This document shows, in pieces, positions 1-60,528 of a stretch of DNA of 60,528 bases. The stretch is from Pseudomonadota bacterium. GTDB lineage: Bacteria; Pseudomonadota; Gammaproteobacteria; Pseudomonadales; Halieaceae. The stretch is from the NCBI GenBank assembly GCA_039024595.1, contig JBCCQO010000001.1, positions 1-60,528 of the forward strand, written 5' to 3'. The position numbers were made by a program, and so were the translations under genes. How positions within the stretch are numbered: position 1 is the first letter of the stretch; each line of letters starts with the position of its first letter. Under the pieces are notes generated by a model. The model was not told where the DNA came from and did not search any database. It saw nothing but the letters and a program-made list of their open reading frames with translations.

Positions 1-1789
1 GAGCAATGGGACGCTGGTTCTGAATAGTGATGGAACGTTCACGTACACGCCGGATGCGGACTTTACGGGCGTGGATACGTTCGTCTACGAGGTGAGCGAC
101 GGAAACGGAGAGACGGCGCAGGCGACGGTGACGATCACGGTTGAACCTGATGCGGACACACCAACCACTTCATTTGACCCCGGTTCGACAACCGTTAACC
201 GAATATCAGACCCAATCGAACTCGCTATAAACTCAACGGTGGGTGACGAAGCGGGAGATAACAATCTGGACGGTACACCTGGTGTCGTCTATCGGGATGA
301 GACGGTATCGGTCCTCGATTTTGGAGAGCTCTTTGCCAACGTCACTGTTGAATTGACCTTTAACGTTACGGTTGAAGGGTCCTGGAACTTCGACGGAGCC
401 GGAGGCGTCTACGACGATTTCTGGGAAGTTCAGGTCGATGGTGACCCGCAAGCTAGGTTCTTCTACAACGCCGAGATTATCGACGACGTGAGCTCGCCAG
501 GAGGAGCGGGCGGCTCAGCGAATGCGCTCCCAGGCGGTGGCAACGATTTCAGCTACGGAGAACCTGATACCTCCGTAAACCGAAACATGAACTTCACCCA
601 CAACACGCCGGGAATCGAGGTCACTCTCGACAGCATGGGACAGGCTACCGTGCAGTTTGCCGGTTCAACGACCCAGACAAGCGAGATTGCCACCATCAAC
701 AGCGCCATGGTCGGGCTCGAAATCTTTACCTACGAAATTCCCCTCGAGGCGGCGTTAACCGATGTTGATGGCAGCGAGAGCCTCAGCCTAACACTCTCAG
801 GCGTGCCCACTGGCGCGGCCCTTGGGGCAATCAGCGTACCCGCCCCGTTCAGCCTGGCAGAGACATCTCCAGGCTCTGGTGAGTATGAGATTACCGGTAG
901 CGACGGCTTATCGATTGACACCGTTCTGACACTGAGCGTTCGTGCGCCTGCCGGCAGCCCGCCCGTCTTCGATATGACACTCACGGCTGTAGCAACCGAA
1001 GCTGACGGCGGCGATACCGCTATTAGCACCGACACGATCTCGATTAACGGTGAGACGGTCGCACCGGTTGCCCTCGACCTCGATGGAGACGGTCTCGAGT
1101 ATCTGAGCCGCGATGCCGGCGTCGTGTTCGAGGATCAGTTCAGCGGGGAGACGCTGTCTACAGCCTGGGTTGCGCCTGATGACGGTTTGCTGGTCTACGA
1201 CGCAAACAGCTCAGGCAGCATCGATCAGGTTAAAGAGTATGTCTTTACACGCTGGTCAGACACTGCTGAAACAGATATGCAGGCCCTGGCCGAAGTGTTC
1301 GATACCGACGGCAATGGTGTGCTGGATGCAAACGATGAGGGTTGGAGCAAGTTCGGCGTTTGGCAGGATCTGAACTCGGATGGAATAACCGACGCCGGCG
1401 AGTTCCAGAGCCTGGACGAACTTGGCGTTGAGAGCATTGCCCTGACTTATGCTGATGACAGCGGGTCGCGTACTGACGCCAACGGAGATGTGATCGTTCA
1501 TGGTCAGTCCGAGGTACGCTGGACCGATGGCCAGACGTCTCTGGCGGAAGACGCGAGCTTCGCTATCGAAGCCGGTGACCTGCTCGCGGACGATAGTGAA
1601 ATACCTCTGCCCGCCGGCACTGAAGCCGCTGGTGCGATTGAAGCTAGTTCTGCAAGTTCGACAATCGACGAGGCAACAAGCGGAGGATCGACGGATAGTA
1701 GCTCCGCGGCTGAGCTCGCGGCGCTGGAAATCGATTTGCTGCTCCGCTCGCAGAGGGACGAGAAGCCCGACTCCGGCACCGTCGAGTAA
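1..1789 (+). CDS. Large T1SS-secreted adhesin (LapA-like), 3' part; gene begins upstream of the window
   Basis: The frame is open from base 2 (SNGTLVLNSDGTFTYTPDADFTGVDTFVYEVSDG, a cadherin/Ig-like tandem repeat). Acidic and T/G-rich, with a DxDGSE Ig motif and a C-terminal PVALDLDGDG/WQDLNSDG Ca-binding module. Adjacent to lapD/lapG/TolC. Confidence 0.85.
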   Translation, partial: SNGTLVLNSDGTFTYTPDADFTGVDTFVYEVSDGNGETAQATVTITVEPDADTPTTSFDPGSTTVNRISDPIELAINSTVGDEAGDNNLDGTPGVVYRDETVSVLDFGELFANVTVELTFNVTVEGSWNFDGAGGVYDDFWEVQVDGDPQARFFYNAEIIDDVSSPGGAGGSANALPGGGNDFSYGEPDTSVNRNMNFTHNTPGIEVTLDSMGQATVQFAGSTTQTSEIATINSAMVGLEIFTYEIPLEAALTDVDGSESLSLTLSGVPTGAALGAISVPAPFSLAETSPGSGEYEITGSDGLSIDTVLTLSVRAPAGSPPVFDMTLTAVATEADGGDTAISTDTISINGETVAPVALDLDGDGLEYLSRDAGVVFEDQFSGETLSTAWVAPDDGLLVYDANSSGSIDQVKEYVFTRWSDTAETDMQALAEVFDTDGNGVLDANDEGWSKFGVWQDLNSDGITDAGEFQSLDELGVESIALTYADDSGSRTDANGDVIVHGQSEVRWTDGQTSLAEDASFAIEAGDLLADDSEIPLPAGTEAAGAIEASSASSTIDEATSGGSTDSSSAAELAALEIDLLLRSQRDEKPDSGTVE

Positions 1790-1898
1790 ATTGAAACGTA
1801 GCGGCATAGCGCTCTGAGCATATGCTGCGTTCTTATTTTCGGGAGCTTGCCTGCGATCGGGCGGCTCTAACCTGATTGGACACGAAAAGAGGTTTCCA

Positions 1899-2225
1899 GT
1901 GCCCTACGTTCAGCGAGATAAATCCGGCGCGATAAGCGCCGTCAGCGAAACGTCGACGCAAGACTTCATAGAGCATGTTGAAGTGGGCGATCGGGAGCTG
2001 GATCAGTTTTTCTCGCGCCTGCGCAGGTACAGTGATCTTGCAGAAACCGATCTCGATTTCGTGCGTGTCCTTGAGGATCTACTTGACGTTCTGTTGAACA
2101 AGAACGTCCTGCTGTTCACCGAACTTCCTGCCGAAGCCCAGCAAAAAGTCCTGAAACGTCAGGCACTGCGCAACAGCGAGCGCGCTCTGGACTTGCTGCA
2201 AAGCGATCCTCTAGCGGATGACTAG
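1899..2225 (+). CDS. Small conserved Lap-locus protein (often mis-named 'tryptophan synthase beta-like')
   Basis: MPYVQRD...DLDFVRVLEDLLDVLL..K....FTELP..AQ.K...R pattern; GAGG RBS before GTG; lap gene context. Confidence 0.75.
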   Translation: MPYVQRDKSGAISAVSETSTQDFIEHVEVGDRELDQFFSRLRRYSDLAETDLDFVRVLEDLLDVLLNKNVLLFTELPAEAQQKVLKRQALRNSERALDLLQSDPLADD

Positions 2226-2264
2226 GGAGCCCAATGGCGAGACTATTATCAGCGCACTCCTAGG

Positions 2265-4196
2265 CTAGCCGGTTAGCCGCACTCCGACACCAGTGGCTCC
2301 CGTTGCGCCCGCTTGCAGGGCGGCCTGCAGCTCCCGCTCGTTTCTGACACCTTCGACGATGCACTGGATGCCCAGAGTTTGAGCTAGCGTCGCGTAGGTC
2401 TGAACCAGACTCTGTTTGCCTCCATTGGTGTCTATATCGTGCACAAATAGTTTGTCAATCTTCAGGAAATCCACCCCCGTATCTCCCAGCTGGCCAATCG
2501 CCTCGAGACGAAGGCCTACATGGTCCAGCCCGATTCCAACACCATGCTGCTTGGCACAGTCGAACAGTTCGCCAAACGCTTCCCGATTGCTTAGAAAGGC
2601 TGCTTCAGTCACCTCGAAATCCAGGCGGTGAGCACTCGCACCACTTTGCGTGAGTTGTTCCGACAGCCACAGGAGAAACTCCGGCTCTCTCACCGCTTCG
2701 AGGGTAAGGTTTACGCTGAGCTTCGTATCCCGGGTGGCGATTTCCGTCAGGGCTCGCGTAATCACAGCCCGATCAAGCCTGCTTACCAGCCCTAGCCGGT
2801 AAGCCCAGGGCAGTAAAACGGCGGCCGGGTATTCGGTCGCGCCTTCTCTGAGCCGAACCATCGCTTCGTCATGGATCAGCTCTTGATCGGCTGCAACTAC
2901 AGGAAAGGTAGCGAGGTCCAGGCACTGCTCCAGGGACTGGCCCAAGAGAGCGGCTTCCGTTCTGGCACGCCAGGCGACAGTTTCTGTGCGTCGTGAGCGT
3001 CGCCGACGCTCGCATTTTTGCGCAGACGTTACCGGCTGACTGGGCGCCTGAAGTGACGCGAGCAGTGCGGCATCTAGTTCAGTCAGCAGGTCAGAGCGTT
3101 GATCGCCGAAGGCATATTCGCTACAGGCCGTCGGTACACTGAGAGAATCCTGCAATCCCATTTCGTTGAGCGTGTTTCTGATTGTTGCCTGAACGCTGGC
3201 GCCAAGAACTTCCGGATCCTGATCTACCGGCGCCAATAGAACGAGATCAGCACCGCCTAATCTCGCCAGCAGCCAATCGTTATTTTCCGAACAGAGATTT
3301 TGCAATCTTTGGCTGATTGCCTGGAGGGCCTCGTCAATCGCGGCGCGACCGTGCTCCTGATTAGCCGTAGCCAGACGTTCGATGCGTAGCATCACCAGGG
3401 AACCGGAGGCGGCGGCACTATCGTCGGTCAGGTGGGCGTCGAAACGTTCCATAAACGCGTCTCGCGCCAGTAAACCGGTTACCGCATCGAGCTCTCTTGA
3501 GTCACGCTCAACCGCAAGGCGCTGCGCACTGCTCTCCAGCATTTGCTGAACCCTTTCCGTCATCCGATTGAGGGCGCGAGTCACTTGAGCAAACTCGGCG
3601 GTAGAGGGTTCGGCAATCGTCATGAAACGCCGCTCGGAGATCGCGTTCGCCTGACTAACGACGTCACCGAGCGGCTTGGTAATACGCCGAAGAAGGAAGG
3701 AACCCAGCGCGCCGGCAACAATCGTCGCGAGCAGCAGAGCCATGAATGTTCGCTTCGCACTGGCCCAGAGCTCCCGATAGGCAAAGTCATCCGCAGATCG
3801 CAGCGTCAGTGTGCCAAGCTGATTCCAGCCGCTCGATACCTGTGCCCGACCCGGCTCCGGATTGATAGGGAACAAGCGCCGGTACCATCCAGGTGCTACC
3901 TGTACATCCAGCTTACGCTCTCGCTCAAATAGCATGCTTCCGTCAGGGGACTGGAGGGAGAGCGCCTGATAAGTACCCATGTCGAGCTGTGCAGCAAGCT
4001 GTACCTCAAGCGCTGCAATATCCAGTCCCTGTTGCGACAAAGATACTGCGAGAGCTGTGGCATCATCACTGTTTTTGAGAGTCAGTTGTTCCTGCAGATA
4101 GCGACTGCTGGTAGTGCCATTGATGAAGAATGTGGCACCAAGTATCACCACCATCAACGTGATAATGGCAATCCAGAGCTGTCTATTGAGCGACAT
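2265..4196 (-). CDS. lapD: LapD/MoxY-type c-di-GMP receptor (periplasmic output-HAMP-degenerate GGDEF-EAL)
   Basis: MSLNRQLW start, APGWY periplasmic motif, SSGWNQLG, HAMP (P...EF), RLGGADL, KID and EGV motifs; directly downstream of lapG. Confidence 0.92.
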   Translation of the reverse strand: MSLNRQLWIAIITLMVVILGATFFINGTTSSRYLQEQLTLKNSDDATALAVSLSQQGLDIAALEVQLAAQLDMGTYQALSLQSPDGSMLFERERKLDVQVAPGWYRRLFPINPEPGRAQVSSGWNQLGTLTLRSADDFAYRELWASAKRTFMALLLATIVAGALGSFLLRRITKPLGDVVSQANAISERRFMTIAEPSTAEFAQVTRALNRMTERVQQMLESSAQRLAVERDSRELDAVTGLLARDAFMERFDAHLTDDSAAASGSLVMLRIERLATANQEHGRAAIDEALQAISQRLQNLCSENNDWLLARLGGADLVLLAPVDQDPEVLGASVQATIRNTLNEMGLQDSLSVPTACSEYAFGDQRSDLLTELDAALLASLQAPSQPVTSAQKCERRRRSRRTETVAWRARTEAALLGQSLEQCLDLATFPVVAADQELIHDEAMVRLREGATEYPAAVLLPWAYRLGLVSRLDRAVITRALTEIATRDTKLSVNLTLEAVREPEFLLWLSEQLTQSGASAHRLDFEVTEAAFLSNREAFGELFDCAKQHGVGIGLDHVGLRLEAIGQLGDTGVDFLKIDKLFVHDIDTNGGKQSLVQTYATLAQTLGIQCIVEGVRNERELQAALQAGATGATGVGVRLTG

Positions 4197-4205
4197 GTTT
4201 GCCTC

Positions 4206-4901
4206 CTACCATTCGGGACGGAAACCTTCAGCTACCGCGCGATCCAGCAAGTTTCTCCAGCGCGACATGCGTTCTATCGGCTTACTGGATACCGCTTTGC
4301 TTCTACCCGCAACCCAAAGTTCGGTAGCGCTAAAGCTAAAAATCGGGACAAGGTCCGGGCGCCGGCCCGCCGGCAGTATCTGCGGATTTATGTTATCCAG
4401 GACGAGAGGCTCAGCCTGAGGCGATGAATACCAGGTTAAAACCATGTGCGCCTGAGTCAGGCCCGATGCGAGCGTCGCGGTGACGTACACGAGTCGCAGG
4501 GTTTCCGGTGCTACCCCCGTAGCCAGCAGCGACACGTACTTTGCTACTGCAAAGTCCTCGCAGTCGCCGGCGCCGATAGCCAGCAGTTCCAGTGGCGTGG
4601 CCCAGTAGTCTTCTTGCCGATGAATTTGCTGGTCCGACTCCCAGCGAGCGCGCTGATTGAAAAACTGATTGATCGCACGAAGTTGCGCTGGCACTTGCTG
4701 TCCTTCGAGCTGATCGTTCAGGGATTCCCACGCATCGACAGCAACTTGTGCTCGAGCACCGAAGCGTTCCGCGGCAATTCGACGCAGCACGTCGAAATCA
4801 ATCGATGCCGCAGACGCAAGCAGTTGAGCTGCCAACAGGCCTGACAGAAGCGCGCTAGCGCGTATACCAGTTCGCAGATTCATCGCGCGCGAGGTCACCA
4901 C
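4206..4901 (-). CDS. lapG: Transglutaminase-like periplasmic cysteine protease (BTLCP/LapG)
   Basis: DYWATP.E, GDCEDFA (Cys), AHMVL (His), VLDN (Asp) triad; signal peptide. True start may be ATG 4883. Confidence 0.93.
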   Translation of the reverse strand: MVTSRAMNLRTGIRASALLSGLLAAQLLASAASIDFDVLRRIAAERFGARAQVAVDAWESLNDQLEGQQVPAQLRAINQFFNQRARWESDQQIHRQEDYWATPLELLAIGAGDCEDFAVAKYVSLLATGVAPETLRLVYVTATLASGLTQAHMVLTWYSSPQAEPLVLDNINPQILPAGRRPDLVPIFSFSATELWVAGRSKAVSSKPIERMSRWRNLLDRAVAEGFRPEW

Positions 4902-5091
4902 TTTGCGGGACTGTTAACTTGGGCACAGTATAAATGTGTAAATTGCGTTTAACTCTCGCCGCGTAAAAAAGTCGCGCAAACACGCAAAAAAAAAGAACAA
5001 AGAGGAATTAAACGATTCGTGTATCGTTAGCGCCCAGAAGGGGTGGATCCCGCAGCCACTCCCCCGCGGCGCCAGCCAGGAAGACCAGACC

Positions 5092-6591
5092 ATGAGAAAA
5101 AAACAAACGACAGGCATCGTGAAACGCCGGCGACTGAGCAGCTCAAAGTTGCTGAACATAGCCGTTTTGGCGGCCATGCCCTGGACCATCGCTCAGGCGC
5201 AGACCGTAAGTACCTATGGTGATGCCGTTGTTACGGCGCTTGCAGGTGCACCAGCAGTAACCAGTGCTTACTATGAGTTTGAAGCAACGCGTGAGGCAGA
5301 AAAAGTTGAGCGCGGAGACTTGCTGCCCAGCGTCGATCTTGCAGGTAGCTATTCCTGGGAAGAGCGCGAAACCCCCATCGCCGACTTTGGAAGTTACGAA
5401 GCCGACTCCCTGCGCTTTTCGATTACTCAGCTTTTATTTGATGGCTTCCAAAGTCGCGACGAGGCGAGGTCGCGGCGTTTCGAAAAGCTGGCTCGGTATT
5501 ACGATTTTGAATCAGCGTCTCAGCAGGTTGCCCTGTCGGCCACCGATGTCTACTTGAACACGCTGCTTTTCCAGCAACTAGTGAGCTATGCAGAGCAGAA
5601 CTACGTCGTTCATCGGCAGGTTTACAACAAGATAGCGGAGCGCGCCGCAGGTGGCGTGAGTCAGCGAGTCGATCTCGAACAGGCCACGGCGCGACTGGCA
5701 CTCGCCGAATCTAACCTGCTCACCGAGGTCACTAACCTTCACGATTCAAAAGCAGAATTTCAGCGAGTGGTTGGATTGTTACCAAGTGACCGGTTGGCAC
5801 TGCCGACCCTGCCGGCTAGCTACATTCCGGGTTCCAGGCAAGGTGCGCTGGCTGCCGCCTATGCAAGCAGCCCTGAAGTAAATCGCTCCATCGAAGAGGT
5901 GCGATCTGCTAGAGAGGCTCACAACGCAACACGCGGGCCACTGTACCCCCGCTTCGATCTGCGCTACCGCAACGAACAGGCGAACGACACAGACGGTATT
6001 GTCGGTGATTTCGACCTGGAAGCCGTTGAGGTCGTGATGAACTTCAATCTGTATCGCGGTGGCTCGGACGTAGCCCGGCGGCGAGAGCAGGCTGCCCGAT
6101 ACTATGCAGCGATCGAAGCGCGAAAAGACATTTGCCTGACGGTGCGCCGGGAGACACTCATCTCGCTCAACGATATCGATGTTCTTGAGCGCCAAAGCGC
6201 TTACTTAACCGAGCAGCTGGAAGCGCAGGACAAAACCCGACGCGCCTACAACGATCAGTTTGACCTCGGTCAGCGGTCGCTGCTTGATCTGCTCGATAGC
6301 CAGAATGAGTACTTCGACACTCAGCGCGCGCTGATTTCAGCACAGACTCAGCTGCGCGTGGCTCAGGCGCGGACACTTGCAACAATCGGAGCGCTTACCG
6401 GTGCCCTGGATGCAAAGGGTTTTAATGCCGAAAAACTCGACGCCCTGCAACTTAACCTGGAGCGCAAGCAAAACGAAGAAATCGCTGCGTGCCCCGATGG
6501 TTATGTCGATCAGATTAATATCGATCAGGAAGCGATCTTCGAACGGTTGAATCGGGGCGCTGATTCATCCATGGATGTGCTGTCTCGCTGA
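5092..6591 (+). CDS. TolC-family outer membrane protein of type I secretion (LapE/AggA-like)
   Basis: Signal peptide, LLPSVDL, QLLFDGF, FNLYRGG, QFDLGQRSLLDLLD motifs; divergent from lapG. Confidence 0.9.
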   Translation: MRKKQTTGIVKRRRLSSSKLLNIAVLAAMPWTIAQAQTVSTYGDAVVTALAGAPAVTSAYYEFEATREAEKVERGDLLPSVDLAGSYSWEERETPIADFGSYEADSLRFSITQLLFDGFQSRDEARSRRFEKLARYYDFESASQQVALSATDVYLNTLLFQQLVSYAEQNYVVHRQVYNKIAERAAGGVSQRVDLEQATARLALAESNLLTEVTNLHDSKAEFQRVVGLLPSDRLALPTLPASYIPGSRQGALAAAYASSPEVNRSIEEVRSAREAHNATRGPLYPRFDLRYRNEQANDTDGIVGDFDLEAVEVVMNFNLYRGGSDVARRREQAARYYAAIEARKDICLTVRRETLISLNDIDVLERQSAYLTEQLEAQDKTRRAYNDQFDLGQRSLLDLLDSQNEYFDTQRALISAQTQLRVAQARTLATIGALTGALDAKGFNAEKLDALQLNLERKQNEEIAACPDGYVDQINIDQEAIFERLNRGADSSMDVLSR

Positions 6592-6608
6592 CAACCAGAA
6601 GATACGAG

Positions 6609-7364
6609 TTAAGCAGTGACAGTTAGTTCAGGCTTCCGGGCGTAGACCACGAGCGAAGAGAAGGCACGGCCCGCCGCTCCGTCGGGCTGGACGCTGAGAA
6701 TGTCCATCCCCTGCGCAGCCAGAACACCGCGAACCGCCCGTTCGGGTAGAGCGTGCACCTCCATGATTCCGGCTCGTCCGTAGCGAACGTATCGGAGCAG
6801 GTTCAGAACACGGTTCCCCAGTAGCCGGAACATCCATCCCTGCCAGGTCCTAAGGTTAACCGCGGCCGCTACCTGAATAGTGAGTACTCCTCCGGGCACC
6901 AGGGAGTCACACATTGCACTTATGAATTTCTGCTGCCGGACGCGAGGCATGTGCTGAAGCACTAATTTACTGCACACCAGATCGATGCTCTCGTTCGCAA
7001 CACAGTCGAGGTTTTCGACGCTGTTGTGAACAAATTCAATATTGTCGATCTGGCGATTCGCGTTTCTGGCTTCGTCCAGCATTGCTGTGGATACATCGAT
7101 AGCGATGACTTTTTCAAATTCGCCTGCCAAGGCCCGGGAGAGTCGTCCAACGCCGCAGCCAAAATCCAGTGCGACTTTCTTCCCCAGAGGCACTTCCAGG
7201 TCTTGAATCGTGCGCAGTACGGCGCGTATCTCGCGATGCCCGATTTCAAAAAACTCGTCTGGCTCCCATCTGCCATGGCGTTTGCTGGGCTGTGAAAGGA
7301 CGGCCCAGTAAGGATCGCTGGCGCCTAGATTCTCCCATTGCTCTCTATGTCGATCGTTAGCCAT
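6609..7364 (-). CDS. Class I SAM-dependent methyltransferase
   Basis: LDFGCGVGRL, IDVS..ML, VLQH, L.PGG motifs. Confidence 0.88.
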   Translation of the reverse strand: MANDRHREQWENLGASDPYWAVLSQPSKRHGRWEPDEFFEIGHREIRAVLRTIQDLEVPLGKKVALDFGCGVGRLSRALAGEFEKVIAIDVSTAMLDEARNANRQIDNIEFVHNSVENLDCVANESIDLVCSKLVLQHMPRVRQQKFISAMCDSLVPGGVLTIQVAAAVNLRTWQGWMFRLLGNRVLNLLRYVRYGRAGIMEVHALPERAVRGVLAAQGMDILSVQPDGAAGRAFSSLVVYARKPELTVTA

Positions 7365-7424
7365 TGTTATCTTACCAACACGGTCCGTACTACCTGTAAG
7401 CGCTACCGCATCAGGTGCCTGATC

Positions 7425-8819
7425 CTACGAGCTTCCGGACGCTTCGAGCGCTTCCCGGATTCGTGCGTGTTCGCTTGAATCCAGAGGAAAATGCCACATC
7501 AACGCGATCGCAATGGTCTTAAAAAGCAGTGCGGGAGCGGCGTAAAGGAGCGCCAGGACTCTCACGTCTTCCGGTAGATTTTGTGCCGTCGCGTCAAACC
7601 CGACAACATCCAACAGGGGGAAGACAAGGCCCACGGAAAGCGCCGAACCCAACTTGGCCGCAGTCCCCCACAGCGCAAAAAACAACCCGGGCCGACGCTG
7701 ACCGTTCTCATAAGCGTCCCAGTCAATCAGATCCGCATTGATCGCATGCGGTAGTGCGAGATCCGCACCAATCATCAAGCCCGTCCCGACCACGATGACC
7801 GCGTAGGGAATAACATCTCCTGATCCCAGGAAAGGTGCGCCGGCAAAAAAGCAGCAGGAACCTATGACCGCAATACTCCAGGCCCGGTGTTTACTCGTGG
7901 CCTTCGCCACTCGCACCCAGAACGGCACTGATAGGGCGCTGCAGATAAAGTACAAAAACAACATTGGACCGGCGATGCCGGGTCTCTCAAGCACCTGTGT
8001 GACGTATAGGAGGAACAGCGTTGCGGGAATAGAGTTGGCCAGACCGTTTAGGAAAAAAGCAAAGAGTAGTCTGCGAAACAGAGATGGACGAATGAGCAGC
8101 TTGATTGCGTTGCGCAACTCACCTTCATTGCGTTTTACGACTCCACGATCAGGGACAAGCAGGGCTGCTATTGGCACGCTCACCGCTAAACCGATAAATA
8201 CCAGCAGCGTTATGGCGAACAGCGACTGTGCAAGCGTGTCGTTGCTGGTGTTATCCACGAGCAACAGTGCGACCATAGTCCCGGCAAGGCCGAACACGAC
8301 CCGCGATCCTGAGATGCGACTACGCTGGTGGTAAGCACCGCTCAGCTCGGCTCCCCAGGCGTTCAGGGGGACAATGCTCATGGTTCCGGCAATGTAGATG
8401 CCCAGTGTCGCCAGCAGTAGAAACCGGTTATCCGCATCAGCCGGTGGATTGAACAATGCCCATACCGCGAGTGCGATGAGCGGTGAACTGGCTACTACCC
8501 ATGATTTGCGCCGACCGAAAGCCGCTGGGGTTCGATCCGATAAATAGCCAACTGCTGGATCTGTAAAGAGGTCCCAAAGGCGGGCGGCGAGCAAAATACC
8601 CCCGACTGCGGACAGACTAAGTCCAAGGACCTGCGCATAAAAAGTTGGAACGATTACCTGAAGCCCAATAAAGGCTGCGGCGAGGGGGAAAGCAAGCCCC
8701 CCGTAAGCGGCGAGGACTGCCAGGCTTGGTATGTCTTCAGATTCATCACCATGAGACGAAACGGTTGGGCCGTTCGCTGAACCAGCCTCGAGTCCTTGAT
8801 CAGTTTCCATTGAAAACAA
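7425..8819 (-). CDS. MFS transporter, GPH (MelB/MFS_2) family
   Basis: RLWDLFTDPAVGYLSDRT..FGRRK motif, about 12 TM segments, ADLIDWD..R.GLF. Confidence 0.88.
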   Translation of the reverse strand: MFSMETDQGLEAGSANGPTVSSHGDESEDIPSLAVLAAYGGLAFPLAAAFIGLQVIVPTFYAQVLGLSLSAVGGILLAARLWDLFTDPAVGYLSDRTPAAFGRRKSWVVASSPLIALAVWALFNPPADADNRFLLLATLGIYIAGTMSIVPLNAWGAELSGAYHQRSRISGSRVVFGLAGTMVALLLVDNTSNDTLAQSLFAITLLVFIGLAVSVPIAALLVPDRGVVKRNEGELRNAIKLLIRPSLFRRLLFAFFLNGLANSIPATLFLLYVTQVLERPGIAGPMLFLYFICSALSVPFWVRVAKATSKHRAWSIAVIGSCCFFAGAPFLGSGDVIPYAVIVVGTGLMIGADLALPHAINADLIDWDAYENGQRRPGLFFALWGTAAKLGSALSVGLVFPLLDVVGFDATAQNLPEDVRVLALLYAAPALLFKTIAIALMWHFPLDSSEHARIREALEASGSS

Positions 8820-8939
8820 CTACGCAAGCGGATATGCCGCTACCACAGACGTTCATTGAGGCCGTGTTCCATATGGTTTTCCGATTTAAATAGTAGGTTC
8901 GCGCCGCAAGACTATGTCGTAGCCGGCTCGCCGGAACTA

Positions 8940-9665
8940 CTAGTCAGACTCGCGGACTCCCGCATTAGTTTCATAACGCAGTTGCCAGACGTCCTGCCAC
9001 CACAAAGATACGCTGAACGCGAAATTCAACTGTAGCAACAAGGCCAGTTGCCACTCGATGGCGTCCTCGATGTTGTCGTGCATATTCTCATCAAAAAGCT
9101 GAACCCCAACGCTGACAAGTCCGACAAGCAGCATGATCTGGCACAGGCGGAGAATTCGATGGCCTGCGGAGCGAACCGCCTGCGACTCCTCACCGGCGAC
9201 CGCGCATAGCCCTCCTGCCAGGAGAAGCTGTGCCAAAAACGTCAGAGAGAAGAACAGGATCGCTCCGATTCGGCGCTGCGTGCGCCATACATCTCCAATC
9301 TCGCCGAGCACGGTTACATAAAGTGCGAGCCCGATACTGGCCAGAATTCCACAGCCGAGCATGGACACTCGTCGACTGCGGGCCACGCTAAACTTTTCGA
9401 GCAATACCGATTGAAGCCACCAGTACACAAGCAACAGCATGGCGATAGGCAGCATTAAACCGCGAAAAACATAGCTGGCTGGCGGATGCCTTCCAGTCGC
9501 GCTGATGGAGGTGCAGCTATCCCAGTAGGGATTGCACCAGTCTACAAACCCGTGACTGGCGGAGACTACAAATGCGCCATGCACCGCAACAAACGGCAGT
9601 ATTGAGCAGCCTGCACAAACCAACACCGGAAACTGCAGAAACCGGCGGTGTGATTCGCTTTTCAT
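8940..9665 (-). CDS. Conserved polytopic membrane protein (Frag1/DRAM/DUF998-like)
   Basis: About 6 hydrophobic segments; CNPYWDSCTSISATGR and C-terminal EW motif. Confidence 0.6.
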   Translation of the reverse strand: MKSESHRRFLQFPVLVCAGCSILPFVAVHGAFVVSASHGFVDWCNPYWDSCTSISATGRHPPASYVFRGLMLPIAMLLLVYWWLQSVLLEKFSVARSRRVSMLGCGILASIGLALYVTVLGEIGDVWRTQRRIGAILFFSLTFLAQLLLAGGLCAVAGEESQAVRSAGHRILRLCQIMLLVGLVSVGVQLFDENMHDNIEDAIEWQLALLLQLNFAFSVSLWWQDVWQLRYETNAGVRESD

Positions 9666-9885
9666 AATAGATCGCTATACTGCGCTTAAGGCGTCTGCGT
9701 TATCCCGTCCAGTCGTGTTTTGGCACGCCCGCTTAGGCGCGTCTTACTGATCTCTTTCGTCAAGGGCAGGCTGGTATGCTTCTCAAACGAAGGGAATCGC
9801 TGCCACCGACTGAAACCGGCTCGCCTCAAGAGATTGGCCGGCGCAGGAGTCGCAGATGTTTTAACAATCATAAGGGGGAATACCA

Positions 9886-10302
9886 ATGAATATTGTAGAA
9901 ATGGGCGCGTCCATACTGTCGGAGAAGCTGGGAGTCGATCTGGATCCCAATGCTATCGCACCCGCGCTCAATAGTTTGCTCGCCAATGACAGTGGCGAAT
10001 TGGACCTGGCGGGTCTAGCAGGGAAAATGGCCAGCAGTGGCAACCTCGGTTCCGTCATCAGCTCCTGGCTCGGAGACGGTGCCAATGATGCGATCTCCGC
10101 AGAGAGCATCGGATCTTTGTTTGGCGACAAGCTGGGCCCGTTTGCCCAACAGCTCGGTGTCAGCTCCGACGATGCCGCTTCTGGCCTTGCCTCCGCACTG
10201 CCGGAGATCATGGATAAATCAAGCAGCGGCGGCAGCCTTCTCGAAATGGCCGGCGGCGCGAGTGGTTTGCTTTCTGCGGCGTCTTCTCTTTTTAGTAAGT
10301 GA
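9886..10302 (+). CDS. YidB/DUF937 family protein
   Basis: SSWLGDG.N..IS, LP..MDK.S..G motifs; strong AAGGGGG RBS. Confidence 0.85.
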   Translation: MNIVEMGASILSEKLGVDLDPNAIAPALNSLLANDSGELDLAGLAGKMASSGNLGSVISSWLGDGANDAISAESIGSLFGDKLGPFAQQLGVSSDDAASGLASALPEIMDKSSSGGSLLEMAGGASGLLSAASSLFSK

Positions 10303-10337
10303 CGTTCTGACGATTTCAACAAGTGACGTTCTGACGA
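10297..10337 (+). repeat. 17-bp direct repeat AAGTGACGTTCTGACGA x2 (period 24)
   Basis: Copies at 10297-10313 and 10321-10337; the first overlaps the yidB stop codon. Confidence 0.9.
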
Positions 10338-10374
10338 CTACCGCGCACCATCGCCGCTGGATAGCGCCGGCGTC

Positions 10375-11289
10375 TTGAGTGCGAAGGGTAAGGTTTGTCG
10401 CATAGGTGTAGTCAGTGACGGCAAACCGGGACATGTAAATCAAAGCCTTGGTCTGGCCGAGGCGCTACAGCGCCTCTGCCGCGATCTGTACATAACCCGG
10501 ATACCAGCTATGTCCGCCGGCCAGGCGCTTGCGCGGGCACTTGTCCGTCGTTCGAGTGGTGCTGAGTCGGGAGTCTCTCTGCTCCTCGGAGCCGGTCATA
10601 GAACGCACGCCAGTCTGTTGGCGCTTCGGCGAATTCATAGCTGTCCGGCCGTGGTCCTGATGTCGCCAAGTCTCCCCGGGAGCTTCTTTGATCTTGTTAT
10701 CGCCCCCCGCCACGACGGCGGCTGTGAGACGGATAGATTCTGGTTTACGGACGGGCCAATAAATCGAATCCGGCCTGCAAAGAAACGACCGGGTTTGGGG
10801 CTTATGTTGGTTGGTGGACCTTCGCCTCACTTCGATTGGCGCACAAACGAACTCGTCGAGCAGATAGCGAAACTGTGCGATGGAACCATCCAGTGGGAAC
10901 TAAGCACCTCCAGAAGAACACCGCCAGATTTTCTGCGGATACTGGACTCTCTTCACCTGCCTGGACTTGACGCCCGATCGCCAGAACAGCGGCCAGAGGA
11001 TTGGTTGCCTTCGGTATTACCCGGCGCCGAAACCTGCTGGGTTAGCCCTGATAGCGTATCGATGGTCTATGAAGCCCTGAGCTCCGGGGCCGCAGTTGGG
11101 ATCTTCGATCTTCCACCAGTTACCGGAAGTCGTGTCGCCGAATCTATGGCAGATCTGGTTTGTCGAGGTTTGCTGGCAAGCAGCTCTCAGGCCACAACTC
11201 CTGGGGCGCTGGCGCCGTCCGAGCAGGTGTTTTCGGAGGCTGATCGAATCGCCCGGAAGATCGTCGATCTTGGATGGCTTGAATGCTGA
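10375..11289 (+). CDS. ELM1/GtrOC1-family putative glycosyltransferase
   Basis: SDGKPGH.NQ..GLAEAL, GAGH.TH, P.HD, LVGGPS, STSRRTP, DSVSMVYEA motifs. Confidence 0.88.
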   Translation: MSAKGKVCRIGVVSDGKPGHVNQSLGLAEALQRLCRDLYITRIPAMSAGQALARALVRRSSGAESGVSLLLGAGHRTHASLLALRRIHSCPAVVLMSPSLPGSFFDLVIAPRHDGGCETDRFWFTDGPINRIRPAKKRPGLGLMLVGGPSPHFDWRTNELVEQIAKLCDGTIQWELSTSRRTPPDFLRILDSLHLPGLDARSPEQRPEDWLPSVLPGAETCWVSPDSVSMVYEALSSGAAVGIFDLPPVTGSRVAESMADLVCRGLLASSSQATTPGALAPSEQVFSEADRIARKIVDLGWLEC

Positions 11290-12113
11290 TCGAAGCATTC
11301 GTTCTGCTTATCGCACTGTTTGCGATGTGGAAGCTGTATCTGTTTTTCGGCTCTCGCCAACTGACTCAAGTTCCCTACTCGCATCCCCGAATCCTCATGT
11401 ATCACATGATTCGCACTCCCATCGACGGCGCGACGTTCAACAAACTTCGCGTGCATCCCGAGCAGTTCGAAGCGCAGATTCGCTGGCTTGCAGAAGATGG
11501 CTGGTATTTTGCCACCATGGAGGAGATCGCTCGCATAATCGGTGGGAGTGGCGATAGTCTTCCCGACAAATCAGTCGTTATCACCTTCGATGACGGCTAC
11601 GAAGACAACCTGATGAACGCCGACCCCATTCTTGAACGCCATGGTGCGCGCGCCACGCTCTATCTGGTGTCTGATCGCTTTGACCGAGACTGGTCAACGT
11701 CTAAGAAGGCCCACCACGACAGCGGTGAACTCATGCGAGAGCGCAAGCTCAGCGACGAACAGGTACATCAAATGCTCAAGTCCGGGCGCTGGGAGTTGGG
11801 AGGTCACACGGTCACGCATGCCAATCTGGAGGCCATTGATGATGAGCAACGCGACATTGAGATCAGGCAACAACGGCCGAAGCTCGTCGATCAGTTCGAC
11901 ACTGTGATTACCAGCTTTGCCTATCCTTTCGGAATCTATGGCCCCCAGGATGTGCAGGTAGTGAAGAGCAGTGGGTACCAGACTGCTGTAACCACCGTCG
12001 AGGGTATTCCTCGTGATCTTGCTCGCGAAGCTCTTGAACTACGGCGAGTCAAAGTGAGCGGCAAAGACTCGTTGGCGACCTTTAAACGTCGCCTTGCCAT
12101 CGGTCGTAAATAG
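11283..12113 (+). CDS. Polysaccharide deacetylase (NodB/CE4), membrane anchored
   Basis: ILMYH, ITFDDGY, GGHT.TH, FAYPFG motifs; overlaps the upstream gene. Confidence 0.92.
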   Translation: MLIEAFVLLIALFAMWKLYLFFGSRQLTQVPYSHPRILMYHMIRTPIDGATFNKLRVHPEQFEAQIRWLAEDGWYFATMEEIARIIGGSGDSLPDKSVVITFDDGYEDNLMNADPILERHGARATLYLVSDRFDRDWSTSKKAHHDSGELMRERKLSDEQVHQMLKSGRWELGGHTVTHANLEAIDDEQRDIEIRQQRPKLVDQFDTVITSFAYPFGIYGPQDVQVVKSSGYQTAVTTVEGIPRDLAREALELRRVKVSGKDSLATFKRRLAIGRK

Positions 12114-12182
12114 TACCCGCATGAATCGCGTATCGAGTTCAAGTCAAGGCTGCGCCGCGAGGCAGGTATCCACCGGAGGACT

Positions 12183-13082
12183 TCAGATTGCGAGGTCGAC
12201 GGGCGGTTTCTTTTTCCAGCGACGGTTGGTCCAAAGGTACGTCTCGGGTTGCTCAGCAATACAGCGCTCGGCCGTAGCGATATATTGGTCAAGCAGTTTC
12301 ACGCCGGATGTATCATCCTTGGCGGGGATCGCCAGTGAGTGCAGCACGATTTCGTAGTGTCCCCGTTGCTCGTGCGGATTTGCCTTTATGCATTGGGCGA
12401 AAAGAACCGGGAACTTGAAACCCTCAGCGAGTTTTTCTGGTCCGCGGTAAAAGCTGGCGGGACGATTCAAAAAGTCCGCCCAGTAGCCGCCTTTTCGGGG
12501 CCCCGCCTGATCTGCCAGCATCACAATTAGTCTCTTTTTGTCCCGGCCGCGAATAACCTCTTTTGCGACTCGATTCAGCGCCAGCGGCGTCGCTCCAAAA
12601 CGCGAGCGGGACGACAGCATGTAGTCCTCCCAAAACTGGCTGTGGAGTTTCTTGTAGACCGGATCGACGGACAGCGGGAGCTGAGCCATCGCACTGTGCA
12701 ACATCCACTCCCAGTTTCCCTGGTGTATGAGTAGAACTAGCGCCTGTTGCTGATAATGGTTGGTGACCTTTTCCAGCAATTCTAGATTCCTGAAGGTCAC
12801 TCGTCTGCGGAACTCCGCCTTGTTGATGAATCCCGAACGGATGATCTCGATCAGCAAATCGGTCAGGTGTCGATACGAAGAACGTTCAATACGATGCCTT
12901 TCCTGGGCGGTGCGATTGGGAAACGCGTAGGCCAGATTCTCGGCTACAGTGCGTCGCCGATAGCGCACGACATAGTAGGTCAGAACGAAGAGCAGATCCG
13001 CCAGTCGGTAGGACGCCCAGACAGGCATCGAGCCGACGGTGCGGAGTAAAGCTGTGAGCAAGCGCTCCTTGAGTTGCTTCAC
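12183..13082 (-). CDS. Lipid A late (lauroyl/myristoyl) acyltransferase family
   Basis: N-terminal membrane anchor, NL..AFP, HQGNWE catalytic dyad, LADQ, PE.YLW..RRWK. Confidence 0.9.
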   Translation of the reverse strand: MKQLKERLLTALLRTVGSMPVWASYRLADLLFVLTYYVVRYRRRTVAENLAYAFPNRTAQERHRIERSSYRHLTDLLIEIIRSGFINKAEFRRRVTFRNLELLEKVTNHYQQQALVLLIHQGNWEWMLHSAMAQLPLSVDPVYKKLHSQFWEDYMLSSRSRFGATPLALNRVAKEVIRGRDKKRLIVMLADQAGPRKGGYWADFLNRPASFYRGPEKLAEGFKFPVLFAQCIKANPHEQRGHYEIVLHSLAIPAKDDTSGVKLLDQYIATAERCIAEQPETYLWTNRRWKKKPPVDLAI

Positions 13083-13109
13083 GAGCTAGGTAAGCGCGCT
13101 TGCTCGCGC

Positions 13110-13997
13110 TTACCTGACATTCGGCGGTCGCAGCAGTAGCCGCGAAGTCTGAGCCCGGTACTGTTGATATTCGGGGTCCTCACCCCAGCGCTTCTTCGCG
13201 TGCGCTTCAAGCATGGGAATACCGCTGACCCGGGTGAGCAGTAAGAACACAAACAGCGGAGAAACAAGGGTGAGCATTTGCCAGCCTTGCAGAGCCGGAA
13301 AAGCAATTATGGCGATACCGCTCCAGAGAACGATCTCTCCAAAGTAATTTGGATGTCGGCTCCAGGACCAGAGCCCACCTCGAATGAATGCGCCGCTGTT
13401 CGCCGGATCTTTCCGGAACTCACGCTTTTGCCGGTCAGCGGTAACCTCTATCGCGAAGCCACCCAGCCAGATCACTGCGCCTGCGAAGGTAAACAGGTTG
13501 AACTCCCGATCACCAGCGGAGGTCATCGCTGCCAGTGCTGCGCCGGCGGTCAGAAGCACCCAGAGTCCCTGGAGTGTCCATGTCATCAGAAACCGGAAGA
13601 AAAACGGCTTGATGCGATCGAAGCGACGGTCTGAGCCGGCGTCTCTGATTCTCAGGAAGAGAAAGCTACCGAGGCGCACTGCCCAAAGACTGATAAGCAC
13701 GGCCAACAACATCGAATAGGCATCACGGCTGACCGAAAACGCAAACCAGGTGACGCTTAGATAGGTAAGTGACCCGATCAAATCGTAATAGCGTTCAGAT
13801 TGCGAGAGATAGGCTGGAATGAATGCCAGCCACTGAATGCCATAGGCAAGCACGGCAGCAATAGCGAAGGCCGGATAGGAGTTCCAGATTACGCTTGCCT
13901 GGCTCCCGGCCACGGCGAGCCCACCGCCGAGCAAAACGGCGATCAAGATCCCAAAGATAGAGCGCTGCGGCGGTGGCGTGTTGATCTTGTCGTTCAT
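13110..13997 (-). CDS. DUF1295 / steroid 5-alpha-reductase-like membrane protein
   Basis: W..RLG.FL, D.RF, E..AD.QK, GLWSWSRHPNYFGE, SGIP.LE. Confidence 0.92.
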   Translation of the reverse strand: MNDKINTPPPQRSIFGILIAVLLGGGLAVAGSQASVIWNSYPAFAIAAVLAYGIQWLAFIPAYLSQSERYYDLIGSLTYLSVTWFAFSVSRDAYSMLLAVLISLWAVRLGSFLFLRIRDAGSDRRFDRIKPFFFRFLMTWTLQGLWVLLTAGAALAAMTSAGDREFNLFTFAGAVIWLGGFAIEVTADRQKREFRKDPANSGAFIRGGLWSWSRHPNYFGEIVLWSGIAIIAFPALQGWQMLTLVSPLFVFLLLTRVSGIPMLEAHAKKRWGEDPEYQQYRAQTSRLLLRPPNVR

Positions 13998-14008
13998 AGG
14001 TGAGTCGC

Positions 14009-14866
14009 CTACTTCGCTAGCCTGCTTATACCCAGTGTTCGTGCAATCAGTTTATCGAGTGCGCGCGGTGAGGCAGCACGCATCACCGCTTTTTCAAGAA
14101 ATCGGCCTTTAACAGCTGCGTACCGTGTCTTGGGGTTTTTGATCGTGAGCGCGGTGTAAATCAGTTCCCCTATACGGCTCGCCGGATATCCCTGGTGTCC
14201 GCTTTCTATCGACAGTCTTTTGAACCGTTCGAGGATAGGAAAGTAAGGAGTGTCCGCATAGGTGTCCACATCCAGCTCGTCCGCCTTATCCCATATGGGG
14301 GTTTGCACCGGGCCGGGCCCGATGACGATTACGTCAATGCCAAACAGCAGCATCTCGCGTCGTAACGCATCTGAATAACCCTCAAGTCCGAACTTCGATG
14401 TCGCGTAGGGCCCGAGAAAGGGCATGGCTTTTTTTCCCGCCACAGAACTTATATTAATGATTCTTCCCGGCTCGCCGTGGAGCGCAGGGTCCGTCCCCAG
14501 CAGCGGCCCGAATGCCTGATTCACCAGAAATGGACCGAGCACATTGATATCCAGTTGGCGCTGAAAATCCTCCACTGGCATTTCGAGCAGCGGGCCTGCG
14601 ACGGCGACACCGGCGTTGTTGACCACGCCCGAGAGAGTTCGGCCATTAAGGGCATCACGGACCTGAGCAGCGCCGCGCTCGATCGCCGATTTATCAGTCA
14701 CGTCAAAAATGAGCGGAACAAATGCGGACCCGAAAGCATCCACCAACCGCTGAGCATCTCCTTGCTTGCGAACAGAGCCGAAAACTCGAAAATCGTGCTT
14801 GAGCAAAACTTCCGTTGTTGCGTATCCGATTCCGGTGGACACGCCAGTCACCACAACCGACTGCAT
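14009..14866 (-). CDS. Short-chain dehydrogenase/reductase
   Basis: TGVSTGIG, NNAG, YATSK. Confidence 0.93.
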   Translation of the reverse strand: MQSVVVTGVSTGIGYATTEVLLKHDFRVFGSVRKQGDAQRLVDAFGSAFVPLIFDVTDKSAIERGAAQVRDALNGRTLSGVVNNAGVAVAGPLLEMPVEDFQRQLDINVLGPFLVNQAFGPLLGTDPALHGEPGRIINISSVAGKKAMPFLGPYATSKFGLEGYSDALRREMLLFGIDVIVIGPGPVQTPIWDKADELDVDTYADTPYFPILERFKRLSIESGHQGYPASRIGELIYTALTIKNPKTRYAAVKGRFLEKAVMRAASPRALDKLIARTLGISRLAK

Positions 14867-14974
14867 AAAACCTCTCCAGAAAGTGTCAGGGGATGAGATC
14901 AGATCACCGCTGTTGGATCCACACTGTTAAGCTCTTCGGTTTGAGACCGGCCGGATCGCCTGCGCGAAGTAGTT

Positions 14975-16207
14975 TTGGCACAGATTAACGTAAACCAGCT
15001 CCGCGTGACGCTTGTGTGCTTTACGGCCTATTTTATTATGTCTAGCTCGCTCGCCCCGATCGGGATTGTGCTCTCACCCCTCGCAGAGCAGCTCGGCATC
15101 AGTACGGCTGTGGCAGCGCGACTGTTCAGTGGCTTGACGCTCGGCATTCTGCTCGGTTCAGCGCTTGCCATACCCTGGCTGAATCGTGTCGAGCTGCGAT
15201 CTACTTTCGTGCTCGTCTCCCTCATGCTCATCGCCGCACTGCTATCCCTTCGCCTCGTTTCATGCGCAGGGGCAATACGGCTCAGTCTCGGGTTTGTGGG
15301 TTTGGCATCCGGAATGGCTCTGGCTGCGGCGGCGAGCGCAATTACGGCGATGTACAGCAGTGAGCGACGAGCTTCGATGCTCGTTGTCACTGATGCATCT
15401 TTCAGCACGGCTGGTATCGTCATGTCGTTTCTGGCGACTCAGCTCGTGGGCGCCGGATGGCATTGGTCATCCACTTACTCGTTCGTCGCCGGAGTCGCAT
15501 TATTCATGCTGCTGCTGGTTTTGTTGTCCGATTTTCCCGGGTCCGCACAGGTCTCATCAAAAGTGGATGCGGCGAGGGGCATCGATTCTCGGGAGGGCGA
15601 AACGGGTAAATCCAGCCGGTGGCCAATCGCTGTCTGGCTCGCCGCTGGGGCTCTCTTTCTCTACACGCTGGGACAGTATTCGCTTTTGTGGTGGTTGCCG
15701 CTCCACCTTGAAAGCGCTTTGGACGTGCCGCGTGATGAAGCTGGCACGGTGGTCTCTTGGTTCTGGACCGGTATGTTTTTGGCTCAGCTGTTTGCTGCCT
15801 GGATGGTCCTCAGGATAGGTGTACACCGGTTGATGCTCGCAGGTGCTCTGGGAGGATTGCTGGGCACGATTCCACTGTTGTTCGCGTCTGAGTTGCATGT
15901 ACTCCTCTGGCTTGCGTTGCTGTGGGGTTTCGCCAATATGGGTTTGCTGAAAATGGTGATCGCCTTCGCCACGCTAACGATGTCGGCACCTCCACCTAAG
16001 CTCGTGCCCACGCTACTCTTTGGGGCGACCAGTGGCACCGCGATAAGCCCTCTTCTTACCAGCTGGGTGGTGGAGGGCTTCGGTTATGCCGCTGTGCTGC
16101 GGTTCGGGACACTTTGTTACTGTGTCCTTTTTGTTCTGTTGTGTATTGCCACATGGAGCAGAAAGAGAGAGCAAGTCGCGTCGCCGCGTCAGGCCTGCTC
16201 AAGCTGA
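14975..16207 (+). CDS. tsgA: MFS transporter, TsgA-like
   Basis: 12 TM segments; S.L..TD..FS.AG, Y..GQ....W.P, FWTGM..Q, PKLV..LL..AT.GT pattern of the TsgA family. Confidence 0.7.
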   Translation: MAQINVNQLRVTLVCFTAYFIMSSSLAPIGIVLSPLAEQLGISTAVAARLFSGLTLGILLGSALAIPWLNRVELRSTFVLVSLMLIAALLSLRLVSCAGAIRLSLGFVGLASGMALAAAASAITAMYSSERRASMLVVTDASFSTAGIVMSFLATQLVGAGWHWSSTYSFVAGVALFMLLLVLLSDFPGSAQVSSKVDAARGIDSREGETGKSSRWPIAVWLAAGALFLYTLGQYSLLWWLPLHLESALDVPRDEAGTVVSWFWTGMFLAQLFAAWMVLRIGVHRLMLAGALGGLLGTIPLLFASELHVLLWLALLWGFANMGLLKMVIAFATLTMSAPPPKLVPTLLFGATSGTAISPLLTSWVVEGFGYAAVLRFGTLCYCVLFVLLCIATWSRKREQVASPRQACSS

Positions 16208-16272
16208 AAAAACCAACTCCAGCTGCCGTTAACCCGATCTGCAGTTGGCCCAAGCCAAGGACCGTACAACCA

Positions 16273-17115
16273 ATGAGCGTCAGTATTGTAGATATGCACG
16301 CGGAACATGCAGACGTCGAGTTTGTCCGCTCGCTGAAGAACACGGGGTTTGCCGTACTGCGGAATTCGCCCCTCGACGCTGACCGCCTACTGCGCATGGG
16401 AGAAGCATGGAAAGCTTTCTTTTTAAGCCCCGATAAGTGGCAGTACAAGGCGACTGAGACACCATCCGGGAATACCAGCGGTTTTATCTCAACTGAAGTG
16501 TCTGAAACCGCCGTCGGACACGACCAAAAAGACCTCAAAGAGTTCTTTCACATTGTGCCTTCTACAAACATTCCTGAGGGATTGCGTGCAGACGCCCAGG
16601 CACATCTAAGTGACGCGCAGGCCCTGGGACGCACACTGCTTGGCTGGGTGGACAAACACTGCGCTGCAGACTTGGCCGAAACGCTCCGCGGAAAGCTCGC
16701 CGCGTCGCTCTCACCGGATGACAGCCTCCTGCGTATTCTGCACTACCCGCCGCTGTCGGGTGAGGTGCCAGAAGGCGCTGTACGAGCCGCCGCCCATGAG
16801 GACATTAACCTGTTGACGCTTCTGCCCGTGTCGACAGAGCCAGGACTTCAGGTGGCGCTTCGAAGTGGTGAGTGGGCGGAGGTGCCCGGGCAGTTTGGTG
16901 ACATCATCATAAACGCGGGTGACATGCTGCAGGAAGCGTCAGGAGGCGTGCTTCGGTCTACCTCACATCGCGTCGTAAATCCGATCGGCCCGTCGAGTCA
17001 GCAATCAAGAATTTCGCTGCCTTACTTTATTGCACCGTTTCTGGACTCGGTGCTTTCGGATCGTTACACAGCGGGAAGCTATCTGCATGAGCGGTTAGCG
17101 CAGCTCGCTCGCTGA
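16273..17115 (+). CDS. 2OG-Fe(II) oxygenase, isopenicillin N synthase-like family
   Basis: SL..TGF, DLKEFFH, LLRILHYPP, HEDIN (HxD), GLQV, NAGDML, ST.HRV, R.S.P.F. Start set at ATG 16273. Confidence 0.92.
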   Translation: MSVSIVDMHAEHADVEFVRSLKNTGFAVLRNSPLDADRLLRMGEAWKAFFLSPDKWQYKATETPSGNTSGFISTEVSETAVGHDQKDLKEFFHIVPSTNIPEGLRADAQAHLSDAQALGRTLLGWVDKHCAADLAETLRGKLAASLSPDDSLLRILHYPPLSGEVPEGAVRAAAHEDINLLTLLPVSTEPGLQVALRSGEWAEVPGQFGDIIINAGDMLQEASGGVLRSTSHRVVNPIGPSSQQSRISLPYFIAPFLDSVLSDRYTAGSYLHERLAQLAR

Positions 17116-18063
17116 TAGCAACGTATCGAGGTACAACTGTCTGACCGCGGGAGCATCGACCCCCACGCAGGCAGTCACCGGTTCTCGGCCCTCCCAAGCA
17201 TCAGTCTGATAGCGCGCACCGCTACGCGCCATAATCGTCTGCCCCCGGGCGATGCCCTCGGTTACAACACGGACTGGTCCCGTACAGGTCTCAAAAAGCT
17301 CCGGTTGCAGCAGATACGCGACGGCGCTGGAATCGTGGATTGGGCACTCTCGTCGGCCATAGATGCCTTCGTAAAAGTCAAAGTAGTGGCGTGTAATGCT
17401 GTGGATGAAGCGCCCGCGAGCCCCACCGCCTTCCCTGAGCTGATGGATAAATGACTCATCCATCGTTGTAAGGTGCGTGACGTCGAGGCCGACCAGAGTT
17501 GCCCTCAGACCACTGCCCAGAATCAGATCTGCTGCGCCTGGATCGCCCGCGATATTGGCCTCAGCCACCGGCGAGACGTTTCCACCCTGCTCATTGCGCA
17601 TAAAAACGCCGCCCATGAGAATCACCTCTCTAAGAAGCGTGGGCAGACGCGGCTCCAGCTGAAGGGCGATCGCAAGATTTGTAACTCGACCAACGGAAAC
17701 TATAGATAGCTCTCCCGGGTTTTCTCGCGCCAACCTCGCGATTGCCTCCGGAGCAGGTTCGAGCTCCGCCGAATACGTGGGTTCGCTCAGTTCGATGTCG
17801 CCGAGGCCATTCTGGCCATGCACGAAGTCGGGAAAATCATCATTCTCAAGCCCATTCAGACATTGCGCGCTGCCGCGAAATATCGGCGTCTGTAAGGAGA
17901 ACCTTTCGCACACGTGACACGCGTTACGCGTGGTGTTGTCTATGCTGGCATTGCCTGCGATCGTGCATATCGCTTCGAGCCGGACTCCCGGTGACGCATC
18001 AAGAAACAATAACGCCATGGCATCATCGATGCCGATATCCGTATCAAAGACAACGCGTTTCAT
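17095..18063 (-). CDS. Nucleoside hydrolase (IUNH family)
   Basis: DTDIGIDDAMA, HG.NGLG, MGG, AEANI..DP, GLDVT, HD motifs. Start ATG 18063 is coupled to the upstream stop. Confidence 0.93.
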   Translation of the reverse strand: MKRVVFDTDIGIDDAMALLFLDASPGVRLEAICTIAGNASIDNTTRNACHVCERFSLQTPIFRGSAQCLNGLENDDFPDFVHGQNGLGDIELSEPTYSAELEPAPEAIARLARENPGELSIVSVGRVTNLAIALQLEPRLPTLLREVILMGGVFMRNEQGGNVSPVAEANIAGDPGAADLILGSGLRATLVGLDVTHLTTMDESFIHQLREGGGARGRFIHSITRHYFDFYEGIYGRRECPIHDSSAVAYLLQPELFETCTGPVRVVTEGIARGQTIMARSGARYQTDAWEGREPVTACVGVDAPAVRQLYLDTLLSASELR

Positions 18064-19295
18064 CGAAGTAACCTGAACGCGCCCGCACGGCGCAGAAGCT
18101 CGGGTTTTCGAAGAGCTGGAATCAGCAGTTTGTTGAATGCTCGCAAATTTCGAGCGGTGAGCGAGCCCAGACGCGCAGGAAACCGGCGACGATCCAGTTG
18201 GGTCATTACCGCCGAGTAAATCGCTTCTTTCGCAGGTGCCAGCGCTGGGCCAGCGATCCCGACACCGCCTCCGAGCAATAAGGTGTCTACATCTCCGAAA
18301 GCGCACAGCTGGGGCTTCGCCGATGCTCGAAAATCCTCAAGCGGTTGCGCTCGTTCAAGTCGGACTATGTTTCTGGCAACGCAGCGTCCCATATCCAGTG
18401 CGTTGTAAGCCTGTTTCTTGACGAGCTGGGGCGGAGCGGCCGCATCGCCTGCTACGAAGACATTCCTGAATTCCGGGTGCAGTAGGCTCTCATCGACGGG
18501 AACCCAACGCCCGTTTGCATCAAGACCTGATTCGCGCAGCAAAGGATGAGGGGCAGCGCCCACTGTCCAAATGGTGAGATCAGAGGTGAGTTTTGTCCCG
18601 CTAGTCAACGTGGCAGACCGGGCAGCAACGCTTCGAACGGAATCTGACCAGTGTCCCGTAATCCCATGGATGTCGAACAACTCCCGCATATGTCGACTCA
18701 CGCCCCCACCGTTTTCCGGCAGTGGCTGTCCCTTGGTCTCAACAATGTGTATCTGCGCGTCGAACCCGGTCGAAAACCGGAGTACTTCACCACATGCTTC
18801 TACCCCCTCAAGACCAGCACCGACGATCACAATCGATGGCGCTCGCCGCCTCTTAGCAGTCGAAGTAAAAAGTCTCTGAAGCCGATCGTGGATCGCAGCA
18901 CATTGATTGACCGACTTGAATCCGTGGGCGTGCCTGCTAACGCCAGGAATACCGAAATCCTGATCTACACCACCAATGGCTATAACAAGATAGTCAGCGC
19001 TCAGGGGGCTACGACCGCGTAAGGACACGACGCGCTTTTGAGGATTCAGGGCGTCAACACAGCCATTAACAAAGGTGTGTCCGGCGCTGCCGAGCGCAGA
19101 ACACAAGTCAAGCCTTAGCTGCTCTTTTGTCTTTACTCCGGATACAAGTTCATGAATGTTCGGCAGGAACTCGAAGGAGGATCGTTGATCGACCAGCGTG
19201 ACGTCAAAGTGTTTCGCCGGTAAGTTGTTTGCGCAGGCTAGGCCGGCAAAGCCGCCACCGACAATGACGACTCTGGGCTTAGGAGGCTTGCTCAT
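18060..19295 (-). CDS. NAD(P)/FAD-dependent oxidoreductase (type II NADH dehydrogenase-like)
   Basis: GGGFAG, GAGLEGVE, IWT.G, VFVAGD. Confidence 0.85.
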   Translation of the reverse strand: MSKPPKPRVVIVGGGFAGLACANNLPAKHFDVTLVDQRSSFEFLPNIHELVSGVKTKEQLRLDLCSALGSAGHTFVNGCVDALNPQKRVVSLRGRSPLSADYLVIAIGGVDQDFGIPGVSRHAHGFKSVNQCAAIHDRLQRLFTSTAKRRRAPSIVIVGAGLEGVEACGEVLRFSTGFDAQIHIVETKGQPLPENGGGVSRHMRELFDIHGITGHWSDSVRSVAARSATLTSGTKLTSDLTIWTVGAAPHPLLRESGLDANGRWVPVDESLLHPEFRNVFVAGDAAAPPQLVKKQAYNALDMGRCVARNIVRLERAQPLEDFRASAKPQLCAFGDVDTLLLGGGVGIAGPALAPAKEAIYSAVMTQLDRRRFPARLGSLTARNLRAFNKLLIPALRKPELLRRAGAFRLLR

Positions 19296-19480
19296 TCATC
19301 GTCTCTACAGGTTGTCGCCTGGTACTCGCCGTGTTCGTCCTGCCACGCAGAAACAACCATCGGTTGGCAGCATACGTGGCAGTCTTCGATGTATTCGTTG
19401 TCCAGGTCGCTCGGTTCCACAAGGAGCACAAGGTGCTCACCGCAGTAAGGGCAGGAAACGCCGACTTCAGTTCTGTTCAT
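19292..19480 (-). CDS. CPXCG-motif cysteine-rich small protein
   Basis: CPYCGE ... YIEDCHVCCQP; ATGA overlap with the next gene. Confidence 0.9.
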   Translation of the reverse strand: MNRTEVGVSCPYCGEHLVLLVEPSDLDNEYIEDCHVCCQPMVVSAWQDEHGEYQATTCRDDE

Positions 19481-19486
19481 GAATGG

Positions 19487-20053
19487 CTAATCGGCGAGCC
19501 GAATCGCACAGCGTTCCTCGGCCAGAAACGCTCGAATGTCCTTATCGACCTGAAAGCTCTCTTTGTATTCCTCCATTCGTTCCGTCGCGTAGCGCCGGAG
19601 TCTTCGTCGTCGTAGCGCGCTGGCGAAGCGCCGGATTTCTTCCGGGCTTTCCAAGATCAATGGCGGAACACTAGCCTTTCTGCCTTCCGGGTCTTTCGCG
19701 ACCATAGTGAAGTAGGAGGTGTTGGTGTGTTTACTCGTACCGTTCTGCACGTTCTCGGCGATTACCCTAATACCGACCACGAGCGAGGTAGAGCCGACGT
19801 AGTTAACCGAAGCATTCATGGACACCAGGTCGCCAACCTCGGCGGGTTGCAGAAAGTTCACATTGTCTACCGAGACGGTTACGCAGTAGTTACCGGCGTG
19901 TTTGCTGGCGCAGACATAGGCAACCTTGTCCATCAGCGAAAGCAAGGTGCCCCCATGTATTTTGCCGCCGAAGTTCGCATACGCCGGAATCATCAGCTCG
20001 GTGAGGGTGGTCTGTGAGTAGCTGACTGGGTGCCCGCTCTGTTCTGTGCTCAA
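19487..20053 (-). CDS. Acyl-CoA thioesterase (hotdog, YciA-like)
   Basis: P..AN..G.IHGG.LL..MD, VTVSVD.V.F, VG.TS, YFTMVA. Confidence 0.92.
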   Translation of the reverse strand: MSTEQSGHPVSYSQTTLTELMIPAYANFGGKIHGGTLLSLMDKVAYVCASKHAGNYCVTVSVDNVNFLQPAEVGDLVSMNASVNYVGSTSLVVGIRVIAENVQNGTSKHTNTSYFTMVAKDPEGRKASVPPLILESPEEIRRFASALRRRRLRRYATERMEEYKESFQVDKDIRAFLAEERCAIRLAD

Positions 20054-20080
20054 AAGTGCGTTCCTTCCTGATTAAGTTTA

Positions 20081-20653
20081 CTAGCTGCCAGAGTCCGGGG
20101 CCGATGATGCGCGAGCCTCGAAACCGCTCGTGGCTAGCTCAGAAATTGGTGCGAAACTCTCGTTTGGGATAAGAATCGTCAGCGAGTAATGGGCGATTTT
20201 CCATTCATCGCCCTGCCGTACCAGAACGCCCGTACCTCGGAAGCGCCCCCAGCGCTCTGAGACCATGATCTCGTCGAACCAGGCGGTAGTGTTGCCGTCG
20301 GCAAACGCGACGTACCGGTCCTCGGAGCGATAGCTCCAGCCAACCCCTCCTTCAAATCGTTGCGCGACGTATTGCCTGAAGTCGTCAAGCGGCCAGCGCT
20401 CCCAATCGTCGGTGCCCATAAATACGCCGTTGTCGGCGAAGTGGTCCAAGTAGCGCTGCTTATCTGCAGCGGCAGCCGCCGCATGAAAATCGTCCAGCAG
20501 TCGATGGATAGACTCTTCGTCAGTTTCTGGATCGGCGTGGATGCCCAGTGTTAGTAACCCGGTCAGCAGCGTTACTGCGGCGGTCGCAAGCATTCGGTGT
20601 TGGATCATCATCAAGGTCTCCATGGAGTCGTATCCAGGCTGAAGGGTCCGCAC
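20081..20653 (-). CDS. Exported SnoaL/NTF2-like protein
   Basis: Signal peptide; LDDFH.AAA.AD...Y, F.GTD..E.W, AWFDE, RGTGVL, WKI.HY.L. Confidence 0.85.
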   Translation of the reverse strand: MRTLQPGYDSMETLMMIQHRMLATAAVTLLTGLLTLGIHADPETDEESIHRLLDDFHAAAAAADKQRYLDHFADNGVFMGTDDWERWPLDDFRQYVAQRFEGGVGWSYRSEDRYVAFADGNTTAWFDEIMVSERWGRFRGTGVLVRQGDEWKIAHYSLTILIPNESFAPISELATSGFEARASSAPDSGS

Positions 20654-20772
20654 CTTAGTCGGCTTTCCCTCTCTGGGACAACCATTGTCGCGCTAGGCAC
20701 TGCTGAACGCATTGTCTACACAAGTTTCGCTGTGTACGTAGGTGCAAGCGCCGCGCTGCGCCAGCATTTAAT

Positions 20773-20806
20773 GCGACCTTCTTGGCGACTTTTTTGGCGA
20801 CCTTAG
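20773..20806. repeat. Imperfect 12-bp tandem repeat GCGACYTTYTTG, about 3 copies
   Basis: GCGACCTTCTTG GCGACTTTTTTG GCGACCTTAG in a ~500-bp intergenic region. Confidence 0.75.
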
Positions 20807-21181
20807 CTACTAATATTTGCACTGGTCTGGGAGGACGCTACCAGTGCTTACTCAGACGGCAACCATCGCGGTATGGTCTGGTAGCGCTCAATAAATCTCG
20901 TCACAGCGGTATGAACAGAACAGCCCACCGGCGCAGTGCTATTGCGCTATCAGGATTTGGTGTCATCAGATCTCGCTGCGAGTCCAAAGATGGTTGCTCC
21001 ATTGCAGCAGAATGATTAGTTTTTATTACATCTGGTTATAACAACGTATCAGGTGTCGAGCATGGGCAGCTTTGACCGCATACAGTCCCGTGTTGCGCAG
21101 CTTCGATTTCCTGACTCTTGCATGATCCTCTGCTGCCGGGTCGCCGTATAGACACAACACATGCACCGGGGGGCATGCGAA

Positions 21182-21727
21182 ATGCTGAAGCTATCACGCT
21201 TGTCAGCTCTTCTTGTAGTGGGTTCATTACTGATCTCTTTCGAGGCCTTGTCTGCTTGTCCTGATTATTTGGATCAGGACATGAGGCGACTGCACTCGAA
21301 AGACGACGTTAATCTTTGTGCGGTCACGAAGGGACGCCCGGCGCTTCTGGTCAATACGGCCAGTCACTGTGGTTACACGCCGCAGTTCAAGGGCCTGGAA
21401 TCGCTCCATCAGACCTACAAAGAGCGCGGGTTGGTGGTTATTGGCTTCGCCAGCGACAGCTTCAATCAGGAAGCTGCGAGCGAAGAGAAAGCTGCCGATG
21501 TTTGTTTTGTCAATTTCGGTGTCAGTTTCACCATGTTGGCCCCCACTTCTGTGAAAGGCGACGACGCAAACCCGGTGTTCAAGGAACTGTCCCGTCAGTC
21601 GGGGCAGCCCAAGTGGAACTTCAATAAATACCTAGTTGATGGCAATGGCACAGTGGTAGAGCATTTCGATAGCGGCACTCGGCCGAATAGTCGCAAGCTT
21701 ACCGAGGCCATTGAAACGGTGCTCTAA
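21182..21727 (+). CDS. Glutathione peroxidase family protein with signal peptide
   Basis: LVNTASHCGYTPQ, F.S..FNQE, PKWNFNKYLVD; active site is Cys (TGT), not Sec. Confidence 0.93.
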   Translation: MLKLSRLSALLVVGSLLISFEALSACPDYLDQDMRRLHSKDDVNLCAVTKGRPALLVNTASHCGYTPQFKGLESLHQTYKERGLVVIGFASDSFNQEAASEEKAADVCFVNFGVSFTMLAPTSVKGDDANPVFKELSRQSGQPKWNFNKYLVDGNGTVVEHFDSGTRPNSRKLTEAIETVL

Positions 21728-21760
21728 ATCCGCGGCTCACATGGCTTCGACCAGGACGCT

Positions 21761-21871
21761 TTGCGGCGCGTACTGCGCCGCATAGGCTTCGGTCTATTGC
21801 TCGCTGGCATTTTCGTAACCATGGCGCTCGCTGCACAGGCTGTCGTAGGACGATCCCTGTTCGGCTACTGA
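21761..21871 (+). CDS. Putative 36-aa single-TM small protein (below the ORF-track cutoff)
   Basis: AGGA then TTG start; MRRVLRRIGFGLLLAGIFVTMALAAQAVVGRSLFGY has a basic N-terminus followed by a hydrophobic helix. Confidence 0.45.
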   Translation: MRRVLRRIGFGLLLAGIFVTMALAAQAVVGRSLFGY

Positions 21872-21954
21872 GGCGATGTTTACCCCGACCCGGTTTATCA
21901 ACCGGGCGCACACGAGCGCCAGACTGCCGTGCTCGCCATCCTGCATACTCAACG

Positions 21955-22488
21955 TTGCTTTTCCTTGTCTTCGGCCTGTGTCTGCCAGTTCTCGCCGCAG
22001 CTCAGACCGTTTACAAATCGATTGAGGACGGCGTTACTACCTTCAGCGATGTCCCCCCGTCCGACGGGCCAGCTGAAGTGCTCGAGCTCAATCTACCGCC
22101 AGACCCCAATACGTCGCTGCTTGAGGATCGGCTCGCAGCCATGAAGACATCGACTGATCGACTGGCGCAGTCCCGTCTTGCTCGTGAGCAGCAACGTTCT
22201 AATGAGCGGCAACGGCGACTCGATGACCTGAATCAGGGTCAATACGGGGCAGGTTGGCCGCCCGCCGAACCGGTAACTTTCGTGACCCAACCGTTTCTAC
22301 CCTATCGGCCATGGCTGCCTTATCGGCGCTTTCGACCACCGTCTGAAAAAGCGCCATTGCCTGCCGATCCGCGCTATCGCACCCAGACGAGGTACCCTGC
22401 GGCGTCGCACACGCTTCCCCCAGGGTGGTCGGTCCTTAAACCGGGTAACCAACAGTTAATGCGGCCCATCGTTTCTCGACGTAACTGA
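21955..22488 (+). CDS. DUF4124 domain exported protein
   Basis: Signal peptide then VYK..DG..TFSD.PP; coiled coil; Pro-rich tail. Confidence 0.8.
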   Translation: MLFLVFGLCLPVLAAAQTVYKSIEDGVTTFSDVPPSDGPAEVLELNLPPDPNTSLLEDRLAAMKTSTDRLAQSRLAREQQRSNERQRRLDDLNQGQYGAGWPPAEPVTFVTQPFLPYRPWLPYRRFRPPSEKAPLPADPRYRTQTRYPAASHTLPPGWSVLKPGNQQLMRPIVSRRN

Positions 22489-22622
22489 CTGGTTTGATGG
22501 CCCTGGACTCGCTCGCGGTCATAGTAGTCTGGCGATCAATACCCCCAGGGCGAACGATTTTCCCGCCCGTAGTCCGAGAGTCAGCGCCCGGGGAACGCGA
22601 GCTACCAAGCGCCTCCCGGGCC

Positions 22623-23654
22623 CTAGCCGAAAAATGCGGTGACGCGCTCTATGGTCCAGAACGCCGCAGTTGTTCCCACCAGGTAAGCCAGCGCCTGTCG
22701 AGTACGCGCTGACGCGATTGGAGTCCAAGCTCGGAAGATCAGGAACACCACCAAAAGCGTCGCAACGAAGGCGAGTTGCCCTAACTCCACGCCAAGGTTG
22801 AAGGTCAACAGCGCTAGAACGATGGCTGTTTCTGGCAGACCTATTTCGCCTAGAGCACCGGCAAAGCCAAGCCCGTGTAGCAGTCCAAAGAGCAAGGAGG
22901 CGGCCCACGGAAAGCGCGATGTCAGAGTTGGCTCTCCCCCTGCCTCGCGAACCACCTCAGCGGCAACAAACACAATGGACAGGGCAATCACAGCTTCCGT
23001 CGGTGGACCGGCGATTCGCAGCGAACCTAATGCAGCGCAAATGAGGGTAACCGAGTGGGCAACGGTAAACGACGTAATCGTCCAGATTAGCCTTCTTAGG
23101 TTCCGCACCAGCAACATCAGGCACACAACAAAAAGCAGATGATCGGCGCCCGCCAGAATGTGTTCAAATCCCAGCACCAGATAGGAAACGCTAATGTCCG
23201 ACATAGACGGCGTTCCGAGCACAACAAATTCCGCGCTCTCCGGCGTCAGGCGCTCGATCTGTACGCTACCGTTGCGCCACAGCACGCGCACTACGAGATC
23301 GGTTGCTGTGCCTAACAGTCCGTCGAAGCGAATGCGCTCTCCTTCCAGGCCGGTAGGAGCGTAGATGGAGAACACTTCCTGAAGCATGTTTGCAGGAAAG
23401 GTAATGTCGCTAGGTTCATCCACCGAGATGGACTCGGGAAACACTGGCCTCGCCCGAACACTGCGGTTGCCCCCCAGCGGTACACGCCAAATCACCGAAA
23501 AGTGTTTTTCGTCGAGTTCTTTCAGCTCAAAGTAGGCGGGCCGAAAGATGTCGGCGAGTGCTGGCAGGCTCGTTATCCCGAGAGCAATGCACGCACACAG
23601 CCACAACGCATTGGAGCTACAGGCAGAAAATCGTTTCGACGCATCGAGTTGCAC
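22623..23654 (-). CDS. HupE/UreJ family membrane protein
   Basis: GFEHIL.G.DHLLFV, FTVAHSVTL, E.VIALSI, FGLLHGLGFA, FNLGVELGQ. Confidence 0.92.
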   Translation of the reverse strand: MQLDASKRFSACSSNALWLCACIALGITSLPALADIFRPAYFELKELDEKHFSVIWRVPLGGNRSVRARPVFPESISVDEPSDITFPANMLQEVFSIYAPTGLEGERIRFDGLLGTATDLVVRVLWRNGSVQIERLTPESAEFVVLGTPSMSDISVSYLVLGFEHILAGADHLLFVVCLMLLVRNLRRLIWTITSFTVAHSVTLICAALGSLRIAGPPTEAVIALSIVFVAAEVVREAGGEPTLTSRFPWAASLLFGLLHGLGFAGALGEIGLPETAIVLALLTFNLGVELGQLAFVATLLVVFLIFRAWTPIASARTRQALAYLVGTTAAFWTIERVTAFFG

Positions 23655-23737
23655 CCGGAGATTGTTTGCCTGAGTTGATGGTAGGGAATGCTCACGATGC
23701 TATGCTTCGTGCCCGAATTTGTCATGCAGGAACCACG

Positions 23738-26700
23738 ATGTACCGCGCTGCTCTCTCTCGCCTTTTGATCTCTCTCCTTCTGCTCCTGTCTTCTGTCGCC
23801 ACCCTTGGGTCACTTCAGGTCCATGCTCAGGCACCAGAGGAACCGGCGAATCCCTATGCCGGTATGGAGTGGCGCAATATCGGTCCAGGCTTTATGTCGG
23901 GCCGAATAGCAGACATTGCCTGGGATCCCAGCGATTCAAGTGTCTGGTACGTGGCGGTGGGTTCCGGCGGTGTCTGGAAAACGACCAATGCCGGTGTGAC
24001 CTGGACACCGATTTTCGATGAGCAGCCGGCCTATTCGATCGGTTCGGTGGCGGTTGACCCCTCTAACCCCAGCACCGTGTGGGTAGGGACCGGGGAGAAC
24101 GTCGGTGGCCGACACATCGGCTATGGCGACGGCATCTATCGCTCAAACGATGGAGGCAAAACCTGGACGAACATGGGTCTGGCCGACTCGCAACATCTCT
24201 CCACGATCATTGTTCACCCCACGAACTCCGATGTGGTTTGGGTAGCCTCGCAAGGTCCACTTTGGACCAAAGGCGGTGATCGGGGTCTCTATATGACGAA
24301 GGATGGGGGCCAGACCTGGACAAAGACGCTGGGTGGTGGCGAGTGGACTGGTGTTACCGATGTGGTGGCCGACCCGCGCGACCCTGCCGTGATGTACGCG
24401 GCTACCTGGCAGCACCATCGAACCGTCGCGGCCTACATGGGTGGAGGCCCGGAATCCGGCCTGCACAAGTCGGTGGATGGCGGGGAAACCTGGACCAAGC
24501 TGAAAACCGGCCTGCCTAGCGGCAACATCGGCAAGATCGGTCTCGCAATTTCGTCGCAGGATCCGGATGTGGTGTATGCGGCGATCGAACTCAATCGCCG
24601 CGCAGGGGGGGTATGGCGGTCCAATGATCGCGGTGCCAGCTGGGAAAAGCGCTCTGATGCCGTCGGAGGTGGCACTGGCCCCCACTACTACCAGGAGCTT
24701 TTTGCGAGTCCGCATAAGTTTGATCGGCTTTATCTCGTCGGACCTACCGTGCACAAATCTGAAGACGGTGGGACGACGTTCGAGCCCATGCCGCACCCCA
24801 GTCAGCATGGCGATATGCACGAAATCCTGTTCGATCCCGCTGATCCTGACTACATCATGATGGGCACAGACGGAGGCGTCTATGAGAGCTTCGATCTGGG
24901 CGACACCTGGCGTTTCATGGGTAATCTGCCGATCACGCAGTACTACAAGTTAGCGCTCGACGACGCGGAGCCGTTCTACACAATTTACGGCGGCACTCAG
25001 GACAACAACACGCAGGGCGGACCCTCGCGGACTGACAATGTGCACGGTATTCGCAACTCGGACTGGCGGGTCGTCCTGGGTGGGGATGGCCACCAGCCGG
25101 CGACCGAACCGGGCAATCCGGACGTGGTTTATGCCGAGTGGCAACAAGGCAACCTTACCCGGGTAGACATCCCTACGGGTGAGACCGTGTACATCAAACC
25201 TCAGCCGGCACCCGGTGAGCCAGCGGAGCGCTTCAATTGGGATGCGCCGATCCTGGTGAGCCCGCATAAGGCAACGCGTCTTTACTTCGCGTCGCAGCGG
25301 GTATGGCGATCCGAGAATCGTGGCGATGAATGGGCTGCTATTTCCCCAGACCTGACACGCAACGAAGATCGCATGGTGATGCCGTTGATGGATCAGACCT
25401 GGAGTTGGGACGCGCCCTGGGACATGTTTGCTATGTCTAACTACAACACCATCACGTCCCTTGCCGAGTCACCCGTTGTGGAAGGCCTCTTATATGCGGG
25501 TACCGACGATGGCCTCATCCAGGTCTCCGAAAACGGCGGTGGCAGCTGGCGACAGATTGAGGTTGGGTCACTGCCCGGAGTACCGAGCACCGCATTCGTG
25601 AATGACATCCGTGCCGATCTGCACGATGCCGATACCGTGTACGTCGCGCTCGATAATCACAAGTACGGGGACTTCTCACCGTACTTGCTGGTGAGCCGCA
25701 ATCGCGGACAAAGCTGGACCAGTATCAGCGGGACCTTGCCGGAGCGGCACCTGGTGTGGCGTCTGGTGCAGGATCACGTACGCGCTGACCTGCTATTCGC
25801 AGCGACGGAGTTTGGTGTGTTCATGACTCTGGATGCAGGAGAAAACTGGCACAAGCTGGCGGCCGGTATGCCGACGATTCCGATCCGGGATCTACAGATC
25901 CAGCGGCGTGAGAATGACCTCGTCGCTGCCAGTTTTGGGCGTGGTTTTTTCGTGCTGGACGACTACTCGCCTCTGCGCGCTCTTGAGACCGATACTCTCG
26001 AAAAAGAAGCTGTTCTGTTCGAGTCGCGTGACGCTTTGTGGTACTTCCAGCGTGGCGTTCTGGGTTCCACTCGGCGAGGAACTCAGGGCGACCAGCTGTA
26101 TGCCGCTGACAATCCGCCCTTTGGTGCAGTGCTGACTTATCATCTGGGCGAAGGCTTTCCTACGCTCGAAGCAATTCGCCAGAAAGCGGAAGGAGAAGCG
26201 CTCAAGGCCGGCGACCAGGTAAGCTTCGTAGGGTGGGAGGCCGTCGAGGCCGAGCGTCGTGAGCAGGAGCCGAAACTGCACATAGTGGTGCGGGACTCTG
26301 GCGGTCAGGTGGTGCGGCGTATTGATGCGCCCGCCGCTAAAGGGTTCCACCGCGTGGCCTGGGACTTACGTCATCCCTACTATGGTTCGGTCGAGACACC
26401 CAACAACTGGCAGGGATTGCCCCCGAGCGGATTTCTCGCGCTACCGGGAACCTACTCCGCGGAGCTTGTTCTGATTAAAGACGGTGAGAGTCGCGTGCTG
26501 GCAGATCCGGTGAGCTTCGAAGTGAAGCGTCTGTACGAGCCAGCCCTGGCTGGGGCGGATCTTGCGGAAGTCGGCGCGTTCTGGAAGGAGTATGCGACGT
26601 TGTCCGGTCAGGTAAGCGGAGCTCGTTACGCTCTGGAAGATGCCGTGGAATCTGTGGCGACTATGCAGAAGATGCTTGCTCTAACAGCGGCAGCTCCCGG

Positions 26701-27022
26701 CGAAATGGACGCCACGCTGCATCAGTTGCGTCAGGAGCTCTACGATATTGATCAGGCGCTTACCGGTGATAAGTCCCGAGATGCGGTTGGCGATTACGAT
26801 GCGCATCACGTGACTGACTGGATGGCCCACGCCTACAGCGGTGTAGCGAGATCAAGCTACGGACCCACACCTTCACACCGTCGGTCCTTTGGGTTTGCGA
26901 AAGAAGCCTTTGCGCCTCTGCGGGCGCAGTTGAATGAGATCATCGAAACCAAGCTTCCGATGATCAGGCAGCAGCTTCTGGAAATGGGAGCGCCCTGGGG
27001 CGCGGGACAGAAGATCCCCTAG
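23738..27022 (+). CDS. Large exported BNR/Asp-box (VPS10/sortilin-like) beta-propeller 'glycosyl hydrolase'
   Basis: WR.IGP..SGRI, repeated S.DGG.TW Asp-boxes, GGTQDN, signal peptide; AGGA RBS before ATG 23738. Confidence 0.9.
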   Translation: MYRAALSRLLISLLLLLSSVATLGSLQVHAQAPEEPANPYAGMEWRNIGPGFMSGRIADIAWDPSDSSVWYVAVGSGGVWKTTNAGVTWTPIFDEQPAYSIGSVAVDPSNPSTVWVGTGENVGGRHIGYGDGIYRSNDGGKTWTNMGLADSQHLSTIIVHPTNSDVVWVASQGPLWTKGGDRGLYMTKDGGQTWTKTLGGGEWTGVTDVVADPRDPAVMYAATWQHHRTVAAYMGGGPESGLHKSVDGGETWTKLKTGLPSGNIGKIGLAISSQDPDVVYAAIELNRRAGGVWRSNDRGASWEKRSDAVGGGTGPHYYQELFASPHKFDRLYLVGPTVHKSEDGGTTFEPMPHPSQHGDMHEILFDPADPDYIMMGTDGGVYESFDLGDTWRFMGNLPITQYYKLALDDAEPFYTIYGGTQDNNTQGGPSRTDNVHGIRNSDWRVVLGGDGHQPATEPGNPDVVYAEWQQGNLTRVDIPTGETVYIKPQPAPGEPAERFNWDAPILVSPHKATRLYFASQRVWRSENRGDEWAAISPDLTRNEDRMVMPLMDQTWSWDAPWDMFAMSNYNTITSLAESPVVEGLLYAGTDDGLIQVSENGGGSWRQIEVGSLPGVPSTAFVNDIRADLHDADTVYVALDNHKYGDFSPYLLVSRNRGQSWTSISGTLPERHLVWRLVQDHVRADLLFAATEFGVFMTLDAGENWHKLAAGMPTIPIRDLQIQRRENDLVAASFGRGFFVLDDYSPLRALETDTLEKEAVLFESRDALWYFQRGVLGSTRRGTQGDQLYAADNPPFGAVLTYHLGEGFPTLEAIRQKAEGEALKAGDQVSFVGWEAVEAERREQEPKLHIVVRDSGGQVVRRIDAPAAKGFHRVAWDLRHPYYGSVETPNNWQGLPPSGFLALPGTYSAELVLIKDGESRVLADPVSFEVKRLYEPALAGADLAEVGAFWKEYATLSGQVSGARYALEDAVESVATMQKMLALTAAAPGEMDATLHQLRQELYDIDQALTGDKSRDAVGDYDAHHVTDWMAHAYSGVARSSYGPTPSHRRSFGFAKEAFAPLRAQLNEIIETKLPMIRQQLLEMGAPWGAGQKIP

Positions 27023-27049
27023 CTGATGCTTCAGGAAGGCCTTGGGGGC

Positions 27050-27097
27050 TTCTCCACAGTGGTCGAGCAGCCTTTGAGGCGCTCACCGTGTGGAGAA
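27050..27097. terminator. Long imperfect hairpin between convergent genes
   Basis: TTCTCCACA...GAGC.GCCT-TTG-AGGC.GCTC...TGTGGAGAA; no U-tract. Confidence 0.5.
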
Positions 27098-27140
27098 CCT
27101 CCATGGGGTCACTATCTGTCGGCTTGGGCCGTACTAAAAA

Positions 27141-28463
27141 CTAGTGCGCCTTCGCTAAACCATTGAAGCTCAGATTTAGCACAACTGCGCAGACGGCACC
27201 AAGAGTAATCGGGTTGTTCAGTATGTCTGCCGCTGCTTTGGGTAAAGCAGAAAAATAAATTGGATTTGCCACTACCAGCATTGCTGCACCCAGAGAGATG
27301 CCGACAGTCAGCACATTGCCCGTATCGTCGAAGTTCACTTTCCGCAAGGTTTGAATGCCCGTCGCGGCAATCGATCCAAACAACACAAGACCACACCCTC
27401 CCAGCACCGGCAGCGGTATGTTGGCCACCACCGCCGCAATTTTGGGGGACAGGCTGATGGCAACCAGCATCACGCCCATGATCGCAACGACGTAGCGACT
27501 GCGTACGCCGCTCACGCGAATCACTCCGATGCTCTGAGAAAAGGTCGTAAAGGGAAACGCGTTGAACACTCCACCCAGCATCGTGGCGAGCCCTTCGGCG
27601 CGCAGCCCTGCTGCGAGACGCCGCTGATCGACGGTTTCTTCGCACACCTCACCAACTGCGAGATAGTCTCCCGTGGACTCCACCATGGTCACGAGCATTG
27701 TGACAGTCATGGCCGAGCAGGCGGCAACCGTAAATGTGGGTGCGCCAAAGGCAAATGGTAGTGGGAGGCTCGCCCAGCCCGCATCGGTGACACTATTGAA
27801 ATCCGACATCCCCATTAGGGCACCCGCAATACTGCCAAGTACCAGGCCGATCAGAATGGCTGTTCTCGAGAAGAAGCTGTTGCCCAGGCGCATAACGATC
27901 AAAACGAGTATCAGCGTGCCTAACCCCAGCGCAATCTCGGGAACCTGGGTCTGCTGAGCACCAAAGCCCCGGCCCCCACTCAGCCACATCACCGCAACGG
28001 GCAGCAGGCTCACGCCGATCACCGTGATGACAGTGCCGGTAACCAATGGTGGGAAGAAACGCAGTAACCGGCTCCAGGAACCCGCCAGCATCAGGCATAC
28101 CGCTCCACCGACGATCGTGCCTCCAAACATGGCCGTGAGATCGCCATCTGCACCAATGGCGAGCAATGGCGGTATGACTGCTACCGTGGTGCCCTGGACT
28201 ACAGGCAGTCTCGTACCAATAAAAGACCCGATACCCAGGCATTGAATGAGCGTGGCAATTCCGCTGCCGAACAGGCCAGCCGCTACCAGGTAGGTGGTTT
28301 GTTCCTGAGACCAGTCCAGGGCCGATGCGAGCACAAGCGGCGCAATAATGATGCTGGCGTAGGCGGCCAGCAGTTGCTGGAAGCCCAAGGGTACGCTCCA
28401 GCGCAGCGGCAGCCATTCGTTGACCGCGTCCTGCTGATTCAGATTGTTCGCGACTGTTTCCAA
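27141..28463 (-). CDS. Nucleobase:cation symporter-2 (NAT/NCS2) permease
   Basis: G.RLPVVQG, FPP.VTG.V, ES.GD, F.QSIG signature, P.PVLGG. Confidence 0.93.
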   Translation of the reverse strand: METVANNLNQQDAVNEWLPLRWSVPLGFQQLLAAYASIIIAPLVLASALDWSQEQTTYLVAAGLFGSGIATLIQCLGIGSFIGTRLPVVQGTTVAVIPPLLAIGADGDLTAMFGGTIVGGAVCLMLAGSWSRLLRFFPPLVTGTVITVIGVSLLPVAVMWLSGGRGFGAQQTQVPEIALGLGTLILVLIVMRLGNSFFSRTAILIGLVLGSIAGALMGMSDFNSVTDAGWASLPLPFAFGAPTFTVAACSAMTVTMLVTMVESTGDYLAVGEVCEETVDQRRLAAGLRAEGLATMLGGVFNAFPFTTFSQSIGVIRVSGVRSRYVVAIMGVMLVAISLSPKIAAVVANIPLPVLGGCGLVLFGSIAATGIQTLRKVNFDDTGNVLTVGISLGAAMLVVANPIYFSALPKAAADILNNPITLGAVCAVVLNLSFNGLAKAH

Positions 28464-28512
28464 AGTAATCTCACTGTCTTTTCAGTGGCGTTTGCTGTCC
28501 TCAATCTGTCAT

Positions 28513-29865
28513 CTATCCAGTCGAGGAGCCGGCCCGCCAAACTTCGCTGCGGCGTCTCAGCGCTTGGGCCCGACCTCTAAGCTCTTTGAGAAGTTCCGGC
28601 ATGTCCAAACCGCACAGCTGCCCCTGCTCGACGATCAATTGCCCATCGACGACTACGTGCGTCACGTCATCAGCACGACTCGAATAAACAAGCGCCGCCT
28701 CTGAATCGTAGCGCGGCGCTGTATGCGGCTTGTTCAGATCGACCACAATTAGATCGGCTAGCATGTTTTGTTCCAGCACCCCGCACTCTGGTAAGTGCAT
28801 TGCGAGCGCTGCATCGCGCGTGGCCATCCTGAGCATCTGCTTCACTGGGAGAAGCTCGGGATCCTGATGGTGGTTCTTGTGAGTGATCGCACCGAACTTC
28901 ATCTCCTGAAACATATCCAGCGTGTTGTGGCTCGCCGGCCCGTCGGTCGCGAGACCGACAGTGACGCCGGCGGCGAGCAGCCGCTTGATCGGGAGGATTC
29001 CGGAGCACAGCTTTGCGTTGCTGACCGGGCAGTGAGCCACCTTCGTCTCACTGGCAGCCAGTAGCTCGATATCGTGCTGTGAGAGCGTCGTGCAGTGGGC
29101 GGCCGTAACGTTCCTGCCCAGTACGCCCAGCGACTCTAGCCATGCGGTGGGGCTCACGCCGTGGGTCTCTTCTACATAGCGGTGTTCCTGAGAGCCTTCC
29201 GACAAGTGCGTGTGAATGCTCAAGCAGTGTTCTTCGGCGACGGTCGCACACTTCTCCCATAGTTCTGCGGTGCAGGAATAGGTCGCATGAGGAGAAAGCG
29301 CGACCTGCAGCCGGTTTTCCTGAGACCCATGATGAGCTTTAACGATGTCGCCGAAGTTTGAGAGGGCGTCGTGGGTCCAATCAGCGACCGGGGCATACAA
29401 GCCTATATCGGCAAAGCCGTAGCCGAGCGTTGCGCGCAGGGGTACCTGGCCCAGAGCGTCAATCTGCGGCGAAACCGAATAGGCGTCGAAGTGCTCGTTA
29501 AAACTGGTGATACCGGCGAGCGCCATCTCGGCGAGACCAGCAAGGCTCGCGAGTTTCAGCGTTTCGTGGTCGAAGTTCTTCTTGAGTCGCCACATACTCT
29601 GGAGCCATTCGAACAGCTTGGCGTCTTCGTTGAGACCGCGTAGCAGAACGTTCGAACCGATGTGAGTGTGGCAATTGCTGAATCCGGGCATGATCACCTG
29701 ATCCGCGGCATCCAGCGTCTTTTGCGCGGTGTAGGGGCCGATATGCTCGGGCGTTCCTACCGCGATTATTCTGTTAGCTCGGACCAGCACGATCCCGTTC
29801 GGGATCGTGCCGGCAGTTCCCATAGTGAGAACCTCACCTCCTATGATGGCGAGGTCCGCGTCCAT
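28513..29865 (-). CDS. Amidohydrolase, MTA/SAH-deaminase (COG0402) family
   Basis: PGF.NCHTH, PHA.Y, HTHLSE, AHC, HCP.SN.KL.SG, TDG..S.N.LDM, AD motifs. Confidence 0.9.
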   Translation of the reverse strand: MDADLAIIGGEVLTMGTAGTIPNGIVLVRANRIIAVGTPEHIGPYTAQKTLDAADQVIMPGFSNCHTHIGSNVLLRGLNEDAKLFEWLQSMWRLKKNFDHETLKLASLAGLAEMALAGITSFNEHFDAYSVSPQIDALGQVPLRATLGYGFADIGLYAPVADWTHDALSNFGDIVKAHHGSQENRLQVALSPHATYSCTAELWEKCATVAEEHCLSIHTHLSEGSQEHRYVEETHGVSPTAWLESLGVLGRNVTAAHCTTLSQHDIELLAASETKVAHCPVSNAKLCSGILPIKRLLAAGVTVGLATDGPASHNTLDMFQEMKFGAITHKNHHQDPELLPVKQMLRMATRDAALAMHLPECGVLEQNMLADLIVVDLNKPHTAPRYDSEAALVYSSRADDVTHVVVDGQLIVEQGQLCGLDMPELLKELRGRAQALRRRSEVWRAGSSTG

Positions 29866-29882
29866 CTCGGACGCGCTGGGGT

Positions 29883-31877
29883 CTAAGCCGATAGCAACGG
29901 TGCGATAACCAGGCTGACAATAGCCATCACGTTGATGAGGATGTTCATCGAAGGTCCGGAGGTATCCTTGAACGGATCACCGACCGTGTCGCCTACGACT
30001 GCGGCCGAATGTGTTTCCGAGCCCTTACCACCTAAGTTGCCCTTTTCGATGTATTTCTTGGCGTTGTCCCAGGCACCGCCCGCGTTCGCCATCATCAGCG
30101 CCATCAATACGCAGCCAAGAAGCGCTCCGCCGAGCATTCCGCCCAGGGATGAGGCACCAAGGCCAAAGCCTACAATTACCGGTGCGCCCACTGCGATTGC
30201 ACCCGGCAATATCATCCGACGCAACGCTGCGGTTGTGGCGATCTCTACACAGCGTGCGGTATCGGGCTTCGCGGTGCCTTCGAGCAATCCTGGAATTTCG
30301 CGGAATTGACGACGAATCTCATTGATCATGTCAAAGGCCGCGTCTCCGACAGCTGTCATGGTGATGGATGCGATCAGGAACGGAATGGTGCCGCCGATGA
30401 ACATCCCGACAAGCACAGTGGGGTCGGACAGTTCGAGCGCAAATTCCGGGTTGTTCGCCTGGACGGTCTCGACAAACGCGGCGATGATAGCGAGCGCCGC
30501 GAGAGCCGCAGCGCCGATGGCAAATCCTTTTCCTATGGCGGCCGTGGTGTTCCCAACCTCGTCCAAACCGTCGGTGATCTTGCGCGTCTCCTCACCCATG
30601 CCAGCCATCTCGGCGATCCCTCCCGCGTTATCTGCGACAGGGCCGTACGCGTCGATGGCCATGGTGATTCCCACCGTGGCAAGCATGCCAACGGCGGCGA
30701 TACCCACGCCGTATAACCCGGACAGCGACGTGGCGACCCAGATGATGGCGGCGAGAAAGAGGATGGGTAGAACCACGGACTGCATGCCCACGGCCAGACC
30801 CGTGATCATGACCGTCGCCGGCCCGGTCTCACCGGACTGGGCGATCTTCACAACAGGCTTGGATCCGGTGTAGTACTCGGTGATCAACCCGATCAGAACA
30901 CCGCCGACGGCACCTGCCACAACGCACCACCATACATTGCTTTCAAGTCCGAGCTGGCCGGTCAACACCCACGCGAAAGCCACGAAGATGGCCGGTGCGA
31001 GGAGGGTGCCGGAGCGCAGCGCTGCCTCTGGAGCCGCCGAGGAACGCATGCGAACGATCGCGATGCCAATGATCGAAGCGATGAGCCCGGTCGACGCCAG
31101 TGCGAGCGGCAGAAACATCAGCGCGGCCTGAGTGGCCACCGCCATGGTCGACGCGATCGCGATGCATGCGATCATCGACCCGCAATAAGACTCAAAAATA
31201 TCCGAACCCATGCCGGCGATATCGCCCACATTATCGCCCACGTTATCGGCGATCACTCCTGGGTTCCGAGGGTCATCTTCGGGAATACCAGCTTCAACTT
31301 TACCCACCAAGTCCGCGCCTACATCGGCACTTTTGGTGTAGATACCGCCACCGACTCGCGAGAACAGGGCGACGACCGAAGCTCCCATGCCGAAGCCGTG
31401 GATTGCCTCCGCCGTGTGCGGATCACCACCGAATAAATAGTACAGGCTTCCCAGTCCAATCAAGCCAAGCGACGCGACGCACAGGCCCATGATCGACCCG
31501 CCGTAGAACGCGATCGACAGGGCGGATGCCTGGCCATCTGTATTGGCGGCAACCGCCGTGCGAACGTTCGCTTTGGTGGCGGCAAACATGCCCAGAAAGC
31601 CCGCGATAGCGGATGACAGCGCGCCAGCGACGAACGCTATGGCGGTATTAGTACCCAATGGTGATAGAAAGATGCCAACCAGCAGTACGACCGCGAATAT
31701 CGCCAGCATTTTGTATTCGCGTTGCATAAACACCATGGCTCCCAGATGGATCTGGTCGCCTATGGATTTGACTTCGCCGTCGCCCTGGTCGTAGCCGTTA
31801 AGAATTCGGTAGATAACGAACGCAATAGCTAACCCGCCCAAGCCGAGAATCGGCGGGTAGAGTAAATAGTCAGACAC
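29883..31877 (-). CDS. hppA: Membrane-bound cation-translocating pyrophosphatase, K+-dependent type
   Basis: [56 protein letters not shown]. Confidence 0.97.
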
Positions 31878-32008
31878 TTAGGTTTTCCTTATAGATTTCC
31901 CCCGAGGCGGAGTATGGGGAAAAACGCGCGGTAGCGGAAGAGCCGTGCTCAGGACGAGGGTGACCTGAATCCCAGGGTTTTAGATGATTAGGGCTGGCGT
32001 GACCGTGC

Positions 32009-32950
32009 TCAGGCGGGGTTGCCGGCCGATCCTTCTCTAAACTCAGGAACCACCCTTTTAAGCACATCCCAGTAGCCGTTCGCGATCGCATCCGGGTGCT
32101 TCGCGTAGAATCCTCGGGTCACCAGATGCTGATGCAGATCGCGAAGACGCCAGGCAGGCACGCTTGGCAGTAAGTGATGCTCTATGTGATAGCTGACATT
32201 GTTGGGCGCCAGTATCAGGCGCTCGAGCCAGTTAGCCCGGGTTGTTCGCGTATTACCCCTGGGATCCGGCTCGTACAGCCCGGGAACGTTGGCGTGTTCC
32301 GCGATCTGTCGGATTCGGGCAATCAACGGATAGGCTGTCAGATACGCCACTACCCAGAGCAGATAGAGTTCCGCCTTCCCAAAGGCAGCAAGCACCAGGA
32401 GCATTGCCATATTTACAAACAGGCCCTGGCGGGCTTTATTGGTTTTTTCACCGTCTCTCATGGTCATGCGATTACCCACACCGCTCAGTGCGCTCGCAAG
32501 CAGCTTGCTTCCGGTGCGGCCCGTCACATCCCGTGTGAACTTGCGCCGGAAGCTGGCTAGTGAAATTGGGTATTTCTCGTAGTTGGGTAGATCCGGATCG
32601 TCGTGAGTGCCGGCCAGCCGATGGTGCTCGCGGTGGGATGCTCCGTAGGCGTCGCAATCCGCCAGGATCGGATAAGCGCCAAACCACTGACCGACGGTCT
32701 GATTGAGTCGCGGCGTCTTGAACAGAGTCTTGTGACCCGCCTCGTGCATGAGTACCGCGAGGCCAAGCTGGCGGCCTCCGAGAAGTACGACAGCAATGAA
32801 AAGCGTAAAAGGGTTTGTCCAGACAGCGCTGACCGTGAAAATCGCGATGATGATCAGCCAATTCTGTAATACCAGCCAGCCGCCGCGCCAGTCGCTGCGC
32901 GTGCAAAAGTCTGCCAGCTCTTCCCGTGAAAGATAGTCTTTTATTTTCAT
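32009..32950 (-). CDS. Membrane fatty acid desaturase family protein
   Basis: His boxes HEAGH, HREHH, EH, HIEHH. Confidence 0.9.
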   Translation of the reverse strand: MKIKDYLSREELADFCTRSDWRGGWLVLQNWLIIIAIFTVSAVWTNPFTLFIAVVLLGGRQLGLAVLMHEAGHKTLFKTPRLNQTVGQWFGAYPILADCDAYGASHREHHRLAGTHDDPDLPNYEKYPISLASFRRKFTRDVTGRTGSKLLASALSGVGNRMTMRDGEKTNKARQGLFVNMAMLLVLAAFGKAELYLLWVVAYLTAYPLIARIRQIAEHANVPGLYEPDPRGNTRTTRANWLERLILAPNNVSYHIEHHLLPSVPAWRLRDLHQHLVTRGFYAKHPDAIANGYWDVLKRVVPEFREGSAGNPA

Positions 32951-33042
32951 GGTTTGACGCCATGTATATTGAACACAGAATGTAACATGTAACGCCTGTT
33001 TTGGGCATTAGCCGTTATATTTTTTTATGTTAAGAACTGTTT

Positions 33043-33849
33043 GTGCTGCCTGAGTTCATCAATAAGTCACCCACTCCTAAACGGCTCGTTCTTTCGCTGC
33101 TTAGTGCAAGAGGTATGGCTAAGACCAGTGCTGCCCAATGCACGCAGTGGGGCTCGCTGTTTGAGATTGAGGCGAGTGCCATGCGTGTGACCCTTGGGCG
33201 CATGGTGAAAGCGGGCCTGCTCACGAGCGTTGCCCGAGGGCAGTACTCGATCGGACCGGCGGGTAGAGCGTTGAGCGAGGCCGCTCAGAGCTGGATCAGG
33301 GCAGAGGATCGGGTGGGAGCCTGGAGTGGAGGATGGCTTCTGATTCATGCGGTTCACGTTCAGCGGCGAGACAAAAAAGCCGCCCGGAACCGTGAGCGTG
33401 CCCTACGCCTGGAGGGCTTTAAGCCCAGCTATCGAGATCTTTGGTGCAGGCCTGCCAACTACTCAGAGCGGCTCAGCGATACCCGGGATCGGTTAATGGC
33501 TCTGGGTCTTGAACGTGAAGCGGTGATGGTCCACAGCCTTGAACTGCACATGGAGGGCGTTGATCTCACGAGTCTATGGCCGAGGCGCAAGTTGGAATCC
33601 GGCTACCTGAAAATGACGGAGCTTATGCAAATCAGTGAAAAGCGCCTGGCCCAAATGCCCGTGGACCAGGCAGCGCGCGAGAGTTTTCTGGTCGGCGAGC
33701 ATGCGATACGACTTATTAATTCAGATCCGATGCTGCCCGATGCGATGATTGATGGAGCTGCGCGTCGTAAGATGCATGCCACGATGGTTCACTATGATCA
33801 GCTAGGACAGAGCGCCTGGCAGCGCTTTCAGGCAGAAATACTCTCGTAG
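33043..33849 (+). CDS. PaaX-family transcriptional regulator
   Basis: N-terminal wHTH (RV.L.R....G.L...RG.Y), W.G.W, L...GF, W.RP.N, DP.LP. Confidence 0.85.
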   Translation: MLPEFINKSPTPKRLVLSLLSARGMAKTSAAQCTQWGSLFEIEASAMRVTLGRMVKAGLLTSVARGQYSIGPAGRALSEAAQSWIRAEDRVGAWSGGWLLIHAVHVQRRDKKAARNRERALRLEGFKPSYRDLWCRPANYSERLSDTRDRLMALGLEREAVMVHSLELHMEGVDLTSLWPRRKLESGYLKMTELMQISEKRLAQMPVDQAARESFLVGEHAIRLINSDPMLPDAMIDGAARRKMHATMVHYDQLGQSAWQRFQAEILS

Positions 33850-33897
33850 AGACGAGACCTGAAGAATCAGAAACACAAGAACTGGGAAACTCAAAGA

Positions 33898-34737
33898 ATG
33901 AGCGATAACACATACACACCTCCAAAGGTCTGGACTTGGGATGCAGAAAGCGGCGGGCGCTTCGCCAACATTAACCGCCCGATCTCTGGTTCGACCCACG
34001 ACAAAGAACTACCTGTGGGTGAGCATCCACTACAGCTCTACTCTCTTGCGACACCTAACGGCGTCAAAGTTACCGTTATGTTTGAGGAACTGCTGGCGCT
34101 CGGTCACAGCGGTGCTGAGTATGATGCCTGGTTGATCAATATCGGTGAGGGCGATCAGTTTGGCAGTGGCTTTGTTGGAGCCAATCCCAATTCAAAAATC
34201 CCAGCGCTGATGGACCATAGTGAGGATGAGCCGGTTCGAGTTTTTGAATCGGGCGCAATTCTGCTGTACCTGGCCGAGAAGTTCGGCGAGTTTGTGCCTG
34301 GATCTCTTCGCGAACGCGCCGAGTGCTACGCCTGGCTGATGTGGCAAATGGGGAGCGCGCCTTATCTGGGCGGTGGCTTTGGGCACTTCTATGCCTACGC
34401 TCCCGAGAAGTGGGAGTACCCGATCAATCGCTTTGCTATGGAAGTGAAACGCCAGCTCGATGTGCTGGATAAGAATCTCGCTGATCGCAGGTTTTTGTGC
34501 GGTGATGAATACACCGTTGCCGATATCGCTACCTTTCCCTGGTATGGAGCATTGGTGATGGGCAAACTTTATGAAGCTGGTGAGTTCCTCGACGTGAATA
34601 GCTACACGCACGTGTTGCGTTGGGCCAACGAGATCTTCGAACGCCCTGCGGTGGTTCGCGGTCGCCGGGTAAATCGCGCGTGGGGTGACGAAGACGGCCA
34701 GGTTCACGAGAGGCATTCCGCGTCTGATCTGGACTAG
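33898..34737 (+). CDS. yghU: GSH-dependent disulfide-bond oxidoreductase
   Basis: YTPPKVW, INRP.SG, LYSLATPNGVKV, NPNSKIPAL, GGGFGHFYAYAP, ERH.A.D. Confidence 0.95.
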   Translation: MSDNTYTPPKVWTWDAESGGRFANINRPISGSTHDKELPVGEHPLQLYSLATPNGVKVTVMFEELLALGHSGAEYDAWLINIGEGDQFGSGFVGANPNSKIPALMDHSEDEPVRVFESGAILLYLAEKFGEFVPGSLRERAECYAWLMWQMGSAPYLGGGFGHFYAYAPEKWEYPINRFAMEVKRQLDVLDKNLADRRFLCGDEYTVADIATFPWYGALVMGKLYEAGEFLDVNSYTHVLRWANEIFERPAVVRGRRVNRAWGDEDGQVHERHSASDLD

Positions 34738-34803
34738 CAACTACAGACGTGAGTTCGGGGCGTCAGCGAGAGGGCCCAAGCCTAAGCATCGGTATGCCTT
34801 GCG

Positions 34804-35400
34804 TTACGTCATCCCCACATATCCGGGCTGGGACTGAATGGCTCCGATCCAGCGCTGCACGGCGGGGTAGTCGGTTAGATTAAATCCGCCTTCATCGGCG
34901 ACGTGGGTGTAGCCGTACACGCAGACGTCAGCTGCGGTGAGCTGTGCACCGAGCAAAAACTCCGTGTCCTTTAGTTGCTCGTCAACCACAGCCAGCGCTT
35001 TGCGGCCCCCCGGCTGCTTTGCTTCGTATTCCTCGCGCCGATTTTCTGGCATGTTCAGATATCTCGCAATAAATCGTGCCACTGCTATGTAGGGCTCGAT
35101 GCTGTACTGCTCAAAAAACTGCCATTGCTGGACTTTGGCGAGCGCAAAACGTTCCTCGGGCAGGTATCGGCTGCCTGCCGCAAGGTAATTCACGATTGCG
35201 TTGGATTCCGACAGAGTCAGGCCATTTTCGAGTTCAAGAACAGGGATCTTCCCAACAGGATTACGGTTCAGAAAGTCCGGGGTTGCTGTCTCTCCTGCCA
35301 GGATGTCGACGTGGACCCACTCATGTTGAATGTCCAATAGCGAACAGATCAGCCGAATTTTGTAGCAGTTACCTGATCGTAGATCTCCATAGACTTTCAT
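34804..35400 (-). CDS. Glutathione S-transferase family protein
   Basis: SGNCYK, NP.GKIP.L, ESNAI, W.FFEQYS.EP, YTHVA.EGG. Start set at ATG 35400. Confidence 0.92.
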   Translation of the reverse strand: MKVYGDLRSGNCYKIRLICSLLDIQHEWVHVDILAGETATPDFLNRNPVGKIPVLELENGLTLSESNAIVNYLAAGSRYLPEERFALAKVQQWQFFEQYSIEPYIAVARFIARYLNMPENRREEYEAKQPGGRKALAVVDEQLKDTEFLLGAQLTAADVCVYGYTHVADEGGFNLTDYPAVQRWIGAIQSQPGYVGMT

Positions 35401-35623
35401 GGCTAACCCAAGCATCTTAAATAGAGGACGATAAGGGCCAAGGTTAGCAACTTGGCACAACCGGTGCCCGTGTCCGGGCTTTTGGGTGACGACGGACCCC
35501 GATTAGAATGAGCTGAGCCACCGGAAGCCTGGACCTCGGATCGCATCGGGCCGCAGTCGAGATTCTCTGATGGTTTTAACTGCTGTACTGCCCAAGACCC
35601 CAGGCACGGAATAACAAGACGCT

Positions 35624-36892
35624 TTGAACAACGTAAAGGCCGTAACCGGCGCACTAAACATAGTATCTGCGGTGTTTTTTTGTCTGCTCACGAGCGTGCC
35701 GAGCTATGCCCATCTGCCTGAGTATCTCGGGCGGCGCTATTTTCTGGAGCCAGACCCCGCCCCCCAAATACCCGAGCCCTGTCGAGGTGATCGTCCTGCG
35801 CTGCGCGCCCAGATCCAACAAGTTGAGCAGGCCATCAACAACGTTGAACTACCTGATGGCGCCTACACGGCGGCGCTCGTTGACAGGCAAGCCGAGCTGG
35901 GACGCCTGTACGCTGAACTATGTAACCACCCTGCATCCCTCGATGAATACCGCAAGGCGCTCCACAGTGTTCGGGTGAATGACGGTCTGATGACCAAAGC
36001 CCAGCTTCCGTTTTTGCGAGCTCTGGCAAAGAGTTACCGGGCTATCGGAGATGTGGAGTCTGCACAAAACAGCCTGCGCCAGGCCTTTCGAATTCACGGC
36101 TATGGCAGGTCGGAACTCGATGAGCAGGCGCTGGCTGATTGCCTTGCCTATTTCCAGTTAGCACGCGAGTTGTACACCGACCCTCGGTACCGGGCAGACG
36201 CCAGGCTGTTCTTCGAGGCCTATCAGGACAATCGGGAAATGCTGGAAGCGCAGCAGGCAGGGTCGCTGGCATACACCGATTTTGAAATGCTGGCGCTGAG
36301 CCATCTCCGGAATCAATACCTGCTCCTCGGTACAGATCCCCAGGGAGGTGAAGGTCCCGCCATCGAGGACACCAGCGCGTCCTGGCAGTTTCTGGTGCGA
36401 ACGCAGGTGTTGGTCTACGCACGAGGCGCGGAGCTGCTGGAAGACCTTATTCAGCGCGCAGCCGATCAACCGGTTGCCACGCGCGCGCGATTGCATCTGC
36501 GCATCGCTAACTGGCACCAGTGGAACATCAAGTACACCCGCGCGTGTAGAGCCTACCGGGTAGCCCTGGCGCTCGCGCAGGAGGCGAATGAACAGACGTT
36601 GATCAACCGACTCAGTCTGCCCGCCGAACTACCAGAGGATGAAGAGCTCTGGGCTCACCTGATGGCGCCGGATGTACCGGTGATGGGGCGTGCCGTTGCA
36701 AGCTATCGCATCTCCCATCGCGGTGATGTCTCGCGGGTCCGAACCGAGGGAATCGATGACGAAGATCCTGAGTCATCGCCGGCGGGACGCCTGCGGCGCT
36801 GGCTTCGAGATTCGCACGCCCGACCGGCCGTGATTGACGGTGAATGCGTCGCGGGTGAACTGAGTGAGCGTGTTTATCGTGTCATCAAATAG
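35624..36892 (+). CDS. Exported helical-repeat (TPR-like) protein with possible TonB-C-like tail
   Basis: Signal peptide; A.H..RVN.GL....Q motif; helical repeats; C-terminal ISHRG.V...RP...DG. Confidence 0.6.
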   Translation: MNNVKAVTGALNIVSAVFFCLLTSVPSYAHLPEYLGRRYFLEPDPAPQIPEPCRGDRPALRAQIQQVEQAINNVELPDGAYTAALVDRQAELGRLYAELCNHPASLDEYRKALHSVRVNDGLMTKAQLPFLRALAKSYRAIGDVESAQNSLRQAFRIHGYGRSELDEQALADCLAYFQLARELYTDPRYRADARLFFEAYQDNREMLEAQQAGSLAYTDFEMLALSHLRNQYLLLGTDPQGGEGPAIEDTSASWQFLVRTQVLVYARGAELLEDLIQRAADQPVATRARLHLRIANWHQWNIKYTRACRAYRVALALAQEANEQTLINRLSLPAELPEDEELWAHLMAPDVPVMGRAVASYRISHRGDVSRVRTEGIDDEDPESSPAGRLRRWLRDSHARPAVIDGECVAGELSERVYRVIK

Positions 36893-36935
36893 CTGGAAGC
36901 GGAGCGTAGCTCACCCGTCGGCTCCAAAAGCTCAC

Positions 36936-37544
36936 TTATACTGCCTGCCTTTCGATCGCCATCGAATCAGTTTGTAAGTCTCGAATAGCCTTCTCGAAAC
37001 TTTCCAGCGCCATGTTCTTCCACTGCTGATAGTCCATGATTTGGCCTATCACGTGATGGCGCAGGCTCACATAGCCGTGCAGGGTCGCCCACAGACGCAA
37101 TGCGGCCCGTTGGCGAACTCCAGGGCTGGCTTGGTTCGAAAGCAGACCTGAGACTTGCGTTACCAGGGCGTCGAACGCCAGTGCCGCGGCGCGAGTCGCA
37201 CCTTCGGATGGTTCGTAGTCGCTACCGGTCTCACCAAAAATCAGGCGATAGTGTCCCTCGTGATCATGGGCGATAGCCAGGTATCTTTCGCCGCTTTCCA
37301 TCGCGGCTTTGAGTGGATCCCGCAGATTCGCTACCGATTCAACGGCACTCTGAACCAGAGCGAAGCCTTCGATGTACAGCGCATCCAATACCCCCTGTTT
37401 TCCCTGAAAATGACTGTAAATCGCTATCGTCGACAAACCGGCTTCGGTAGCGATGGCGCGAACACTCAAGCTGGCGAGTCCGCCGCTGGCCAGCAGCTTC
37501 GAGGCCGCTAATAGAATTCGCTCTTTATTGCTGCGCTCCGACAT
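36936..37544 (-). CDS. TetR/AcrR regulator with WHG-type C-terminal domain
   Basis: IL.AA..L...G...S.R.IA..AG.S...IY.HF.GK; W..LHG. Confidence 0.93.
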   Translation of the reverse strand: MSERSNKERILLAASKLLASGGLASLSVRAIATEAGLSTIAIYSHFQGKQGVLDALYIEGFALVQSAVESVANLRDPLKAAMESGERYLAIAHDHEGHYRLIFGETGSDYEPSEGATRAAALAFDALVTQVSGLLSNQASPGVRQRAALRLWATLHGYVSLRHHVIGQIMDYQQWKNMALESFEKAIRDLQTDSMAIERQAV

Positions 37545-37553
37545 ACGCCTATC

Positions 37554-37599
37554 TTGACGATTGGAAATAACAGCGTTATGTTAAGCATAACAACGTTAT
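37554..37599 (+). promoter_or_regulatory. sigma70 promoter (TTGACG-17-TATGTT) overlapped by two palindromic operators ATAAC-N3-GTTAT
   Basis: -35 at 37554-37559, -10 at 37577-37582; operators at 37567-37579 and 37587-37599; lies between the divergent tetR and oxidoreductase genes. Confidence 0.75.
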
Positions 37600-37776
37600 T
37601 TATCAATTCGGTTCTTAAGACAAATTCGGCTAATCGAGCAGTATCCGATGCATTCGGTGAGCCTGGTCATGTGACTCTATCTAGGATTAGAGAACCCTGG
37701 ATGACGCTGTATTTCAGTCATCCTGATCTCATGACTTGTCGAAGCTGCCCAAATGCAGCGCCGATACGACATCGAC

Positions 37777-37817
37777 ACAACACCGAAACAACACCGAAAC
37801 AACAACGAAACAACACC
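37777..37817 (+). repeat. 11-bp tandem repeat ACAACACCGAA, about 3.7 copies
   Basis: Units at 37777, 37788, 37799 (one mismatch) and 37810 (partial), just before the GGAG RBS. Confidence 0.9.
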
Positions 37818-37830
37818 TAGGGAGTGACCA

Positions 37831-39246
37831 GTGGCCATACAGCAATTACGGGCGGACTATCTCATTGTCGGCGCCGGCGCGGTCGGCATGGCGTTTGCCG
37901 ACACCATCTTGGGCGAATCGGATGCAAGCATCATCATCGTCGACCGCTACGCCAAGCCAGGTGGTCACTGGAACGTAGCCTATCCCTTCGTGCAGCTTCA
38001 TCAGCCGTCACAGTTTTATGGGGTCAGCTCCAAAGAGTTGAGCGGAGGTCGTATCGAGCGGGGTGGTTTAAACGATGGTCTCAATGAGTTAGCTAGTGGG
38101 GCGGAAGTGAGCGCTTACTTTGATGATGTGATGCGGCATCAGTTCCTTCCCTCGGGCCGGGTTCAGTTCTTCCCCATGTGCGACTACAAAGGGGAAGGTC
38201 GATTCGAGTCCATCGTTGGCAACCAACGCTACCAGGTGGAAGTCGACAAGAAAATCGTAGACGCAACATTCCTCAAAACAAAGGTTCCATCGACGCATAC
38301 CCCCAACTTCTCCATCGCTGACGGCGTCCCCTTTATGCCTCTGAACGATCTCCCGAAGGTGACCACACCACCCGACCACTACATGGTCATCGGAGGAGGT
38401 AAAACGGGCATCGATGCGTGCTTGTGGCTGCTCGGGATGGGAGTGGACCCTGACTGCATTGACTGGGTTCGGCCGCGAGACTCGTGGCTGCTAAATCGCA
38501 AAAATGCCCAGCCAACGGATGACTTCTTCTACAACGTCTTTGGTGCGCAACTGGCCCTTATGGAGTCCGCTGCCAAGGCGGCTTCTTATGAGGATCTGTT
38601 CGAGCGACTGGAAGCGGGCGGCTACTTCCTGCGGCTCGATCAGGAAGTCACCCCACGAATGTTTCACGGGGCCACGATTTCCGAACCGGAACTTAAACTG
38701 CTTCAAACCATTCGCAGCGTGATTCGCCTGGGCAGAATTACTCACCTCGGAGATAAAACTATTGAGTTTCAGCAGGGCTCCTTACCCGCCAAGCCCAACA
38801 CGATTTACGTCGATTGCTCAGCTCGCCCTCTGGATGGTCTACCGGACGATGTACCGGTATTTAACGGAGATACGATTACTCCGCAGATGGTGCGTTCTTA
38901 CCAGCCGGTTTTCAGCGCAGCTTTAATAGCGCACATCGAGTTGAGCATGGACGATGATGAGGCCAAAAACTCGGTCACGACCCCGGTACCACCGCCTGAA
39001 GCAGACACGGATTTTGCCTACTTCAGCGCGGTGTCTATGATGAATCAGTACTTATGGTCGCAGAATGACGATATCGCAGAATGGCTTTTGGGTAATCGGC
39101 TGGATGGCTTCAGCCGCATGCTCAAAAACGCGAAAGAAGATCCGGAAAAAACTCAACTGCTTGAGCGCATGCGCTCCTATGGCCCCGATGCTGTGTCTAA
39201 CCTGTTCAAGTTGCACAATGACTTCCACGCCCAGGACGCGGCCTAG
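37831..39246 (+). CDS. NAD(P)/FAD-dependent oxidoreductase
   Basis: GAGAVGMAF.D, GGHWN.AY.FV.LHQPS, GGGKTG.D. Confidence 0.88.
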   Translation: MAIQQLRADYLIVGAGAVGMAFADTILGESDASIIIVDRYAKPGGHWNVAYPFVQLHQPSQFYGVSSKELSGGRIERGGLNDGLNELASGAEVSAYFDDVMRHQFLPSGRVQFFPMCDYKGEGRFESIVGNQRYQVEVDKKIVDATFLKTKVPSTHTPNFSIADGVPFMPLNDLPKVTTPPDHYMVIGGGKTGIDACLWLLGMGVDPDCIDWVRPRDSWLLNRKNAQPTDDFFYNVFGAQLALMESAAKAASYEDLFERLEAGGYFLRLDQEVTPRMFHGATISEPELKLLQTIRSVIRLGRITHLGDKTIEFQQGSLPAKPNTIYVDCSARPLDGLPDDVPVFNGDTITPQMVRSYQPVFSAALIAHIELSMDDDEAKNSVTTPVPPPEADTDFAYFSAVSMMNQYLWSQNDDIAEWLLGNRLDGFSRMLKNAKEDPEKTQLLERMRSYGPDAVSNLFKLHNDFHAQDAA

Positions 39247-39350
39247 CAAGGATCACTCAAACCACGCTGTGACGAACAGAGCAGTGAGCAACCTGGACCT
39301 GTAAGACAGCAATGATAATAGTTAGGTTTTGAACGATAAGGAGAGTACCC

Positions 39351-40418
39351 ATGGGAAGCCAGTTCGAGGTCGACAAGGCGAAGTTCCAGGAATATCAGTT
39401 AATGCCCTTGAACAGCCGCCCGCTAGTGGATGGCGAAATTCGTGTAAACATCGATTTTTTTGCGTTTACGGCGAACAATCTTACCTATGCGGTAGCTGGC
39501 GACATGCTTGGCTATTGGCAGTTCTTTCCGGCGAGTAGCGAGTCTCAGGGGATGATTCCCGTTTGGGGTTTTGCCGATGTTGTTGAATCAAATTCTTCGG
39601 ACATAGAAGTGGGAGAGCGAATCTATGGCTACTTACCTCCTGCTTCGGAGCTCGTGCTAAAGCCGCACAAGGTTCGCCAGGACAGCTGGTTTGACGCAAG
39701 TGCGCATCGGCAAAGCCTGCCGCCGCTATACAACCGTTATCTTCGACTGCCGCCTCGTAGCGATGAGCAGCGCAGTGCGGAGACGGGGCAGGCGCTGCTT
39801 GGGCCGCTGTATATGACGGGCTATCTGCTTTACGACTACCTGAAGCAGAGCGACTACTTTGGCGCTGAGCAGGTTCTTGTCCTGAGCGCATCGAGCAAGA
39901 CCAGCATTGGCCTTGCCTATGCGCTGACTCTGGATGAGACCCCAGCCGCGATCGGCCTGACATCCTCGGGCAATCAGGCGTTTGTCGACGGACTTGGTTA
40001 CTACGATTCAACAGTCACCTACGACGATCTCAACAACCTGGATATCAAGCCCTCGGTAGTTGTCGATATGGCCGGGAACGCGGAGCTGCGGGATCAACTT
40101 GCCGAGCGCTTTGGTGATCACCTGAGACACTATGTTCGTGTGGGCCTGACACACTGGGATCAGCAGGGCGTAGGTGATCCCACCGGATCCGGAGCTAATG
40201 GAGCATTCTTCTTTGCACCCAGCTATATGCTCGAACGTTCCGAGGCGGACCCTTCATTCGCAGCGACCGTTCAAGAATTCGTGGCGCAGGGTGCACGCGC
40301 GAGCCTGGACTGGTTGCAGATCAGTAATCTTGATGGGCTCGATGGTCTGGCGTCGGTTTATCTGGACATGTGTCAGGGGCGAGTGTCACCAAAGCTTGGG
40401 CTGATTTGCACAATGTAA
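39351..40418 (+). CDS. DUF2855 family protein
   Basis: FA.TANN.TYA..G....YW.FFP, PVWGF, SASSKT, VG.THW, FFAP. Confidence 0.9.
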   Translation: MGSQFEVDKAKFQEYQLMPLNSRPLVDGEIRVNIDFFAFTANNLTYAVAGDMLGYWQFFPASSESQGMIPVWGFADVVESNSSDIEVGERIYGYLPPASELVLKPHKVRQDSWFDASAHRQSLPPLYNRYLRLPPRSDEQRSAETGQALLGPLYMTGYLLYDYLKQSDYFGAEQVLVLSASSKTSIGLAYALTLDETPAAIGLTSSGNQAFVDGLGYYDSTVTYDDLNNLDIKPSVVVDMAGNAELRDQLAERFGDHLRHYVRVGLTHWDQQGVGDPTGSGANGAFFFAPSYMLERSEADPSFAATVQEFVAQGARASLDWLQISNLDGLDGLASVYLDMCQGRVSPKLGLICTM

Positions 40419-40463
40419 GACGCTAGCCCGAACCGCAACTTCCTCAGAGCATAGGATTTCAAG

Positions 40464-41348
40464 ATGAACCATGAAAACTCCGCGGCACCCAGCTCCGAAG
40501 ACTGGGCCCAGGAGCGGGGTAGGAAGTGGGCTGAACATTTGCAGCCAACAGAGGCAATGCTGGCGCCGGTCGATCTACCTCTGGTCGCAGCGCTGAAATT
40601 GGATGGTTCACACTCCGTTGCTGACATTGGCTGCGGCGGTGGGTTCACCACGCGCTCCATTGCGCAGTCCATGCCCGCAAATGCGGTAGTACATGGCTAC
40701 GACATCTCACCTGAACTTATCGCTCTCGCAGAATCGGTGGCTGACGATAAGAGGCTTCGGTTTTTCTGTGAAGACACGCAAACAGCAACGCCTTATTCAG
40801 AAGGACAGGCCGAGGGTGATGCTAGGGGTATTGCAGGAGGCTACGATCGGCTGAGTTCGCGATTTGGGGTTATGTTCTTCCCAGATCCATTTCAGGCTTT
40901 CCGTAACCTGCATCAGTGGTTGCGGCCTGGCGGCCGTTTCGCTTTCGCTGTTTGGGGGCCACCGCCGGAAAATCCGTGGATGATGGTACTGCGTCGGGCG
41001 GTGGCGGACGTTGTTGATCTGCCATCTCCTGAACCTGATGCTCCAGGCCCGTTTCGCTACGAGAACGGAGAGAGTTTTGTGCGCCTGCTCAGCGAGTGCG
41101 GATTCGGTAGCGTAGAGTTTGACCGTTGGCAGCAGGACCTTGCTCTCGGTGGGGGACTCTCCGCCGGTGACGCGGCCCGTTTTGCCCTTTCCGCCTTTGG
41201 AATCGGTGAACAGGTAGCGCACGATCCTGATCTGGCAGCCAGAGCTTTCGACCAACTTTCGACAGCGCTTGCTCCCTACGAGCAGGAAGGCCGCGTGCTG
41301 ATGCAGGGAACCGTTAACATTGTCACTGGTGAGCGACAGGCTCCCTAA
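40464..41348 (+). CDS. Class I SAM-dependent methyltransferase
   Basis: DIGCGGG, DIS, SRFGVMFF.DP, LRPGGR, PGPF. Confidence 0.9.
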   Translation: MNHENSAAPSSEDWAQERGRKWAEHLQPTEAMLAPVDLPLVAALKLDGSHSVADIGCGGGFTTRSIAQSMPANAVVHGYDISPELIALAESVADDKRLRFFCEDTQTATPYSEGQAEGDARGIAGGYDRLSSRFGVMFFPDPFQAFRNLHQWLRPGGRFAFAVWGPPPENPWMMVLRRAVADVVDLPSPEPDAPGPFRYENGESFVRLLSECGFGSVEFDRWQQDLALGGGLSAGDAARFALSAFGIGEQVAHDPDLAARAFDQLSTALAPYEQEGRVLMQGTVNIVTGERQAP

Positions 41349-41358
41349 CTAGCCGACT

Positions 41359-41410
41359 GTTAGCCGCGTGTAGCCGCGTGTAGCCGCGTGCGCGAAGCGA
41401 ATACGCGGTA
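41359..41410 (+). repeat. TAGCCGCGTG x3 followed by a GTAG-headed REP-like hairpin
   Basis: Three exact 10-mers at 41361-41390; CCGCGT-GCGCGAAGCGAAT-ACGCGG stem; between convergent genes. Confidence 0.7.
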
Positions 41411-41477
41411 AGCGCAGCTACGCTGGCTAACGGAGGCCAGTATTCAGCCAGGGCGCCGAGTCGTCTGCTCGTCGCAG

Positions 41478-42278
41478 CTAAAGTGTGAGAACCAGGGGGC
41501 AGTGATCTGAAACGACCGGATCGCTGACGACCTCAAAACCACGCACAGCCTGTTCGTTATCGATCAACAAGTAGTCTGCAAATTTGCCGGGTTTTTTGTA
41601 TTCCGTGGTTCTGGTGCTGGTAAATCCCCGCGTGGTGACAAGCTCCACATAACCGGCTTCGCCGAGGATATTTAGAGTTTCGCTCTCAGGCTCGACGTTG
41701 AAGTCCCCACAAACCACGTTCACGTCGCTACCTTCGGCCACCTGGGTTGCCAACGCCAGAAGACGCCGCGCCTGATCGGTGCGTTCCGGCGTATCCTGTT
41801 TGCCTCGTAAATCACGCAATCCGTGCATGTGCGTGATGCCGATGGCGCGCTGTGCCCGGTAATCGTAAACGCGAACAGCGTGAGCTGTCCTTGATCTTGG
41901 GTGTTCACCGAAGCCTACGGGCGAATAGTCCTTATGCACGAAGCCCTGCACCTGCGCGATCACGGGGCACTCTTCATGAATGAAAGTTGCAAGCCCCCAC
42001 TGGGAGGGAACCGGTTGATCATTGTTCCATAGCGAACCCTGCGCCGCTGGGCAAAAAGTGGCTACGTGATTTGGCAGCACCGCCTGGACGTCCCGAAAGA
42101 AGTTCGCTCGTTGGCGAAGTACGTGGTCGCCGTCGCGGTATGTCAGCCAGTCCTCGCACGGCAACGGGCTGTGCACGACCTCCTGCAGGCAGAGCACATC
42201 CGGCGCCTCTTTGTGCAGATACGGCAACAAAGATTCGTGGAGCTTGCCGCCCCAGCCGTTGAGACACATTATCTTCAT
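41478..42278 (-). CDS. Endonuclease/exonuclease/phosphatase family protein
   Basis: N.WGG, DVLCLQE, GDFN, ADY, SDH.P. Confidence 0.92.
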   Translation of the reverse strand: MKIMCLNGWGGKLHESLLPYLHKEAPDVLCLQEVVHSPLPCEDWLTYRDGDHVLRQRANFFRDVQAVLPNHVATFCPAAQGSLWNNDQPVPSQWGLATFIHEECPVIAQVQGFVHKDYSPVGFGEHPRSRTAHAVRVYDYRAQRAIGITHMHGLRDLRGKQDTPERTDQARRLLALATQVAEGSDVNVVCGDFNVEPESETLNILGEAGYVELVTTRGFTSTRTTEYKKPGKFADYLLIDNEQAVRGFEVVSDPVVSDHCPLVLTL

Positions 42279-42340
42279 GCCGGCAGTCCGGTGGGAGATG
42301 ACGAGTTCTTGAACACTCGGGCAATAGTCTCTGTCATCGG

Positions 42341-42616
42341 TCAGCCGATGAACTCGTCGAGATAGCGCCTTACCTCGCCTTCGAGGGCGCTTTTGAATGG
42401 CATGGCCAGTAAACCGAGTTCGACGCGTACAATGACTTCACTTTCGTCGATTGTCAGTTCACCTTTGACTCCGGAACCGCGAATTTGTACTCGGTCTCCG
42501 TTCCATGCGGCGCGAACCCCATGAGCCTTGCTTAGTTGGCTGGCAAGCCCTTCTGCAACCTCCCGCAGTTCGGCTTTGTCTTTCGAGTGCGGTTTTCTGA
42601 CTTCAAACTTCGACAC
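42341..42616 (-). CDS. Polyhydroxyalkanoate-system (PHA_gran_rgn) family protein
   Basis: H....EL...AE.LA..L...G....W.GD.....GSGV.G, LG.L..PFK; GTG 42616 after GAGG RBS. Confidence 0.8.
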   Translation of the reverse strand: MSKFEVRKPHSKDKAELREVAEGLASQLSKAHGVRAAWNGDRVQIRGSGVKGELTIDESEVIVRVELGLLAMPFKSALEGEVRRYLDEFIG

Positions 42617-42803
42617 GATTCCCTCTACTGATCTTGCGACGTAGTGCGGCACGGCTCTAAGAATACGCGGCCTGCGCTGACGGGCAATGGGAGCCTGCAA
42701 ATGGGAGAGGAATCAAGAAGCGCCCGATATCGGGTAGTGCCCGATGGGGCGACGTATACCGTGCGGTGGGCCTCTGGGTCGACTGTATTTTGTCGGTGGG
42801 CGT

Positions 42804-44207
42804 TTAGGGCGGTAATCCGCTGGCACACAGCATAAGGTCTATGAGACCGCTTGGCTGCAGCACGTTGTAGTAGACCAGAATTTGATCGGTACCCGAGACG
42901 ACCTCCGCTTCATGCCGTACGACGTTTGCAGCCCCGTTGTCGCAGCGCAAGGTAAACCGCTGGGGCCCGTCCTCAATCCCATACAGCCAGATTTGGCTGT
43001 TAGTCACATCCGAGAAAACACTACCGGGATTATCCTTGAGCGTGAGACTGATAAATGAACGGCCGTCGCTCGCCACAAAAGGCTCGGCGCTTTGCACGTA
43101 CCTTGGACCTTCCCGTACCGGCGGATCGAGTTCGGCGACGGGTTCGAAAAATTCAGCGCCGCTATCACGATAGATTCTTAGGTTCGACAGGTCGGTTGTT
43201 GCGTGCAACGCCAGGTTTCCGCCGAACTCTGGTGCGTACCAGCCATAGGGATCAAACTTAACTCCATCATCGTCAGTAATGACACGTTGATCACCCGTTT
43301 CGGCGTCTACAAGTAAGACCTGCCCCGCATCGGGGCCACTCGCCAGCGTCGTAAGAAACTTGCTCGTACCTCGAATCCAGCGGAAGCCCGCGTAGCCCGG
43401 TCTTACGGGGGTCACTCGAATATCCGCGTTGGGTGCCGTCGTATCTGCATAGCTTATCCAGCCACCGCCAAATGGACTGTCGGTTTCTCTGGTGGCGTAT
43501 GCAAGATGTGTAGTCAGCGCGGTTGGATTCTGGCTCGGCAACTGATTGATGCGATCGAACTCGCCGCTACTGAGCTGGCGTACTTCGTAAGCCCCGCCGA
43601 AGCGACGCGCCTCGAAGAACTGAAGCGTGCCGTTGTCAGACGTTGCATTGAAGTAAATGGCAGAGCCGTTGGTATTGACGCCATACTCCGGGCCGTTCCG
43701 GGCATCGGTGAGGCTTGCGACCCGGGCAATCGACTCGAGTTCGGAGATTTGACTACCCAGCTCACCAGACTCCGGAGAGTACGAGATCTCATACAGATGG
43801 CCCGCAGACTGCAGAACGATTTCCGCGGATTGCGGATGTAGTTCAGGATCTAACGCGCTGCGACCATCGATATTCAGTTTTCGCACTACCGGTCCGGTGT
43901 CAATCACGTTAATCGCTACATCACGAGGCACTCCCGATTGGTCATCATTCAGGCCAGTCAGGCGAAAAACCAGCCTGGTATCCTCGGCCACATAGGGAGC
44001 GGCGAATACCGCCCCAAAAGGAGATCTCATGTCCAGATCTACGTAAGGCCCTTCCAGCTGCACCCAGATCGGCGGCGGATCGTTTTCATTGGATGGTGGC
44101 GCCGGGTTGTGGAGCTCAACGATGGTTCCCTCCGTGACCTCTTGCCCAGGTATCTGGCCAAGAAAAAGACAGCAGCTCAAGAACTTGATGAACGATAGAA
44201 TTCCCAT
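42804..44207 (-). CDS. Exported hypothetical protein: PKD-like Ig domain plus probable beta-propeller
   Basis: Signal peptide; WVQLEGP.V.L...F.AP.V....L.FRLT PKD-like motif; beta-rich remainder. Confidence 0.6.
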   Translation of the reverse strand: MGILSFIKFLSCCLFLGQIPGQEVTEGTIVELHNPAPPSNENDPPPIWVQLEGPYVDLDMRSPFGAVFAAPYVAEDTRLVFRLTGLNDDQSGVPRDVAINVIDTGPVVRKLNIDGRSALDPELHPQSAEIVLQSAGHLYEISYSPESGELGSQISELESIARVASLTDARNGPEYGVNTNGSAIYFNATSDNGTLQFFEARRFGGAYEVRQLSSGEFDRINQLPSQNPTALTTHLAYATRETDSPFGGGWISYADTTAPNADIRVTPVRPGYAGFRWIRGTSKFLTTLASGPDAGQVLLVDAETGDQRVITDDDGVKFDPYGWYAPEFGGNLALHATTDLSNLRIYRDSGAEFFEPVAELDPPVREGPRYVQSAEPFVASDGRSFISLTLKDNPGSVFSDVTNSQIWLYGIEDGPQRFTLRCDNGAANVVRHEAEVVSGTDQILVYYNVLQPSGLIDLMLCASGLPP

Positions 44208-44324
44208 TTGCGATTGCCCATCTGGTCTGATGCCTGATACGCATTGCCGGGCACAATCCGTCGCAGGGCGGAGAGGGAAATCACGACCCGACGGCGAAAG
44301 GGCAGCTGAGGTGCTGGAGAGTTC

Positions 44325-45104
44325 ATGAAGAAGAAACGTTACGAGGCAGAGCTGCGCAAGCTACAGGAACGGCTCTGTACGCTGCAGGAGTGGGTCAAGG
44401 AGAGCGGCGAGCGAATCATAGTCGTGTTCGAAGGCCGCGATGCGGCTGGTAAAGGTGGCTGCATTCGAGCGCTCACAGAGCGCGTCAGCTCTCGGGTGTT
44501 TCGGGTCGTTGCGCTGCCGAAGCCTTCTGACCGGGAGCGGACCCAGATATACATGCAGCGCTACATCAATCACTTTCCCGCGGCGGGTGAGATCGTGATT
44601 TTTGATCGCAGCTGGTATAACCGGGCAGGTGTCGAGCGGGTGATGGGCTTTTGTACCGACGCGCAGTATCGGCGATTTCTCAGGGAGTGCCCGGGCTTCG
44701 AATACACCATGATCGTCGACAACGGGATTCACTTCTTCAAGTACTGGCTGGAGGTCGGTGAGGAAGAACAGGAACGACGTTTTCAGGACCGCATCGAGGA
44801 TCCGCTCAAACAGTGGAAGCTATCACCCATTGATCTGCCCTCCCGGGAGCGTTGGTTTGAATACTCGAGGGCGCGGGATGAGATGCTTGACGCAACAGAT
44901 AGGGACGACACACCTTGGCATGTCGTTCGTTCCGACGACAAGCGTCGCGCGCGTCTGAACCTGATCAGTCACTTTCTCGACAACGTACCCTTTGAGCAGG
45001 TGGCCCGCGACCCGGTGGTTCTCCCGGAACGGGATATGAGCATCGCCTATGATGATCAGCTTCCTATGGAGAAGCGGCGCTGGGTGCCGACTGTGTTCGA
45101 CTAG
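44325..45104 (+). CDS. ppk2: Polyphosphate kinase 2
   Basis: FEGRDAAGKGG Walker A, FDRSWYNRAGVE, WKLSP.D, SDDKRRARLN. Confidence 0.96.
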   Translation: MKKKRYEAELRKLQERLCTLQEWVKESGERIIVVFEGRDAAGKGGCIRALTERVSSRVFRVVALPKPSDRERTQIYMQRYINHFPAAGEIVIFDRSWYNRAGVERVMGFCTDAQYRRFLRECPGFEYTMIVDNGIHFFKYWLEVGEEEQERRFQDRIEDPLKQWKLSPIDLPSRERWFEYSRARDEMLDATDRDDTPWHVVRSDDKRRARLNLISHFLDNVPFEQVARDPVVLPERDMSIAYDDQLPMEKRRWVPTVFD

Positions 45105-45141
45105 CTAACCTGTCTATCAATAAATCCGAGCCAACTCCGCC

Positions 45142-45711
45142 ATGAGGTCCCGTCAAATGAACTGCACATCACTCCGATCTTGTTTCGAGCGGTCGCTCTT
45201 ATTTGCCCTTTCTCTCGGCACTCTACTTTCCGGGCCGGCCGCTGCCGATGCGTTCTACGTGGGAGCGGGCGCCGATGTGGCCGATATCAATGCTGCGAAC
45301 CTTGATGAGCGCGACTTCACCCCGGCGGGGTTTATTGGGTATCAGTTCCTCGATACACCGCTGCTGATGGTGTCCGTTGAAGGTGGGTACTACGATCTTG
45401 GCGAAGCCAGCTCGCGCGAAGGTGAGTTACCGGTTTCTTTCGATGCGTCTGCGCTCACGCTCGCCGGCGTAGCCTATGTGCCGATTGGCCCGTTTTTTGA
45501 GGTTTATGGTAAAGCCGGGCTCGCGCGTTTCTCTTTGGACTCGCAGTTGGGGCCGGCTTCTTTCAGCGACGATAGCACCGATCCTTTTGTGGGCGTCGGC
45601 GCAGCCTTTGATTTTTTCGATACGGTAGATATCTACGCTGAGTATCTGTACTTCGAAAACGACATCGATTCACAAATGCTGGGTGTGGGCATCCGCCTGG
45701 ATTTCTTCTGA
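45142..45711 (+). CDS. Outer-membrane beta-barrel protein (OmpA-like transmembrane domain)
   Basis: Signal peptide, GYQF, E.GY.DLG, YGKAG, terminal Phe. Confidence 0.85.
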   Translation: MRSRQMNCTSLRSCFERSLLFALSLGTLLSGPAAADAFYVGAGADVADINAANLDERDFTPAGFIGYQFLDTPLLMVSVEGGYYDLGEASSREGELPVSFDASALTLAGVAYVPIGPFFEVYGKAGLARFSLDSQLGPASFSDDSTDPFVGVGAAFDFFDTVDIYAEYLYFENDIDSQMLGVGIRLDFF

Positions 45712-45832
45712 TCTCAACGTTCTGCCTATTCTCGTCAGGCACGCAGATTTGCGTGGCTACGTGCTGCACGCAATGGTCGGGCGGAATGTGTATGCTCAGT
45801 TCTATGCAGTTGGGCGCTGACGCGGGGGTCGC

Positions 45833-46573
45833 GTGCTTTCCTTAGAAGGTGTCAGCAAGCGGTACGGAGAACACTGGGCACTCAAACCATCGGATTTGGT
45901 GTTTGACGTCGGCACAACCACGGCTCTGGTCGGTGAAAGCGGTTGTGGGAAGTCATCCCTCCTCAAACTCTGCAACGGGCTAATCAAACCCACCAGCGGC
46001 ACCGTCAGTGCTTTTGGGAGTCCGCTCGATTACAACGATCTGCCGAGTCTTCGACGAAAGATCGGCTACGCGGTCCAGGGGAACGGCTTGTTTCCGCATT
46101 TGAGCGCTCGAGACAACATCTGTTTAGGCGCATCGCTAGCTGGCTGGTCGCGCGACGAAATAGCGACGCGCCTCGATGAATTGCTTCAGCTCGTGCGCCT
46201 GGATTCCAAGTTGCTCGACCGTTTTCCCCATGAACTCAGCGGGGGCCAGCAACAGCGGGTTGGCCTGGGGCGGGCGATGATGCTCCGGCCAGAGGTACTT
46301 CTGCTGGATGAGCCCTTTGCCGCAATCGATCCGATCACTCGTTTTGAGATACATGAACAACTACTTCACGCGCTTGAGCAGGAGCCAGCTACAGTTGTGC
46401 TGGTAACTCACGACATGCGCGAAGCATTGAAGCTGGCAACCACCGTGGTTCTGATCCATGCGGGGCTCGTTCGGACACCGATCGCCGTAAATGATTTGCG
46501 GAGCCAGTTTCCCAATGACGAGCCTGAGCAGATCATGCGCCATCTACTGGCTACGGCGATCGATGCACGCTGA
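45833..46573 (+). CDS. Osmoprotectant ABC transporter ATP-binding subunit
   Basis: GESGCGKS, LRRKIGY.VQ..GLFPH, LSGGQQQR, LLDEPF. Confidence 0.92.
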   Translation: MLSLEGVSKRYGEHWALKPSDLVFDVGTTTALVGESGCGKSSLLKLCNGLIKPTSGTVSAFGSPLDYNDLPSLRRKIGYAVQGNGLFPHLSARDNICLGASLAGWSRDEIATRLDELLQLVRLDSKLLDRFPHELSGGQQQRVGLGRAMMLRPEVLLLDEPFAAIDPITRFEIHEQLLHALEQEPATVVLVTHDMREALKLATTVVLIHAGLVRTPIAVNDLRSQFPNDEPEQIMRHLLATAIDAR

Positions 46574-48131
46574 AAGCAGGCGAACAGTTCGCCTCCTTAT
46601 GGTGCTGATCCTGGTGTCGTGCACTTTCATTATCGGTTCGAACGCAGCCTACGCAGAAAAAGTATTGGTGGGATCAAAGACATTTGCCGAGAGTCACGTT
46701 CTCGCAGAGATCGCCGCACAACGTCTCGAGGCGGCCGGCTTCGAGGTCGAGCTAAGGCACGGTCTGGGAGGTACCCTGATCTGCTACCAGGCGCTGAAAA
46801 CCGGCGAGTTGCACTTGTATCCGGAGTACACGGGCACTCTTTCCCAAGCGGTCCTCAAAGATCCAGGACTCAGTCTCAGTGAGCTCAAACAGCAGCTCGG
46901 CAAGGAGGGTCTGGCACTCGGGAGCTTTCTAGGATTCAACAACAGTTACGCCTTGGCGCTGCCCACGGAGACGGCTCGATCGCTGGATATCGAACGGATC
47001 AGCGACCTGCGGCAGCACCCGAATCTGAGATTCGGCTTTACCCATGAGTTCCTCAACCGCGGCGATGGCTGGCCTGCCATCCAGAACGTCTATCAGCTCA
47101 CGCAAACACCCACTGGAATCGGACACGCACTCGCCTATCGGGCGCTTGCTACCGGCGCGCTTGATGTCACCGACGCTTACACGACGGACGGCGAACTGGA
47201 ACTGTATGAACTCACGCTCCTCGACGACGATCTAACGTTTTTCCCGCGGTATGATGCGGCGTTCCTGACCGGTGCGGAGTTGCCACCTGGTGCCTGGGCT
47301 GCGCTTGAGTCGCTGCAAGGACGCATCGATGAATCCCGAATGCAGTCCCTCAATCGCAAGGTGGCTAAAGAAAAGATGTCCCCCGCGGTCGTTGCACGAG
47401 ACTTTCTGCGCGCCGAGGGGCTTTTGGACGACGAGAGCCTCAGCTCACTTGCTGAAAGCGGGCCCAGATTGAATTCGCCCAAGGCAGGAGGGATCAGTTC
47501 AAGTTACCGGCGCGGCATTCCATCGACCCTCAGCACAATCACACGCCATACGGCGACGCACCTCAAACTCACCCTGCTGGCACTGCTTCTCGGGTGCGCG
47601 GTTGCCTTGCCGCTGGCGATAGCAGTGTCGCGCAGCCCTGGCTGGGCCCGAGCCGTCGAGTATGTTACCGGGATCATTCAGACTATTCCTGCTCTGGCCC
47701 TGTTAGCTCTGTTGATTCCTCTCTTTGGTCTGGGGCAACGTACGGCCATCGTCGCTTTATTTCTTTACTCTCTCCTTCCCATTGTGCGAAACACCCTCGC
47801 GGGCCTTGCGTCATTGGATCCCCTGTTAAAAGACGTTGCCGCCAGCCTTGGCATGACACCTCGGCAACAACTGTTGAAAATCGAGCTGCCTCTGGCCATG
47901 CCGACGATATTCGCCGGCATAAAGACTGCGGCGGTGATCAGCATCGGCACGGCAACTCTGGCCGCGTTCGTCGGTGCTGGAGGCTTGGGGGAGCCCATCA
48001 TGACCGGCCTGTCGTTGAATGATCACCGGCTCATACTGCAGGGCGCGATCCCCGCAGCGTGCCTGGCGCTGATCACAGAATTCTTGTTTGGCCTGCTGAC
48101 CCTGCGCATCGTGCCAGCTCACCTTCGCTGA
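46563..48131 (+). CDS. Glycine betaine/choline ABC transporter, fused substrate-binding plus permease protein
   Basis: VGSK.F.E, YPEYTGT, R.DG, D.YTTD, QTIP.LALL, GAGGLG. Start set at ATG 46563. Confidence 0.92.
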   Translation: MHAESRRTVRLLMVLILVSCTFIIGSNAAYAEKVLVGSKTFAESHVLAEIAAQRLEAAGFEVELRHGLGGTLICYQALKTGELHLYPEYTGTLSQAVLKDPGLSLSELKQQLGKEGLALGSFLGFNNSYALALPTETARSLDIERISDLRQHPNLRFGFTHEFLNRGDGWPAIQNVYQLTQTPTGIGHALAYRALATGALDVTDAYTTDGELELYELTLLDDDLTFFPRYDAAFLTGAELPPGAWAALESLQGRIDESRMQSLNRKVAKEKMSPAVVARDFLRAEGLLDDESLSSLAESGPRLNSPKAGGISSSYRRGIPSTLSTITRHTATHLKLTLLALLLGCAVALPLAIAVSRSPGWARAVEYVTGIIQTIPALALLALLIPLFGLGQRTAIVALFLYSLLPIVRNTLAGLASLDPLLKDVAASLGMTPRQQLLKIELPLAMPTIFAGIKTAAVISIGTATLAAFVGAGGLGEPIMTGLSLNDHRLILQGAIPAACLALITEFLFGLLTLRIVPAHLR

Positions 48132-48360
48132 CAATCGGCCCAACGTGTCGCCCGGCCTTCGTAGAGAGATTATCTGTTGTAGAAATCCGGCAATATCAGG
48201 TCTTTCGTGGGTGCTGGCGTGCGAAGACGCCGCGATCATACCCGGTGCAGCTCTCTTGGCTGAATAGCCAATTCCCACGAGGCATAGTTGTAAGCGACTC
48301 AAAGTTCGAAGCAACTGAGCACTGAGCCTTTAAGGCGTACCGCCGTGATATCCTGAGGTC

Positions 48361-49095
48361 ATGACAGTGCGTTTTCAATCAATGCAAATCCCTATCAATC
48401 CCGTCGTCGTCATACCTGCGTTCAATGAAGAGGGAGCGGTAGGGCGGGTAATCGAGAAAGTTCAGGAACAGTGTCCTTACCCCATCATCGTTGTTGATGA
48501 TGCTAGTAGTGACCGCACTCGGAATGAAGCGGAATGCGCTGGAGCAACGGTCCTTCCTCTCGTTGCGAACCTTGGTGCCTGGGGTGCAACGCAAACGGGC
48601 ATACGCTATGCGCTTCGTCATGGCCATGATTTGGCTATCACGCTTGACGCCGACGGACAGCACGATCCAGCGGATATTCAGACCGTTGTCGCACCGGTGC
48701 TCAATGGGTCAGCGCATGTATCCATCGGGGCGTATCCTCAGCGGGGCTCTCGGTCGAGACAGGTAGCGTGGGTTTTACTAAGGTCCGTATCGGGTATACG
48801 CTTGGAAGATCTTACTTCCGGCTTTCGAGCGTACAGCGCTGAAGCCCTGCGAGAGCTGGCGAGTTGGCGAGCTACCTATCTGGAGTTCCAGGACGTGGGC
48901 GTTCTCGCTCTTCTGACCGGTAGAGGGCTCCAAGTGATGGACGTTCCTGTCACGATGGACATTCGCCGTAACGGGCACTCGAGAGTCTTTCAAACGTGGC
49001 TGTCCGTAGCCTACTACATGTGCCATACCGTGCTCCTTGGACTTACGAAGCGACGCATTCGTCGATACCGCAATGACAAAAGTACGGCGGTATAG
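48361..49095 (+). CDS. Glycosyltransferase family 2 (DPM1-like)
   Basis: VIPAFNEE, VVDD.S.D.T, DADGQH, D.TSGFR. Confidence 0.92.
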   Translation: MTVRFQSMQIPINPVVVIPAFNEEGAVGRVIEKVQEQCPYPIIVVDDASSDRTRNEAECAGATVLPLVANLGAWGATQTGIRYALRHGHDLAITLDADGQHDPADIQTVVAPVLNGSAHVSIGAYPQRGSRSRQVAWVLLRSVSGIRLEDLTSGFRAYSAEALRELASWRATYLEFQDVGVLALLTGRGLQVMDVPVTMDIRRNGHSRVFQTWLSVAYYMCHTVLLGLTKRRIRRYRNDKSTAV

Positions 49096-49098
49096 GCG

Positions 49099-49494
49099 GT
49101 GGTTTCAATACTAACGGGCACCATTGGTATTGGCGTTGCTGGACTGATAGTGTGGCTTGTTCGTAAAGACCGCTTGCATGTAAACCATGGATTTGGGTGG
49201 ATCGTAGCAGCGTTCGGCTTCGCACTCCTAGGGTTCGCACCTGGAGCGATAGATTTGATAGCAGCGCGTTTTGGCGTCGCATACCCGCCGGTTCTTGGGT
49301 TAACAGTTGCTATCGTGATTCTCGTGATTAAGACGCTCTTGATGGACATCGAGCGATCGAGGCTTGACGTGCGCAATCAGCGCCTGACCCAGCGTGTCGC
49401 CATGCTAGAGGCGGATTTGAAACGATTGGAGTTTTTCCACAGCTCTAAATCTGACCCATCCGATACGCGTACTAAGGCTGGCTGCGAACCATAA
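49099..49494 (+). CDS. DUF2304 family membrane protein
   Basis: 3 TM segments, G..YPP motif, C-terminal coiled coil; typical partner of DPM1-like GT2. Confidence 0.85.
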   Translation: MVSILTGTIGIGVAGLIVWLVRKDRLHVNHGFGWIVAAFGFALLGFAPGAIDLIAARFGVAYPPVLGLTVAIVILVIKTLLMDIERSRLDVRNQRLTQRVAMLEADLKRLEFFHSSKSDPSDTRTKAGCEP

Positions 49495-49589
49495 CGTTTG
49501 CTGCGCACTACGGTTAGTTAGACGAATGCGCTTTGGCTTATGCGTATGGTGAGCACTGTTTTGGTAGCCGTGTTTCGCGATTGTCGAGT

Positions 49590-50258
49590 TCACGTCCCTT
49601 CGGGATCCGGTAGCTTCTCTCCTAGTGAACCTATGGGTCCTTCAAGATCGAACTGCTCAGTGTTTATCGGGTCTCCAAGCGAAAAACCGATATTTTCTGG
49701 GCCACTTTTTGATTCTGGGTCGACTAGCCAATCGCCGACTTCATCCGGATCACCGAGCGGTATGCCGATGCTTCGCTCACCGCCTGGGTCTGCCGCCAGA
49801 TTTGTCATCGGATCGTCAGGATCACCGAGCAATGGCCCGACGTTCGCACTTTCGCCAGCAGTAGCGGCGAACAACGCGTCCGTGCCAGCGTCGTCCGGAT
49901 CGCGCAAAAGTGGTCCGTGATTGATGCGGTTTGTAGTAATTGGCTCTACCTCAAAATCGTCGACGTCGATCATCTGGCGCGATGACGACGGCAAGCTGCC
50001 ATCTAATTCTCGATTGTCACACTTATGCAGACCATCCAGAGGCACTGCCGCCGCTCTTGAATGCGACGCATCTCGCACATCCGTCGCCTCTGCGCACCGA
50101 TTAGTTGTTCTTGTTGCGGTAGCTACTAAGCCAGGTTCGTCTCGTGTCTCTACCTGTGCCTGGCGACCATCGACGGTGGTCCACAGGACACCGACTACCA
50201 GCACCGTCACAAAAGCTTGGAGCAATAGCGAACGCTGCGTCATATGGTTAGCGACCAT
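49590..50258 (-). CDS. Hypothetical membrane-anchored acidic protein with G..L.DP repeats
   Basis: N-terminal hydrophobic segment; about 5 repeats (NHGPLLRDPDD, NVGPLLGDPDD, SIGIPLGDPDE, NIGFSLGDPIN, SLGEKLPDPEG). Confidence 0.65.
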   Translation of the reverse strand: MVANHMTQRSLLLQAFVTVLVVGVLWTTVDGRQAQVETRDEPGLVATATRTTNRCAEATDVRDASHSRAAAVPLDGLHKCDNRELDGSLPSSSRQMIDVDDFEVEPITTNRINHGPLLRDPDDAGTDALFAATAGESANVGPLLGDPDDPMTNLAADPGGERSIGIPLGDPDEVGDWLVDPESKSGPENIGFSLGDPINTEQFDLEGPIGSLGEKLPDPEGT

Positions 50259-50320
50259 CCAGGATACTGTTGATGGTATCGCTACCTACGTATGGGCGAC
50301 TACCGACCGCAGCGGCATTG

Positions 50321-50695
50321 CTACTCTACGACGAATACGGCTTCCGCGAAGCAGTGTCCGTTGTGCAACTTCTGATCGTTCAGGTTCACCGCGACGTTCC
50401 GGCCAGTTACGAATGCTAGCTGAGCAAGATTGTACTTCGCGGAGGCTTCTGATTTTGAGTTGAACTCGCCGACACATGAAAAACTCACCCAATTACCACA
50501 GGCGGAAAGGGTATCAGTGGGCGTATTGGAAAGTGTTACAGCACAACCACCATAAAACACTTCCCCTCCGACTAAACGGGTATCGTAGTGGACTCGAGTT
50601 ACCGCGCCCGAAACCCAAGCCGTCGTGGCGGAGGCCATGTTCGAAGCTAAGTTCGCTGTGATCACCAGCATGAAGACTGTTACTAGTCTGGGCAT
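50321..50695 (-). CDS. Small exported beta-rich protein with 4 Cys
   Basis: Signal peptide, GAGG RBS; YGGC..., C.NWVSFSC, A.LA...G..V, HC.A. Confidence 0.75.
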   Translation of the reverse strand: MPRLVTVFMLVITANLASNMASATTAWVSGAVTRVHYDTRLVGGEVFYGGCAVTLSNTPTDTLSACGNWVSFSCVGEFNSKSEASAKYNLAQLAFVTGRNVAVNLNDQKLHNGHCFAEAVFVVE

Positions 50696-50783
50696 TAACT
50701 TTTCCTCTCGGGATTTTAAATTTTAATTATCGCAACACGCGTACGATGGTCAACAAGTCGCCGCTCGTCCTGTGACCTGCATT

Positions 50784-51458
50784 CTAAATGCCAATCGCCC
50801 AAGTCGCCCTGTCTACTTTGTGCCCAACACCGTGACGTTCGCAATATGCGTTTACTGCTTTTTGTATTGGGTAGCCTTGGTCGGCACCCCAAGTCCAATC
50901 GTCTCCAGTCAATATAGCGGCAGGAAAGTGCTCAGCACATAGCTCCAGAAGCGCCTCAGACTTGTCTGCATCAAGAAAAATAACGTCCGGCTTGATCGAA
51001 CTGGCGAGTTCCTCACACAATTGCCGAAAATCACCAACCACGGGAAAAAAACGGCCTCTGTATTCGATCAGGTTCCGTAAAGCGCAGTTGAGCGATCCAA
51101 ATTCCTGCAAACTATCGATGAGCCCCTGCACGTCCTCCACATCAGAGAGGACCTTTGCCATCCAGGGCTTATTTTGAGTTCGATACCGTTCGATGATCCG
51201 GTCCCATGAATCTTCGAATAGGTCGACGCCCACAACGGTGCATCTTGGATGCGCGTCTAGCCAACGGATTGTGGAGCCACCCAGAAAAACCCCAATCTCG
51301 AGCACCGTAGGCTTGCTAAATCCCTTGATGATCTGCTCAACAAGCTCTTTGCCGCCACCGTCTAGAGCAACTGGGTGAGAGTACACACGCTCAAGCAGGC
51401 CCTTCTTTGGCCACCAGTAATCAGAATAAACTGTAGGTTTTCCCATACCTGTCCCCAA
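50784..51458 (-). CDS. Class I SAM methyltransferase (Methyltransf_24-like)
   Basis: LEIGVFLGGS, GVD, IFLDADK, GDDW.W, V..AV. Confidence 0.82.
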   Translation of the reverse strand: MGTGMGKPTVYSDYWWPKKGLLERVYSHPVALDGGGKELVEQIIKGFSKPTVLEIGVFLGGSTIRWLDAHPRCTVVGVDLFEDSWDRIIERYRTQNKPWMAKVLSDVEDVQGLIDSLQEFGSLNCALRNLIEYRGRFFPVVGDFRQLCEELASSIKPDVIFLDADKSEALLELCAEHFPAAILTGDDWTWGADQGYPIQKAVNAYCERHGVGHKVDRATWAIGI

Positions 51459-51461
51459 CAG

Positions 51462-52355
51462 TTAGCTGTCGTTTTTGAGCGGGCGAGAAGCTAGCGTAAG
51501 AGCCATATCTGAATCTACCGTACTCGTGTTCACAGCAAGTAAAGCTCCATCGTTGGTATCAATCTTCTTTCCGCAATAGTCGACTTGGGAGTTCCTCGGC
51601 CAGTCGATCAGTATGTCGAACCCAGCAGTCTGAAGGGCACCCCGCACGCTCTCATGTAGGTCTGTTGAAACATGCGTACCTACGAGCACGACGTCGCAAA
51701 GCTCAAGAGGGCAGGAGTCGCCACCTTTTACCAGGAAGTCTTCCTCACCTCCTTGTATATCAACATGCAACAGGCTGATTCGTGCTGTGCCCAGTTCTTG
51801 GTGGATGGATCTGAGTGAATAGCTTGGGACTTTTAGGAGGTTCTGATCCGCATCGTGGACAATTGATGCGCCGTAATTCGCCGTGGGGTCGTCGATTACA
51901 GGAAAGTACACGTCGCCATCCGCGCCTGCTGCGCCGTACTTACATATAGTTTTGCCGATCGAATCGAGGTTGTTGTCAATGACGTTCTGGAGAAGCCACT
52001 CATAGTGATGTTTCTCTGCTTCAAGTGCGTAGCCAGTAATCGAACCTGCCGCCCCGGCGGCACGTCTCGCCTTCATGGCAACCGACATCCAGTGACCGTA
52101 TCCCGCTCCTGCCTCCACAATCGCGAAGTCGCCGGACACCAGCTCGGCTGCCAGCAGGCATGCTACCCAATCGACCATCCATTCGTTGAAAGCCGGTAGA
52201 TTCGGCCGTGTCGTGCGCACCGCGGCTTCGCCGACCCAGCCCTTCTTAAACGAGGCTCTGACCCGACCGCCCAGCATGTCGTAAACGAAACCCGGTTCCG
52301 TCGTTACTACGGCCCTGTCAAACTCATCGAAGATCCGCGGATATGTGCTCTGCAT
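51462..52355 (-). CDS. FkbM-like methyltransferase
   Basis: EAGAGYG.W, ALEA, LLHVDIQG.E, VGTH. Confidence 0.8.
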   Translation of the reverse strand: MQSTYPRIFDEFDRAVVTTEPGFVYDMLGGRVRASFKKGWVGEAAVRTTRPNLPAFNEWMVDWVACLLAAELVSGDFAIVEAGAGYGHWMSVAMKARRAAGAAGSITGYALEAEKHHYEWLLQNVIDNNLDSIGKTICKYGAAGADGDVYFPVIDDPTANYGASIVHDADQNLLKVPSYSLRSIHQELGTARISLLHVDIQGGEEDFLVKGGDSCPLELCDVVLVGTHVSTDLHESVRGALQTAGFDILIDWPRNSQVDYCGKKIDTNDGALLAVNTSTVDSDMALTLASRPLKNDS

Positions 52356-52361
52356 TTTACT

Positions 52362-54536
52362 CTATCCTTCGCTTGTGTCGGCTATGACGAGTTGATTGCA
52401 GATCTCAGGGTACAGTGCCCGAAGGCGACGAGACATCAGTCTTGCCTGCTTTTCTGGAAACTCGCGGAGTAGCTCGACGAGACCTTGATCAACCTCGTCG
52501 TCCCATACAACACAATTTTTCAGTACTTCTTTGAAAACCTGATTTCGTTCAAAAACTAACAGGTCCCGCCGAAAAACAACTGGAATGCAGCCCAAAGCAA
52601 TACACTCCCACAGCCGGAGCGTATTTGGACCGGCACCCACAGGACACAATCCAAATTTGCTCCCGCTGAGCACCTGGTTATAGCGGCGTGCTGTATCAAA
52701 ATCCCCGAGGTTCGACTGCAGACTTGTCTCACCCTGAATCTGACGAGAATAAACGACTTCATTGAAATGCCATTGAGTCGTAACTTCCACCAAGGCGTTC
52801 TCCGGCCACTCTAGATTGGCAATTTTCAGTCGGGTATCGTCCAGGTAGTGATCCATATGAGCACCAATAAATGAGCACAGGTAACCACGCTCTTCGATGT
52901 TCGAATACGAGATGCCACCGCTGCGCTCGGGCGTTTCTATGTTGACTGCGACCAAAGGCCACCCGTGGAGACGCAGGCCCCCTTCATCTTCCTGATCTGC
53001 GGAGGTCGCATGGCTAGCGTGCAAGTCGGTAACGCCAAGCCATTGGAAAACCTTCAGGAGTTTTGCCCAATGGATATGTTGGCACACCGTGTGTACATGC
53101 AGTTCGATTTGTGCGGCATCGCATGCGCGGCGAATATCTGAAAGTCGTTCAAAGATCGTTGCCAGATAGGGTTCCAGCTCATCCCCGAGAATCCCTTTGT
53201 CGATGAAGGTGGCCCAGGGAACACCAACGTATGCTACAAACTCACGAGTTTGTAGCTTAAGTCCAAGGTTGTGTTGGTTCGCCTGATGAATCAACCAGGA
53301 GCGCTCCTCGGTATTGCAGGGGAACTGCCAAGGTATTATCTGCTCTGCTTCGGACCTAATACTGGTCACTATGGGTGAGGAGAGAGCGCCTGACAGGTCA
53401 CAAAGAATGGCGAGAGCAAAGTCGGATGTTTCAGCAGTGTAGGTGGGTTCTTCAGTGGTAAATGTAATGAGATTACTCGAGGGGGGTAGGCAGCGAGCCC
53501 GGACGGCGTATAGCTCGCCATGTTCGTATAGCGAAAGCTGACCAAAACCTGCGACTTTTTTGCCGCTTTTCCAAAATTGAAGAAGCTCTACTCCGCCGGC
53601 TTTTTCAGCTATCGGAATCGCGCGGGGATGGGTGCTGGAGACACTGCCTTCCGGGGAGTCAGTGTCCTGATTCCAACGGCTTAGCGAGAAGTTAACCGTG
53701 CAAGCACCAACTTTAACCCGGTGTGGCACCCAGGTATCTAACTCCAGTGCCGAGTTCTCTCCAAGTGCCGAGGGATGAACGTAGCAAACGGTACCCAGAA
53801 TACGATCATCCCGGGTCTTGTTGTAGGTTCTTACCTGTGACTCGTGTAAGTGGTGCGAGTGCACGTCCCAGCATGGATTGGTAAGGGATAGGCCTGATTT
53901 GAGCAGTTGATAGGCTATCTTGTTATCGCATCTTGGCACTCCCAGAGGAATGTCAAACTCTGCGAGTCTCTTCACCAGCTGCGCAACGGAGGACGCAGAC
54001 ACAGCCCAACTATCTTGCGACCAATGCGGCTTCGGGTGCAGCGTCGATTCACCTGACTCTACCTCATAGCGACTGAGGCAAGCCGCCATGTCACCCTTGC
54101 AAGCTAAATTCAACCGGCCCACAGAGTCATCAAAATAAATGTCAGAGTTAGCAAGCAGGAAAACCGCATCGTCACTGCCATCGCAGTTGGAAAAGCAATA
54201 CTGGATCCAGTCGGCGTAGGTGACGCGACCGTCAAAGTCTACGATGCTGACTTTTTCGTGCTGTAAAAGTGGATATTCGCCTCCCTCGCAGAACAGAGCA
54301 ATCCTATCGATAAGAGGATTGTTTACGTTTTCGTGCCAGCACCTTACGATCTCCCGGTGCCTGTCGGGTTCAGCTATCGGATAAAAGCACGTTGTCAGAG
54401 TTATCAAGTTATGTTCTCCAGGGCTATTGGTGCCGAAGAATACTCGGCGTGCAATACAAGCGCGGTATCCAATAATCCAGCCTTCACTGGTGCTTTCCCA
54501 TAATCCAATCGTTTGCAGTTTCCCTCGCCCGGGCAT
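52362..54536 (-). CDS. Two-domain glycosyltransferase: N-terminal GT-A-like (NSDI, SQD.W, CDN) plus C-terminal exostosin/GT47-like domain
   Basis: SFIGA...R, Y..VL..SKF.LCP.G.GPN..RLWE....GCIPV. Start may be TTG 54407 after GGAG. Confidence 0.82.
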   Translation of the reverse strand: MPGRGKLQTIGLWESTSEGWIIGYRACIARRVFFGTNSPGEHNLITLTTCFYPIAEPDRHREIVRCWHENVNNPLIDRIALFCEGGEYPLLQHEKVSIVDFDGRVTYADWIQYCFSNCDGSDDAVFLLANSDIYFDDSVGRLNLACKGDMAACLSRYEVESGESTLHPKPHWSQDSWAVSASSVAQLVKRLAEFDIPLGVPRCDNKIAYQLLKSGLSLTNPCWDVHSHHLHESQVRTYNKTRDDRILGTVCYVHPSALGENSALELDTWVPHRVKVGACTVNFSLSRWNQDTDSPEGSVSSTHPRAIPIAEKAGGVELLQFWKSGKKVAGFGQLSLYEHGELYAVRARCLPPSSNLITFTTEEPTYTAETSDFALAILCDLSGALSSPIVTSIRSEAEQIIPWQFPCNTEERSWLIHQANQHNLGLKLQTREFVAYVGVPWATFIDKGILGDELEPYLATIFERLSDIRRACDAAQIELHVHTVCQHIHWAKLLKVFQWLGVTDLHASHATSADQEDEGGLRLHGWPLVAVNIETPERSGGISYSNIEERGYLCSFIGAHMDHYLDDTRLKIANLEWPENALVEVTTQWHFNEVVYSRQIQGETSLQSNLGDFDTARRYNQVLSGSKFGLCPVGAGPNTLRLWECIALGCIPVVFRRDLLVFERNQVFKEVLKNCVVWDDEVDQGLVELLREFPEKQARLMSRRLRALYPEICNQLVIADTSEG

Positions 54537-54671
54537 TCATTCGCGAACAGAGTGCAGACAGGGTCTGTGGGGTACTCGAGCACGCCCTAGCTCGCCCCTC
54601 TAAGCTGGCCGAGTTGCTGAACAACGCTGACCACTCGCTCTGGATGAAGAAGCGGAATACTAGGTAGTAGG

Positions 54672-55838
54672 CTAACGCTTGGGCAGAGTCTTGCGGCCCT
54701 CTTTCTCGCCATATTGTATGAAGTGGACCAGAGGATTCATCCCGGCTTCCATAACGTCGGGGTAGCTAAGAAGATAAAACAGAGTGTCGAACTTGGTGCT
54801 GGGATTTCTTCCTTCAATTGCGCCGAACTTTAAGTAGTGCTCTTCCGAACTTACGCCTGAATTTCTGACATCGGGGTACTTCAATAAGTACCAATCTGAG
54901 TCGAAGTGCTTCGACGACTCAAGCAACACGACCTGCTCATTGATCCGGCGCTGTTGATCTCTATCGCTACGTTTCGCTAGTAACCGCGAAGGGTTCTCGG
55001 GGAAAGACAGTAAGACCCGTCTCGCCCAACACATTAGCGGCTGTAACTCCGAAGAAGACGGCACCGTGGCGCCATTTTTCTGATTACTCGGAAGTCTCTT
55101 GTGGAGCGCTGGTGCGACGCGAGATCGCTGCTGCTCAATGTGCGCGAGTTCGAACTCTGCCTGCAACTGGTTGAGTTGAATCTGTAGAAGCTCATTATGT
55201 GCCAGCACGTTACTTAGCTCGCCCTCATCAATCGGGCCTTGAGGCTGTGCTTCGCGATTGGTGTCCTGCACCACTCGGCTGGCCATTCTGGAATGGGAGT
55301 CGATTGCACGCCGCCACACAGGTACTCCAGTATGTGCCTCTCGAACACCATGCATTTCCTGTAGCTCTTCTGCGAGTGCTTTTACGTCATCAAACTCATT
55401 TATCAGAACCTGAGCTGCTAACTCATAGACCGGTTCGATACGTAGCGAATCCGTTGCGGATACCAATCGTGACACCGTATTCCCGTTCATTATTAGCTCC
55501 ATGTCCTTATCGGCGCCGCTATCGAGAACGTAGAGTGCGTTTGCGACCTCCGACCGAGTCGGATGTCGACGAAGAAAGCTGAGGATACTCTCGGTCTCTG
55601 CAAGCCAGTTCAACCGCCATTCGTCCACCGCGTGCCCGTGGGCAAGGTCCAGCGCGAGTGAGACTTCCGGCGCTAGGTAAACGACCAGGAAGTACGAATC
55701 CGGCTCTGATCTCGCACGGTCAAACAAGGTGGTGTCGGGAGGCGGAGCCATGACCAGAGAGGAAACCCCCCTGGGCATTGAATCATTCGTCTGAACTACG
55801 GCGGCAGCGGAGTTTGCAATTGACAGTACGGTTGTCAC
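54672..55838 (-). CDS. Glycan-locus protein with coiled coil and two FDxxWY/YPDV/HY..G..EGR repeats
   Basis: FDSDWYLLKYPDV...HYLKFGAIEGRNPS; FDTLFYLLSYPDV...HFIQYGEKEGR. Confidence 0.75.
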   Translation of the reverse strand: MTTVLSIANSAAAVVQTNDSMPRGVSSLVMAPPPDTTLFDRARSEPDSYFLVVYLAPEVSLALDLAHGHAVDEWRLNWLAETESILSFLRRHPTRSEVANALYVLDSGADKDMELIMNGNTVSRLVSATDSLRIEPVYELAAQVLINEFDDVKALAEELQEMHGVREAHTGVPVWRRAIDSHSRMASRVVQDTNREAQPQGPIDEGELSNVLAHNELLQIQLNQLQAEFELAHIEQQRSRVAPALHKRLPSNQKNGATVPSSSELQPLMCWARRVLLSFPENPSRLLAKRSDRDQQRRINEQVVLLESSKHFDSDWYLLKYPDVRNSGVSSEEHYLKFGAIEGRNPSTKFDTLFYLLSYPDVMEAGMNPLVHFIQYGEKEGRKTLPKR

Positions 55839-56025
55839 GGTAAGCTCAATTGAGTTTCGTTAGTGCGGTAGACCGGCATCACGGCGCCCTCGCTCGCTCT
55901 CACACTCGAGGGCGGCTGAACTTGAGCCTGCGAGGTTTCGCTATGTGCTTTATCCGGCGTTATGGAGATTTCAGCTTCGCACGCTGTAAAGTTCCGCGAC
56001 GATACACCTAATCAGGTGGTGAGAG

Positions 56026-56065
56026 CTAGGGAGCCTCTGAACAAGGCCACGCAGAGACCCCCTGG
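56026..56065. mobile_element. Miniature IS5-like end remnant (CTAG-GGAGCCTCTGAACAA...GCAGAGACCCC-CTGG)
   Basis: YTAR target followed by a GGA...CTGAACAA end resembling IS5-subgroup IRs; imperfect inverted partner at 56051-56061; 16 bp identical to 60388-60403. Confidence 0.45.
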
Positions 56066-56173
56066 AAGGCGGTCAGAGACATCGCCGATCTTTGGGCGCG
56101 CAGATCACAGCGGTTGCGCCTCTTTGAATACGTTACCGTATCCATGACGACAGCTTTGGGTCACGAATCATGC

Positions 56174-57058
56174 TTATGCCATGTTCGTCATCTGAAACCC
56201 TTCGCTTGATTGAGTGAGCGTGAATTGCTGTCGTTCTACCCGCCCATCCCCAACGACAAACAGGTCATGTTTGAGGCCCAGCAGGCTCTCGCGCAGTTCG
56301 CGCCGAATAACGACGGGTCGGCATCGTTCCATCTCATCGCTGTACACGTCTCGAAGCCTTGCAGAGAGCTGGCCCTCACACTGATGCCAAGTCGCCAGCG
56401 GATGACGGGCATAGGCCAGGCCTCGGGCGTGATGAGCTAGATCGACCCAGAGAAAGTAATCACCGGCGGCCCGGTGCGCAATGAATTTTTCGCGACGCAC
56501 GCGGCAATAGAGCCTGTAGCGCAGAAAGGTGCCTTCCTGTTGTAAGAATGGCAAAGTGTCATCGTCTGCCAGGCCTGCCCGAATCAGTGCCAAAGGCGTT
56601 GGTATGTCCTTACGAAGCCGAACGCTATCGAACAGCTTGGCATCTATAGCGCCCGTCACCCAATCAATTTGGCTTCGATAGCTTGAGTTTGAGATGGTCT
56701 CCAAAACCTTAAGAGCGCTCGGATCGAGCGTATCGCCAGCGTTTATCCAAGTGAGCCATTGCTCACGGGGAACATCGAAATATCTGATTGCTCGATCGAT
56801 GGCGTCATACATACCGGTATCAGCTTCAGTACACAGCGAGGAACTGATGGGCAATGAGTGCAGGAACTCTCTGCAAATGCTCACGGTCGCGTCGCTGGAG
56901 CCCCCATCCTGTATATGAAGGTGAATGTTTTCGCGGGAACCTAACGCAGCGACAGACTCAAGTGTTCTTGTGATCTCCGACTCTCCGTTCAAAACGGGGA
57001 TGACAACCAGGACGCGGTTTTGCAATACGCAGCTATGAGGCGAGAGTCCGGTGTCCAT
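56174..57058 (-). CDS. Glycosyltransferase family 2
   Basis: VIPVLN, QDGGSSD.T, D.GMYDAI, WINAGD, QEGTF, AGD..LW. Confidence 0.88.
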   Translation of the reverse strand: MDTGLSPHSCVLQNRVLVVIPVLNGESEITRTLESVAALGSRENIHLHIQDGGSSDATVSICREFLHSLPISSSLCTEADTGMYDAIDRAIRYFDVPREQWLTWINAGDTLDPSALKVLETISNSSYRSQIDWVTGAIDAKLFDSVRLRKDIPTPLALIRAGLADDDTLPFLQQEGTFLRYRLYCRVRREKFIAHRAAGDYFLWVDLAHHARGLAYARHPLATWHQCEGQLSARLRDVYSDEMERCRPVVIRRELRESLLGLKHDLFVVGDGRVERQQFTLTQSSEGFQMTNMA

Positions 57059-57118
57059 TTAAGTTCTTCTGCCAACGTGAAAGGGTATAGTCATCCGTCT
57101 CTGGCTATCGCTTTTGAA

Positions 57119-57664
57119 TCAGGCGATCCCAGCGCTGCGCCCTTCGGCCAGACCGTAGCGCAAAAAGTGCGTTAGGGGATTTAACCCACTCAGAACTACG
57201 TCTGGATATCGCACCAGATAGCCTAACGTGCTGAAGTTCCTTGAGGGGTCCTTGCCTTCGACCGCCCCGTACCTGAGATAGTGCTCCGCGGGCGTGATCC
57301 TCAGCTCGCCCACCTGCGGATAGGAATCGACATACCAACCCGAGTCAAACCATGAACTTCTGTTGAACTCACCTACTGTTCTGGCGATTTCCTTTGCTGA
57401 GATTGTCTCGCTGCGAAGAAACTGAGAGATACCGTCTGAGCGGGACGGTATGTACGCGCTTTCTCGCCAGGCCAGAAAGCGCTGTAGCAGATCGACTGAT
57501 TCATCGTTGCTAAAGAGAAAGTGTCTTTGGGAAATCTCCTCGCGGAGTAGGGATACTTTTCGATAGGCGTGCTCGAGTTCGTTCTGCAGCTGGGATATTC
57601 GAGCGGAGCAGATATCGAGTTCTAGCTCCAACTGATCGGAAGGTGTCTTGTCATCCATTAACAC
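57119..57664 (-). CDS. Short paralog with coiled coil and two FDxxWY repeats
   Basis: QLQNELE; FDSGWYVDSYP.V..HYLRYGAVEGKDPS; YLVRYPDV..GLNPL.HFLRYG..EGR. Confidence 0.75.
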   Translation of the reverse strand: MLMDDKTPSDQLELELDICSARISQLQNELEHAYRKVSLLREEISQRHFLFSNDESVDLLQRFLAWRESAYIPSRSDGISQFLRSETISAKEIARTVGEFNRSSWFDSGWYVDSYPQVGELRITPAEHYLRYGAVEGKDPSRNFSTLGYLVRYPDVVLSGLNPLTHFLRYGLAEGRSAGIA

Positions 57665-58080
57665 TTAGCTCGCGACTGAAAACATGCAGGCCCTGCTGGG
57701 GTGTACCACGCCTAACCCGCAGGCGCCACAGCTGCCTCTGAGGTTGTATTGCATTGACACAATAACGGGCGCTCAAAGAGATAGAACACGCGGAGTCGTT
57801 CTTGGCTTTAGTTCGCTGGATTTCTTCGACTCCTTGCTCAAGCATCGTGACATCGAGGTTAAGCGGAACCTCTGCCTTGAATACTCTCCGAACTCTTTGG
57901 TACTGCTTGTGGATACAGCAAGGTAACAAGTTGACCCTGTCCGAACAGCAGCGGGTAGCAAACGATCGAAGTCAGAAGGTCGCTGTTTCGGAGTTGTAGT
58001 AATAGGGTAACTTCTACATCTGAGTACCTGACCAATAAAATTGCGTCAATCAGAATAGCTGCTGGGCGAGGCGCCTGTTT

Positions 58081-59454
58081 ATGAACAACCAAACCATATG
58101 TGACAGCATCACCTGTGCCTATGCTATGGCGGGCGACGGTGATTACGCTGAAACCGATGGTCTGCTTCCGCGCCTGGTTTCCGCTCCGCTGTTCGCATAC
58201 CTGCGGACCTCCTCCATTGAGAAGGAAGAGTCGAATTCCGCGCCTCGATACGCAGCGACCATAAACTGTCACCGGATTGAGTGGCGAGAATTCCTTGCTC
58301 GTAAAGAAGAGCTGCAGGTGCTCGCCGATGCCTGGGAGGCAGCAACTCGCGCCCTGAGTGAAGGGAAACCTCCCTGGGCGAAAGACGACATACCCGATCA
58401 GAAGTCTAGAACCTTAGATCAGACGACCAGGGCTTTAAGTGTTCTGATGAATGAAGAGCTGAGCGGTTCGATGCTAGTGATAGATTCCGGGCCGTTGGTT
58501 TTCCGATGGGCGGCTTTGCCAATCGGTGCCGCACGTTTCGATATTGTCGTGGTAACGGCACTTTATCCCGACGGCGATTTGATGCCTGGAGCAGCGGACG
58601 ATACCCCGATCATTGAAACTCACCAACCCCAGAGCTTGCTGGCCGTTACCGCCGATATGGAAGCGGCCAGAGTGGCCCGTCATTTGAGTGGTGTGCCCTC
58701 TGTGTCTCTGCCGTCGGTGTTAAACCTGGCGAAGACGCGAACTGAGAATGCGCCTCACTTAACGATAGTTATTCCCACACTGGGTGAGACAGGCCTTGCT
58801 GAGACTCTACAAAGCATCGCAAACCAACAGCGGCACAGCTCTGTTGAGGTTCTCATCCTACACTCCAGTCGGCATTGCGCAGACGCGCAATTAGAGCGAT
58901 GGAAGCAGTACCAATCGCCCGGCCTCAGCATAGTTGAGATGGCGATAGCAGATCGGAGTCCCTACGAGGCGATGAATGCCGGGCTCACGCTGGCATCTTC
59001 GACCTGGATCTACTTTATGGGATGTGGGGATACGCTTACTGGCCCCGAGGTTCTTGCAACGCTCCAGGCCGCGTTCGAGGAGTGTGAGCCAGACTGTGGA
59101 ATGATCTATGGCAGCGTCCGAATGAAGGGCGACGGGCCAGGTGCGCAAGATGGCGAAATCTACGCGGGCGAATTTACCTACGATCGATTGCGGGAGCAGA
59201 ATATTTGTCACCAGGCGATAGTTTATCGACTCAGCACCCTGCGACGGCAGGGGGGATTTGACGGGCGCTATCCAGTTAACGCTGATTGGGCGGTTAATCT
59301 GAGAGGCTGGGAAGGGCTAAAACCCAGGTATATCGACCTCGTACTTGCCAACTTCGTTCGCGGTGGGCTCAGCAGTACGCAATGGGATACCGAGTTCTTT
59401 AATGATCTGGACAGGCTGTGGACGGAGAATCGTCCCCAGCCGATTGCGGAGTGA
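58081..59454 (+). CDS. GT2 (WcaE-like) with an unknown N-terminal region of about 220 aa
   Basis: TIVIPT, D...YEAMN.G, F.G.GD, YG.V, ICHQA, ADW, GG.S. Confidence 0.8.
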   Translation: MNNQTICDSITCAYAMAGDGDYAETDGLLPRLVSAPLFAYLRTSSIEKEESNSAPRYAATINCHRIEWREFLARKEELQVLADAWEAATRALSEGKPPWAKDDIPDQKSRTLDQTTRALSVLMNEELSGSMLVIDSGPLVFRWAALPIGAARFDIVVVTALYPDGDLMPGAADDTPIIETHQPQSLLAVTADMEAARVARHLSGVPSVSLPSVLNLAKTRTENAPHLTIVIPTLGETGLAETLQSIANQQRHSSVEVLILHSSRHCADAQLERWKQYQSPGLSIVEMAIADRSPYEAMNAGLTLASSTWIYFMGCGDTLTGPEVLATLQAAFEECEPDCGMIYGSVRMKGDGPGAQDGEIYAGEFTYDRLREQNICHQAIVYRLSTLRRQGGFDGRYPVNADWAVNLRGWEGLKPRYIDLVLANFVRGGLSSTQWDTEFFNDLDRLWTENRPQPIAE

Positions 59455-60392
59455 ATACGCATCTGGCCGCGGAAGATATGGGTGCAAACACCCGGCATTG
59501 GGTCGTAGTAATTCTCAATTGGAACGGTGCTGAAAAAACACTGGCCTGCATACGTTCCGTCGATGCCGCAGCCGAGAAGTGTAGCGACATCGCCCTGTCG
59601 GGCATCGTCGTAGATAACGGTTCCACACCCAACTCACTCAGCGCTGTGCGTACCGATGTAAATGAGCGCAGAAACTGGCGCCTCCTGTCACTCGAGCAGA
59701 ATTACGGCTTCTCCAGAGGCATGAACGTGGGGATTGAAGCTGCAGGTCAAATGGGTGCCTCCCACGTGTTGTTGCTCAATAACGACACCGAACTGGACGT
59801 TAATGCAATCGCGGCTCTTGCGGATGCCCAGGGCCGTCAGCGCGAGTCGATCCTGGGCCTAGCCGTGGAAACGAGTACTCTCCGTGGTCGCAGGGTTATC
59901 GCAGGATACCGCTATCTATCTTGGTTCGGTATGGCATACGCGGTTCCCCTTAAAGACGAACTCGCGGATAAACACGCGAAAGCGCCACCACGGATAGACT
60001 ACGTTTGTGGATCGGCAATGCTGTGCGACGTAGCGTTTCTAAAAAAGGTCGGAGGTATCCCGGAAAATTCGTTTCTCTACTTTGAAGAACTCAGGCTTGC
60101 CCGTGCTTTATCGCCGACGGAAAAACCCATCTGTTGCCCCACTGCGAAGGTCAACCATTCCTCCGGAGCGAGTGCCGTAGACCTCTCGAGTCCCTCAAGG
60201 CACTACTACGCTGCATATGCCTGTTACCGCTATACGCTGGACTATGGCCCGATGAAGTTGCCGACTGTTGTATTTGCCCGGGTGCTACGACTGACGTACG
60301 CGTCTGTTGTGACCCGTAGCCTGACGCCCGTTACAGAAGGAATACAAGCGCTGTTTGATTGTTTCTCTGAGGGCGAGCGGAGAACAGGCTAG
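59418..60392 (+). CDS. Glycosyltransferase family 2 (rhamnosyltransferase-like)
   Basis: VILNWN, VDNGS, N.GF..G.N, LLNND, YV.G, FLYFEE, V.H..G.S. Confidence 0.88.
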   Translation: MDGESSPADCGVNTHLAAEDMGANTRHWVVVILNWNGAEKTLACIRSVDAAAEKCSDIALSGIVVDNGSTPNSLSAVRTDVNERRNWRLLSLEQNYGFSRGMNVGIEAAGQMGASHVLLLNNDTELDVNAIAALADAQGRQRESILGLAVETSTLRGRRVIAGYRYLSWFGMAYAVPLKDELADKHAKAPPRIDYVCGSAMLCDVAFLKKVGGIPENSFLYFEELRLARALSPTEKPICCPTAKVNHSSGASAVDLSSPSRHYYAAYACYRYTLDYGPMKLPTVVFARVLRLTYASVVTRSLTPVTEGIQALFDCFSEGERRTG

Positions 60393-60403
60393 GGAGCCTC
60401 TGA

Positions 60404-60528
60404 GTGCGCCGAGCAAAGCTCAGGTGCAGGGGAAGTTGTACCGACAAGGATGTCATAACGATGGAAACTGTGCAGTGGTTTCCCGTGGGTGCAAGTCCCA
60501 CCCGGGCAAGGCTGGTCCCCACCCGGAA
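60404..60528 (+). mobile_element. 5' end of a group II intron (domain I), truncated by the window end
   Basis: Begins with the GTGCG 5' splice consensus, then a GCGCC-GAGC-AAA-GCTC-A-GGTGC stem and a CCCGTGGG-TGCAAGT-CCCACCCGGG GNRA-type hairpin typical of bacterial group II domain I. It interrupts a sequence that is continuous at 56030-56044. Confidence 0.78.

Follow-up and report, generated by a model that had tools for sequence, protein, structure and literature searches.

The stretch of DNA analysed here (the window; positions 1–60528, 60,528 nt) is the whole of contig C1 of G000, a 75%-complete MAG. Its last open reading frame (ORF) encodes a family-2 glycosyltransferase (GT2), the TAG stop codon of which lies inside a CTAG tetramer at 60389–60392; this is followed by GGAGCCTCTGA and, directly after the latter, by GTGCG at 60404–60408, with the contig ending at 60528 (Table 1). 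The order of CTAG with the GT2 stop codon, repeat and GTGCG had already been described in a sequence-only reading of this DNA, and its coordinates (60389–60408) are confirmed. The 11 nt at 60393–60403 are the left arm of a palindromic MITE of 58 bp, the remaining 47 bp of which are found on contig C57 of the sister genome G002. The predicted IBS2 spans the final two bases of the target-site duplication together with the start of the repeat. Located 4.4 kb upstream of the intron junction, the copy at 56030–56061 is an empty target.

Table 1. Features at the 3′ end of the window and an intron-free member of the repeat family
Feature	Position	Strand	Remarks
Family-2 glycosyltransferase (GT2) ORF	59418–60392	+	324 aa from first GTG; PF00535, E 1.9e-9
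Left target-site duplication (YTAG) of the MITE, reading CTAG	60389–60392	+	right copy TTAG on G002:C57, 3/4 identical
GGAGCCTCTGA, outer 11 nt of the IS5-type terminal inverted repeat = intron 5′ exon	60393–60403	+	
Predicted IBS1 (CTCTGA)	60398–60403	+	by comparison with 11 full-length relatives
Predicted IBS2 (exon −13 to −9)	60391–60395	+	by comparison with relatives
Group II intron, first 125 nt (start of domain I), class E-like	60404–60528	+	ends with contig
Intron-free 32-bp member of the repeat family (56030–56061)	56026–56065	+	flanks CTAG and CTGG

A sister motif beginning TAGGGAGCCTGTCG is present at window positions 41278–41347 on the minus strand, and a motif of the same type is also contained in a loose end from run X2 at 60399, which represents an intron-free allele after GT2; these occurrences are hinting at a second, decayed repeat family at the same YTAG sites. 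The runs X1–X4 come from one study, with X1 being possibly the source of the window DNA.

That positions 60404–60528 constitute the start of a group II intron is secure. At the Rfam gathering thresholds, no match was obtained in the whole window, and a truncated group-II-D1D4-4 match at 60483–60528 scores 23 bits (E 0.0026 in a local scan), i.e., below the gathering score of 49. The copy in G002, which is 48 nt longer, reaches 56.1 bits with group-II-D1D4-6 (RF02005; gathering score 49, E 2.7e-13). The 125-nt intron start folds modestly better than shuffled versions of it (z −2.1, with 6 of 200 shuffles being equally good). Aligned with eight full-length introns, it shows a mean column identity of 68%, and in the alignment of these with the longer G002 copy two-sided changes occur in 20 of the 38 consensus pairs. 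The domain-I-like stems that had been noticed in the letters alone are, thus, borne out by the Rfam score of the G002 copy, the alignment and the covariation. Domain V/VI (RF00029), with 41.3 bits at a cut-off of 40, was detected at five 3′ ends in G002, all finishing with CCCGAC, and a sixth, shorter 3′ end of the same G002 intron type was recovered by DNA search; in G000, no intron 3′ end with domain V/VI was found. The prediction that domain V/VI would follow downstream has, hence, come true at the G002 3′ ends, which C57 links to the window.

Runs X1 and X4 contain contigs that begin at the junction and measure 1990 and 1994 nt; in X1, the depth of this contig is 57.8 versus 9.7 on the flank, i.e., about six times higher, a ratio that describes depth and not copy number. 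The whole intron is estimated at about 1.95–1.98 kb, and a contig of about 1.99 kb gives room for a reverse transcriptase (RT) ORF; the 11 full-length relatives (ten domain V loci and one copy on a Halomonas plasmid) are 1943–2061 nt long. The assembled portion of the RT comprises 21 C-terminal codons ending just before domain V, and a search for RVT_1 in G002 gave no match. The intron body was not found in G000 and G002, and neither body nor EBS region was found in the viral contigs, the metagenome contigs and the genome scans; a search of plasmids returned distant relatives only, and none of the 45 genome loci from a domain V scan is this intron. An RT on contig C112 of G000 was rejected as that of the intron, given its 134 bits versus a group II cut-off of 300. 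This gene (L001:1-1413, minus strand) encodes a non-intron RT of at least 471 aa, is cut by the contig start and lies beside a tRNA-like gene; scoring under all NCBIfam cut-offs, it is possibly a defence-type RT.

For the classification of the intron, pRmeGR4b provides two references, namely an intron with a frameshifted RT and an intact 419-codon ltrA, which are taken, by exclusion from PMC5894124, as the class E intron S.me.I4 and as RmInt1, respectively. With the frameshifted-RT intron, the intron 5′ end shares 73% identity across 96 nt, and domain V shares 77% across 44 nt; both intron ends match this intron and not the intact ltrA. Among the relatives, 12 of 12 RTs score higher against the frameshifted RT of pRmeGR4b than against the intact ltrA. 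The class D C-terminal motif LX3AX3PXLF[V/A]HW (PMC4615759) is absent from the 21 C-terminal residues. By these comparisons, in which the RTs are those of relatives, the intron appears class E-like, being nearer to the class E than to the class D reference.

Besides G000, the intron start was found only in G002 among 60 genomes searched, where a 23-nt match in G012 was treated as chance, and it is confined to G000 and G002 among 305 family genomes. Five 5′ junctions are present in G002, on contigs C63, C39, C22, C49 and C11; a mirrored second match on C11 was merged, so that this contig counts as one junction. At all five, the intron start is 97–100% identical to that of the window and is preceded by the same 13 exon bases, each time after unrelated DNA, with the tetramers CTAG (three times), TTAG and CAAG. 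The C11 contig end (L149; G002:C11:132561-132781) folds back across the intron 5′ junction, which is likely an assembly artefact.

According to their 3′ ends, two intron types can be distinguished in G002. One type has six ends, of which five resume with sequence resembling ACAAGTCC—which is what succeeds GGAGCCTCTGA in intron-free copies—and one reads ACTTG, corresponding to the mirror arm; the 3′ exon on C49 agrees with the repeat for five bases only. The rest of the inverted repeat, which had been expected after the intron, is seen at six G002 3′ ends, clearly at five and partly at one. A second intron of G002 (L010–L013; on C13, C15, C26 and C66) was rejected as the 3′ partner, its four 3′ exons being unrelated to the repeat; its RT C-terminus is presumably class C-like. 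Six 5′ junctions (the window and five in G002), thus, face six G002 3′ ends, and the link between 5′ and 3′ ends rests on C57, on this six-to-six count and on the shared Rfam family, with no assembled sequence spanning both ends. The host elements vary, comprising the 58-bp element, a longer MITE like the 263-bp one, and truncated arms. Different host elements at the copies point to separate homing events and not to transposition of one composite.

The other side of the focal insertion is provided by C57 of G002, which begins with domain V/VI, followed by the 47 bp completing the 58-bp palindrome and, then, by TTAG. A second CTAG had been predicted to close the element; a YTAG is indeed present at this position, the tetramer being TTAG and not CTAG, so the focal duplication is imperfect (CTAG/TTAG). 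The C57 flank agrees by eye with the intron-free X2 loose end after the GT2 stop codon at 24 of 30 letters, including an exact run of 14; a search with the X2 loose end allowing three mismatches gave no match, the C57 stretch differing at four letters. A repeat motif of the first C57 ORF recurs in two proteins of the window (E about 1e-6). Judged from the translations, the opposite strand of C57 appears to carry glycosyltransferases and an ABC exporter, i.e., the same kind of polysaccharide genes. Three polysaccharide-cluster proteins (window positions 54672–55838 and 57119–57664; L139:235-1203) have a common short repeated motif. C57 continues the window; the 58-bp MITE that the intron interrupts is located between two convergent polysaccharide-cluster genes. 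In addition, GT2 contigs from X1 and X3 extend to 60417 and thereby cover the first 14 nt of the intron; this overlap of 14 letters between the GT2 contig and the intron contig is below the 31 required by the tool.

The presence of the window in G000 is itself in question, C1 being probably a G002-type contig mis-binned into G000, as argued from its composition, from its genes being duplicated in G000 and missing from G002, and from the continuation on C57. The tetranucleotide profile of C1 lies at a distance of 0.0044 from the G002 loci versus 0.0087 from the rest of G000. A homologue elsewhere in G000, often in the same order, exists for 17 of the 31 window proteins tested, with eight of these homologues showing at least 60% identity over half the length. 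The region is syntenic in G001 and G003 and is missing from the 98%-complete G002; within G000, the repeat occurs on C1 only. Furthermore, the junction loose ends in X1 correspond to the G002 flanks and have a depth like that of GT2 (9.7–11.5).

The repeat is a true IS5-family terminal repeat. Two complete IS5 elements bounded by it were obtained from the metagenome scan, namely L283 (1191 bp, TTAG/TTAG) and L278 (1170 bp, CTAG/CTAG), whose transposases reach 348 and 339 bits, respectively, on NF033581 at a cut-off of 140; the IS5-like terminal inverted repeat postulated in the sequence-only reading is, thus, substantiated by complete elements carrying it with YTAG duplications. A 4-bp YTAR target duplication is typical of the IS5 subgroup. 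Exact YTAR duplications occur at L283, L278 and five G002 elements (L045, L114, L121, L125 and L182), three of four letters match at the focal site and at L039, and 38 of the 52 G002 ends examined follow YTAR.

Counts of the 11-mer versus a reversed control were 56 versus 2 in G002, 18 versus 0 in G131 and 4 versus 0 in G160, and the 21-nt form of the repeat was found in 3 of 305 family genomes. These dozens of copies (56 in G002) agree with the earlier claim of many target sites, and, together with the intron-free copy at 56030–56061, the counts show that the exon sequence is no coincidence. The G002 elements with paired arms are 28–263 bp long and contain no ORF, and the focal host, with 58 non-coding bp, is no autonomous IS5 element. 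The sequence-only reading had proposed that the intron disables the end of its host element; any such effect would here fall on non-coding MITEs or half-elements and might immobilise a MITE. A metagenome scan for the repeat yielded at least 121 loci from 10 of 64 parts, from which about 830 are estimated overall. Of the 133 repeat ends at these 121 loci, eight are near IS5-like transposase sequence, within at most 2.5 kb, many loci being shorter than that; GTGCG follows none of the 133. The L283 transposase gave no match in G002, G131 and G160, where multi-copy elements can drop out of such assemblies, and three DDE_Tnp_1 loci of G002 were dismissed as the partner, as they are without the repeat. 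No viral contig carries the repeat, and the 263-bp MITE has no real match among plasmids. Another IS5-family element with a CTAG duplication is present in G000, G003 and G017 (L153:150-1465 on G000:C245; L154 and L158); it was rejected as the source of the target, its repeat being similar and not equal to the target of the intron.

Taken together, a class E-like intron very probably interrupts an IS5-type repeat between its bases 11 and 12 at six junctions, where it is likely to have arrived via repeated retrohoming into YTAR-flanked MITEs and half-elements. The assembled intron sequence stops at base 173, and EBS1 of the relatives lies at bases 216–235. In these relatives, EBS1 pairs with the last six exon bases at six of six positions in nine of 11 cases and at five of six in the other two, and EBS2 pairs at four to five of five positions at −13 to −9 in nine of 11. 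Reasoning from these 11 full-length relatives, the target is likely found by RNA–DNA base pairing.

In the mechanism that we propose, read-through from GT2 would transcribe the intron, which lies in the same sense as the gene, and the intron would splice with its own RT/maturase. The pairing partners of a predicted EBS1 (UCAGAG) and a predicted EBS2 (UCCCU) would be the repeat plus the final two bases of the YTAG duplication; a predicted EBS3 U would pair with the first base of the 3′ exon, A or G (IBS3). The intron, which would be devoid of an endonuclease, could then insert by reverse splicing into DNA that is single-stranded at replication forks, as shown for the class D intron RmInt2 (PMC4615759). 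With its palindromic build, the repeat would present target sites in either strand, and the protein would be left intact by an insertion directly after its stop codon. The dinucleotide AG at −13/−12 is present at six of six junctions versus 34 of 57 motif copies (hypergeometric p 0.037, a post hoc comparison in which the 57 include a few chance matches), and two of the six junctions lie at the stop codon of a long ORF.

Alternatively, the intron might read the hairpin shape of a REP-like palindrome, as class C introns do with terminators, the IS5 ancestry being incidental. Many copies are indeed perfect or near-perfect palindromes of 28–76 bp, and the focal copy is located between convergent stop codons. 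However, the insertion lies within the first arm instead of following the hairpin, and some hosts consist of a single arm for which no mate was found within 400 nt. Moreover, exon pairing in the relatives involves an EBS1 of 6 nt and an EBS2 of 5 nt, and the intron groups with the class E reference, apart from the class C-like G002 intron; we, therefore, regard recognition of shape as improbable. Very improbable is a single entry into one MITE, followed by copying of the intron-bearing MITE by an IS5 transposase. It would account for the identity of all six 5′ exons over 13 nt and for the five of six junctions that start in a YTAG tetramer, and it is in line with the repeat being a true IS5 end, but the six 3′ exons differ from the first base on (A or G) and the hosts are of different build; moreover, the intron splits the very repeat needed by the transposase, one junction follows CAAG, and the IS5-type transposase was not found in G002. 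That the junction was created by chimeric assembly at the end of the contig, as might be suspected from the contig stopping 140 nt into multi-copy sequence, the apparent mis-binning of C1 and the fold-back of the C11 end, is scarcely credible, since the independently assembled contigs of X1 and X3 continue into the intron for 14 nt, as far as 60417, and the corresponding other side is present on C57.

The sequence-only reading had made its case dependent on the 5′ exons of homologous introns; these share the same 13 nt at the five G002 junctions, whereas among the 11 full-length distant relatives none has an exon ending with CTCTGA. The target is, thus, specific to this intron and not to its subfamily, and, considering also that GTGCG follows none of the metagenome repeat ends, the case rests on one organism. 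The relative on the Halomonas plasmid (L052:2900-4960, NZ_CP040453.1) is inserted in repeated IS21 end sequence just behind istB, with EBS1 pairing at six of six and EBS2 at five of five positions. The first ten bases of the 3′ exon are common to five of 11 ends in the MAG SCS4bin.42 (L062–L098) and to six of nine in the MAG Vin_7 (L065–L096), suggesting that the introns of these two may home into other short repeat families. Among the ORFs beside the 3′ ends of the relatives (68 of 78 listed were scanned), only two are transposon genes, both at the Halomonas locus. A general rule that the relatives sit in IS elements was discarded, since the neighbours outside the Halomonas locus are not transposon genes.

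From the IS5 ends here, the IS21 end in Halomonas and the repeated 3′ exons in two MAGs, we tentatively derive a further reading, which we consider possible though rather doubtful: the lineage would repeatedly re-programme its exon-binding loops to abundant transposon-derived repeats, and the present member would read the target-site duplication, taking only YTAG-flanked ends, which are often stop codons. If true, this would be a parasite using the footprint of another parasite to land right behind expressed genes. Independent of this reading, about 50 empty and six filled copies of one short repeat offer a natural test of target choice, and the intron accounts for six contig breaks and probably for one binning error.

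The strategy itself is known. RmInt2 uses the inverted repeats of ISRm17 as homing sites, and the same rationale has been published for it (PMC4615759; PMC5894124; PMC8496243); its homing has been shown experimentally. In passages of PMC4853749, PMC7923331 and PMC8919778, no closer case than RmInt2/ISRm17 was found, and the openly accessible literature searched gave no paper on a class E intron in IS5-type MITE ends. The novelty lies in a class E-like intron being combined with IS5-type MITE ends and in the hint that the duplication is read; no new mechanism is opened, the intron being an example from a second class of a habit proven for one class D intron. Considering the class E-like case along with the class D intron RmInt2, targeting of transposon end-repeats arose more than once.

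In comparison with known systems, the intron resembles RmInt2 in being multi-copy (seven copies there, six junctions here), in having a non-coding IS terminal repeat as its target with sites on both strands, and in having A as the first 3′ exon base in most copies. In contrast, RmInt2 belongs to class D and is found within insertion sequence copies, whereas the present intron is class E-like, its hosts being MITEs and half-elements of an IS5-type repeat that contain no transposase; homing is experimental there and inferred here. The target distinguishes the intron from the class E reference of pRmeGR4b, and the ten other full-length relatives have other exons as well. With class C introns behind terminator or attC hairpins (PMC8919778; PMC7923331), it has in common a harmless, abundant and mostly intergenic target by gene ends, but class C introns use a hairpin and a short IBS1, whereas here the insertion is inside a repeat arm and relatives use full EBS1 and EBS2. 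The host elements, finally, conform to the IS5 family (NF033581) and its MITEs in the 16-nt repeat at one end with a variant at the other, in the YTAG duplication and in the autonomous forms of 1.17–1.19 kb, yet differ in that G002 shows short non-coding forms only (28–263 bp where both arms were found), without a partner transposase.
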